Source of the DNA: Mobula hypostoma
Taxonomy: Eukaryota
DNA: 64,000 nt
Assembly (NCBI RefSeq): GCF_963921235.1
Contig: NC_086097.1
Coordinates: 57,352,001-57,416,000, forward strand
Reading direction: 5' to 3'
Shown here: positions 1-64,000 of the stretch, piece by piece
Layout: every line of letters starts with the position of its first letter
Numbering within the stretch: the first letter of the stretch is position 1
The notes under the pieces: model-generated
What the model was told of the DNA's origin: nothing
Seen by the model: the letters and a program-made list of their open reading frames with translations, nothing else
Databases searched by the model: none
Program-made: the position numbers and the translations under genes

Positions 1-1295
1 CCTTTGATGCTGTGTCCAATCAATAAATTATCAAGCTATACCTTAAGTACATCCAATGACTTGGCTTTTATAGCTGCCTGTTTGTAATAAATTCCACAAA
101 TTCACCACCCTCTGGCTAAATAAATTTCTTCACATCTCTGTTTTAAATGGGCGTCCCTCTAGATCTTCCCACCATGGGAAATATTCTTATCACATCTACT
201 CTGTCCAGGCCTTTCAACGTTCAAAAGGTTTCAACGAGATCCCCCTCACCCTTCTAAATTTTAGTGAGTATAGACACAGAATTATCAAATGTTCCTTGTA
301 TGATAAGCCTTTCATTCTCAGAATCATCCTTGTGAACCTCCTCTGAACCCTCTCCAAGGCCGGGACAGCTTTTCTTAGATGAGGACCCCAAAACAGTTCA
401 CAATACTCAAGATGAGGCCTCACCACTGCCTTATAAAGCCTCAGAATCACATCGCAGGTCTTGTATTCTAGACCTCTTGAAATGAATGCTGATATTGCAT
501 TTGCCTTCCTCACCACCGACTCAACCTGCAAGTCGTTTAGTGTGTTCTGCACATGCACTCCCAAGACCCTTTGCATCTCAGATTTTTGGATTTCTTCCCC
601 TTTTAGAAAATTGTCTGCACATTTATTTCTTTTACCAAAGTGCATGACCATGCATTTTTCAACATTATATTTCATTTGCCACTCTCTTGTCCATTCTCCT
701 AACCTGTCTAAGTCCTTCAGCAGCCTACCTGTTTCCTCAACACTACCTGCCTCTCTGCCAATCTTCATATCATCTTCAGACTTGACAATAAAGTCATCTT
801 CTTCATCATTTAACATAAAAACAACATAAAAAAACATAAACAACATTAAAAAAGTGATCCCAATACCGACCCCTGTGGAACACCACTAGTCACTGGTTGC
901 CGACCAGAAAGAGATCCTTTTATTCCCACTCGCTGCCTCTTACCAATCAGCCAATGCCCTAACTATGCCAGTAACTTTCCTGTAATGTCACAGGCTCTTA
1001 ATTTGGTAAGGAGCCTCACGTGTGGCACCTTGTCAAAGGCCTTCTGAAAGTCAAAATATACAACATCCGCTGCATCCCCTTTATCTATTCTACGTGTAAT
1101 CTCCTCAAAGAATTGTAACAGGTTCATCAGGCAAAATTTTCCCTTAAGGAAATCATGCTGACTTTGTACTACCTTGTCCTCTGTCACCAAGTACTCCGTA
1201 AGCTCGTCCTTAACAATTGACCAACATTTTCCCAGCCTCTGAGGTCAGGCTAACTGATCTATAGTTTCTGTTCTGCTGCCTTTCTCCTTTCTTAA
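1..1295 (-). mobile_element. CR1-type LINE, decayed ORF2 RT/C-terminal fragment
   Basis: ORFs 214-846 and 963-1190 carry CR1 motifs (QHDFLKGKFCLMNLLQFFEE, DVVYFDFQKAFDKVPH, LYKAVVRPHLEYC), with frameshifts and a deletion. Confidence 0.9.
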
Positions 1296-1299
1296 AGAA

Positions 1300-1800
1300 A
1301 GTCTATTACAACCATGATATATTCATTCAGATGCACAGATGAGCCCTTGAACAAGGTCCAGTCTACTGACTCAAAACAATCCTATACCTGCTCCCCTGCC
1401 TCTCATAGCTCTCTGGAGCTTTGTTTATTAGCCTCTGTTTGTGTGCAGGTTGGAAAACTACAGCCAACTGATTTGATTTACCAAAATGTGGTCTGGGCAT
1501 GGAACAGTAGGCATTCCTTATCTTAGTATAATAATGGTCTAGGTGTTTGGACCTCTGGTGCTACAGGTTATATGCTGATGGTAATTGGGCAAGGTTTTCT
1601 TCAAACAAGCCTGGTTGAATTCACTGACTATGATTTTAAATGGTCGGGATGGACTGTTTCTTGTTTGGAGACGTTATCGTGCAGTATCGCAAGCATATCC
1701 TTCTGTTCCTTTTCTCTCATGTAGTTGTCTAGTTTCCTATTGAAAGCATTTAACCTGTGTGTCTCAGCCATACCTTGCTGGTCAGTTCCATGCCCTACTC
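1300..1800 (-). mobile_element. Rex1/Babar-like LINE endonuclease-region remnant
   Basis: Similar to the 36000-37100 element (minus-strand DCFESVDWTLF-type peptide); heavily decayed. Confidence 0.55.
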
Positions 1801-3230
1801 TCTGAGCCAGGAAATTACTCTTATTTCCTTATTGGATGCTTTGCTAAATATTATGCCGCACTTAGCCTCTGGTTTGAATTTCCCCACAGGTGGAAATATT
1901 TTCTCAAACTTGATAATAATTTAAAAAATTTCCATCAGCCCATTTCTGAGGTTTTATGTACTTACTTTAACCACATTAAATTAGCCAGTCCCAGTAAAAT
2001 ATGGCAGGTCCCAGTAAGTCCCATTAGACTTGTTAGGCCTCTCCTTATTTTCCTGTTGTTTTTGCAGTTTAGTCTCTTCCTAATGACCATTAGCTAGCTT
2101 TTCTGAACTGGATAGTTCCACCTCTTAAACTTTTCCACGGCTGTAATTTTTAACTTCTAGCATTATCTTTCTAATTCTTTCTTACTTTATCATAGTGTTG
2201 CTGTTTCCTACAGTAGCACAGGCACCAGAAATATGCACAGCATTCTAAGGGTAGACTGACTGAGGTCTTACATCAGTTCAATGTTTTTCCTATTATATCC
2301 TTAGAAATAAATCTCCTTGTTAGTTGTTTAAATTACTTAGCTTAATTTCAATATCGCTTTCAGAGATTGGTTTACTTTTAACCTATTAGTAAGGACCCCT
2401 ACCATCTCTTCTCCTTGCTACCATCAGGTGTACAGCAGCCTAGAGATGCACATTGAACAGTTTAGGATCAGCTTCTTCCCTCTGCCATCAGGTTTCTGAA
2501 TGGCCAATGAACTTATAAATTATCTCACTATTCCTCTTTCGCACTATTTATTTCTTATTGTAACCTATAGTACCTTTTTAATGTCTTGCACTGTACTGCT
2601 GTCACAAAACAGCAAATTTCATGACGTCAGTGATGATAAACCTGATCCTGATATCCCCTTATTTTTCATGTCCCTCGCTTCTTATTATTCAAGCTATTGG
2701 TATTGTTGCTATTACTTATTATTTATCTCTCTGAAAGTTTACTTCTGTACAGAATGTATATTTTCCAATATTATTTTGTAGAGCATTCTATTCTTTTTCA
2801 GTATTAGCTACACATACCCACTTTGAAATGATCTGCAAATTTTGGTATAATGGTATCTTTTCCCATCAAAATCGTTAACATAAATTTTAGTTATTGGTCT
2901 GATCCTTATAGAGTCCTGTTTTCTACCTTCCTCCAATCTGAATAATAACCCCGTATGCCAAACCTTTGCTTTAGATTCTTATGTCAATGTGCTGCCAATA
3001 CTCTTGTCACAGTGTGCTCAAGTCATGAGCTAATTGTGTGGTATTCTTCTTCAAATGCCATGTTCAATGCTTTTCTACCCATGGTTCTCCTGGTTTTATT
3101 TGCTTAAATCTAAAGGTCTTGCAGTGATAGCGGAATTGAGAACATATTAATCAACCCTGTAAATTCAAAAATTTGAGCGAAGTAGGAAAACCAAACTGAC
3201 TAGTCATTTGTCACTTTTAGAAAATTTTCT

Positions 3231-4530
3231 GTTCCATCCCCATACAGGCAATTTTGGCTGATAACAACCTACAAAGTTACATAAATACTATTGATAACCC
3301 GTGGGTGAAATGGACTCTTAAAATATGGAAAACTATTATAAAAGAATATAAACTAGAGAGAGACATTGCAATTCTTAAATGGTGTGCATATGACTCAGAT
3401 TTTACACCGAATAAACTGGATGCTAGATTTGAGGACTGGACAGCTAAAGGAATAACAGCTATTTGCAATATAATGAAAGAAGGAATACTGTTCAGTTTTG
3501 AAATGCTCAAAAAGAAACACTTATTAGAAAAACAAGACTTTTACCGGTATTTACAGATGCAACAGTATGTTAATACGACGGTTAAAAATGTAACCAAGGC
3601 AAGTCTGATAGAGCTATTTAGAAAAGCATATGATTTAGACAATGGTAGTAGAATCATTTCAAGCATGTATAAGGGTTGTCAAATCTTAAAACACATTCAA
3701 CTTCATACATTAAAACAAAATGGGAGAAGGAAGGAGGGATAATAATATCTGAGGAAGACTGGACAATAATATGGAGGTATCAATGGAAGTGTACCAGTTC
3801 ACAGAAATAGAGGGAGTTTGGGTGGAAAAACTTGATAAAATATTTTATTGCACCCTCTCAGAAATCCCATTATGATAGTAACCTCCCTGTTTGCTGGAGA
3901 AATTGTGAAAATCAAAATGCAAACCACTATCATATTTTCTGGGAATGCCCTATTATTAAAGTCTATTGGAGTGGGATACATAATGCCCTACAACACATCT
4001 TTAAATGTGAAATACCCTTAGAGAGTAAGACCATATATTTTGGGTATATACCTCAAGAATGATTGAAAAGAGATAAATATTTAATGAATGTACTGCTGGT
4101 GGCTGGTAAAAAGACCCTTACCAGGAAATGGTTATCACAGGAGAGCCCAACTTTAAATATATGGATGGAAATTACAATGAACATTTACAAAATGGAGAAG
4201 ATAACAGCATCTGTCAATCATAAGTTGGAACAATTTGATTCATACTGGGAAAAATGGTTTAACTACATAACACCTCATAGGCCTGATTTTATTCTCACAA
4301 ATCAATGAATATGTTGTAAAAAAAAGATCACTCCCTACTTCATACATAGTTTTCTTCTTTCGATTGTTCTTTCTTTCCTCTCCTTTCTGTATGTGTATAC
4401 CTCAGATAAATATTATGTGGAGATTTGTGCCAAATATGATTATATGATATGTATGTACAGTATCTGAAATGCTCTTATGGGAATGTTTGTTTGATGATGA
4501 ACTTCAATAAAAAATAAATTATAAAAAAAA
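3231..4530 (+). mobile_element. 5'-truncated L1/Tx1-clade LINE (ORF2 C-terminus, 3' UTR, poly-A)
   Basis: C-terminal zinc knuckle CWRNCENQNANHYHIFWECP; AATAAA plus A-tail at 4506-4530; 12-bp TSD agaaaattttct at 3219-3230 and 4531-4542 at a tttt/ag L1-type cut site; one in-frame stop (4060-4062) and a frameshift. Confidence 0.9.
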
Positions 4531-5136
4531 AGAAAATTTTCTAGCCAGACCAAGTCCCAGATTGTTATTTTCCTGCAAAACAAAGGTTTTTAGTTGGACT
4601 AAGCCGTCTCCATAATCTATACCCCAAGGCATACTAATGGTCTTTTGTTGTAATTGGAATATGTTGTATATATAAGGGCAATATAGTTATGTTTACCATT
4701 AATTAATAGCTCTAATAGAGTCTACAATTGTTTATTATGTGGGAGTGATTAGGAATTGTTTTGTCAGAGATATGAATGTGAAAATTAGGAGCAGCACTAG
4801 GCCATTTGGCCCATCGGGCATGCTTTGCCATTCAGTAAACTTACCGTGGATTCAGCTCCAACTACCTTCCTTTTCCCTATAACCCTTAATTGTCCTCGAT
4901 TATGTCATCAAAGATTCTCACAAATTTCTACAGATATAACATGGACAATATTATTACTGTTTGCATCACCGTCTGTATGGAGAGGCCAATGCACAGGATC
5001 GAAAAAAGCTGCAGAAAGTTGTAAACTTAGCCAGCTCTATCATAAATACTAGCCGCCCCAGATTTGAGGACACTTTCAAAAGGCGATGCCTCCAAAAGGC
5101 GGCATCCATCATTACAGCTCATCATCCAGGACATTT

Positions 5137-5392
5137 GGCGCCATGGTATCACAGCGATTAGCATGACACTATAACAGCTCAGGGCATTCCAGAGTCTGAA
5201 GTTCAATTCCAGTGCCATTCCGTGAGGATTCTTTGTAAGTCCTCCCTGTGGAATGCTCGGGTTTTCCCTTGGTGCTCTGGTTTCCTCCCATAGTTTGAAG
5301 ACGTACCGGGTAGGTTAATTGGTCATTGTAAATTGTCCCATCATTAGATTAGGCTTAATTGGGGGTTGTAGGATTGTTGGGCATCGACTATA
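5137..5392 (+). mobile_element. tRNA-derived V-SINE-like element
   Basis: tRNA-like head (B-box gttcaattcc) and V-domain-like core gggttttcc...ggtgctctggtttcctccca...aagacgtac...ggttaattgg. Confidence 0.75.
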
Positions 5393-5394
5393 GT

Positions 5395-6056
5395 TCAGCA
5401 TTTAATACCATAATTCCCACAATCCTGATAGAGAAGTTGCAGAACCTGGGCCTCTGTACCTCCCTCTGCAATTGGATCCTCGACTTCCTAATCGGAAGAC
5501 CACAGTCTGTGTAGATTGGTGAAGCATATATCCTCTTTGCTGACAGTCAACACCAGCGCACCTCTGCTCTGCTCTTTGTATACACATGACTGTGTGGCTA
5601 GGCATAGCTCAAATATTGTCTATAGATTTGCTGACGATACAACCATTGTTGGTAGAATCTCAGGGAGCAGTATCTCAGAAAGGCAGCGTCCATTATTAAG
5701 GACCTCCAGCACTCAGGGCATGCCCTTTTCTCACTGTTACCATCAGGTAGGAGATACAGAAGCCTGATGGCACACACTCAGCGATTCAGGAACAGCTTCT
5801 TCCCCTCTGCCATCCGATTCCTAAATGGACACTGAAGCTTTGGACACTACCTCACTTGTTTTAATATACAGTATTTCTGTTTTTGCACATTTTTTAAAGC
5901 TCTACTCAATATACTTAATTGATTTACTTGTTTATTATTATGTTTTATTTTATTTATTATTTTTTCTCTCTGTTGGATTATGTATTGCATTGAACTGCTG
6001 CTGCTAAGTTAACAAATTTCACGTCACATGCTGGTGATAATAAACCTGATTCTGAT
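5395..6056 (+). mobile_element. Rex1/Babar-like LINE 3' fragment with internal deletion
   Basis: RT motifs LYTHDCVARHSSN..FADDTTIVG; 3' tail aataaacctgattctgat. Similar tails occur at 2400-2650 and 6070-6320. Confidence 0.8.
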
Positions 6057-7921
6057 TTTAAATAACTAGTCATGCCCTCTTCTCATTGATATCATCAAGG
6101 AGGAGTTACAGGAGCCTGAAGACACACATTCTGTGTTTCAGGAACCGCTCTCATTTTATATACATAAAATAAATTAAATAAGTAAATAATATATTTAAAA
6201 TAAATTTGTATATACGTATTAATTTAAAGGTTTTTTTAATGTATTGCAATGTGCTGCTGCTGCAAAACAAAAAATTTCATGGCATATGCCAGTGATATTA
6301 AGCCTAATTCTGGTTCTGATTCAGCTATGAAAAGATCATCTAACTGTGGCTTTGATATATTCAATGAGTAGACTTTACAACTTCCCTGGCTGAGGCCTCT
6401 ATGGATTTACTACTATCTGGGAAAAGCAGTCTCTCCTCATCTCTGGTTTAAATTTATTCCACCTAAACTGGAGGCTTGCTCCCCTAGTTCCAGTCTCATT
6501 TACCAATGGAAACAGCTCTCCTGCCTCCACTTAATAGATTTCTTTCACAATTTTACAAGTTTCTGAAGATCCCCTCCCATTCTTCTGAATTCCAGCAAGT
6601 ATCGTCACCAGCGGCTCTCCTCATAGGCTAACCCCTTCATCTCCACATGTGTTGACTACCCTTTCCGCTTTTTCCTTCACTACTTAAGGCATTTAGAATT
6701 TAAAAAAAAATTCACACAGAAACTAGCGGAAAAATTTAAAAGCTCAAGGGAAAAGTATAGATTTTAAAGGCATAAACCTGGTTATGATTTTTTTTGGGAT
6801 ATGTGGTACATTATCCACATTCCCTTGTGGTACATTCTGATTTATTTACATTAGTTTCTACTGAGCAATTACAAAGAGGATAATACTGGAATTTTCAGCA
6901 ACCCATGAGATCATTGTCCTTCTGCATGGAACCCAGTCAATTTTTCAAACTGCTTCATATTAATTCTCCACTTTTTCACAGAGACGATCTTTTAGCCCTG
7001 CATGTTAATACTGATACTTGAAAATAGCCTGGCATATTTCTTCTTCAGTTGGATTACATCTATGCTAGCATCACATTCAAACTTATAATTTTATATCATT
7101 TTTATTTGTCAAACCTGAACTTTGTTTCGGTTCCACTGTCCAAATAAAACTGGTATATTTTTCTTCTCTGAATTTTTTCTGGTTTTGTTGGCTTTCTCTT
7201 TCAGCTGTCATTGATATCCCCATCCCTCCTTCCCCATCCGCTACCTGTTCATGCTTCTTTACTTCCTACATCTTTAAGCCACGTTCTTAACTCTTATGAA
7301 CCATTCTTAAGAATCTTTCTTGTCTTCACTTCTGTCCAGTTCTGTTCCTATTTCGTTTGTTACCATTTGTTTTGTTTCTCTAAGTTCTCACACTTCAGAG
7401 TAACACTCTCTAAATGCCTACACCTCTGAATAACATTCTATTGGTGTTAAGAAGGTAATGCTAGAAAGTCCTTTCTTTAAGGGCCAAGGTGGAACATTGA
7501 TCCATTCAATTTTGTGACCCTACTGGAAGGTAGATTGCTAGATACCCTATAAGGCTCTTTTATTTTTGTCATATATAGCCTGTGTGTGCAGCCTTGAATG
7601 AGTAACATCTTTGATTGCAAGACAGAAGTCATAGCTTCCACTACAGCACCCAGATAATGGTTGGCTTCCATTTATGCTAATGTGGAAAATGAGTGCAGGC
7701 TTTCGAGTACTGCATTATGATTGGATCTACAAGAGTGCTAATGTAATTTCTTGCCATTTTCAAGTTGGAGAAGATGAGTATCAATCTCTGTACAAAGTCC
7801 TGTAGGTGCCAGGCTCGTCCACCCTCCAGATGTTAACTCTTTCATACCTGTTAACAGGACCCAGTCTTCCTGGCAGGCCCAGTACTGTACCAAGCATTTT
7901 GATACCTTAAACCATCCTCGA

Positions 7922-8640
7922 ATAAACTCTTCTCGGGCTTTCAGCTGGGTACAAGTGTCAATTTAACCACTGTTTCGATGACAAACTCTGTCATTTTCAT
8001 CAGGGATGATGCCTGGTGGTATATATACCCGCATCGTCTGTCCCTCCTGATTGGTTGGTCCTCATCCAATCAAATTTCTGCTTATACCACCTTGTTTACA
8101 ATTGAATTCTAGTTCTGACTTAGAATGAGACCTTTGTCTTTGTTAAAATTCTTTTTCTCTAGTTTTATTTCAATGGCTTCCTTCACCAGACGGTCCCAAA
8201 AGCCATTGGTGCGGCACAGTAGTTTTGTGCCATCAAAGTCAATCCTTTGGCCGTTGCGAATACAAATGTTCTGCTAGCACTGATTTCTTCAGGTGACCCA
8301 AACAGAAACACCTCCTGTGCTCTTTGATACGTGTTTCCAGCGTGTGCCCCATCTGGTCGATACATGCTGCTCCACATTCAGTGGGAATTCTTTAAATGCC
8401 AGCCATCCTGAATCCCAGGTCATCTTTGACCCGCATAAGCCTGTCTTGCCTATATTTCCACGGTTTCTGAAAGGATCACCAGGATCTTGAAAAAATACCC
8501 GATTAATACCATCCACAAACCTGTAAGGAAACTCAAATCACAGCTTATGTGGCTCAAAGGCGGTTGCTGGAAGCCCGATAAGTTTATTCGTCATACAGGC
8601 TGGGATCCTTTTCTCTTTTGCCATCCATTTCTCCCACTGA
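7922..8640 (-). mobile_element. Penelope-like element (family 2), decayed GIY-YIG endonuclease plus 3' UTR
   Basis: Minus strand reads (with a stop and frameshift) KDDLGFRMAGI*RIPTECGAACIDQMGHTLETRIKEHRRC...LAEH / IRNGQRIDFDGTKLLCRTNGFWDRLVKEAIEIKLEKKNFNKDKG, a PLE GIY-YIG domain, followed by a hammerhead-like motif. Confidence 0.85.
7967..8005 (-). ncRNA. Degenerate hammerhead ribozyme motif (PLE family 2)
   Basis: Minus strand CC-CUGAUGA-A-AAUGACAG-AGU-UUGUCAUC-GAAAC-AGU-GG: core boxes and a long stem II are present; the cleavage triplet is altered. Confidence 0.6.
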
Positions 8641-8649
8641 AGTGAGACC

Positions 8650-9105
8650 ACAATTGGAATATTATATTGGTTGTCTTGCTGTAGGAAGGATGTAAGTAAA
8701 CTGGAACATGTGCAGAAAAGATTTACAGGAATGGTTGCCAGGACTATAGGACTTGAGGTATAAGGAGAGACTGGATAGGTTGCAATGAAGGAAGCTGAGG
8801 GTGACTTGATAGAGGTTTACAAAGTCTGAGGGAGGGACACGGATGGATAGTGAAATCTAAAACTAGAGTGCACAAGCTTAAGGTGAGAGGGGAAAATTTT
8901 AGAGGACATGAGGATCAAGTTTTTCTCGCACAGGATGGACTGAGCTGTCAGAGAAAGGGTAGAGGTGGGTATAATTGAAACATTTAAAAGGTATTTCGAC
9001 AGATAAGGGGATAGGAAATACTTGGTGGGTATGGGTTAAAAGTTGACAAAGCACTTTGGTCAGTACAGCCAAGATTGGCCAAAGGGCCTTCTTCCATGCT
9101 GTGTA
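8650..9105 (+). mobile_element. Old CR1 3' end
   Basis: Decayed RPQLEY...RKDV..LE.VQKRFT.M, then the CR1 3' UTR pattern. Confidence 0.7.
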
Positions 9106-10073
9106 GGAGTATTTTAGGTCATGATGTGCAGTAGCTAAACTTGTTTTGCATGTCAGGCAAAGGGGAAATTTGAGTACAGAAAACGCTAGTGGTACTGATT
9201 GTAAGGTAAAACCATAACGTTTCCAGGGCACTCAAGGTCAAAAGGAAGTGCTGACCACTGATATGCAAGTACAAGCCTCTCATTTGATCTTACCAGTTAT
9301 ATAAAGTTGTTCTCTTACAATGTTAAAAATAAATCTTTCTACATTAAACTTTTTTTAAACCGCAATGTAGTTTCAAATGACAAAAATAGGAGAAAATTAC
9401 CAGTGTATCCCATAAAGATTAGTTGCAATATTCTCCTACTGTAGCTCCTTGCCAAGACACTTTGTTTCCCATGGGTGCAGCATATCTGTCTAGTTGACTT
9501 TCATTACTCTCAGAGCTCCTTTGTACTTCAGGAACCAGCCTCAGACTAGTTAGTGCATAGTGCACACTGTGCCAAGTTATGACAAGCCAACAGTGTATAG
9601 ATCATCCTTTGCCAAAATTGAAATAAGACATCTCCTGACCTTTATTGGAAAATTTCATATATTCTTTTATCCATGCAAAGGCTTTTAGTAATATTGGCTT
9701 GCTTTTATACTGTTCCATGCCCGGTGACTCATTCCCTTTCATTTTTCCTATTATTATGCTTTCCATCTCTACAAGTTCAATAGCATATTCCAATATATCC
9801 AGTAGGGATTGCTATTCATTTGGAATCAAGAACTGAATTAAGCAGCCACAGTCAGGAACTCCTGCCAGGATTTAGACTGTTGCTGAAGCTCGTCAAATTT
9901 CTTCCCTATGTTTACTCAGACCTGACTCTAGTCCCTCCCTATTCACAAACAATATAATAAAAGTTGTTTTTGTGTGCTGAATTTATCAAGTCTGCAGTCC
10001 TATCTTTTCACAGGCTGGATCAACCAGGTTTCCTGTTCATAATTTCTGTCGCCTACTGTAGTTTTAAGGTATG

Positions 10074-10893
10074 CAGTGATTTCTGTAATTGGGCCATCTG
10101 TTAATTGGGGCAGCCGCTTATTTGGGATAACTCTGAAAAAACAACAACTAATTGAGAAAATAGCTGGGAGTCCCTTCATTTGTTGGGGAACACTATGCTG
10201 CTTAAGAAACTTTGGCAACAGGAGACAGTTAATGAACAGTTTTTAATGAGTGTCACTCATGTGTACTTGTGGTCGTTAGGCACTACACCGAGCTTTTAAA
10301 TGGTGTCAGTTGCGTGAGCTTGTGCTCAAAAAGCGGAGATTTTTGTCACAGATAGTAGGTAAAATATAACCAATAAGACAATTCAGAACAGTTTTGCTCA
10401 CTGTCGTTTCAACCATTTGGGTTTGGAGATGCCAGAAATGGGCAGGAGTGAAAATGAGATGATTTCACTACATCATCTACGAAGAATTTGAAGGTATCGA
10501 CAATCATCGTAAGTGTTACAATGAAACTGAAGATCTGGAGGATGCAACCGTCGAAAGCATTGTATGAAGGCAGTTCAGTATCTGTTCTAGGTGTCTGTGC
10601 TGATGTTGTTCATCTATAGTGAATTAAAAGAACACTTCAGTGTACACTAGATGAATTCCTCCATCAATAGCTATTAGAAACTGAAGCACAGTTTTATAGT
10701 ATTGTGACATTGGTGGTGTTCTAATTTGTTCTGAATTTCAGTTAAATACATAATTTGTTACTCAGTTAAACAGTAGTTTATCCTTTTTATACCTTTAGTT
10801 AAGGTATAAAACTAAAGGTAGTTGGGGAAACTTTGACTTTATTGGGCCAAAATGAACTGGTCCTGATGTGTCCCAATTAACCGGAACCCACTG
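10074..10893. mobile_element. Non-autonomous TcMar/Tigger-like element
   Basis: TIR-like ends cagtgatttctgtaattgg ... caattaaccggaacccactg|ta. Same family in opposite orientation at 44975-45803; partial copies at about 33180-33270 and 52060-52272. Confidence 0.75.
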
Positions 10894-11135
10894 TATTTTT
10901 TGACAAGATTGGACATGGGTTGCCATGAGTAATATCTTCTGCAGAAATTCTCTGATGACTTAGCAATAGTTGGGTGTACAAAGGGAGGACGGGAGGATGA
11001 ATAACAGGGTCCTGTTATCAAATGGTACAAGCCGAATCTTCTGCTGCTCAACATCAGCAAGACAAAGGAGATGGTGATGGACTTTAGGAAGACTAAGCCT
11101 GTACTGCTCTCTGTTACTATTGATGGTGAGGACGT

Positions 11136-12175
11136 GAGCTCTGGAGCCTGGGCCTTTGCACTCAGATCTGCAGCTGGATCTTCAGCTTCCTCACAGACAG
11201 GACCTAGGCTGTAAATATAGGGGACAAACTCTCCTCTACAATCACTCTGAGCACCGGTGCCCCTCAAGGCTGTGTACTCAGCCCCCTGCTATACTCACGG
11301 TACACCCACGATTGTGTAGCCAAGTTTCCATCAAGCTCAATATATAAGTTTGCTGATGACACAACAATTGTAGGCCGTATCTCGGGTAATGATGAGTTTG
11401 AGTACAGAGAGAAAACTAAGAACCTGGTGGCATGGTACAAAGACAATAACCTATCCTTCAACATCAGCAAGACGAAGGAATTGGATGTTGACTTCAGAAG
11501 GAGTAGCGGACCGCACGACTCCATTTACATGGGTGGTACGCAAGTGGAACAAGTCAAAAGCTTTAAGATCCTCGGAATCAATATCACAAATGACCTGACT
11601 TGGCCTGTCCCCTAAAACCCTCACTAATTTTTATAGATGCACTGTAGAAAGCATTCTTCTACGGTGCATCACAACCTGGTATGGAAGTTGTCCTGTCCAA
11701 TACCGGAAGAAGCTGCAGAAGATCTTGAACACAGCGCAGCAAATCACACAAACCAATCTTCCATCCTTGGACTATTTTACACCGCACGCTGTTGGAGCAG
11801 TGCTGCCAGGATAATCAAGGACACGACCCACCCAGCCAACACACTTTTTGTCCTGCTTCCCTCCGGGAGAAGGCTCAGGAGCTTGAAGACTCGTATGGCC
11901 AGATTTGGGAACAGCTTCTTTCCAACTGTGATAAGACTGCTGAACGGATCCTGACCCGGATCTGGGCCGTACCCTCCAAATATCCGGACCTGCTTCTTGG
12001 TTTTTTTGCACTACCTTACTTTCCCTTTTCTATTTTCTATTTATGATTTATAAGTTAAATTTTTAATATTTACCATGTACTTGTACTCCAGGGAGTGCGA
12101 AGCGCAGAATCAAATATCGCTGTGATGATTGTACATTCTAGTTTCAATCGTTTGGCGACAATAAAGTATAAAGTA
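11136..12175 (+). mobile_element. Rex1/Babar-like LINE 3' part nested in another LINE (host about 10930-11135 plus 12176-12830)
   Basis: RT motifs GAPQGCVLSPLLYS, KFADDTTIVG; tail caataaagtataaagta. The host reading DGEDV...VVRTYTYLGVHMDD resumes after it and ends in (TATC)n at about 12797-12832. Confidence 0.8.
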
Positions 12176-12849
12176 TGTGGTGAGGACCTACACGTACTTG
12201 GGGGTGCACATGGATGACAGGCTTGCGTGGAGCACCATCACAGAGGCTGTGTACAAGAAGGGCCAGAGTCGCCTCTACTTCCTGAGCAGATTAAGGTCCT
12301 TTGTAGTATGCAGGCCTCTCCTTCAGATTCTACCAGTCTGTTGCCTTCTATGTGGGGATGTGCTGGGGAAATGGCATCGACACGGGTGATGCCAACATGC
12401 TCAATAAATTGATTAGAAAGGCTGGCTCTGTTATAGGAGTTAAACTGGACACACTGGAGGCTGTGGTAGAACAAAGGACCCTATGGAAAATCCTGGCAAT
12501 TCTGGAAAATGTTTCTCACACTCTGCATGCCATCTTGGCTGAACAGAAGAGCACTTTCAGTAATAGTCTAAGACAACAGTGCTGCTCCAAAGAGCACTAT
12601 ATGAGGTGATTCTTACCCTCAGCCGTAAGGTTCTATAATGAGTCAAACTGTAGCCAAGGAAGTGATGATCCCTCATCTGTTAGACTGTTTGAGGTAGCTT
12701 ATTTTTTATTTATTCTTCTTGCTTCTCTTCTAATATTTATATCTGTGAACTTGTAATGCTACTGTGACGCTGTAATTTCCTTTGAGATAATTAAATATCT
12801 ATCAATCTATTTATCTATCTATCTGTCTATCTGTGCTTTTACAGTTATA

Positions 12850-15110
12850 GTATGATATAGCATAGAAGGAAGTCTTCAACCCACAAATTCTATCCAGAGT
12901 AATCTATTTTGCCATTACCTGGTCAGTGTCTTGATGATTTAAGTTTTCTGTTAAATATTTTAATGTGAGACTCTGCCTCTATCATCTCTTGAGTGAAAAA
13001 CTGTTCCTCTTGCCCCTTAACCTAAACCCATCTCCACTGGTTTTAGTCATCTATGTTATGACAGAAAGTTTCCTTTCATCCATTCAACACATGCCCCTCC
13101 TTTAATTTTGTCCAATCAGGTCTCTCCGTAGCTTTCTCTGCTGCTGGGAAAGTAAATGCAGCCTATACTGTCTCTCTTCATAAGTCAAACACTCTATGCC
13201 AGTTGATGGAGACAAATATTCCATGTACTTCTTTAACATCTTATCTATGTAGGTTTCCACATTTAGGATTCCTTGGATGTATGCATCCCAAGATCCCTCT
13301 GGCCCTAATACTTCTCCGGGCCCTATCTTCATTGTATATACCCTATCCATTTTAGTCTTGCCATAATACATTCACTTATCAGGATTAAATTTCATTTCCA
13401 TTTCTCTGCCAACCTGGTCAATATTCTCCCCATAAACTAAAACTATATTCCTCACTATCAGTAGCACCACCAATTTTTGTGCCATCTGCAAACTTACTAA
13501 TTGTACCTTGCATGTTTGTACCTAAAATATTATGTAGGTAACAAACAGGAAGGGTCCCAGAACTGATCCCACTGGTCACAGGCTTCCAATAATGAAAGCA
13601 ACTTTCCTCCATTATAAAGTCAATTTTTAGAGTATATTAAATGTGTGTAAACCACATTATAAAGCAGTCTAGTATCCAATTTGCCACCTTGATTGGATCC
13701 CTTGTGTTCTAATCTTATTGAGCAATTTTTCATGTGAGACCTTGTCTAAGGTTTTACTTAAGTCCAGTGAAGAAATCAACTGCACTGCCCTTATTAATAT
13801 ATTTTATTACCTCTGTAAAATTCAATTAATTTGGTCTGAAGATCTTCCCTAACAAAGTCACGCTGGATACCTTTGATTTACCCCTGCTGCAGAATATTGT
13901 CCAGCTATTTCCTTACCCTACCTGACATCAGGCTTTGTCTGCCACAGTTCATGAGCAAAGGTGATGCATTTGTTGTCCTCCAGTCACTTGGGACCTCACC
14001 TTGGCCAAAGAAGGTGTAAAAATCTCTGTCAGGACTTCAGCAATCTCTTCCCTTACCTCCCAGAGCCTAATCAGGCTGGGGTGATTTACCCACCTTTCAG
14101 TCTGCTAAGACATCTAATAACTCCTTTTTTAATGATAACTAGAATCTCACTCTGCTCCTCTCTGAATTCTCCAGCTACATTTTATTTCTCTTCAGTTGAT
14201 ATATATACAAAGTATTCATTTAAAACATCACCAGCATACTGTGACTGCATACATGGATTGCCCCTTTGTCCAGCTATCTTCCCGGCTATTCTCTTGCAGT
14301 TAATATAAAATACTTGTAAAATGCTTTGAGGGTTTCCTTCATCCTGTAGTCCAATGATGTTATGTGTTCCTCGTTGCCATCCTAAGTTCATTTGGAAGTG
14401 CTTACCCTACACTTTACTGAAGGGCCTCCCGATTAATATTTGCTATTGGCTTCCTCTCATGTTTTATTCAACCCTCAATTTCTCTTAGGATTCCCTGAAT
14501 TTGCTGACTTTACCTTTCACCATTACAGAAAAAATCTTTGGCCCTGAACTCCCTTTATTTCATTTTTGTATGAGCCTCGCTAGCTGGATTTCAGCGAGTT
14601 GACTTTGCTAGGTTCTGTATTATTATATTAAAATTTGTCTTCTCCCTATTGAATAACTACCTTGAAACTTGCAGTGAGATAGTCACTATCCCTGAAATGC
14701 TTTTCCAGTGACACATCATTACTTGTCCTTCTAGTTGTAATCCCCAACTACTACAAGCCCATTGCTCTTACAAATTGTCCTCGTCTGTATGCTGCAGTAA
14801 TAGAATCCTTGATCAATACTGCAACACCAGCCCTTTTACCACCCTCTCTGTCATGCCTGCAAATTCTGTACCCCAGAATGTTGAATTGCCCTTCTTTCAC
14901 CCTTATCTCTGTAATTGCAACTGTATAATATTTCCAAGTGCCTATCAGTGCCTTCCATTCTCTATTCATAGCGCTGTCTGAAATGCCTACTTAACTGACT
15001 CAAGTTTTGTTCTATATATGACACTACCTCCCCACCAGCTGTACCAACTCTGTGTCTTATCTTTGCCAAATTAGTTTAAACTTTCCCCAACAGCCCTAGC
15101 AAACCACCTG
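12850..15110 (-). mobile_element. Old, highly decayed CR1-type LINE (EN plus RT remnants)
   Basis: Peptides WKPVTSG, ISKFADGTKIGG, VLNEYFVYISTEE, VAITEIRVKEG...RHDREGGKRAGVAVLIKD. Confidence 0.75.
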
Positions 15111-16209
15111 CAAAGATGTTGGATACATTCTTGGACAACTGCCCAAGATGCCAAAGAGTTTTCTGCTGAAACCTGAAAATGTGCCTGTTGGCAGCAATGC
15201 AAGTAAAACTGTACACCAGCCAGATCGAAAAAAAGGGGGGCGGGTAACACCTTCAATACAAAAATAAAATATTTTTCATGACACCATATGTCATTTGTTT
15301 TGAAAAGGCATATTATTTCCAGTGCTTTCTTTGAATAAAGTATATGCATTTAAAAAATTAGTTCATGTAATTTAATAAGGATCACTTTGGACTTCTGTTA
15401 ACTCAGAACTCACCCTTTGCCTTTGTATTCACTGTTGAGACAGTTTCTTTTGTAATTCTTCAGTTGTTTTCTCGAGAGAATAAATTTTTCAGTGGCACTT
15501 TATGGAAGTTTGAAATTGCAGGATTCTTTCAAGCCTTTTTTACTTGAGGAAAGGGAATTTATGTTCATATAAATATTTATCACAATTCAGAACATATCTG
15601 TACATTTTGAGAATAGTAGCTTTCTATCACAGTTTAGGAAATAGAGCTGTTAATAACGAATTTCATCATAATTTTCCATATGTTTACCATTTATTGAAAA
15701 TTTGAAATACAGTATAGTTTTGTGCATCTTCAGTGCAGCATTGAAGTCCCTTCTTGCTTCTAGAATTCCAAACAATGGTGAGCATGAATTCAGAATCATA
15801 AAATCATTTTGGTACAGAAGAAAGCCATTTGAACCATTGGTTTTATGTCAGCTTTTAACAGAGCAAACAGTCTCATTCCCTACTTTTTCCTTGTGCATCT
15901 ATAGAATAATTCCTTTGAGGCCTTTTTAAATTCGTTTTTGAAAAACCCTAGGCTCTATTCAAAACCTTTCATTTTCCTGATATTCTAGAAACATAGAAAA
16001 CCTACAGCACAATACAGGCCCTTCGGCCCACAGAGTTGTGCCGAACATGTCCCTACCTTAGAAATTACTAGGTTTACCTATAGCCCTCTATTTTTCTAAG
16101 CTCCATGTACCTATCCAAAGGTCTCTTAAAAGACCCTATCGTATCTGCCTCCACCACCGTTGCCGGCAGCCCATTCCACACACTGACTACTCTCTGCTTA
16201 AAAAACTTA

Positions 16210-19144
16210 ACAAGATCACAAGACAAAGGAGCAGAAGTAGGCCATTCGGCCCATCGAGTCTGCTCTGCAGCTCCCCCATGAGCTAAATATTCACCCATCT
16301 AGTTCCAATTTCCGGCTTTTTCCCCATATCCCTTGATACCCTGACTAATTAGATACCTGTCAATCTCCTCCTTAAACACCCTCAATGATCGGGCCTCCAC
16401 AGCTGTATGTGGCAACGAATTCCACAAATCCACCATCCTCTGGCTAAAAAAATTTCTCCTCATCTCTGTTTTAACTGGGTACCCTCCAATTCTAAGACTA
16501 TGGCCTCTTGTCCTGGACTCACCCACCAAGGGAAACAACCTTTCCACATCTACTCTGTCCAACCCTTTCAACATTCAAAATGTTTCTGTGAGATCCCCTC
16601 TCATTCTTCTGTACTCTAATGAATACAGTTCAAGAGCCGACAAACGCTCCTCATATGTTAGCCCCTGCATTCCAGGAATCATCCTCGCAAATCTTCTCTG
16701 AACTCTCTCCAACATCAGTACATCCTTTCTAAGATAGGGGGCCCAAAACTGCACACAGTATTCCAAATGAGGTCTCACTAATGCCCCATAGAGCCTCATC
16801 AACACCTCCTTACTCTTATACACTATTCCTCTTGAAATGAGTGCCAACATATCATTCACTTTCCTTACCGCCGATCCAACTTGGTGGTTAACCTTTAGGG
16901 TATCTTGCACGAGGACCCCCAAGTCCCTTTGCACTTCCGATTTTTGAATTTTCTCCCCATCTAAATAATAATCTGCCTGATTATTTCTTCTTCCAAAATG
17001 TACAACCGTACATTTGTCAACGTTGTATCTCATCTGCCGTTTCTTTGCCCACTCTCCTAAACTGACTAAGTCTCTCTGCAACCTTTCCATTTCTTCAACA
17101 TTTCCTGCTCCTCCACCTATCTTGGTGTCATCCACAAACTTAGCCACAAAACCATTTAATCCATAATCCAAATCATCGATATACATCGTAAAAAGAAGCA
17201 GCCCCAACACCGACCCCTGCGGAACACCACTAGTAACCGGCAACTAATCAGAATAGGATCCCTTTATTCCCACCCTTTGCTTTCTGCCTATCAGCTAATG
17301 CTCCACCCATTTCAATATCTTTCCTATAATTCCATGGGCTCTCATCTTATTAAGCAGCCTCATATACGGCACCTTATTGAAGGCCGTTTGAAAATCCAAA
17401 TACACAACATCCACAGCCTCTCCCTTGTCAATCTTATTCAAGATTACCTCAAAAAATTCCAATAGGCTGGTGAGGCAGGATCTTCCCTTCATGAAACCAT
17501 ACTGGCTCGGTCTATCTTGTCATGCACCTCGAGCTATTTCATAACCTCGTCCTTGAGGATTGACTCCAATATCTTTCCAACTACCGATGTCAGACTAATA
17601 GGTCTGTAATTTTCTTTTTGCTGCCTCCTTCCTTTCTTAAATAGCAGAGCTACATTTGTGACCTTGCAGTCCTCCGGAACCATGCCAGAGTCTATTGATT
17701 CCTGGAAGATCATTTCCAATGCTTCCACAATCTCCAAAGCCACCTCCTTCAGAACTCTTGGGTGCACCTCATCTGGACCGGGAGAGTTATCTATTCTTAG
17801 TCCACTTAGCTTCCCAAGCACTTTCTCTCTATTAATCTTGACTGTACCTAATTCTATTCCCTGATACCTCTGGCTATCAGGTATTTTGCTCATGTCTTCC
17901 ACTGTGAAGACTGATGCAAAATACTCATTGAGTTCCTCTGCCATCTCTTTGTTATCCATTATAATTTCTCCAGCATCATTTTCAATCAGTCCCGTATCTA
18001 CCTGTGTCACTCTTTTACTCTTCATATATTTAAAAAAACTCTAGTATCCTTTTTTATGTTAATCGCCAACTTCCTTTCATAATTCATATTTTCTTAACTA
18101 ATGACTTTCTTAGTTTCCTTCTGTAAGTTTTTAAAGGTCTTCCAGTCCTCATTTTTCCCACTAATTTTTGCTTCCTTGTACACCGTTGCTTTTGCTTTTA
18201 TTTTTGCCTTAACCTCTCTCGTTAGCCACATTTGTGCCATTTTTCCATTCATGATTTTCTTTTTTCTTGGAATATATTTTTCCTGCATTTTCCTTATTTC
18301 TTGTAGGAATTTCATCCAATTCTGCTCTGCCGTCCCTCCATTTAGCTTACTTTTCCAATCGACTTGGGCCAGTTCCTCTCTCATACCACTGTAATTTCCC
18401 CTGTTCCACTGAAATATTGATACACCTGATACCAGCTTCTCCTTTTCAAATTTGAAACTGAACTCAATCATATTATGATGACTACTTCCAAGGGGTTCCT
18501 TTACCTCCAGCTCCCTATTCGCCTCAGATTCATTACACAGCACCTAATCCAAAACAGCCGGTCCCCTGGTAGGCTTCTGGACAAGCTGCTCCAAAAAGCC
18601 ATCCTGTAGGCATTCTACAAATTCCCTCTCCTGAGATCCATTACCTTCCTGACTTTCCCAATCCACTTTCATATTAAAATCCCCCATAATTATCTTGACA
18701 TTTTCCTTCTGACATGCTTTTTCTATTTCCAGCTGCAACTTGTAGTCCACATCCCGGCTGCTGTTTGGAGGCCTGTATATAACTGCTATTAGTGTCTTTT
18801 TACCCTTGCCATTTCTTAATTCTACCCATAAGGATTCTACCTCTTCTGATCCTATGTCCCTTCTTTCTATTGATTTGATATCGTTACTTACCATCAGGAC
18901 CACGCCACCCGCTTTACCTACCTTCCTATCTTTCCTGTACACTGTGTATCCTTGGATATTCAGCTCCAAATCACATCCATCATTTAGCCATGACTCGGTG
19001 ATGGCCACAATGTCATATCTTTTAACCTGCAGCTGTGCAACAAGGTCATCCACTTTATTTCTAATGCTGCGTGCATTTAAGTACAGTACATTTAGATCAG
19101 TATCTGTTGCCAATTTTGCTATATTTCTATTTTGCTATATTTCT
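16210..19144 (-). mobile_element. CR1 subfamily A, near-complete ORF2 (APE endonuclease plus RT) with scattered stops
   Basis: Collinear ORFs 18544-19113 (YLNARSI, AITESW, IYRPP, MGDFN), 18094-18543, 17534-18025 (NYRPISLTS), 16575-17243 (GVPQGSVLG, KFVDDTK), 16299-16574; 6-bp TSD aactta at 16204-16209 and 19145-19150. Confidence 0.93.
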
Positions 19145-20632
19145 AACTTACCCCTGACATCTCTGTATCTACTCCCAAGCACCTTAAAACTGTGCCCTCT
19201 TGTGGCAGCCATTTCAGCCCCTCTGACAATCCATACGATCAATGCCTCTCATCATCTTATACACCTCTATCAGGTCACCTCTCATCCTCCATCACTCCAA
19301 GGAGAAAAGGCCAAGTTCACTCAACCTGTTTTCATAAGGCATGCTCCCCAATCCAGGGAATATCCTTGTAAATCTCCTCTGCACCCTTTCTATGGTTTTC
19401 ACATCCTTCCTGCAAAGGGGTGGCTAGAATTGAGCACAGTACTCCAAGTGGGGTCTGACCAGGGTCCTATATAGGGTCCTATATAACTGCGATATTACCT
19501 CTCGGCTCTTAAATTCAATTCCACGATTGATGATGGCCAATACACGGTACGGCTTCTGAACCACAGAGTCAAACTGCGTAGCTGCTATGGACTCGGACCC
19601 CAAGATCCCGCTGATCCTCCACACTGCCAAGAGTCTTGCCATTAATACTATATTCTACCACCATATCTGACCTACCAAAATGAACCACTTCACACTTATC
19701 TGGGTTGAACGCCATCTGCCACTTCTCAGCCCAGTTTTACATCCTATTTATGTCCCACTGTAACCTCTGACAGCCCTCCACACTATCCACAACACTCCCA
19801 ACCTTTGTGTCATCAGCAAACTTACTAACCCATCCCTCCACTTCCTCATCCACGTCATTGATAAAAATCACAAAGAGTAAGGGTCCCAGAACAGATCCCT
19901 GAGGCACACCACTGGTCACTGACCTCCATGCAGAATATGACCCGTCTACAACCACTGTTTGCCTTCTGTGGGCAAGCCAATTCTGGATCCACAAAGCAAG
20001 GTCCCCTTAGATCCCATACCTCCTTACTTTCTCAATAAGCCTTGCATGGGGTACCTTATCAAATGTCTTGCTGAAATCCATATACAGTACATCAACTGCT
20101 CTTCCTTCATCAATGTGTTTATTTGCATCCTCAAAAATTTCAGTCAGGTTCGTAAGGCACAACCTGCCTTGACAAAGCTATGCTGACTATTCCTATCATA
20201 TTATACCTCTCTAAATGTTCATAAATCCTGCCTCTCAGGATCCTCTCCATCAACTTACCAACCACTGGAGTAAGACTCAGTGGTCTATAATTTACTGGGC
20301 TATGTCTACTCCCTTTCTTGAATAAGGGAACAACATCTACAACCCTCCAATCCTCTGGAACCTCCCCCGTCCTCATTGATGATGCAAAGATCATCGCTAG
20401 AGGCTCAGCAATCTTCTACCTCACCTCTCACAGTAGCCTGGGGCACATCTCATCCAGTCCTGGTGACTTATCAAACTTGATGCTTTCCAAAAGCTCCAGC
20501 ACATCCTCTTTCTTAATATCTACATGCTCCAGCTTTTCAGTCCACTGCAAAGTCATCACTACAATCACCAGCAACACACTTAAAAGTTGCTGGTGACGCA
20601 GCAGGCCAGACAGCATCTCTAGGAAGAGGTGC

Positions 20633-20668
20633 AGTCGACGTTTCGGGCCGAGACCCTTTGTCAGGACT
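20633..20668 (-). ncRNA. Minimal hammerhead ribozyme motif, core mutated (CUGACAA)
   Basis: Minus strand AGUC-CUGACAA-AGGGUCUCGGCCC-GAAAC-GUC-GACU. Confidence 0.75.
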
Positions 20669-21554
20669 AACTGAAAGAAGAGCTAGTAAAAGAATTGAAA
20701 GTGGGAGGGGGAGGGGGAGGGGGAGATCCAAAATGATAGGAGAAGACAGGAGGGGGAGGGATGGAGCCAAGAGCTGGAAAGTTGATTGGCAAAAGGGATG
20801 TGAGAGGATAATGGGACGGAGGCCCAGGGAGAAAGAAAGGGGGGAGGGCTGAAGCCCAGAGGATGGGCAAGCAGTATAGTGAGAGGGACAGAGGGAGAAA
20901 AAGGAGAGAGAGAAAAATAATATATATATATAATAAAAAAAACGGATGGGGTACGAGGGGGAGGAGGGGCATTAACGGAAGTTAGAGAAGTCAATGTTCA
21001 TGCCATCAGGTTGGAGGCTACCCAGACAGAATATAAGGTGTTGTTCCTCCAACCTGAGTGTGGCTTCATCTTGACAGTAGAGGAGGCCGTGGATAGGCAT
21101 ATCAGAATGGGAATGGGACGTGGAATTAAAATGTGTGGCCACTGGGAGATCCTGCTTTCTGTGGCAGACAGAGCGTAGGTGTTCAGCCAAATGGTCTCCC
21201 AGTCTGCAGACTTCTCTAACTTCTCTAACATTGACTTCTCTAACTTCCGTTAATGCTCCTCCTCCCCCTCGTACCCCATCCATTATTTATTTATTATATA
21301 TATATATTCTATTTCTCTCTCTCTCCTTTTTTGTCCCTTTGTCCCTCTCACTATACTGCTTGCCCATCCTCTGGGCTTCACCCCTCTCCCTTTCTTTCTC
21401 CCGCGTCCTCGTGTCCCATTATCCTCTCATATCCCTTTTGCCAATCAACTGTCCAGCTCTTGGCTCCATCCCTCCCCCTCCTGTCTTCTCCTATCATTTT
21501 GGATCTTCCCCTCCCCTCCCACTTTCAAATCTCTTACTATCTCTTCTTTCAATT

Positions 21555-21590
21555 AGTCCTGATGAAGGGTCTCGGCCCGAAACATCGACT
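21555..21590 (+). ncRNA. Minimal hammerhead ribozyme motif (AUC variant)
   Basis: AGUC-CUGAUGA-AGGGUCUCGGCCC-GAAAC-AUC-GACU; stem I AGUC/GACU, stem II GGGU/GCCC. Confidence 0.8.
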
Positions 21591-22329
21591 GTACCTCTTC
21601 CTATAGATGCTGCCTGGCCTACTGCGTTCACCAGCAACTTTTATGTGTGTTGCTTGAAATTCTAGCATCGGCAGATTTCCTCCTGTTTGTGTTTTTAAAA
21701 CTACAGTCACCAAGGTCCTTTTCCATAGTGAATACTGAAGTAAAGTATTCATTAAGTACCTCTGCTATTTCCTCCGGTTCCATACACATCTTCCCACTGC
21801 CACACTTGACAGGTTCTATTCTTTCACGTTCTATCAAATTTTCTCAAGTTTTGCTGCAGTTAGAACATCCAAATCTCTTCCAGTCTAACCCTTTGCTGAA
21901 TGTTCCTCTCCCTTGGAACTATTTGTGTAAATCTTCTGTGCTCCCACTGTGGCATCATGACATTCTTTCTGAAGTTAAGTGACCAGAATTGGACCCCTTA
22001 GTCTAGTTGTGGCCTAACTGGTGGTTAATAAAGATTGAACAATGCCTATATACTTTTGTATCTTTTCTCTCTATAACATAAAAATCTTACATGCTTTACT
22101 AATTGCACTCTCAACTATTTTGTCATGCTCAAATACATACAGTATGTACTTAAACAGCCAGTGCTGCCTTCTGTTCTTTCTTTTAAATATATATTGTATC
22201 TCCACATTCTTTCTGCCAATGTGTGTCATTTCACACTTCTCTGTATTTATTCTCTTCTGCCACTTGGCTGCCAATTCTGCCAGTTTATATGTGCCCTGTT
22301 ACGATTCTGTTTTGCTTTTTTTCACAGTT

Positions 22330-22432
22330 TCAGGCTTCAATGAAAAGTCTTTAACCTGAAATATTAACTATGTTTCTCTTTCCACAGATGCTGCCTGACC
22401 TCCTAAGTGTTTCTATCATTCTGTTTTTTTTA
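22330..22432 (+). mobile_element. Old PLE 3' terminus with eroded hammerhead
   Basis: ttcaatgaaaagtctttaacctgaaatattaact...cagatgctgcctgacc... has the same layout as the family-1 terminus. Confidence 0.5.
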
Positions 22433-22677
22433 AATTGTTAATGAATTTTCAATGATATTTTGTTAGGTAGCAGTGCAGTTTTACCATGCAGGTCACTGAC
22501 AGTGGTATTTAGATTTCTGTTAATGTCATCACTGAAAGGAAGGCGCTTTAGTTGTTCTTTAGGCTTATAAAAGTAGGTATTTTATTCTTGAATAGGTGTA
22601 AGATATATAAATTTCAGTTTTTATTTCTAATTCCGTTTTAATCACTAAAGCATAATCAAAATTATTTTCATTTTTAG

Positions 22678-22904
22678 CTGAAGCAACCTACACTCAGTGC
22701 CAAAGGAACAGAATCTGGTTGTTCACAGAAACCTTCACTGATTGAGTCAGTAAAGGCACCAAAATCAATGTTTGAAGATGCTGAACAAATTTTGCGAAAG
22801 GTGCAAATGAACAAGAAATTTATTGAAGAAAATCTTGAAGCAATTGTTAGAGCAAAGGACCATTCTTCATTATATTCAATAATTGACTCCTTAACTGCAA
22901 ACAG
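22678..22904 (+). CDS. KIAA0586: KIAA0586/TALPID3 internal coding exon (centriole/ciliogenesis protein), 227 nt, phase 0 to 2
   Basis: Acceptor ttttcatttttag|CTG and donor ACAG|gtatgg. Translates LKQPTLSAKG...SMFEDAEQILRKVQMNKKFIEENLEAIVRAKDHSSLYSIIDSLTAN, matching the TALPID3 conserved segment as I recall it ([42 protein letters not shown]). Confidence 0.93.
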
Positions 22905-23599
22905 GTATGGAATTACCAGTGTGATGACTTGGAGCAATGTAGTTTTGATGCTTTGTTGGTAAAGGTGTTTTTTTCTGCCTGGTGAAAGTTGCTGATTAAT
23001 GTTTGCTATTGGTAGAAACCTACAAGACTTAGATTATGATTGTCCGAACTTAGTTAATCAAATGTTCTTATAGTGTATAAACTGGAGATCTTCCTCTTAA
23101 CATTTGAAACCAGGTCTCTGAGAAGAAAACAACCATTTAACATTTTTATACCCTTAATTAATCCTGTTTTGAGTTTAAGAAAAAAAATCAGAACTGTGAT
23201 ACTGTTGTTACCAATGATTGCTTCTCTCACTGATACAGATTTCTTTTTACATTTTCATCTCTACTTTGCCCCAAAATATATTGTTTTCCATTGCTGTACA
23301 TTGATTTTATTAGCCACAAAGTTGGCTGTGCTTGTAGGTAAAAAGCTAACAGAATGCCAAGCATGAATGTAGCAAGCTGTAGCAAACATAAGCTGTAGAT
23401 TAGGTGCTAGAAGCTTTCCAGAATTATAGTACTTTGAGCTTTATACTCTCTGGAAAGCAATGTAGGGTAATGTAAAGGGTGGAAGCATATGCATAGTTCA
23501 CAACCACTGATACTGAGTTGGAGTTCACTTTAAGAGGCAGTAAGACCATAAGAGTGTTTAGGTATGGTGAATTTCTGTTGAACTTATGCTCCCCTTGTA

Positions 23600-26453
23600 T
23601 GGTGCCCTTGAAGGCAATGCTCCTGGTCACATGCTTGACTGGTCAGCGAACATGAGCAGAGCATTTGATGATGACATCAACAAGCTCTTTCCAACGTGAC
23701 CCTACTGGTGCACTCGCTCCCCAATGCCATTACTACCCATAGCCATTACTACTGATGCTTCACACTATGCTGTGGGCGCTGTGCACAAGCAATTGGTTGG
23801 AGGCATGTGGTAGCTGCTTGCCTTCTTCAGCCAGAAGCTCCGTCTCCGTGAAAGGAGTACAGCACATTTGACTGCGAGTTTCTCTACCTCTATCTGGTTG
23901 TCATTTTTATTTTCTACTAGTGGATCACCATTTCACAATATTTATTGACCACAAACCCTTCATGCACGTGTTGGCCAATATATCAGACCCTTGGTCTGCA
24001 CGGCAGCAACGCCATCTGGACTACATACAACACACGACATACAACACATCTAGGGAAAGATAATGCCATGGCTGAATGCCTCTCGTGGCCAGCTGTTGAG
24101 GCCATACACATATGGGTTGACTATGCTGGCATGGCAGCCGACCAAGCTGCTGACTCAGATGTCCAGGCTTACTGATCAGCAGTCATGGGCAATTCAGGGA
24201 AGCTGGCGTCTCTCTCCTGTGCGATGTCTCAACCACTTTCCCTTGCCCCATAGTGCCCGCAAACTGGAGGCACACTGTTTTTAACTCCTTTCATGACCTC
24301 CCGCACCCAGCCAAGGAGGCCTCAGAGAAACTGGTTTGTGTGGCATGCCTTTAGAAGGGAAGTGTAATTGGACTGTAGCCTGTGTTGGGTGTCAGCAGGT
24401 GAAAATTAATCGTCATGTTTGGGCACCATTGGCACCTTCTGAGGTCCCTCTGCGACGGTTTGATCATGTCAATATGGACCTTGTTGGCCCTCTTATCCCT
24501 CCCATGGTTTTATGCACCTCCTTAACATGGTGGACTGGAGCACTAGGTGGCCAGAGGTCATCCTTCTAGCATCGATGAGGGCTACAAATGTGGTTTAGAT
24601 GTTCATCAGCACCTGTGTTGTTTGGTTTGGCACTCCATCTGATTTTTCCTCTGATCGTGGTCCCCAATTCACATCAGACCTCTGGGCTGTGATGGCCCAG
24701 AGCCTTGGTGTTAGTTTACATCACACCATGGCATATCACCAACTGTCCAATGGTTTCTGTGAGCAGTTTCATCGCTCCTTAATGGCTGCTCTGAGGGCAT
24801 CCCTGATGGATGAGTGCTGGCATGATCTTCTCCTGTGGGTCTGTTGAGACTTAGAATGGCTCCAAAGGAGGACCTGCGGTCATTTGCGGCTGAGTTGGTA
24901 TACAGGGATCCGTTACAAGTGCTAAGTGATTTTGTTTCTGACACCATGATTGGTTGGTCAGCCTGTCAGCAGTGTTCAGCCGTGTCCAGTGAACTCAGTT
25001 CCTTTTTACCTCTTCCCAACTTCCATCATGGCGTACAGCTCTTTTTGGTTCCTGTTAAACAACTTTCGTTTTCGTCCGCCATGATGCACATTAACATCCC
25101 CTTAGTCCCTGTTACATACCCCGTAACTGGGTTGCCAAACCAGCAGAAATGGACCACTAGTTGGAGTCTGGATTACTGGAAGCTAATAAAGGTTTATTAA
25201 AGAAATAAGTAACACAGTACTCTAATCGTACGGATATAAATGCAACAGGTTAGCAATGATAAAACACACATGTACACAGAACTAGGGTATTAGGAATCAA
25301 TCAAGCTCTATCGCTGTCTAGGGGTAAAATGATCAGTCTCAAGTGATGCAGAGTTCAGTTCAGTTTATTACAGTTCGCAGTAATCGCTGTTGTGCTGTTG
25401 GAGAGAGAGAGAGAGAGAGAGAATGCAAATTTGATTCAGCAGAACTTTGATGTTCACAGGTGGTTTTGGGCAGACCCTTTTATGTCTTCTGTGGTCACCA
25501 ACTGTGACCCCTCCGTTCCAGATACGACCGTTCTTCCGCGGTGAACCCGGCACCCAGGCAAGGGCGGACACACACACCAGGTTCCCACCGATCGTACCCT
25601 TTTCACCCTGTGCGTCTACGGCCCGTTCCCGCGAACCAGACCTCCAACACTCACCAACTTGTGGGGGCACACCGCTCTTCCAGGGTCTCGTTATCTCGTG
25701 ATCTCATGGTGTGTCGTGCCTTAGCGAACTTGTTCTTTTTATCCCCCTGCTGGGCTATCACCTGTCCATCAAACTTCAAACAGTTCAGGTTCAAAGCAAC
25801 CGGTCTGTCAATACTCTGAATTGTGTCTCTTTTCGTTATCTCTCTCCTCTCTCATTAACATCTTGAACGTTTCTCCATTTGTCTCCCTTATCTCTCTCAT
25901 CTCTCTCATCAGCATCAATCGTCTGATAACTTGGTTTGTCATCACATCTCCCTTATGATGGTCCACTCCACATTTTGAAACAGACAGAAAAAGTCTTTTA
26001 TCATAGATAGGAGGGGTAAACGGGAATGCACTTCAGTAGATCACCTTAAACCGGCCCACCCAGAGTGGGAGGATTCTGCTACCATGCACTTGGCATCATG
26101 ACATGACCATGAGCATATCAACGCACCTGTTCAAGCCAGAGGCACATGCTGTTCCTCCACCCATGGATCGTAGGACTCGAGCCGGCCTGATTGTCTAAGT
26201 GCCGGACAGGCTCACAATGCCGGTTTTAGTGAATTCGGGGGGTGGGGTGGTGGGGGCTGCATAAGGTGGAAATAATGCATAATTCACAACCAATGACGTT
26301 GAGTTGGGGTTCACTAGGAGGCCGGTCTGACATGATGACTTAATGACGTGGTTTTTTACCGTGCTTTATGCTCTGCAATTGGTTGACAATAAAGTGAATT
26401 ATTATGGTTTCCCTTAAACTTAAAATTCCTCCATTTTATTTATGAAACCTACA
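23600..26453 (+). mobile_element. Decayed Gypsy-type LTR retrotransposon (RNase H, integrase, PPT, 3' LTR)
   Basis: DASHYAVGAV..QLV, LAFFSQKL (RNase H); CVGCQQVKI, RFDHVNMDLVGPL, SSDRGPQFTSDLW, HHTMAYHQLSNGFCEQFHR (integrase); G-rich PPT at about 26237-26257, then an LTR-like segment with AATAAA ending ...cctaca. Confidence 0.85.
25110..25946 (-). mobile_element. Solo LTR (about 837 bp) nested in the Gypsy remnant
   Basis: Termini TGTTAC...TCACA; flanks tccc/tctc (4-bp TSD, 1 mismatch); the Gypsy sequence resumes afterwards; minus-strand AATAAA at about 25193; internal (GA)n at 25401-25422. Confidence 0.75.
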
Positions 26454-27228
26454 ACAATAACAATGCATGACGTGTGATTGGCAATCATCAAATGCAACAT
26501 AACCACATTTTGTGTAGCTGGGTGAGAAAATAACCAGTCTAATCTCTCATGGTTGCAAGTATAATTGGAAACCAGAGGTTCATCCAACTATAGTTTCCCT
26601 GTATCAATGGCTGTTCTCAGACACCTGGTATACTTCTTACCTCTTGAAGGTAGTTGACCTCCCTTGTCCTTAGTTCATCTGTGTGGCACGGCTTTTTGTA
26701 TTGATGTGTCTCTAAGGAGTTCATTGGAATGGAATTCATCCACTGACCATCCTTGGGTTAAGAACGCCCAGCTTATGAACACTTATGTATAATAATATAC
26801 TCCCATAATATTATTAAATTCAAAAATATGACATGGATGTGTACATTTATTCCAATGAACATCAGAACTAGTTTCCTCTGCTTCTTCATTTATAGTGATT
26901 GTTCTTTCTCATCAGTCCTGTGTGCCTCTAATGCCATTCATCACAATACCTTGGGGATATGATTACTATTTGGACTTATTTTTGTCTCCTTTCCAATTTA
27001 TGGACAAAATCAACTTATGAATATCTATAAAAATGGAACATGTTCATTAAAAGGATGATCCTTTGTCACCTGTCTCAAGGCTGCCTCATTTATATCAATA
27101 AGACTGCTGGCCAAATGATCCAGATGGCACAGTGTTTATGTTGCATTTACTCTATCCCACTATTGAACAACTGTGTCTGTATATGTGCACATGTTGAGAA
27201 ACCGATCATTGTATTGTATATTGTAGTA

Positions 27229-27382
27229 CAGGCCGACCTTCACTAACCTGGCAGCATTGGGACCTGAGGAGTGCCGGATTAGTGAAAATGCCGAATTACA
27301 GAAGGATCGCATTAAGCATAATCAGTGCCGGATTATCGAAGGAACTGGATTACAGGTAGTCGGATTAGTGAAGGTCGACCTG
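27229..27382. mobile_element. 154-bp MITE (TcMar-type)
   Basis: TA|caggccgaccttcactaa ... ttagtgaaggtcgacctg|TA; internal repeated ccggatta motifs. Confidence 0.85.
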
Positions 27383-27409
27383 TAATAAGTTTTTAAGCCA
27401 CTTTTGTTG

Positions 27410-27935
27410 AGTGGCTACCTGCTGGGAAATGACTGTGCAGATTGGTGATAATATCTCTTCCTCGCTGATGATCAACACTGGTACACCTCAGGGGTGTGTA
27501 CTTAGCCCACTATTCTACTCCCCCTATACCCATACAACTGTGTGGCTAGGCACAGCTCAAATACCATCTATAAATTTGCTGATGATACAACTATTGTTGG
27601 TAGAATCTCAGATGGAGATGAGAGGGCGTACAGGAGTGAGATATACCAGCTGGTTAGGTGGTGTTGCAGTAACAACCTTGCACTCATTGTCAGTAAGATG
27701 AAAGAGCTGATTGTGGATTTTAGGAAGGGTAAGAAGAGGCAATTTAAACCAATCCTCATAGAGGGATCAGAAGTGGAGAGAATGAGCAGTTTCAAGTTCC
27801 TGGGTGTCAAGCTCTCTGAGGATCTAACCTGGTCCCAGCATATCAATGCAGCTATAAAGAAGGCGAGACTGTGGCTATATCTCAGTAGGAGTTTGAAGAG
27901 GAACATACTGGTGATAATAAATCTGAAAATTCTGA
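27410..27935 (+). mobile_element. Rex1/Babar-like LINE RT fragment
   Basis: NTGTPQGCVLSPL, YKFADDTTIVG, KELIVDFRK, FKFLGV. Confidence 0.85.
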
Positions 27936-29775
27936 AAATGCAGCTGTTACCTCAGTATAGAATGATCCTTGTTTGAACCACTGCATCTTGTGATTTCAAA
28001 AACATTTGAATCTTGATTCTATCACTTCAATATAGGTTGGTTCTTGTTTATAAATATCCTATATAGATTTCCTAACATAGGACTATCAATTGCAGATTCC
28101 TCTTCTTCTTACAACTTATTTGGTATTTAATTAAATTTAGTCAGTTTTTTATGATTTTCTGTTGATTCAGATTCCCTAGTAATTTTCTATAAAATGTAAA
28201 TATTTCTAAAGCCAACAAAGCAATTTATTGGCAGAGTTTGGCTATCCAAATATTAATAAGATTTCCACACCAATGACAACTGTTTAAGTGTTCAAAAATC
28301 AGAGAGCAACTGTGAGTCTTAGAATTGTCATTGTATATAAAATGATACCCCCCCCACCCAAAAAAACAATTGTTTTTATATCTGACTATGTTTTTTACTG
28401 TGTGCTTTTTACTTTTCTTTACTCATCTGTATTCTCTTCGGTTGGAAATAAATTCACAAATAGAATTCACATAATGTTGTAACATCCTCAGCTATCCTAC
28501 TGAATTTTGATTGCCACACTAGCAGTCTTATTCTCTTAAAAACAGATCCACAGTGTCACCTGAAGCACTAAATTAAAATTTGGTAATTGAGTTACTTTGC
28601 TGTAGCAATTAATTTCTAAAGTACTTTAGATAGTTTATTGCTTTCCTCTTTGAAACATAGTCATTTAGTATTTTTTTCTTTTCACTTATAACTTGGATTA
28701 AAAAGTCCAAGCAGACTTAAGTTAACTTCCATTACATTTGAAAAGGAATTACATTGAAGATGGAGATTGAGTATACTTAGATAACTTCTTTAAATTTTGT
28801 TGCCCTTATCCTGATGACAGCAGAAGGTGCAGTACTGGAAGGTGTCACTAAAGTAACCCCAGTGAGTTGTGACATGTTGGTTAAAAGATTTGGTTATAAT
28901 GCATCTTGAAAGTTTAGCTAAAGGAATGCTTTTAAGGAACATTGAATTCAAATTTTATCACTTCAATGTCACACATGAAAAAGATCTTGCAAACAGTGTT
29001 TTGAGGATCACATTTTCTGAATATGATCATAGGAGGAATGTTAGAAAGGATAAATTGGTTGTAGCTTAACAGGAGTTCCCTGCTCAGCCTGTCATTTTTA
29101 TATTTCCTGAGTGCAGCTGGAATCAGTTGAATTAATTCAAAAATAATTCAAATTTGCCTGCTCAGATCAGTCTTAGAACACTTGGGAGCTTTTTGTAATT
29201 ATTCTCCTCCAACACTAACATAAATTCATCTTTATTAAAGTGACTACAGTTTAAATTCCTCTTACATTCCCACAGATTATGCTTACCTGTGAAACCCGGT
29301 TATTTTTTATATAACACAGACTAGATTGACCAGCCAGAGATAGCATTGTTGTTCTTTGTAGTCCAGAGACACTGCTAGAAAGGTGTTTCTTTGCTGTAGC
29401 CAGCAGTTTCTGTCTTCCTTCTTTGGTTGATTATCCTAGTGATATTAAACCCTTGTAGTTCTATACAATCTGTAGTTACTGCAATTTGAGGACGCTATCA
29501 AACAAAATGCAAAATCTCTTGTAGTTAGAAATTGTTGTGCTGAAACTTGTACCTATGAATTGTATACATTTAAAAATATTCTTGTGATGAAATGTGAAAG
29601 GTGGCTGTGATTAATCAAAAGGAAACACAAAAAAGGCAAAAATCACAAGATATTGCTTAGTATTGATCTCTGTGAGCCCATATTTTAAATACAGTTTGTC
29701 CAAAGTCCGGTTTGAAGTCCATTCCAATTGAACAAGGAGCTATGAAGCCCAGTCTACAAGGATAGAAAGTATCAG

Positions 29776-29921
29776 ACACAAAATGCTGGAGGAACTCAGC
29801 AGGCCAGGCAGCATCTATGGAAAAAAGTACAGTTGATGTTTTGGGCTGAAACCTGTTGAGTTCCTCCAGCATTTTGTGTGTGTTGCTTGGATTTCTAGTA
29901 TCTGCAGATTGACTCTTGTTT
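29776..29921. mobile_element. 146-bp hairpin mini-element built from PLE termini
   Basis: Perfect 14-bp TSD atagaaagtatcag (29762-29775, 29922-29935); 28-bp inverted arms 29776-29803 / 29852-29879 with 1 mismatch. Confidence 0.85.
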
Positions 29922-31194
29922 ATAGAAAGTATCAGTTATGCTAAGTCAATATCTTATTGAGAATTGTGCTATTACTAAGTTCCTTTTTTTTTTGCAACTT
30001 ATAGCTCTAAAACTGTTATCCTACGTTCTTATGTATGTTTACTGAAATCAGTAACATTCATTGCAAATATGGAATCTCTGTAGTTTTCATATTGTTTCAA
30101 ATGTAGCATGCTTTGGTGCAATTATTTTACATTGCATTGAAAGAGAGAATAGTTGCTTCATCTCAGACGGAATTCACTTTAGCAAGTGGATACAAGTTTT
30201 AGTTCTATGTACTTAAATTGCTGAAGTCTATTGTAGCTTCCAGTGCAAAAGTTTGAATTTAAGGCAAATAATTGCTTTAAAGTTTGTTGGAGATTTATTT
30301 GTCCACAGAGATAAATACCAAAGTCTCATTGGATCACCGTCAGCTAACAGATTAGGAAGTCACTTCAAGCAAAAGCCAAGGAAGGATTGAGTCGTCTTGA
30401 ATTTGAATAACTCAGTGGCAGCGATATCACCTTCAGTGCATGCCAGGATTGCTTGATGTTTCCCGGCTTAGTCTGCTATTACCAACAATAATGAACTCCA
30501 GAAGATGTAAGAAAATTGCTCTAAAGCAAAATAGAATTTCAGATGTTTGTTAAATTCAGAAAGAACAGCTTGAATATTTTAATGCACACATGGAATGCAA
30601 AGTCCTGACATTAGGCCCAGATGATGCAAATGTTCAAGCAACAATCCATCATCGATATCTGTATATTGATTTGCCATTAGCAAGCTAATACACATGCGCA
30701 AATAAAACCAGAAAATGCTAGGGATAATCAACAGTTTTGGGCTGTATTTGTCAAGAGAACACAATTACTTTTCAGGTACCTGCTGTATAAGCCCAGTATG
30801 TTCTGCTTTTATTTAAGATTTCTATCATTTATAATTCTGGACTTGTCCAAAGGAAGTTAAGATTGCCTCCTTCATGTCAATTCTAATGACTACATACAAA
30901 CATCTTTACCAGTTTTATTGCCCAGTGACAACACATGCACACTGAGTAATTTCTTCAATAAAAACAGTATAAATAAGCCAATTCTAAAATCTGCAGACAA
31001 GTCATTGGAAACTCCATGTTGTCAATATCGTCCACATCAGAAAGCGGAAAAGGAAATGTGATTATGTACGATTGTGAAATATACTTAACGTGCCAATGAG
31101 CAGAGGGTGACAACCTTTTGTGTGCAGTTTAACTTCCTTTGTGCGCTAGTAGCAAAAGGTGTGTGTGCGTACACCATACACCTTAGGAGGTACA

Positions 31195-31512
31195 TTGGAA
31201 TCTAGGACCAGAGGACACAGCTTCATAGTACAAAGAGGTTCCTTCAGAACAGAGATGAGGAATTTCTTTAGCCAGAGTGCAGTGAATTTGTGGAATTTGT
31301 TGCCACAGGTGGCTATATGGAGGCCAAGTCATTGGGTATATTTAGTGCAGAGGGTGATTGGCTCTTCATTTCTAAGAGCATCTATTGTTACAGGAGGAAG
31401 TTAGGAGAATTGAAGTTGAGAGGGATAATAATTCAGCTATGATGAAATGATGGAGCCTACCCAATGGACCAAATAGCCTAATTCTCTTCCTATATTATGA
31501 TCTTTATGGTCC
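31195..31512 (+). mobile_element. CR1 3' end
   Basis: ESRTRGHS...FRTEMRNFFSQSAVNLWNLLP followed by the CR1 3' UTR. Confidence 0.8.
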
Positions 31513-31784
31513 TGATACTTCTGCCACTATTTTCATTATTAAGAGCTGAAATTCACATACGTGTGAGCAAAGTTATTAAATTAACATGCTGCATTACATA
31601 GGCGCATGGACTTTAACTCTTTTATGATGATCAAGTATTGTTTTCTCAAATTTTCTCAAAGTTTGTATGATTTCCAGTTATGTATTTTTCAGCGAGCTGG
31701 AACTGGGTAAACATCAACATTGACATTGCAGACATTGCTCGGCTAGATCAACCGTGTTCTTAATTTTAATTTTTATTTAAAGAT

Positions 31785-32025
31785 ACATCATGGTAACAGG
31801 CTCTTCTGGTCCAATAAGCCCACACCGCCCAATTACACCCATGTAACCAATTAACCTTATAATCCGTATACCTTTAGAATGTGTGTGGAAACTGGAGCAT
31901 CTGGAGGAAACCCACGCAGTCAAAGGGAGAATGTACAGACTCCTTGCAGACAGCAGCAGAACTGAATCCAGATTGTCTGCATTGTAATAGTGTTACACTA
32001 ACCGTTATTTTGCTGTGCTGCCATT
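31785..32025 (-). mobile_element. V-SINE-like element
   Basis: Reverse complement of the V-domain core (gtggaaactggagcatctggaggaaacccacgcagtca). Confidence 0.7.
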
Positions 32026-32295
32026 ATAGAATGGCAGAGCAGACTCGATGGCCTTGGTGGCCTGCTCTTGCTCCTATTTCTTATGGTCTTATGTTCCCCA
32101 CTTGCATATGTGTGAGTAGATTTATATATGGGCATTTTTGTCAGGTAGAATGTGGGTAGAGAGAGTCTGCTGCTTGGCTAATGAAAGTGGATTGATGAAG
32201 AAACAGCTCACCAGAGGGGATAGGAGTTCTGGCAGTTTTGTGCCAATCACAGTAAGTAAAATGAGAATGTTTGGGTAGGTGGCATCAGGATAATA

Positions 32296-33120
32296 CAGGC
32301 TGAGCACCCCTTATCCGTGATGTTTGTTTCAAAGTGTTTTGGATTTTAGATTTCGCAATATTTGCGCTATATAATGAGACACCTTGGGGATGGGACCCAA
32401 GTCTAAACTCAAAATCCATTTACACTACATATACGGCTTATACACATATCCTAAAGGTAGTTTGATATAATATTTTTGATAATTTTATGCACAAAACAAT
32501 AATGTGTATATTGAACCATCAGAAAGGTAAGCTATCACTACATTGGCTGCCCATGTGGGCAGTCAGTGGCTTTTTGTTATCACCATTGTTTCTAACTCTG
32601 AAATTATGTGTTACTGGTAAGCAGTCCTTGTCTTACACTTGTTCATCACACAAATAGTATCTACTGACACAGCCATTCAGAGTGTTATATCTTTATCAAC
32701 GACAACTGTGGTAAACTCATCAAAGAATTTTTCTGCTGTGTTGTGATTACCGCAAATCTTTAAATCTGTTCTTAAATTTCTGCAAGCAGCCTGCTGAATA
32801 TTCACAATTACCTTCAATCTTTAGTTCATCATGATGGATCTTTGCTGTTTCATGATCAGCATTCCGTTAAGCGACATATGTTCACTCCAGAACTGACAAA
32901 TACAGGATTGAGAACCTCATTTTTCACTTTGTGCAGAGTTTTTCTATTTTTCAAGAACTTATGTTATTAAATGTGTGAGGTCACTTCTCAGAACTGTTTG
33001 TGGTGTGCAGAGTCCTATGTATGGTCTGGGAACCTTACCAGCACTTAGTGAAAATTTCCATTTGTAACATCAAAAAAACTTTGAATTTCGAAGACCTTTG
33101 GATTTTGGGACTTTGGATTT
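32296..33120 (-). mobile_element. Tigger/pogo-like DNA transposon deletion derivative
   Basis: ta|caggctgagcaccccttatcc TIR-like start; minus-strand CENP-B-type remnant (PLNGMLIMKQ...CEYSAGCLQKFK) at 32700-32900. Confidence 0.6.
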
Positions 33121-33762
33121 AAATACATAAATTGTTAAACAGTTTAATGTCAGTTTGTGTTTCTATTACACTTTTTAACAATTTCCACGACATTTTGGCC
33201 TGTTGAGGCAGCTGCTTAATTGAACCAAAATGTACTGTCCTAATATGTCCCAATTATCTGGAATCCATTGTCCTTTATAACTGCATAAGGGTCCTCTTGC
33301 GATGACAGTACCTTAATTTGCACAAACTATTGAATGCCACTTCCAGCAGCTGCTTTGACTGTCTATTTTAGGGTCTTTGCTAATTTTCTGCGTATATCAC
33401 CAGTATGGCCCGGTAGTTTAGATGAAAATGATTACATATCACCAAGGTATAACTCATCCAGGTCTACTGTGTGTGATTTAAAATCCAAATCATTAAGTCT
33501 GAAGTTAGTTTTATTGAGACAGTGAAAGTGGAAATGATGGATGATAAAAACCAAATAATTGCTATATTTAAAGGCATCAACCCAAATATGGGTAAATACT
33601 ACCACAATTAATATGAAAATATTACTGCCACAAGAACATAATAAACCAAAAAAAATCCAGATATTTATTAAATTTCATGATTGACATCACAGAATAGACA
33701 GGGCTGTAATAGAACCTTTATATCCAAGTTATGAAAACTACAAATTGCACAGGGAGGTATCC

Positions 33763-34310
33763 ACGTTCCATTCCCATTCTGACATATCTATCCACGGCCT
33801 CCTCTACTGTAAAGATGAAGCCACACTCAGGTTGGAGGAACAACACCTTATATTCCATCTGGGTAGCCTCCAACCTGATGGCATGAACATCGACTTCTCA
33901 AACTTCCGCTAATGCCCCATCTCCCCCTCATACCCCATCCGTTATTTATTTATATACATACATTTTTTTTTCTCTCTCTCCTTTTTCTCCCTCTGTCACT
34001 CTCACTATAGCCCTTGCCCATCCTCTGGGCTTTTTTCTCCCCCTCCCCCTTTTCTTTCTCCCTGGGCCTCCTGTCCCATGATCCTCTCATATCCTTTTTG
34101 CCAATCACCTGTCCAGCTCTTGGCTCCATCCCTCCCCCTCCTGTCTTCTCCTATCATTTCGGATCTCCCCCTCCCCCTCCCACTTTCAAATCTCTTACTA
34201 GCTGTTCTTTCAGTTAGTCCTGACGAAGGGTCTCGGCCCAAAACGTCGACTGTACCTCTTCCTAGAGATGCTGCCTGGCCTGCTGCGTTCACCAGCAACT
34301 TTGATGTGTG
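33763..34310 (+). mobile_element. Penelope-like element (family 1) 3' fragment
   Basis: SHSHSDISIHGLLYCKDEATLRLEEQHLIFHLGSLQPDGMNIDFSNFR*, pyrimidine-rich UTR, hammerhead motif and terminus. Confidence 0.9.
34216..34251 (+). ncRNA. Minimal hammerhead ribozyme motif, G12 to A mutated
   Basis: AGUC-CUGACGA-AGGGUCUCGGCCC-AAAAC-GUC-GACU. Confidence 0.75.
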
Positions 34311-34440
34311 AGACTCAGGTTCCATAGCTCATCGATCAGGACTGTAGGATTGATGGTGTTAAACACTGAGCTGCAGTCAACTAACAGCATCCTGCGATAG
34401 GTGTTGCATTGTCCAGCTGACGTAAGGCTTTGTGAAGAGC

Positions 34441-35633
34441 CATTGAATATAGAACATTGAACATAGAAATCTAGGGCCGGCTGGTAGCGCAATGACATCA
34501 GTGCCGGACTCTGGAACGGAGGTTCCCGGGTTCGAACCCAGCCAGGTCTGCTCCTGAGTACGCTTTCCATCTGTGCTGGGTTGAGTGTCAAGATCGCAAC
34601 TTGACATCGTAAAATAAAGAGAAAAATACTGCAAAATGTCTGTGTGAGGAGTGGCGTGTCACACAGTCTCCTTGTAAAGGCGTGAAGAATACATCGTTCC
34701 GCCAACATTGCACATGCACGCAGATGCGCACGCATGCATGCACGCACACACCAAAGAAAGAACATAGAAATCTATAGCACATTACAAGCCCTTTGGCCCA
34801 CAACGTTGTGTTGACCATGCAACCCACTTTAGAAACTGCCTAGAATTTCCCTGGCGCATAGCCCTCTATTTTTCTAAGCTCCATGTACCTATCTAAGAGG
34901 CTCTTAAAAGACCCTATTGTATCCGCTTTCACCACCGCCACTGGCAGTGCATTCCATGCACCCACCTCTCTGTGTGTGAAAAACTTACCCCTGACATCTC
35001 CTTGGTACCTACTACTAAGCACCTTAAAACTATGCCCACTCGTGTCAGCCATTTCAGCCCTGGGAAAAAGTCTCTGGCTATCCTCACGATCAATGCCCCT
35101 CATCATCTTATACAGCTCTATCAGATTGAAATCAGCTACAGATTGGCAAATATGACATTGTGGCCATCTCTGAAACTTGGCTAAAGGATGGCTGCCACTG
35201 GGAGCTTAACGTCCAAGGATAGACGGTATATCGGAAAGATAGGTTAGTCGGCAGAGGTGTGGCTCTGTGTATAAGAAATAATATTAAATCATCGGAAAGA
35301 GATGATACAGGATTGGAAGGTGTAGAGTCTCTGTGAGTTGAGTTAAGAAACGACAAGGGTAAAAGGACCCTAATGGCAGTTGTATACCATTAATATTATA
35401 TTCTGTCTTCAAATTTGACCTACCAAAATGAACCACTTCGCACTTATCTGGATTGAAGTCAATCTGCCACTTCTCAGCCCAGTTCGGCATCCTATCGATG
35501 TCCTCAATCTCTAGACTATCAACAACACCCCCAACCTGTGTGTCATCAGCAAACTTACTAACCCACCCTTCTACTCCTTCATCCAGGTCATTTATAAAAA
35601 TTATAAAGAAGAGGGGTCCCAGAACAGATCCCT
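34441..35633 (-). mobile_element. CR1-B 3' fragment (interrupted by the SINE and by a + strand CR1 EN piece at about 35125-35388)
   Basis: ORF 34840-35106 is the CR1 C-terminus; RT piece GSVLGPLFFIIFINDLD..KFADDT. Confidence 0.85.
34474..34759 (+). mobile_element. tRNA-derived SINE
   Basis: A-box-like tggtagcgcaatg, B-box ggttcgaaccc, (CAYG)n/A-rich tail; perfect 15-bp TSD gaacatagaaatcta (34459-34473, 34760-34774). Confidence 0.9.
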
Positions 35634-38100
35634 TGTGAGTGAGTGCAACTGGACAATAGTTATTAAGGCATCTCACACTACTATTCTTGGGCACTGGTTT
35701 AATTGTTGCCCTTTTAAAGCAGGTGGGAATTCCAACCATAGGAATGAGAGGTCGAAAGTGTCCTTGAATACACCTGCCAGTTTGTAGAGACAAGTTTTCA
35801 GAGCCTTACCAGGTACTCCGTCTTATGAGGATTGACTCTCTTGAAAGGCAGCCTGACATCGGCCTCCGAGACAGAGATCACAGGGTCACTGAGTGCAGCA
35901 CAGATCTTCACAGCTGTCATTATATTCTCCCTTTCAAAGCAGGCATAAAAGGCGTTGAGTTCATCTGGTAGGGAAGCATCACTGTTATCCATGCTAATGG
36001 AGTTTGCTTTGTAGGAAGTAATGTCCTGCAAATCCTGCCAGAGTTAACATGCATCCAACGTCACCTCCAACCTCTCGGTTTCTTCGCTCTTGAAAAAGTC
36101 ATCCGCAAGTCATACCTGGTTTTTTTGCATAGGCCCGGGTTGCCAGACTTAAATGCCATAGATCTAGCCCTCAGCAGACGACGAACCTCCTGGTTCATCA
36201 CTGGCTTTTGGTTTGGGAATGTCCAGCAGGTTTTTATAGTCACACAATCATCCACACAGGGCTTAATGAAGTTGGTAATAACTGTGGCATACTCATCCAA
36301 ATTCGAAGATGAACCCCTGAATACAGTCCAGTCCACCAAGTCAAAGCAGTCCTGTAAGCTCTCCTGTGCTTCCCTTGTCCATATCTTGGTCTTCACTATT
36401 GGTGCTGCAGTTTTCAGTCTGCCTATGCTCACGGAATAGAAGTACAGTCAGGTGATCAGTCTTTTCTGGTGTAGCTGTGAAAGAGCATGGTAAGCACTCT
36501 TGATCTTAGTGCAACAGTGGTCCATTGTGGCTTCCTCACTGCAAGTGATTTATTGATGGTAATTATTTAATGACTTTTTCAAGCTGGCCTGGTTAAAATC
36601 TCCCAAAATGGTGGAGAAGGCATCAGGATGCGCCGTTTCGTGCATGCTGATCACATCTGTCCGATCATCTAGAGTCTGTTTAATATTGGTCTGAGGTGGA
36701 ATGTGCATCACTACCAAAAAGGTCACTGAAATCTCCTGCGGCAGGGAGAATGGACGGCACTTAATTGCGAGGTATTCCAGATCTCATGAGCAAAATTGGG
36801 ATGTCACTGATCCATTAGTACACCACGAGGAGTTGATCATGAGGCATACACCTCCACCACTCGACTGTCCTATCTTGATGGTGTCTGGTGAACCTGTCAA
36901 TCTGAATTGCTGCGTCTGGAATGTAGGGGTTAACCAGGATTCTGTGAAGCAGAGGACACATGCTGTCCTAATGTGTGCCTGATACAGCACCCTAGTTCTG
37001 ATATCATCAGTTTTATTTACCAGAGACTGTACATTTGCAAGCAAGGTAGTCAGCACTGAAAGTTGAAAACCTTGTTTTTTAAATGCACTTGTAGCCCTGA
37101 ACACCAGACATGTTTCTGACGAGGAGCCCTCCTAGCGAAGATATTATGGCCACAGTCAGCATTATTTGCACTGGTTTTAAGCAGCGATAGATTGTTTTCA
37201 ATCACATTAAAACATTTATTCTTTATTAACTGTGCAGACCTTGGTTGCAGTTCTGATTCTTAGCTGTAGCAGGCTGAAGCAGGAATATTTAATCATATGC
37301 ATTGAGCTGTACTGCCATGAGTTTGCCTTTTTATAGGTGCCCCAGAAGTAAGACCTAAGAGCTGACTGTGGACTTCAGAACGGGTAGGATGAGGGAACAC
37401 GAACCCAATCCTCATAGAGGGATCAGAAGTGAAGAGAGAGAACAATTTCAAGTTCCTGGGTGTCGGGATCTCTGAGGATCTAACCTGGTCCCAACATATC
37501 AATGCGACTATAAAGAAGGCAAGGCAGTGGCTATATTTCATTAGGTGTTTGAAGAGATTTGGTTTGTCACCTAAAACACTTGAAAACTTCCATAGATGTA
37601 CTGTGGAGAGCATTCTGACATCTCTGTCTGGTATGGGGTGGGCGGGGGTGGTCGGACACTGCACAGGATTGAAATGAGCTACAGAAAGTTGTAAAATTAC
37701 TCAGCTCCATCTTGGGTACTAGCCTCCATAGTATCCAAGACATCTTCAAGGAGCGGTGCCTCAGAAAGACGGACCCCCATTACTCAGAACATGCGCTTTT
37801 CTCATTGTTACTGGAAGGACGTACAGAAGCTTGAAGGCACACACTCAGCAATTCAGGAACAACTTCTACCCCACTGCCATTCAGTTCCTAAATGAACATT
37901 GAACCCATGAACACTACCTCACTTTTATTATTTCTGTTTTTGTGCTATTTTTAATTTAACTATTTAATATAGGTATATACTTACTGTAATTGATTTACTT
38001 AGTTATTGTTTTCTATATTATCATGTATTGCATTGTACTGCTGGCGCTAAGTTAATAAATTTCACAACATATGACAGTGATATTAAACTGACTCTGATTC
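35634..38100. mobile_element. Rex1/Babar-like LINE: EN-to-RT part on - strand (35634-37340, plus 34315-34440), 3' part on + strand (37345-38100)
   Basis: LLANVQSLVNK, LCFTESWL, GGGVCLMINSSWC, DCFDLVDW, PNQKP, LPDELNAFYACF on minus; FKFLGVGISEDLTW...FHRCTVESILT and tail on plus. Confidence 0.8.
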
Positions 38101-41100
38101 TGAGACTCCCTAAACTTATTTTGGTGGATATTGAAGAAGCCTTTAACTATAAAGCCTGAATGTTATGTACCGAATATCAGGCAAAATAGACATTTTCAGA
38201 CTATCCAAATCTTAGAGTTTACATGACTGTTTCTACATTGGTGATTTTTTAGTAACATTGATGACTGAACTCTGGAATGGTTGGAAAAGTGTAGAGTGAA
38301 ACACATCATTATGCGAATCAGTAGTGTGCATAGTATAATTTAGGTAATTAGATTTATGCTGTTTCTGGCTTTTGAATAGCACAGCAATGTTGGTGCCAGT
38401 ATTCATAAAAGAATATTTTAATGAGATTGAAGATCTCATGTGGCATGGTCAATCTGGCAGCATTTTGTTTTGTTCCTGAGAACTGTAGAATTTGTGTTTG
38501 GAAATAACGTGGCTTTTAGTGGATTCAGGCATAGTTAACCATTATTTTATTTCAACCAGTCCATATTAAGATTAAGAAAAAATAAAAATCCCCTGTTCAT
38601 TACTTCCAATGCACATATGTCATTTGGGCAATATTTCTACTGCCATGTATTTCCTGGTTTTATCCTATCTAATCTCTCCTTTGTAACACATTGCAGAATT
38701 TCTGCACAGTGATAATCTGGATTGTACTTGAAATTTTGAGGCTGCACAGAAATGAGAAGATGTCTTTGGCTTGTGGGATGTAGTTACACTTCACCATCCA
38801 GCTTTAAAGTAAATAGCCAGGAGGCAGAGGAGGATAACAAAAATGTTGCATTTCTGATTGCCAATTTTAACGAACAAAATTCTTTGCTGACCAGGTCATA
38901 TAATTTAATTCATCAAATTAAAGCAAAATAAATTATTCGAAGATATTTTTCATATCAGGGCAGAAAGTGTTTTTGGAAAGGACAACCCTGTAGGTTTGAT
39001 CATACCTATGTTTTTTCATTAATTACTTTTTGATAGTTGTTCTATAATGGTAAGTTTGGTAAGTTTGTAGATTGTAGAAGCATTAGTTTCGTGGTTTGAG
39101 CCTATAGCCAATTTTGAAATTGGAAAGGTTGTACTACAAATCCAGACCAGTGAAATAAAATGCCTTGAAGCTATTACTATGATTTTTACTGATGAGTTGA
39201 AACAATGTGTGGCAGTTCACTGTTCATCTTTCTCAGATTATGCTTTTTAATTCAGATAGTAGCTTCTATCACACTCAGAATTAACATTTGAAGATCATAT
39301 TGAAATTGAACTTGATAAGTCAACTCTTAATAAGTGTATCTTGCGGCATCTAAAATTAATAAATAGCATATGTAATACAGTAATTATTTTGCTACTGTAC
39401 TGTTGTATGGCCATTATTCTGTTGTTGTATTATGTGCCCATTTCTTTTCAGAAAATGAAAAGATTTTAATGAACATCTGATTATCTTAGCCATCTTTCTC
39501 TGCTGCATTTATAAACTTAGCCATGTTGCCATGAACAACAAGTCAGCAGAAGCTGGGCACTGCTCAAGAACTGAATAATAAGTTATACCCAGCCAATGAT
39601 ATTTGATTTCCAGTGCACGCTTAATGTATATATAGAGAGAGATGATGCTGCTTTATCTATTAAAATATAGTGATCATTTTTACAAATGAAAATAAATGAT
39701 ATTTGAAGTTTTAAATTTTCATATTTAATCTGAAAGTTATTAATGGACCATATTCCTTGTTAACTTTAAATTTGTATTGATTTCATATGTGCTAGGAAAT
39801 GTGAAATGAGGTGTTGGGGAAAATCCTTCTTCCAACAAATTATAATGTTTGACATGAATGCTGACATAATTTACTTAAACACTACAATTTCACAAATCAA
39901 ACCTTACTTAGGGGTTATATTTAGAGCAGATACTCAGCCACATAGGTTGCCAAAGAAGCCTGTGCTAGCATGCATTGTATTTCCATTTTACCTCCTGCTT
40001 AAAGCCGTTGCCTAGTAACCTGAGCTCAGCTACATTTTAGATAGTTTCCTGAATAACCCAAGTTGATAGAGCACAATGGAAAAATCCACTCATTAGCATT
40101 TAGTGCTTCGAGTGCACGTAAGAAGACCACTAAGTCCATCAAGTCAGTCCAATTAGTTGAACAAGCTATCCAGCAATTTTTCGCATCTGCCACAGAAACC
40201 ATTAATGGCTTGAACTGGTCTAATGTTGGAGTTCAAATCCATTCCTGGGAAAATATTAGCTTGGGCTGCCAAGAGTAGATCAAAGATTTATTCTACTGTA
40301 GAAAGTGCTGTAACCTTAAAGTCTTTCCTGGAAATGAACGTTTATAGCAATGTATTGTATTTTTTTACTGTCCAGACTAGTTTATTGCTATGCATAAGCT
40401 ATATTTCAAATGGGCCTTTTTGACTTGTAACAATTTATTTGTAGAAGCTCTGTGCTAGTTTCTAAAAGACTGTCAGATTCACCTTTGTGTTTGTAAGTTG
40501 GGCCGATGCCAGTTTTCCTATTTCATTGTTGATGCTCAGTTTCAGAAATTCTTTAGGTCAATAATTGACGTGACAAACCTTACTGCTTAAAAACAAGCAA
40601 CTAAAGTGTGCTGCTCAGTTACTGGGTCACATTCCCAAAAAATTAATTTGTTCCACTGCCTTCACTTGTATGCGGTTCATTGCATAGAGGAAAAATAATG
40701 ACGCAATCATAAATTCTGTTTAAACCCGCTCACATGTGGCTTGTTCTATGGACCACTGATAACATAACCGCATATGAAGAATGTGTGGAATTGCACATAC
40801 TTTGAACATTACTCAGTAGTCAGTTTACTTCTTGGAATTATCAAAGAAAGGTTATAAAATGAAAAAGAGAGTGAGGTCAAGCAGCAGATCAGATCTCGTC
40901 CTAAACTAATATTTGGAATGGGGAAAACTGATTCAAATGACTTGTCTGGGTTTAGTGAGATCATGGCTGGGTCAGAGGCACCACAGTATTTGCCAAACAA
41001 GAGCCTGCATCCGGAACAGATGCCTTTCCAAGTCAGTTTGCCAAGCCAGATGGGACCAGTATGCAATGCATGCAGTTTTTCATCCAGCAAAAGGCCAATC

Positions 41101-42423
41101 AGAATGCCAATACCTATAAAGTGGAACCTAGAAAAAATGACTGCTACTAATGACCTGTTTAAGTGAAGTATGATTAGTTAGCTTATTCTCTTTATATCTT
41201 TTACAAACTTATCTTTGAAACATGTTTTGTTTACTCAGCAAAATACAAAAATATACTTTAATGTTTCTCCTTCCTACAAGACATACCTGAATAAGTTCCA
41301 CAGTAATCTGCCAACTCACTGAGCATGTTAACATGTGGAAATAATTTAGTTTGAAACAAATAAGAAAATGTAGAACATAATGAAGTATCGTTGTGGCTTG
41401 TGAATTGGTCAAAGTATAACACTAAATCATTTCTGTCATCCAAACTAGTGTGATCTGAGTTTTTTCTCTGGAGGGTTGTATAACTCCATTTGTAGGTAGT
41501 GATTATTTCCTATTCCTTTTAATACTTCAATGGATTATACAATTTCTGTAGTAGCCAAATGCAAGATGCCTGAGCTGTGAATATAGGTTGAAAAGAAATA
41601 AACTTGCAAGGAGTAATTTCAGAAATAATATATAAACAACAATTCAAAATAATGAACTAATGAAAAATATGATGTATCTTCTTTTACTTCTTTGTGACAT
41701 ACTAAATTCTCCACAGTGAATTAATGTTAAATAAGAAGTACACCAGCTAATTTAAGCAATATGATATCTCAGAAACAGTGGTGAGATAAATTAAGCTGAT
41801 TTAGTTTTATTAGTCTCGAGATTGACAGTTTGACAGTGGCATTCAGAAAGCTCCCCTTTGCTTGAAAAATGCCACAAGAAATTAAGCTTTTGTTTTCATT
41901 AAAAGCAAGCAAGCAGTGCTTTGGTTAAATGTCATTTGACAAAAAACAACCTCCAGCATTGTCCCTGGATATTGAATCCTATTGTCATTCTGCATTATGC
42001 TCTCAAGTGTCTGACAAAGAGGTTAAGCATGCACCTATTGGTTCTAAGGTGAGTCCTTGCATTGTGCCAATAATAACCTTGAAATAAGCGCTGTGCTGTC
42101 AGTTTTGATCTTTCACAGTACTTGGAATTCAAAACTGATGATTTAAAATAAAATGTTATCCACTATGCCCAATTTATTTTTGAATCTGAAGTAGTTTGCA
42201 GACCTATGGCTATGATAAGTTTGATTGAAGACGATTAACAACTGAAATCGTAATCCTGTACACTTTGTGGGCAAAAAGCCATTTTCTATTAATATGCAAA
42301 CTGAATGGAAAAAAAAGGACAAGCATCATCATGTGCTTTCATTTTATGATTCAAAGAGACTAATATATTAGAGGGGAATGCAGGTAAAAAGGATTATTGA
42401 TAATTAACTGAATTATCTTTCAG

Positions 42424-42496
42424 TGATGAAGCCGAGAAGATTCGTATTGGAAAGACTGTTGATGCCTGGATCACAGTTATTAATAAGGATATCCAG
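42424..42496 (+). CDS. KIAA0586: KIAA0586/TALPID3 internal coding exon, 73 nt, phase 2 to 0 (absent from the ORF track)
   Basis: Acceptor aattatctttcag|T and donor CAG|gtatgc. Splices in frame to the previous exon (AG+T=Ser), giving SDEAEKIRIGKTVDAWITVINKDIQ, versus recalled TALPID3 [24 protein letters not shown]. Confidence 0.93.
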
Positions 42497-43338
42497 GTAT
42501 GCCAAGAGATGTTGCATATCTTCGGAAGTTTGTTAATCCTTTGATGGCCTAATATTTTTTCTTAGTACAGTATTTTAAAAATTAACTCACTGGTTTATCA
42601 AATTATTTTCTGAAAAAATTGGATGATTATGGAAAAGGATTTTTAGAATTAGAATTTTAAAATTGTATCTTACCTCTTTACTCCATGCTGTCTTAACTGG
42701 ATATAAATATTTGTGTTGTTTAATTATGTATTATATAATTGCATATTCAGTTTCAAATTATCATTTTGAAGTAATCAGAAATGTTATATTAAAAACATGA
42801 ATACCTAACTGGCATTTTTGTGCCCAGATAAATTTAGCTTGTTTGAAGGCATCCAATTATAATGGCTCTGACTTGTAAATGGGTCAGATCTAATTTAGCA
42901 AGATCTGAATTAACACTAAAGACCTACCTTAACCAGCATTTGTATGTTATAATACTCCCAGCATAGGATAATCTTTAAACAGGGTTTTCGGACATTTACT
43001 GGATTATAGTTGTCACGATTAAAATTTCTCACTGAATCAACTAAACTTTTACTGTGCTCATGGACTTCTTTATCAAGTTATGGTATTGTTGCACTGTTGT
43101 AACTATATGTTATAATTATGTGGTTTTGTTAGTTTTTTTCAGTCTTGGTCTGTCCTGTGTTTTATGATATCACACCATGTATCATTTCTTAATGCATGCA
43201 TTACTAAATGACAATGAAAGAGGACTGCGTGTCTTCATAATCATAAACTAAAGCTACTAGGCTGATAGTACAATGCTACCAGGTGCATTGTCTTTAAAAA
43301 AAATCATGTCAACTGGACAAATAGCCTCCTGACACCTA

Positions 43339-44924
43339 CAGTGGCATGCAAAAGTTTGGGCACCCCTGGTCAAAATTTCCGTTACTGTGAATAGTTACGT
43401 GAGTAGAAGATGAATTGATCTCCAAAGGTCATAAAGTTAAAGATGAAGCATTCTTTTCAACATTTTAAGCAAGAGTTGTGTATTATTTTTGTTTTGTAGA
43501 ATTTTAGAGTGAAAAAAAGGAAAGGAACACCATGCAAAAGTTTGGGCACCCCAAGAGATTTGAGCTCTCAGATAACTTTTACCAAGGTCTCAGACTTTCA
43601 TTAGCTTGTTAGGGCAATGACTTGTTCACAATCATCATTAGGAAAGGCCAGGTGATGCAAATTTCAAAGCTTTATAAATACCCTGACTCCTCAAACCTTG
43701 TCCCAACAATCAGCAGCCATGGGCTTCTCTAAGTAGCTGCCTAGCACTCTGAAAATTAAAATAAATGATGCCCACAAAGCAGGAGAAGTCTATAAGAAGA
43801 TAGCAAAGCGTTTTCAGGTAGCCGTTTCCTCAGTTCATAATGTAATTAAGAAATGGCAGTTAACAGGAACGGTGTAGGTCAAGTTGAGGTCTGGAAGACC
43901 AAGAAAACCTTCCGAGAGAACTGCTTGTAGGATTGCTAGAAAGGCAAATCAAAACCCCTGTTTGACTGCAAAGGACCTTCAGGGAGATTTAGCAGACTCT
44001 GGAGTGGTGGTGCACTGTTCTACCGTGCAGCGACACCCGCACAAATATGACCTTCAAGGAAGAGTCATCAGAAGAAAACCTTTCCTGCATCCTCACCATA
44101 AAATTCAGCGTCAGATGTTTGCAAAGGAACATCTAAACAAGGCTGATGCATTTTGGAAACAAGTCCTGTGGACTGATGAAGTTAAAATAGAACATTTGGC
44201 CGCAATGAGCAAAGGTACGTTTGGAGAAAAAAGGGTGCAGAATTTCATGAAAAGAACACCTCTCCAACTGTTAAGCATGGGGGTGGATCGATCATGCTTT
44301 GGGCTTGTGTTGCAGTCAGTGGCATGGGGAATGTTTCACTGGTAGAGGGAGGAATGATTTCAAACAACACACCGTCTGTAAAAAAAGCTGAAGATGAAAA
44401 GAGGATGGCTTCTACAACAGGATAATGATCCTAAGCACACCTCAAAATCCACAATGGACTACCTCAAGAGGTGCAAGCTGAAGGTTTTGCCATGGCCCTC
44501 ACAGTCCCCCGACCTAAAAATCATCGAATATCTATGGACAGACCTCAAAAGAGCAGTGCATGCAAGACGGCCCAAGAATCTCACAGAACTAGAAGCCTTT
44601 TGCAAGGAAGAATGGGTGAAAGTCCCCCAAATAAGAATTGAAAGACCCTTAGCTGGCTACAGAAAGCGTTTACAAGCTGTGGTACTTGCCAAAGGAGGTG
44701 TTACTAAGTACTGATCATGCAGGGTGCCCAAACTTTTGCTTCGGGCCCTTTTCCTTTTTTGTTATTTTGAAACTGTAAAAGATGGAAATAAAAAAGTAAC
44801 TTTGCTTAAAATATTAAAGCCATGTGTCATCTTTAACTTTATGCCTTTTGGAAATCAGGTCATCTTTTACTTGCTTAGTTATTCACAGTAACAGAAATTT
44901 TGAACAAACTTTTGCATGTTGCTA
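43339..44924 (+). mobile_element. Full-length IR/DR Tc1-type transposon, transposase pseudogene (ATG 43719 to stop 44714)
   Basis: TA|cagtggcatgcaaaagtttgggcaccc with an inner DR at about 43531, mirrored at about 44717 and the right end; GRPRK, VLWTDEVKI, LQQDNDPKH, WPSQSPDLKIIEYLW; stops, frameshift and a deletion. Confidence 0.95.
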
Positions 44925-44974
44925 TATGTCAAAGCAACTTCAGTTGCAGTGAAATTCAGATGGTTTTCAATATT

Positions 44975-45803
44975 TAGTGGATTCCAGTTAATTGGGACAC
45001 ATCGGTACCAGTACACTTTGGCTCAATTAAGCGGCTGCCTCAATTAGCTGGTTTCGTGTAAATAGTTAAACAGGTATGTAAAAGATTAATTACTGTTTAA
45101 CTGAGTAACAAACTATGCATTTAAATGAAATACAGAACAAATTAGAACACTATCAATACTACTGGAGTACTATAAAACTGTACATTAGTTCCTCAAACAT
45201 GAGGAAATCTGCAGATGCTGGAATTTCATTCATTGATAGAGGAATTCAGCATACGCTGTCATGTTCTTTTGATTAACAAAGTCAGTGCAGACATCTGATG
45301 TAGATAATGGACTGCCTTCATGGAATGCTATTGACAGTTTTATCCTCCAAATTTTCATCTTCATTGTAACATTCAAGATGATTGTCGATACCTTCAGATT
45401 TTTTGTAGTTCCTAACTTGCTGAAGTAATAAAATCATTTCATTTTCACTCCCAGCTGTTTCTGGCATCTCCAAACCTGAATGCTTGAAATCACAGTGAAC
45501 AAAATAATTCTCAATTGTCAGTTTAAAAAAATCTCTGGTTTTTGAACACAAAAACATGCATTCGTTATTACTTAAAAACTCTTCACTCTAAGCATGGTGT
45601 GGTGTCCAACGGCCACACAAGTGCACAAGTCTGATGCTAGTTAGAAACTGTTCAGCAACAGTCATCTGTTCCAATTAAGTGACATAGTGTTGCAAAAAGA
45701 AGGGCATCCCAGCTGTTTTCTTGATTAGTTTTTGTTCTATAAGAGTTGTCCCAAATAGAGACTGTGCTGATTAACCAATGGCCCAATTAACCGGAATCCA
45801 CTG
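44975..45803. mobile_element. Non-autonomous TcMar/Tigger-like element (same family as 10074-10893)
   Basis: TIRs agtggattccagttaattgg / ccaattaaccggaatccactg|ta. Confidence 0.8.
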
Positions 45804-46540
45804 TAATTGTTTTACAGTTGCTCCTACTAACTAAATCCTTTCTTTAAATTTTTACGTTTTCCTTGATGATCACAACTTTTAAAGTAGTTTACAATAAGCA
45901 GAATAATATTGTAAGTTACAGAAATACAAAAAGTGAAGTAGGCATAGTTGCAGTGAAAACAGCTCTTCATGGAGCTGATTGCTGTTCGAAATGTCAACCT
46001 GACTGCAAAACTGTATTATAACAATGTCTTTATCACTGTTCTGATCTTTAATGGCAATGTTGGACACACAGATTAACTGCAGGTCTAGATTTTGTTGAAG
46101 TCTTGTTCCTGATATTGTTATTTCTCAGTGCCTGATGTCACAAGTGAAGCTCTGGAGGAATTATTAGGCAGGAAGAACATGTCACTATTTTCAAGAAGTC
46201 AAGTAGCAGTTACAAATTACTTGCTGGCTTGTCCTTTTTGCCTGATGGTTCAATATCTGGGCATTTTTGACCTGCATCTCACTTCACAATATTAAATTTA
46301 ATTATGGGGGAAGGATTTCTGGTGCTGCTTCTAAACAATCTGATAGCAATTATGGCGGCTTATTTAGGCCAATGTTGAGATTGGAAGAAGGTATTCTGGA
46401 AAGCAGAGGGAAGGTAGAAGAAGTAGTGACAGCTTTGAAAATCTGTAAGACATTGTGGTGGAGCATGTGTCTATCAACTGTCACGGAGTCACCATATCAA
46501 AGTGGATTTATTATTGAAGTGTATATATGTCACCATATAT

Positions 46541-47422
46541 TGTTACGTAACCGGCAACAACAATGAATATTAATCGAGACAGGTTTTATAAAAACAACCA
46601 AACATTTTTTTAAACATGTATAAACGATAAGGAAAAAAAAAACAAAGGGAAACTTTAAACGGAGGCTAACAGGTACGCAGCCATTCACCAACTTGCCACT
46701 CGGCTCTGGTTCTTAAAGCGTTAAATGCGGAAACAGTTCTTAAAGCGATACAGTCAGATATGGTTCTTAAAGCAATAACTTCGAAAGTCCAACAGTTTTA
46801 CACATTCAATTGGGAGAGACTTCTCTGGAGAAAGATTTCTTCACCGACGCACCTTTACTGCTGGTTCCGTCCACAGGATTCCCGATGCCGAAAATAAACA
46901 GTTTAAATCACCTGACTTAAATTCCTTTAAAGAGAGAGAGCACCTTTTTGCATGAACTCATTGCGCTTTTGCAACAGTTATCTCGATACAGGTTCTCTCC
47001 AATGAAGACTCAATAAGGTTGATTCTTTATTAAACTGCCAGACGATGCCGACTTCTCTCGCTCCTTCACTTCGATGAATTCTTCACTCTCTCTTCAAAAC
47101 TGTTGGAATTGAGTAAATTGGCACTTCCAGCCACAAATTTCCAGTTCAATAATACAAATCTTGTAAGAGAACGCACCTTCTGTTTTAAAAATGAAATTTC
47201 GTCACAAAAACAAACACACAACAGAAACAGAGGCACAACACGTTCTACCTGGAAATCTACAAACTCAAAAACTAACTGCGTCACCTGGGTCGACCCTTAT
47301 ATAGTCACAGGGCACATGTCATCACGTGACCTCACATTGGCGGGAAAATCACATCAGGTGACCTCCAAAAGACCATTACATCATTCTCACAAAAAAAAAC
47401 AGATCTCCTTGAGCATGTAACA
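46541..47422 (-). mobile_element. Solo LTR, 882 bp
   Basis: TGTTACGT...ATGTAACA terminal inverted repeat; perfect 4-bp TSD atat (46537-46540, 47423-47426); minus-strand TATA-like motif at about 47296; three internal ttcttaaagc repeats. Confidence 0.85.
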
Positions 47423-48344
47423 ATATAACCCTGAGATTCACTTTCCTGTAGGCATTTACAGTAAAGAAAAGAAACACAATAGAATCAATGAAAGTGCCCT
47501 GAATAGGATGGACAACAACCAGAGTACAAAAGTCAACAAACTAAAAATACAAAATGAAAGTAAATAAATAAATAGAATGATTGATTGATCGAAAAAGCAA
47601 TAAACAAATATGCATTGGTAACTTGAGCTTGGCACCGCTACACTGCTCCCGGTCCATTACCGTTTTGGTAGGTTTACGAGTCATCCTCCAGCAGTAACAT
47701 ATAAATAAGGACAACTGAAAACTGTTGTGCTTATGTGACAGGTGTTCCAGAATCTAAGATAGACAGCACTGTTACATTGCCTTTCAGACTTCTCATCACC
47801 GTGCTGGAATTTTATCAGCTAAAATGATGGTGCCTCCTTAGTTTACTTCTGGTTTGTGACCGTGGTCAGAACATCATGTAGATTCATAGTGGTGCTTAGA
47901 CAAAATATTCATTTACCTTGTGCTGTTGTCTTCCTGAATGCTAGTATGTCAGACTGCACGCTGGCAGGTGGATGATTAGGACCTTACAGACGCTGCTTGT
48001 GGCTCCCAACACTATGATATACACCAGGGTTCCCCCAATTGGTTTTCCACAAGGGCCAAATTATGTCAAGCATGCCAAGCCAAGGGCCAAAACATCCAGG
48101 AAGTTGTTTTATGGGCAGATGTTGTTGTTGCTGCTATTATTATTATTATTATTATTAGTGGTAGTAGTAGTAGTGGTAGTAGTAATAATTTAGGCCTGGG
48201 ATTCTCAAAGCCTGTGTTGTGGGTCACACAAGAAAAAAAATGCACTCTTGAAACAGAATAGATCTAAAACCAACCATTTAATTATGACTCTAGCTATCAC
48301 AACTGTCAGCTGTCACATTGAGAACTCATCTGGGACTTAAAATA

Positions 48345-48371
48345 CACAACACACACACACACACACACTCA

Positions 48372-48421
<50 letters not shown>
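48345..48421. repeat. (CA)n microsatellite; (TTG/TTA/TAG)n run at 48120-48188
   Basis: Seen directly; both lie inside the hAT element. Confidence 0.95.
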
Positions 48422-48426
<5 letters not shown>

Positions 48427-48672
48427 CATGGTAGTCTTCACCACTTCTCTTCCACACAAAGAACACTTCTCCACCACACAGAGTTTTAGTAGTATTGCCT
48501 TTTCCACTGTTTCTGTTCTCTCATTTAATCTATTTGTTCTTTTTAATTAAACTATGTAGCATTTGAAGTATGAAGTGTAGCTATAAATGAAATTATCAGT
48601 ATTATTGTTGTAATGTTATTATACCACAATAAGATGGACAAATGGACAAAAATAAATTGATTCACTCACCAA

Positions 48673-50158
48673 TCAGTGAGAGAAGTGACAGCGATGGGAT
48701 GAGGCAATCCTACTGATGTCGGGCCTGTATTCTGTTGTGGCAATCCTGAGACACTGGCCAAGATGTGCATTGGAGAGTCTGTTTCGGTCCTGGTTCTTGA
48801 TAGAGTTCATTGAAGAAAACGATGACTCACATATGTACGTGGAGGGGAACAGTATGAGTAGGAGCATTGCAATAGCTCTCGTGTTTTTGAATTGAGCTTG
48901 GGGAACCACGTTGATCCAAAAGTCACTCACCCCAATGTCGTTGCATTGTGCTTTGAGCAAATCAGATGTTCCCATTTCCAAGACCTCCAACTGAAGAGTT
49001 GCCTCATCTGTGGAAGGCACCAGCCTTTTGGCCTCTACAGTCCACTGACCGTCAGCCGAAACAGAGAACGGCTGTCTCAGGAAGAGGAGGATGTCACCTG
49101 AGAGTTTAGGGGAGCTTTCAAATCGTTCCCTGAAGTTTTCTGCCAGGCTCGTCATGAAATCCTTCATCACTGGATCCTCCCACATTTCGTTCTTCTCGCA
49201 ATGCTCCCACAGACGTGGAAAGTGCAACTTTCTCCTGTGAATGTCTCTCTCCAAAAGGTTCAGCTTTGACTGGAAAGCGTCAATCGTGTCCGCAACAGTG
49301 TGGTTGTTGCCTTGTAATTGCAGATTAAGTTGATTTAGATGGGACATGATGTCACACAAAAAAAGAACATGTGCCATCACCTTGTTGTCACTTAAAAACC
49401 TCTTAAATCCTTGGGCTTTTTGGCTCTGCAGACTGGATAAAAATGACACAACCTCATTGCACAGGTCGCACACCCTGTCCAACACAAGGCCTTTGCTCAG
49501 CCAGCGAACATCATTATGAAGCAAAAGATCTTTGTGTTCCGCTGACATTTCCTCCAGCAATGCTCTGAAAAGGCAATGTTGCAGACTAGAACTCTCACGA
49601 ACGAAATTTACCAGTCTCGTTACAGTATCCATTGCCTCTTTCATTTCCCCACACAGTTTAGTGCACAGCACTGATTTGTGAATAATGCAATGAAATGCCA
49701 AGAGTGCTGGTAAACCTGCCTACCAAGCTCTTGTGTTTTACCACCATCAACGGAGCCCCATCGGTGACAATGGACACAATTTTGCTCACATCTAAGCCAT
49801 TCTTCCCAACGAACTGCATCAATTCGTTAAAAATTATTTCCCCAGTTATATGCCTAGGTAGAGGAAGCAAACAAAGTAGCTCTTCCTGGAAGGTCTTCCC
49901 ATCAAAAAATCTTGTGAACACAGATAGCTCTTCCATATCAGTTCGGTCACAGGGCGAGTAAATGGCTAGTGATATGGCTTCTGCTTTCTCTAAATCAGTG
50001 AGTAGATTGGAAAAACACTCCTCCGCTAAAACTTCTACTCCTCTTGTTGCCGTAGCTGACAATGGCGCCGTCTGTAATAGCTCCACAACAGTGTCCTTGG
50101 TTTCCTCATCATGACTTAAAACTTCGCCAACCATATCAATTGCACACGTTTTAATCAA
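48673..50158 (-). pseudogene. hAT transposase pseudogene (frameshifted, N-terminal BED region missing)
   Basis: Two overlapping frames. The first catalytic Asp motif appears as LAIYSPCD rather than LALDESTD; the 342-aa C-terminal ORF is still open. Confidence 0.85.
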
Positions 50159-50348
50159 CTTGGCATCGCACGCTCTATGGGGGCGTAGGTCTAGTGGGCG
50201 GTGTGGGATGAGGTTAAAGTAAATTAGAGCAGCGCACGCTTTACTTACATGTTATGACAGGTGCATTCACGTAAGTGCCAATGGGTCGGCGCAGTCCAGA
50301 CATTTGGTTCTCACGGTCAGGACCTGGCCCGCGGTCCACCTATTGGGC

Positions 50349-50458
50349 AACACACATCAAAGTTGCTGGTGAACGCAGCAGGCCAGACAGCATCTCTAGG
50401 AGGAGGTACAGTCGATGTTTCGGGCCGAGACCCTTCGTCAGGACTAACTGAAGGAAGA
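50349..50458 (-). mobile_element. 110-bp PLE family-1 terminus insertion
   Basis: 15-bp TSD gtccacctattgggc (50334-50348) / gtccgcctattgggc (50459-50473). Confidence 0.88.
50410..50445 (-). ncRNA. Minimal hammerhead ribozyme motif (AUC variant)
   Basis: Minus strand AGUC-CUGACGA-AGGGUCUCGGCCC-GAAAC-AUC-GACU. Confidence 0.8.
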
Positions 50459-50759
50459 GTCCGCCTATTGGGCTTGTCTGATATACACAATTGTAAATCT
50501 ATAATGATTTAATCTATAATGAGATCCCAACCGTGAGCAAAATCACATTCAAACAACAAGCTTTTTATGTTCAGAACCGTAATTCAAATTACTATCCTCA
50601 CTACAACTAATCATCTCTCTGTGGTTCGTTCTCAATGGATTGTCCTTTAACTTCTTATAAATATAGCCTCCAGAAGTAAGTTGAGGACAATTTAATGCAG
50701 TAGCCCCTCAGAGAGTGCTATATTAGGTAAGCCTGTATATCCCATTAATGGCACTTTCT

Positions 50760-51248
50760 AATGAGCCAATCATGTGGCAGCAACTCAATGCATAAAGGCA
50801 TACAGATATGGTCAAGAGTTTAAGCTGTTGTCTAGTTCAAACATCAGAATGGGGAAGGAATGTAATGTAACTGACTTTGACCATGAAATGATTGTTGGTG
50901 CCAGACAGGATGGTTTGAGTATCCCAGAAACTGTTCACCTCCTGGGATTTTCACGCACAGTAGTCTCTAGAAGTGATAGAGAATGGTGCAAAAACCAAAA
51001 AAAAAAATCCAGTGAGCTGCAGTTTTGTGGGCAAAAGTGACTTGTTAGTCAGAGAGATGAGAGGAGAATGGCCAGGCTGGTTCAGTCTATCAGGAAAGTG
51101 ACAGTAAATCAACAGCCAAGCATTGCAATAGTGGTGTGCAAAAGAGCATCGTTTGACACAGAACACATCAAACCTTGAAGTGATGGGCTACAGCAGCAGA
51201 AGGTGACACCGGGGTTCCACTCTGTACCTAATAAAGTGGCCGAGTGTG
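50760..51248 (+). mobile_element. Non-autonomous Tc1-like element
   Basis: Paired-like HTH remnant MGKECNVTDFDHEMIVGARQDGLSIPETVHLLGFSRTVVSR; right end gtacctaataaagtggccgagtgtg|ta. Confidence 0.8.
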
Positions 51249-51674
51249 TATTTAACAGTAACGAGAAATAATTGTGGATCACTATGTTGTAAACTTTAAT
51301 GTACCTGTGTGTCTTCTGTTTTTCTTTACTCCTGTGCTGAATATCATTTCTTGAACTGCTGCAGTCCTTGAGATGTGGGTCTACCCACAACGCTGTTACA
51401 GACGGAATTCCAAGATTTTATCTTGACAACAGTGAGGGTACAGCAATATTTTCTAGTTAGGATGTTGTGTGGCTTTAAGGGCAATCTCCCAGTGGTGGTG
51501 TCACCATGCTTATGCTGCCTTTGTCCTTCTAGCTGGTAGGGGTTATGGGCTTTGGAGATGCTATCTTAGGAATCTTTTTATTTCTTATTTAATATTGCAT
51601 TATCTCATTAATTATACATATTGATTACAAAGTTCAGATCCTTAAAAATTTATAGCATTTTCCTTTTAATTAAT

Positions 51675-52060
51675 GACATACTTCTATAGATGTACAGTGG
51701 AGTGTATCCTGCCTGGTAGGGAAATACCAATGCCTAGGAATTGAAAAGTCTATAGAAAGTGTTGGGTACATCCCAGTCCATCACAGGCAAAACTCTCCCC
51801 ACCACTGAGCACATCTACAAGGAGCACTGCCACAAAAAAGCAGCATCTTTCAAGGACTTCCATCATCCAGGCCATACTCTCTTCTTGTTGCTGCCATTGC
51901 GAAGGAAGTACAAGAGCCTTAGGTCCCATGCCCCCAGGTTCAGAAATGGTTACTACCCTTCAACTATCAGGCTCCTGAATCAGTGTGGATAGCTTCACTC
52001 ATTGAACGGATTCCACAATCTATGGGCTTACTTTCAAGGACTCTACAACTGATGTTCTCA
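51675..52060 (+). mobile_element. LINE (Rex-like) 3' fragment; similar pieces at 53385-54150
   Basis: AASFKDFHHPGHTLFLLLP...RFRNGYYPSTIRLLN C-terminal motif. Confidence 0.7.
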
Positions 52061-52272
52061 GTATGGTGGATACTGGTTAACTGGGACACCTCGGGACCAA
52101 CACATTTTGGCCCAATTAAGCGGCCACCCCAATTAGCCAAAGTTTCATCGAAATAATTAAAAATGGTATTTAAAAAAAAGCAACCATTTAACTGAATAAC
52201 AAATTACGTATTTAAATGAAATACAGAACAAATTAGGACACTACCAGTACTACTACAGTACTATAGAACTGT

Positions 52273-52767
52273 AAACACGAGGAAATCTGCAGATGCTGGA
52301 ATTTCAAGCAACGCACATAAAAGTTGCTGGTGAACGCAGCAGACCAGGCAGCATCTCTAGGAAGAGGTACAGTCGACGTTTCGGGCCGAGGCCCTTCATC
52401 AGGACTAACTAAAAGAAGAGATAGTAAGAGATTTGAAAGGGGGAGGGGGAGATCCAAAATGAGAAGAGAAGGTAGGAGGGGGAGGGATGGAGCCAAGAGC
52501 TGGACAGTTGATTGGCAAAAAGGATATGAGAGGATCATGGGAAAGGAGGCCTAGGGAGAAAGATTTTTCTCCCTCTGTCCCTCTCACTATACCCCTTGCC
52601 CATCCTCTGTTTTTTCTCCCCCCTTCCCCTTTTCTTCCTCTTTAGGCCTCCTTTCCCATGATCCTCTCATATCCCTCTTGACTCCATTCCTCCCCCTCCT
52701 GTCTTCTCCTATCATTTTGGATCTCCCCTTCCCCCTCCCACTTTCAAATCTCTTACTAGCTCTTCTT
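52273..52767. mobile_element. Penelope-like element (family 1), second fold-back insertion
   Basis: Minus arm 52273-52560 includes the complete terminus and tail; plus arm about 52563-52767 is the same UTR in reverse orientation. Confidence 0.85.
52371..52406 (-). ncRNA. Minimal type I hammerhead ribozyme, all core nucleotides intact
   Basis: Minus strand AGUC-CUGAUGA-A-GGGC-CUCG-GCCC-GAAAC-GUC^GACU; stem I AGUC/GACU, Watson-Crick stem II, palindromic ACGU in place of stem III. Confidence 0.88.
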
Positions 52768-55700
52768 GGAGTCCCCCACTCCTGTCTTGCTGCTGGTCAT
52801 GGTGATGAATGTTTGTCTGCATAAAGGTGCCGGATCTGCTTGGTCCACTGAGGCCTTCAGAAGACAGTGAAATCTGTACAGCATTAAGTTCATTTTAAAG
52901 TACATTGCTTAAAAGGAAATTACATGCCACAGGTTGCAGTGAAAGCCATTTAAAGGAAGTATATTTTGAAGTTTTGTACGTAACCTACAGAACATTGCCG
53001 TGGTTCATTGCAACAACCTTTGCTATCAATGCACCTGTCCCTGCAGTATACCACTTGTTACAGTCTTGCAATCATTTTAAAAAAAGCATCCATTGCTATC
53101 CTCTGCCTCCTATCACCAAGCAAATTTTAGATCCAACTTGCCAATATTCTTGGATCCTTTGTATCTTAACCTTCTTGGTTAGACTACCATGTAGAACCTT
53201 GTCAATAGCCTGTCTAAAGCCCATGTAAATCATGTCTACTCTGTCTTCACTTTCTTAGTTGCCTCCTCAAAAACAATCAATCAGACTCGTGAGACATGAT
53301 TTCCTGTACATAAGCTTTTCTAAAGCTTCTTTCATAACACATTAAACACTATTGTAAACTAATTGAGTGATATTTGAACATAAGGGGGTGAGCTTTAAAT
53401 TCCTTGGTGTTTCATTTCAGAGCATCTGTCCTGGGCCCTGTATGTAATTGCCATGACAAAAAAAGCACAAGTAGCATCTCCAATTTCTTAGAAGTTTGCG
53501 AAGATTTGGCATATCATCTAAAACCTTGACAAATTTCTGCAGATGTGCGGTGGAGACTATATTGACTGGCTGCATCAGGGCCTGGAATGGAAACACTAAT
53601 GGCCTTAATGGAAAAGCCTACAAAAGGTAGTGATACAGACAGCCTAGTCCATCATGCTTAAAAACCCTCCCATTTTGAGCCTATTTAAATAGACCGGTGT
53701 TGCAGGAAAGCAGCATCCGTCAACAAGGACCCCCATTATCCGGGCCATGTTCTCTTATCGCTGCTGCCATCAGGAAGAAGGTACAGGAGCCTCAGAACTC
53801 ACACCGCCAGGCTCAGGAACAGTTATTACCCACAGTGGAAATAACTAATCTGAACTTCACTTGTCCCATCATTGAAATGTTCCCAAAATCTATGGACTCA
53901 TTTTCAAGGACTCTTTATTTCATGTTCTCGATACTTATTGCTTATTTATTTAATAATATTATTTTTCCTTTGTTTTTGTTTTGCACAGTTCGGTATCTTT
54001 TGCACACTGGTTGTTTTGTCCCGTTGGGTGCAGTCTTTCATTGATCCTGTTGTGTTTTTGTATTCGCTATTAATACCCACAAGAGAATGCATCTCAGTAT
54101 TGTATATGATGACATACATGTACTTTGATAATAAATTTATTTTGAACTTTTGAGCTCTTCTCCATGACATCCATACTAAACCCTTTTAACCTTTCTACAT
54201 TTTTTCGTGGATCCTTTCCACATTAACATTTACTTCCACTCCTGTTTTTTGGCTTTTGACATGACCAATAAGGGCAATACATACTCTTTATTATATGGGG
54301 TAAAATGTGTGTGAGGGGGTATGTAGTGGTCAATTTGTGTAGAAGTGCATTTATGCTGCTTCCTTGGGGTTTTTGATGCACTTTAAGCATAGCCAGAAGA
54401 TCTCAATAGCATCCCAACTGCATCTCTCTTTGAATGGTTGTGGGCTAGAGACTCTAAGGATTCAGTAGAGAGGTTACATTTCTCCAAGGAAGCTTTGAGC
54501 ACATCCTTTAACCATTTTTTTCTGTCTGCTTGGTATTATCTCATGATGTAGCTCAGAATAGAGTGATTGTTTTTGGAGTTTGGTGCCACAATGCTAAGAA
54601 CTTCTAACTTTCCCAATAGTGATTAGGATTGCTTTAGCGCAAGCAGCTTAGATGGGGCATAATTTAGTAACTATATCCAAGAAAGTGTTTTCAAGGTAAT
54701 ATGTAAAGTGATGGCAGAAATAGGGTAGAACTAGGACTTATCGTAGGAAATAATGTTTGCCTATCCAACAGAGCTACTTGAGGGTAACTAGAATTTCAGT
54801 GATGGAGCTGTTTGCCTGAGAGAGGATGGTAATATAATTTTGCTTGTCTTTCCAGTGAATTTGGAAATATTGTATGGTAGCATTGATTGTGTTTTCCCTG
54901 TGCACTGAGATGTCTGGAGGGGAAGGATTGCTACTGCTCAGTAGGCCGTGAGATTTCTGACAAGTTTGAGGTCTTGACCATCAAATACCCTTTCCTAAGA
55001 AACCATTGACCTAAGGCAATGCTGAATCTTCAAGTTTGATATGTGCTTCTTAAGGCATGGGAGGTGGTCCAGAATCTAACCATAAACATTTATAATTAAA
55101 GGTCAACATTGCTGATAAATAATTTTTTCCTTCCAGGTAAAGTACCTGGGAATCAGGCTCTACAGCCCACCAAGTCACAGTGACCATAGTACACCCCTTA
55201 CACCATAGGTTTCCAACCTTTTTAATGCCATGGACCCTTATCATTGATGCAGGGGTCCATGAACCCCAAGTTGGGAATCCCTGCTTTATATACTCCCTAC
55301 CATCATATTGACGACCCTGGATTTTACAACTTATACACACACTTGGGGCAAAGTGTAGCAGCCACTTAACCTATCATGTTAAGTATATGCCCCATCCCCT
55401 TGTATGCTTTGGTGAACGAGCCAATAATGTAATGGAGCTTGTCAACTGAGTGAATGGAAATGCAAGTACCATATATGTTTTGGGCAAATTTGTTTTTGGA
55501 GTGTAGTTGCTGTAGGTTGGACATTTTCTGATTTGTTCTTGACAGAGAGGTTTCTAAAGCACCATAATATGTAGTTATACTTTTCAGACACTTGCTATTA
55601 ATTACAGGCATTTTCAAACCTCAAGGCTAGGATGAGTTCATCACTCAATTATTAGAAACAATAGACTAGCTCTAAAATAATTCAAGGCTTTGTTGAAAGC

Positions 55701-55948
55701 TTATTAAAATTTAGTCATATTTGTAAAAACAAATATTTTTGTTGAAGTATAGCATAGAAATAAAATATCAATATGGAGTTTCATTTTCAAGAATTAGGCC
55801 ATTCTGTGTACGTGTTAAAATATTATAAATATATATATCAGATTCAACTTTATTGTCATTATGCCGATTACAGATACAAAACCAATGAAATGCAATTAGC
55901 ATCTGACCAGAAGTGCAAAAGAATAGTATGTCTTTACACGCACACACA

Positions 55949-56408
55949 CATGGGGTGATTGATAAGTTCGTGGCCTAAGGTAGAAGGAGATGAGTTATAC
56001 AGCTCTCATTACATGCACATGCAGTTCAACGCTTTGAGTGATTATACAGAAAGTTTGAGATTAATAACTCATCTCCTTCTACCTTAGGCAACAAACTTAG
56101 CAATCACCCCGATGAGTTATTAACTGATGAATTATTAACCTCAAACTTTCTGCATAATCACTGAAATCGTTGAACGGCGCGTGTATGTAACGAAAGCTGC
56201 ATAAGTCATCTCCTTCTACCTTAGGCCATGAACTTATCAATCACCCCCGCTGTGGGCTCTTTCTGGAGGTCCAAGATCGGTATGCTCCATGACCGCTGGA
56301 CTAAGTGTGTAAATGTAGGAGGGGACTATATTGAAAAATAAATGTGCTAAGTTTTCTAAAATTGACTCTTTTTCTACCTTAGGCCATGAATTTATCAATC
56401 ACCCCTCG
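55949..56408. mobile_element. Mariner-like MITE with internal TIR copies
   Basis: ggggtgattgataagttcgtggcctaaggtagaa at the left; its reverse complement at about 56075-56110, 56212-56247 and 56373-56408|ta. Confidence 0.85.
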
Positions 56409-57335
56409 TATATATGTCTTCTGCTTTGTGTTACTAGGGTTCATGATTGATTTGCTTTTAGATGTTTTTATCACCAACTGTTCATATGTAATTGATTATA
56501 AGCAATTTGGAATTCTGATATTAGGTTCTCACTAATTCTTTATTGAACTTAATTTTAATTAGATGTTAACATTGATATACTACTGTATCTTATTTTTCAA
56601 ATATATTTTCTGTACAGGAAGTTGTACTGATTATTTTAGTATCATACTGGAGGATGAGTAAACTCCTTATAGCACAGTTGATTTGACTTTGAGTGGATCC
56701 TGGGCTTGATTAAGAATATTTCTTGGGTTATTTGCTTTCACATCCATTAGAAATATACACTGTTTTCATCGGATAAATGCTTAGTTATATTTTACATTGT
56801 CACATTGAGCAATTTAATCATAGCACTTCTGTATTTCTGATTGTGCATGGACTTAACAAACCAATTGAAAATCCAAAACTGTTTTAAGTGGACTGAAAGC
56901 CAGAAGACTTTTCAATCATTTCTTCAATTTCATTTAATAATTATCCTTAAGTAAGAGTAAACATGATGGGATATATTCAGCACCATATGTAACAATATTC
57001 ATAAATGTATTAATAATTATTCTCCTGACATAATTGCAACACAGTTTTTTTGCTGATGAATCCTAATGGCTGTTTTTATGAAAGAATTTCCCATCCTAAA
57101 TTTCAACAGGTTTGGTGCCTTAAAAGTGGAGAATTAAGAAGTTGAGTGTAGTCCCACTCATATGCTCTGATATTACTTGCATGAGTATGGCCTTGGGTGA
57201 TCAATAAATAGTGATTGATAAAAAGTGGAACTGCATATCAGAAATAAAAATGAAACTATTTATCATTTTTCTGTCCTAATGTTTATTCTAAAAGTATACC
57301 AGCTCTTAGGCAGAAATATTTTATTTTTCATTTAG

Positions 57336-57599
57336 GGTGAAATTGCAAGGAAGAATTATCTTCAAAGTAAATCAAAACAACAAGAATTGAGTCTTACAAG
57401 AAAAGAACATGATGTCAAGGCTATCAAATTTAACAAAGATATAAAAGAGAAAGCACAAAATAAACCAGAATCAACTATAGACGGACCCAAAAGCACAGCA
57501 AGAACAGTGTGGAAGCAACTCAAGGAGGATTATGGAAATAGGAATCAGGGAAACATGGCTGCCACACAGTCATTGCAGAAGAAGGAACAGAAATCAAAG
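57336..57599 (+). CDS. KIAA0586: KIAA0586/TALPID3 internal coding exon, 264 nt, phase 0 to 0
   Basis: Acceptor ttatttttcatttag|GGT and donor AAG|gtgaat. Open 88 codons GEIARKNYLQSKSKQQ...KAIKFNKDIKEKAQNK...ATQSLQKKEQKSK, resembling recalled DELSRTDYEQKRFDQK...TKDIRTNTQDK...ASSLQKERK. Phase matches the previous exon. Confidence 0.85.
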
Positions 57600-58754
57600 G
57601 TGAATGTTATAACAAATATGAGAAATACTTTTTGAATTTTATACAATCGTATTACAAAAATATAATATAAAGACCTAGTATAAAGTTTTTTTTACCTGAA
57701 TCACATATAATGTAATTCAGCAATATGAATAATTCTTGCAACTGGTTTTGTTGCAATTTTAAGACGGACAGTAAAACTTCAATAATCTGTTATCATCTCT
57801 CTTACTATTTGCCTGAGTTGCATACTCTTTTCTGTGGGGAGTTCAGTTGGAGGATAAATGCACTCAAAATGCTAGAATAAATTCTGAATTTAAAATGAGC
57901 TTGGATTACTACATTAAAGCAGCCACCCTCTGAAGTTGCTGCTTACTGAATTTAGCAATCTTAGTGCGAGAGATTTGATTCCAGCTGTTGGGGACTATTC
58001 TTCATTTCCTCTTGTCTTCATTATTTTAGAGCTTCTTTATAGGTATTCCTTGGCATTACTCTCACCTCACCTCTGACGTCAACATGTTCTACTAGAACCC
58101 AAACTGATAGTCATTTGATGAGAAACTATCACTTCATCACACTATCAATCTATTATACTTTCCATCACATTATTTGCAACCAAGTATGGGCTGATGGAGC
58201 AGTAACTGACAAAATGGATTGATTGAATAGCATGTATCTAAAGAATGTTCGAAGTTGTTAGGTCAATATCAGTTTTAGCCACACAGGAACAGTTTGATGA
58301 AAGGAATATCTAGTTCAGGAGAATATTTTCAGTAATACAACAAGGACATTGTTTATGACTATAGTTATTGCTTTGTCCAAAGCCTTCAGATGTTAATTGA
58401 TATCTTATTGAGTGACTAGAATTAGATGCTTTCTGTGATGATGCAGTTCTTGATGAGCCTGAGGTGAATCTGTCCAATTGGCACTTCTGGCTGAAAACAG
58501 TTGTAAACATTAGTCTTTATTCTTTGCATTTGTGTATTGGGTTCCACAGTAGTAAAGGAAGTAGAACTTCAAATCTCATCAAAGTCAGATGGTCTTTTCA
58601 TGTCTAGTCCTGCAAAATGCTAGATAATGAACAAACAAATAGGATGCTATAATAGCATAAATACAGAGTTCGGACCTGTCTAAGAAACTCCCAGTGTGGC
58701 TGTGCTGCCATGTCTGGTGGGGCTGTTTTGCTGGTGGGACAGGAAATTCTTTGT

Positions 58755-60908
58755 CTCCTGCAAGTCAGCCAATCTTCTATCCATGGTAATTTCTTTTCGG
58801 GCTGTTATCTTGTCAAGCAGCCTTACGTGCACGTTGTAAAAGGCCTTCTGAAAATCCAAATAAACAATATCCACTGACTCTCCTTTGTCTATCTTGCCTG
58901 TTATTTCCTTAAAGAAATCCAATGGATCTGTCAGGCAAGATTACCCCTTAAGGAAACCACACTGTCTTTGGCTTATTTTATCATGTGCCTCAAGTACCCC
59001 AAAACCTCATCCTTAATAATGAACTCCAACATCCTGCATAAGGACTCCCAAGTCCCTTTGCACCTCGGATTTTTGAATTTTCTCCCCATTTTGAAAATAG
59101 TTCACACCTTTATTCCTTCTAGTCTATCTATCAATTCCATGCCCATCTTGTCTATGTCCTTCTGCAGCCTTCTTGCTACCACAACACTACCTACCCCTCC
59201 ACCTATCTTCATATCGTCCACAAACTTGGCCACAAAGCCATCAATTCCATCATCTCAATCATTGACATACAACGTATAAAGAGATGGTCCTAACACTGAC
59301 CCCCGTGGAACACCATTAGTCACCAGCAGCCAATCAAAAAAGGTTCTCTTTATTCCCGCATTTTGCCTCCTGCCATTCAGCCAATGCTCTATCCATGCTA
59401 TTACATTTCCTGAAATACTATAGGCTCTTCTCTTGCCAAGCAGACATGTAGAGCACCATGTCAAATGCCTTCTGAAAATCCAAGTACACAACATCCATGG
59501 ATTCTCCTTTGTTTATCCTGCTTATTATTTCTTCAAAGAAATCCAACCAACTTGTTAGGGAAGATTTTCCCTTAAGGAAACCATGTTGACTTAGGTCTAC
59601 TTTATCATGTTCCTCCAAGTACCCTGAAATCTCATCCTCAACAATCGACTCCAACATCTTTCCAGCCAATGAGGTCAGGCTAACTTGGCCAATAATTTTC
59701 TTTCTTCTGCCTCCTACCCATCTTGAGCAGTGGAATGACATTTGCAATTTTCCAATGCTTTGGAACCATGCCATTAGTAATGATTCTTGAAAGATAATTT
59801 CTAATGCCTCCATAATCTTTTCAGCCACCTTTTTCAGAACCCTAGAGTATTGTCCATCTGGTCCTGGTGATTTATCTACTTTCAGACCTTTCAGCTTCCC
59901 AATCACCTTTTCCCTGGTAATAGCAACTGCACTCACTTCTGCCTCTTGACATTTGAACTTCTGTCATGCTGCTAGTATCTTCCACGGTGAAGGCTGATGC
60001 AAAATGCTTATTCAGTTTGTCCGCCATTTCCTTGTCCTCCATTACTACCTCTCCAATGCCATTTTCCAGCGATTTGATATCCTCTTTGATATTATTGGCT
60101 AGCTTCCCTTCATATTTCATCTTTTCCCTCCTTATGGCTTTTTAATGGCCTTCTGTTGGTTTTTAAAAGCTTCCCAATTCTCCAGCTTCCCACTAATTTT
60201 TGCTATATTATATGCCTTCTCTTTTGCTTTTATTTTGCCTTTGACTTTCCTTGTCAGCTATGTTGCATTATCCTTCCTTTAGAATACTACTACTACTTTG
60301 GGATGTATAAGACCATAAGATATAGGAGCAGAATTAGGCCATTTGGCCCATTGAGTCTGCTTTGCCATTCCATCATGGCTGATCCAATTTTCCCCTCAGC
60401 CCCAATCCCTGCTTTCTCCCCATATCCCTTCATATCCTGACCAATCAAGAATCTGTCAACCTCTGCCTTAAATATACATCGCAACTTGGCCTCCACAGCT
60501 GCCTATGGCAAAAAAAAATCCACAGATTCACCACTCTCTGGCTAATGAAATTCTTCTTTGTCTCCGTTCTAAAAGGATGCCCCTCTATTCTGAGGCTGTG
60601 TCCTCTGGTCTAGACTCTCCCACCATAAAGTGTGCACTTCCCCCCCATCAAGGCCTTTCACCATTTGCTAGGTTTCAATGAGGTCACCCTCTCATTCTTC
60701 TGAATTCTGGTGAATACAGATCCGGAGCTATCAAATGTTCTTCATCTGACAAGCTCTTCAATCCTGGAATTATTTGCGTGAATTTCCTTTGAATCCTCTC
60801 CAGTTTCAGCACATCTTTTCTAAGATAGGGGCCCAAAACTACTAACGATACTTTGAGAGTGACCTCATTACTGCTTTATAAAGTCTCAACAATTACATCT
60901 TTGCTTTT
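58755..60908 (-). mobile_element. Cluster of CR1 fragments
   Basis: ORFs 58680-58922, 59255-60120 and 60293-60496 with CR1 RT and 3' motifs; tail gaccataagatatagg at 60311. Confidence 0.85.
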
Positions 60909-61652
60909 ATAGAAACATAGAAAACCTATAGCACAATACAGGCCCTTCAGCCCATAATGCTGTGCTGAACATGTACTGTAGAAGTTACCTAGGGTTACCC
61001 ATAGCCCTCTATTTTTCTAAGCTCCATGTTCCTATCCAAGAGTCTATTAAAAGACCCTATTATATCCGCCTCCACTACCGTCACCGGCAGCCCATTCCAT
61101 GCACTCACCACTCTGCATAAAAAACTTACCCTTGACATCTCCTCTGTACCTACTTCCAAGCAGCTTAAAATTGTGCCCTCTTGTGTTAGCCATTTTAGCC
61201 CTGGGAAAAAGCCTCTGATTATCCACATGATCAATGCCTCTCATCATCTTTTACACCTCTATCAGATCACCTCTCAACCTCTGTCACTTCAAGGAGAAAA
61301 GGCCAAATTCACTCAACCTGTTCTCGTAAAGCATGCTCCCCAATCCAAGCAACATCCTTGTAAATCTCCTCTGCACCCTTTCTATAGTTTCCACATCCTT
61401 CCTGTAGTGAGGTGACCAGAACTGAGCACAATACTCCAAGTGGGGTCTGACCAGGGTCCTGTATAGCTGTAACATTGCCTCTTGACTCTTGAACCCAGTC
61501 CCACGGTTGATGAAGGCCAATGCACCATTTGCCTTCTTAACCACACAGTCAACCTGCGCAGTAGCTTTGAGTGTCCTATGGACATGGACCCTAGGATCTA
61601 TCTGATCCTCCACACTGTCAAGAGTCTTAACATTAATACTATATATTAATAC
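60909..61652 (-). mobile_element. CR1-B 3' fragment
   Basis: Tail atagaaacatagaaaacc; LYRTLVRPHLEYCAQFWSPHYRKDV. Confidence 0.9.
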
Positions 61653-61664
61653 TATTTTTTGCCA

Positions 61665-64000
61665 ACTCTTAACTAAAAATGAGATCAGGGCAATAGTGGG
61701 AGAAGATGTAAGATCTAAGGAGCAGAATGTTGAATCCATCTGGGTAGAGATTAGGAACAGCAGGGGGGAAAATCACTGGTGGGAGTTGCCTATCACCCAC
61801 CGAATAATATTACGTTAGCATAGGCAATAAACAGAGAAATATCTGAGGCATGTAACAATGGAACAGCAGTTATCATGAGGGAGTTTAACTTGCACACAGA
61901 TTGGGTGAATCAAGTTGGTTGAGGCAGTCTTGAGGAGGACTTCATGGAATGCTTCCGTGGCATCTTTCTTGAACAGCATGTTACTGAACCTACAAGGGAA
62001 CGTGCTATCTTAGATCTGGTCCTGTGCAATGAGACAGGTAAAATTAATGATCTTGTTGTTAGGGATCCTCTTGGAAAGCGTGATCACAGTATGATTAAGT
62101 TTCTCATACAGATGGAGTATACAATAGTTTGATCTAAAACCAGTGTATTATGCCTAAACAATGGAGACTACAGTGAGGATTTGTTTAGTGTAGGCTGGAA
62201 ACACAGGCTCTATGGTGGGATGGTTGAAGAACAGTGGAAGACTTTCGAAGAGATTTTTCATGGTGCTCAACAAAAGTATATTCCAGTTAAAAGCAAGGAC
62301 AGTAAGGGAGGGGAGAGCCAGCCTTGGATAACTAAGGAAGTAAAAGAAGGCATCAAACCATAAGCTCGTACATATGAAGTCACCAAGAGTAGTGGGAAAG
62401 TGGAAGATTGGGAAAACTTTGAAAAGCAACAAAGAACCACTTAGCGAGTAATAAAGGAAAGCTAGATTATGAAAATAACTAGCACAAAATATAAAAATGG
62501 ATAGTAAGACCTTTTATAATCATATAAAGCAGAAAAGGATGGATAAAATAAATGTAGGTTCCTTGGAGGATGAGAAGGGGTAATTGATATTGGGTAATGA
62601 GGAAATGGCAGAGACTTTGAATGACTATTTTATATTGGTCTTCATGGTGGAGGACACATCTAACATGACAAAGAGAGATGTTATGGATATGATGGGAGGT
62701 GAGGATCTTGATACATTAACTATCACTAAAGAGGTAGTGCTGAGCAACTTGTGGTCCTGAAGATAGACAAGTCCCCTGATCCTGATGGAATGCAGCCCAC
62801 GGTAACTGAAAGAAATAGCAGAAGATATAGTAGAGGCTTTGGTGATGATTTACCAAAATTCACTGTACTCTGGATAGGTCCCAGTGGATCGGAAGACAGC
62901 AAATGTCATGCCACTGTTCAAAAAAGGATGTAGACAACAGACAAGTAACTATAGGCCAGTTAGTTTAATATCTGTAGTTGGGAAAATGCTTGAAGCTATC
63001 ATTAAAGAAGAAATAGCGAGGCATCTGGAAAGTAATAGATCCATCAGACAGGCACAGCATGGATTCAGCAAAGACAGGTCCTGTTTGACAATCTTACTGG
63101 AGTTCTTTGAAAATATAATGAGCTCAGTGGATAGAAGGGAACAGATGGATGTTATTTACTTGGATTTCCAGAAGACGTTTGATAAGGTGCCACATAAAAG
63201 ACTTATCCATAAGATAAGGATACATAGAGTTGGGGCTGATGTATTAGCATAGATAGAGGATTGGTTAACTAATAGAAAGTAGAGAGTTGGTATACATTTT
63301 TGTTACTCTGGTTGGCAATCAGTGGAGAGCGGTGTGCCGCAAGGGTTGGTGCTGGGCCACAACTATTCACAATATGCATTAACAATCTGTAAAAAGGGAT
63401 TGAGTGTAGTGTATCTAAGTTTGCTGATGATAATAAATCGTGCAGAAGATATGGAGAGTCTGTAGAGAATGATAGGTTAAGTATGTGGGCAAGGGTCTGG
63501 CAGATGGAGTACAATGTTGGTAAATCCACTTTAGAAGGAAAAATAAAAGAGCAGATTATTATTTAAATGGTAAAAAATTGCAGGGTGCTCCTATGCCGAG
63601 GGACTTTGGAGTGTTTGTGCATGAATCACAAAAGGTTGGTTTGCAGGTGCAGCAGGCTGTTAAGAAGGTAAATGGAATGCTGGCCTTCATTGCTAAAGGC
63701 ATTGAACTTAAGAGCAGGGAGGTTATGCTGCAGCTGCACAGGCCACACCTGGAGTACTGAATGCAGTTCTGGTCTCTTTACTAGGGTTGGAGGAGGTTCA
63801 TCAGGTTGATTCCAGAGATGAGGGGTTAGACTATGAGGAGAGATTGAGTCGCCTGGGACTGTACTTCCTGGAATTCAGAAGAATGAGAGGAAATCTTATA
63901 GAAACATATAAAATTATGAAGAGGATAGATAAGATAGAGGCAGGAAAGTTGTTTCCACTGGTAGCTGAGACTAGAACTAGGGGACATAGCCTCAAGGTTC
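61665..64000 (+). mobile_element. CR1 ORF2 (EN plus RT), decayed, running off the window
   Basis: LEQHVTEPTRERAILDLVLCN, NYRPVSLISVVGK, QHGFSKDRSCLT, IYLDFQKTFDKVPH, RPHLEY. Confidence 0.92.

What the first reader, a model, noticed from the sequence alone, without database searches (positions are those of the whole stretch)
52371..52406. Intact minimal hammerhead ribozyme in a Penelope-like element terminus
Seen: the minus strand has CUGAUGA and GAAA boxes, a GUC triplet (predicted cut between 52375 and 52374), a 4-5 bp stem I, a GC-rich stem II preceded by an extra A, and the palindrome ACGU where stem III should be. Established: Penelope-like elements carry minimal type I hammerheads in their terminal repeats, and these need dimerisation through the palindrome to cleave well. 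Inference: this is the wild-type ribozyme of a PLE family abundant in this genome, and I am not aware of it having been tested biochemically in cartilaginous fish.
Basis: partly seen in the sequence, partly recalled or inferred. Interest (0 to 1): 0.8.

Follow-up and report, generated by a model that had tools for sequence, protein, structure and literature searches.

The report
Penelope retrotransposon hammerhead in a ray
The 36 bases are a complete minimal hammerhead ribozyme motif in a broken, likely dead end-piece of a very abundant Penelope-like jumping gene, a known kind of element, and it is predicted to cut itself poorly or not at all on its own.

Summary
The minus strand 52406-52371 holds a complete minimal type I hammerhead (predicted cut 52375/52374), the only full descriptor hit in the window. 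It lies in the 3' pseudo-LTR of a 5'-truncated, partly inverted copy (52273-52767) of a Penelope-like element (PLE). Full-length relatives carry an RT/GIY-YIG frame between two such hammerheads 3.5 kb apart. The genome holds 6,700 exact intact 34-mers and roughly 3x10^5 related motifs. This is the PLE hammerhead described by Cervera and De la Pena (2014). The copy is not quite wild type: it differs from the family majority at two positions, has no matched partner nearby, and its sisters decay neutrally without covariation. The side result is more interesting. Copies begin very often at the ribozyme's 5' edge (16 of 32 mapped ends in 16 nt), and only about 1% begin at the cut site. That is about twice the best controls and partly explained by microhomology. 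So the RNA that gets copied is mostly uncut and likely starts at stem I. The scan reported this family and the 5'-edge pile-up many times before on other DNA of this genome. Ordinary; new member of a known kind.

The parts
52371..52406 (-). Minimal type I hammerhead motif: stem I (4 bp plus a U.G pair at 52407/52370), CUGAUGA, extra A, 4-bp stem II, GAAA, ACGU palindrome in place of stem III; predicted cut between 52375 and 52374
52273..52563 (-). 3' arm of the PLE copy: pseudo-LTR from -195 to +102 relative to the cut site; 92-94% identical to the best genomic sister copies, 85% to the open-frame copy L124
52273..52307 (-). About 35-nt optional PLE tail between the two preferred 3' ends (about +67 and +102)
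   Evidence: 3' ends of 57 sampled copies: 29 at +51 to +76, 27 at +95 to +110, 1 at +182; tail concept from PMC11167929 and PMC8557442
52564..52767 (+). Inverted second arm of the same insertion (element positions -259 to -40), joined head to head; it lacks its own hammerhead and tail. The arms are 89-91% complementary
52066..52272 (+). Piece of an unrelated dispersed repeat into which the PLE inserted. Its continuation is missing on the other side and no target-site duplication is seen, so a later deletion is likely (inference)
50415..50441 (-). Nearest same-strand sister hammerhead core, about 1.96 kb downstream; its palindrome reads ACAU (G16.2 lost), so it would be a mismatched dimer partner

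Best explanation
This is a complete minimal hammerhead motif carried as cargo in the pseudo-LTR of a 5'-truncated, likely dead copy of a Neptune-type Penelope-like retrotransposon, and as a lone motif it is predicted to cleave weakly or not at all. Shown: the motif, the element, the family size, and two motifs 3.5 kb apart around the RT/GIY-YIG frame in full-length copies. Inferred mechanism: in the parent element's RNA the monomer folds into a closed rod in which G5-G8 pair with C15.2-C17. Cleavage after GUC would need two motifs paired through ACGU, or help from the element's protein as shown for an anole PLE. Reverse transcription likely starts about 67 or 102 nt behind the cut site and usually copies uncut RNA; short copies likely run off an RNA end at the first base of stem I. 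After insertion each copy decays neutrally, and this one is intact by chance.
For: Family: 6,700 exact 34-mers, reversed control 0. 138 motifs within 11 mismatches in 150 evenly spaced 10-kb stretches, about 3.2x10^5 extrapolated; 0 hits in a shuffle of the first 70 stretches. [quoted passage not shown] Neutral decay: in the older family B the catalytic G12 is A in 27 of 66 copies, and the loop CpG G is A in 22 of 66. Conservation in parent lineages: majority bases of the 36-mer are the same in families A and B except N7 and 11.1, while the flanks differ. Monomer fold: closed rod -14.9 kcal/mol, open-core fold -12.7, probability 0.013. Template ends: 16 of 32 mapped 5' ends fall in -26 to -41 (p = 3e-18 against uniform); genome-wide junction counts give about 141 per 1000 at -32, 13 at the cut site and 3-7 at six controls. 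Literature: minimal PLE hammerheads show no monomer and low dimer activity (PMC4209133); the anole PLE hammerhead cuts only with protein, and uncut RNA is the main template (PMC11167929).
Against: No cleavage assay was possible. No compensatory covariation was found among 121 copies, so the fold rests on complementarity and on the match to the known motif. The core is somewhat less changed than the stems at non-CpG sites (A: 6 of 495 against 14 of 715; B: 39 of 528 against 108 of 858); the scan's mismatch limit, base composition and mixed subfamilies may explain this, but it was not excluded. The -32 rate is inflated because the purine prefix matches purine-rich inverted arms. The edge pile-up could come from a hairpin barrier rather than an RNA start. 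Clade assignment is by motif only.
Confidence: 0.85

Rival explanations
1. The ribozyme cuts a minority of the element's RNAs in the germ line, and the copies that begin exactly at the predicted scissile bond are the fossil record of those cut templates.
For: 545 junctions begin at +1, against 182 (+2), 141 (+4), 252 (-3), 154 (+22) and the GA-starting controls 195 (+20) and 182 (-8); normalised 13.3 against 3.2-6.6 per 1000. The -1 pattern gave 261 but overlaps the +1 set. Of 20 cut-site loci that I picked to avoid the obvious microhomology triplets, 5 are plain truncations against unrelated flank and 3 share a junction of one arm ending at about -30 with the other starting at +1.
Against: 34 of the first 100 listed cut-site hits have prefixes expected from GAC microhomology with the motif's own stems, and about 13 look like small indels (my count). 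The palindrome GTCGAC spans the site and favours fold-back. Of the 20 picked loci, 2 were local mutations and 3 had 3-5-nt microhomology. None of 53 sampled copies ended at +1. Only six control positions. In the anole, no RNA reads end at the cut site (PMC11167929).
Confidence: 0.25
2. The 5'-edge pile-up is caused by a hairpin just upstream of and overlapping the core, which stops the reverse transcriptase or folds the cDNA back, and not by an RNA start.
For: With upstream context the young copy folds an alternative hairpin over -46 to -18 and stem I probability drops to 0.13-0.14. Several fold-back junctions sit at this hairpin. 13 of 20 picked -32 loci are head-to-head inversions.
Against: 4 of those 20 loci are plain short copies with 10-14-bp target-site duplications that start at -32 after a few extra bases, and several others carry the same short added bases, as expected from run-off at a physical end. 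The finding's own copy does not favour that hairpin.
Confidence: 0.3
3. This particular copy has been kept intact by selection as a host regulatory ribozyme.
For: It has a full core, a G10.1-C11.1 pair and a strengthened stem II; only 7 of 55 family-A copies pass that test.
Against: 7 of 55 still means thousands of such copies; 6,700 exact matches exist. The two arms of the insertion have drifted 9-11% apart, in line with ordinary decay. No matched partner lies nearby.
Confidence: 0.03
4. It belongs to a non-LTR retrozyme, a non-coding tandem unit that makes circular RNA.
For: The same type I motif class; retrozymes derive from PLE pseudo-LTRs and were found in the one chondrichthyan examined (bioRxiv 10.64898/2026.07.22.740005).
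Against: No tandem unit here: one motif, one inverted arm. Sister copies run straight into GIY-YIG and RT coding sequence.
Confidence: 0.03

Closest known systems
Minimal hammerheads (min-HHR) of metazoan PLE pseudo-LTRs (Cervera and De la Pena 2014, PMC4209133; Xena, Poseidon and Neptune elements of fishes)
   Same: Type I topology, 4-5-bp helix I, unpaired base between positions 9 and 10.1, palindromic 15.2-16.2, no helix III, present in both pseudo-LTRs, mostly found as single motifs in truncated copies.
   Different: Helix II is only 4 bp (7-8 bp in the Schistosoma families). Copy number is far higher (about 3x10^5 estimated, against about 4,000 in coelacanth and 9,000 in Xenopus; methods differ). 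The host is a cartilaginous fish, not named in the parts and supplements I could read. The youngest subfamily has G10.1.U11.1.
Poseidon element PAc of Anolis carolinensis (Frangieh et al. 2024, PMC11167929)
   Same: Hammerhead at the pseudo-LTR/ORF boundary, two preferred 3' ends about 35 nt apart (the tail), copies made mainly from uncut RNA.
   Different: Here the protein has the Zn-finger linker of Neptune/Nematis, and the first Met of the long frame lies about 140 nt behind the cut site rather than inside the ribozyme. Activity was not tested.
Neptune-clade EN+ PLEs (Craig et al. 2021, PMC8557442)
   Same: [quoted passage not shown]
   Different: No tree was built, so Nematis is excluded only by published distribution. 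No microsatellite targeting was examined.

Membership tests
Minimal type I hammerhead of PLEs | CUGANGA and GAAA boxes with NUH triplet | tested here: met
Minimal type I hammerhead of PLEs | Helix I of 4-5 bp closing the motif; helix II with G10.1-C11.1 and an extra base before it | tested here: met
   (stem pair probabilities 0.92-1.0)
Minimal type I hammerhead of PLEs | No helix III; palindromic 15.1-16.1 | tested here: met
   ACGU at 52379-52376
Minimal type I hammerhead of PLEs | Located in the pseudo-LTRs of a PLE | tested here: met
Minimal type I hammerhead of PLEs | Compensatory covariation in stems | tested here: inconclusive
   None among 121 copies; the stems are near-invariant between subfamilies and copies decay neutrally. 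Other species were not aligned.
Minimal type I hammerhead of PLEs | Site-specific self-cleavage as dimer or with protein help | not testable with these tools
   needs an in vitro assay
Rfam hammerhead families | Score above gathering threshold | tested here: not met
EN+ Penelope-like element | Single ORF with RT and C-terminal GIY-YIG between direct pseudo-LTRs | tested here: met
   In sister copies L121-L129; GIY-YIG E = 0.0002 and 0.0017, both just under Pfam's cut-off; homologues with PF00078 and PF01541. The window copy itself has no ORF.
EN+ Penelope-like element | 5' truncation, inverted neighbour copy, 30-40-bp tail | tested here: met
Neptune clade | CX2-5CxxC linker between RT and EN | tested here: met
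   CX4CXXC in L121 and L123; definition from PMC8557442; shared with Nematis
Neptune clade | RT phylogeny | not tested
   no clade reference set on hand
Non-LTR retrozyme | Tandem non-coding units each with a hammerhead | tested here: not met

The most novel reading that the evidence does not exclude
The ends of this family's roughly 10^5 genomic copies record both ends of the RNA template. A sharp start at the first base of stem I would place the ribozyme at the very 5' end of the transcript, and a smaller peak at the scissile bond would be fossil evidence that a minimal PLE hammerhead cuts in vivo in about 1% of copied RNAs.
Probability: 0.25. Interest if true: 0.6.

Novelty: new member of a known kind. 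Interest (0 to 1): 0.22.

Why it matters
The motif itself adds a host lineage to a class described in 2014 and is one of thousands of intact copies. What PLE hammerheads do in vivo is still open (PMC8557442; PMC11167929). Because this family is so large and includes open-frame copies, its insertion ends allow a position-level test of whether cut RNA is ever copied and where the transcript starts. That value belongs to the family, not to this locus.

Tried and rejected
Rfam at two thresholds: no hammerhead hit; the miRNA and snoRNA hits below gathering score come from the inverted arms. Covariation among copies: none. RNA evidence: no RNA holder listed; the four runs laid are contigs of guessed type and show no start or end, so they say nothing on expression. 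Splicing as the cause of the 5'-edge pile-up (a pyrimidine tract and AG lie just upstream; Drosophila Penelope has an intron ending at helix I, PMC4209133): no shared upstream exon in the sampled truncated copies or the 20 picked loci, and no donor-like site for the five prefixes tried; not excluded for rare copies. Target-site duplication for this insertion: none seen. Lunse et al. on dimer cleavage: not held, only its citation was seen, so I cannot say which species it tested. One supplementary file of PMC4209133 was not searchable, and bioRxiv supplements are closed, so cartilaginous-fish entries there cannot be excluded. 'Not in print' rests. A sequence look-up in earlier findings returned nothing.

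Full report
Observation. The minus strand 52406-52371 reads stem I 5' strand, CUGAUGA, an extra A, a 4-bp G-C stem II with a 4-nt loop, GAAA, the ACGU palindrome, C17 and the stem I 3' strand. The predicted cut lies between 52375 and 52374. A descriptor scan of both strands gave this hit and one weak chance hit. A looser core pattern gave 5 hits against 0.92 expected; the other four are sister copies with G8, G12 or G16.2 changed. Rfam does not detect the motif.

Context. The motif lies 102 nt from the 3' end of a 291-nt repeat arm (52273-52563, minus strand), joined head to head to an inverted arm (52564-52767) that covers element positions -259 to -40 and has no hammerhead. The left flank is a piece of another dispersed repeat whose continuation is missing on the right, and no target-site duplication is seen, so I infer a later deletion. 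The 40 best-scored sister copies are 92-94% identical. Many run upstream into RT-thumb, Zn-linker and GIY-YIG coding sequence.

Parent element. A protein search listed copies with open frames up to 1043 aa. Of ten that I fetched, four (L121, L122, L124, L129) show same-strand hammerheads about 3.5 kb apart around the frame; the unit is 3,501 nt from cut to cut in L124. [quoted passage not shown] By the definitions in Craig et al. (PMC8557442, passages) this is Neptune or Nematis. Li et al. found only Neptune and Poseidon in vertebrates (bioRxiv 10.64898/2026.07.22.740005, parts 1-3 of 5), so Neptune is likely. The closest named proteins come from rays (77-94% identical) and sharks (68-71%), which fits a ray host.

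Family size and decay. The genome has 6,700 exact matches to an intact 34-mer. In 150 evenly spaced 10-kb stretches there are 138 motifs within 11 mismatches: 55 of a younger family A, 66 of an older family B and 17 unassigned. A shuffle of the first 70 stretches gave none. 34 of 55 A copies and 8 of 66 B copies keep core, stems and palindrome; 7 and 4 also keep G10.1-C11.1. In B, G12 has decayed in 27 of 66 copies and the loop CpG G in 22 of 66, so catalytic bases are not protected after insertion. Non-CpG core sites are somewhat less changed than stem sites (A 6 of 495 against 14 of 715; B 39 of 528 against 108 of 858), which I cannot fully separate from ascertainment. No stem pair shows a recurrent double change. 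The majority 36-mer is the same in A and B except N7 and 11.1 while the flanks differ, which suggests selection in the parent lineages (inference).

Is it the wild type? Not quite. This copy has N7=U (6 of 55) and 10.4=C (1 of 55). The recently active form has U11.1: 36 of 55 A copies, and 15 of 16 motifs listed in L121-L129. G10.1-C11.1 is called highly conserved by Cervera and De la Pena (PMC4209133, parts 1-2 of 4 and two supplements).

How it likely works. The monomer's best fold pairs G5-G8 with C15.2-C17 into a closed rod; the open-core fold has probability 0.013. The ACGU duplex alone is weak (-1.7 kcal/mol), and the best two-strand fold is not the hammerhead dimer. Published minimal PLE motifs show no monomer and low dimer activity, and 1 of 9 Xenopus retrozyme dimers cleaved. 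The anole PLE motif cuts only with the element's protein, and uncut RNA is the main template (PMC11167929, parts 1-2 of 4). The nearest same-strand partner here, 1.96 kb away, has a broken palindrome. I therefore expect little or no cleavage from this locus.

What the copies say about the RNA. I anchored 61 family-A copies on sequence behind the ribozyme (57 from the sample, 4 from the window). Their 3' ends fall at two sites, about +67 and +102 (29 and 27 of 57), the known PLE tail. None ends at the cut site. Genome-wide patterns of three non-matching bases plus an anchor gave 1346 at -32, 182 at -8, 252 at -3, 545 at +1, 182 at +2, 141 at +4, 195 at +20 and 154 at +22. Normalised by prefix probability and by anchor counts extrapolated from the sample, that is 141, 6.6, 6.0, 13.3, 4.4, 3.5, 6.1 and 3.2 per 1000. 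The -32 figure is inflated by purine-rich inverted arms. The -1 pattern (261) overlaps the +1 set and was not normalised.

Reading of the two peaks. Of 20 loci picked by prefix class at -32, 13 are head-to-head inversions, 4 are short copies with 10-14-bp target-site duplications, and 3 are unclear; several carry a few added bases before stem I. This fits run-off at an RNA end, and Drosophila Penelope is transcribed from an internal promoter (PMC2377424, passages). A competing hairpin in the young subfamily is the rival. The cut-site excess is about twofold over the best controls. 34 of its first 100 listed hits have prefixes expected from microhomology with the motif's own stems and about 13 look like indels (my count). 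Of 20 loci picked to avoid those prefixes, 5 are plain truncations, 13 inversions (3 with 3-5-nt microhomology) and 2 local mutations. I rate in vivo cleavage footprints at 0.25.

Comparison and verdict. It works like, and is a member of, the minimal PLE hammerheads; every sequence feature tested is met and cleavage is untested. It is not a retrozyme unit. Reviews were seen as passages only (PMC6155905; PMC6765202). I found no paper on cartilaginous-fish PLE hammerheads or on the 5'-edge pile-up; the Lunse et al. paper and some supplements could not be read. Earlier scan notes describe the same family and the same pile-up many times; my counts were made before I saw them. Interest 0.22.

Noticed in passing
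L121-L129 (e.g. L122:6949 and 3435, L124:4289 and 7790): The youngest, long-ORF subfamily carries a G10.1.U11.1 wobble in stem II (15 of 16 motifs listed), and its upstream sequence can fold a hairpin that hides the core; starting the RNA at -32 restores the stems.
   Followed up: partly
window 45195-45228: A lone 34-bp PLE tail sits inside another copy of the same dispersed repeat that flanks the finding, about 13 bases from the equivalent insertion point.
   Followed up: partly
L261-L268: Copies that start at -32 often carry the same two to four added bases before stem I, whether the neighbour is a target-site duplication or an inverted arm; this may be a short template jump at the RNA end.
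   Followed up: partly
L241-L243: Three independent loci share the same head-to-head junction: one arm ends at about -30, then one extra base, then the other arm starts exactly at the predicted cut site.
   Followed up: partly
L121:6663-3532 (-): A 1043-aa open frame in which the YIDD region is replaced by an out-of-frame stretch, apparently two compensating frameshifts; L123 has the motif intact.
   Followed up: no
window 29776-29925: Short head-to-head fold-back of the older family B, turning within the sequence behind the ribozyme.
   Followed up: no
window 48673-50251 (-): Frames of 348 and 197 aa that look like hAT-type transposase remnants (label recalled, not searched).
   Followed up: no
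L011:203-526 (-): Frame resembling an immunoglobulin light-chain constant domain close to a sister PLE copy (label recalled, not searched).
   Followed up: no
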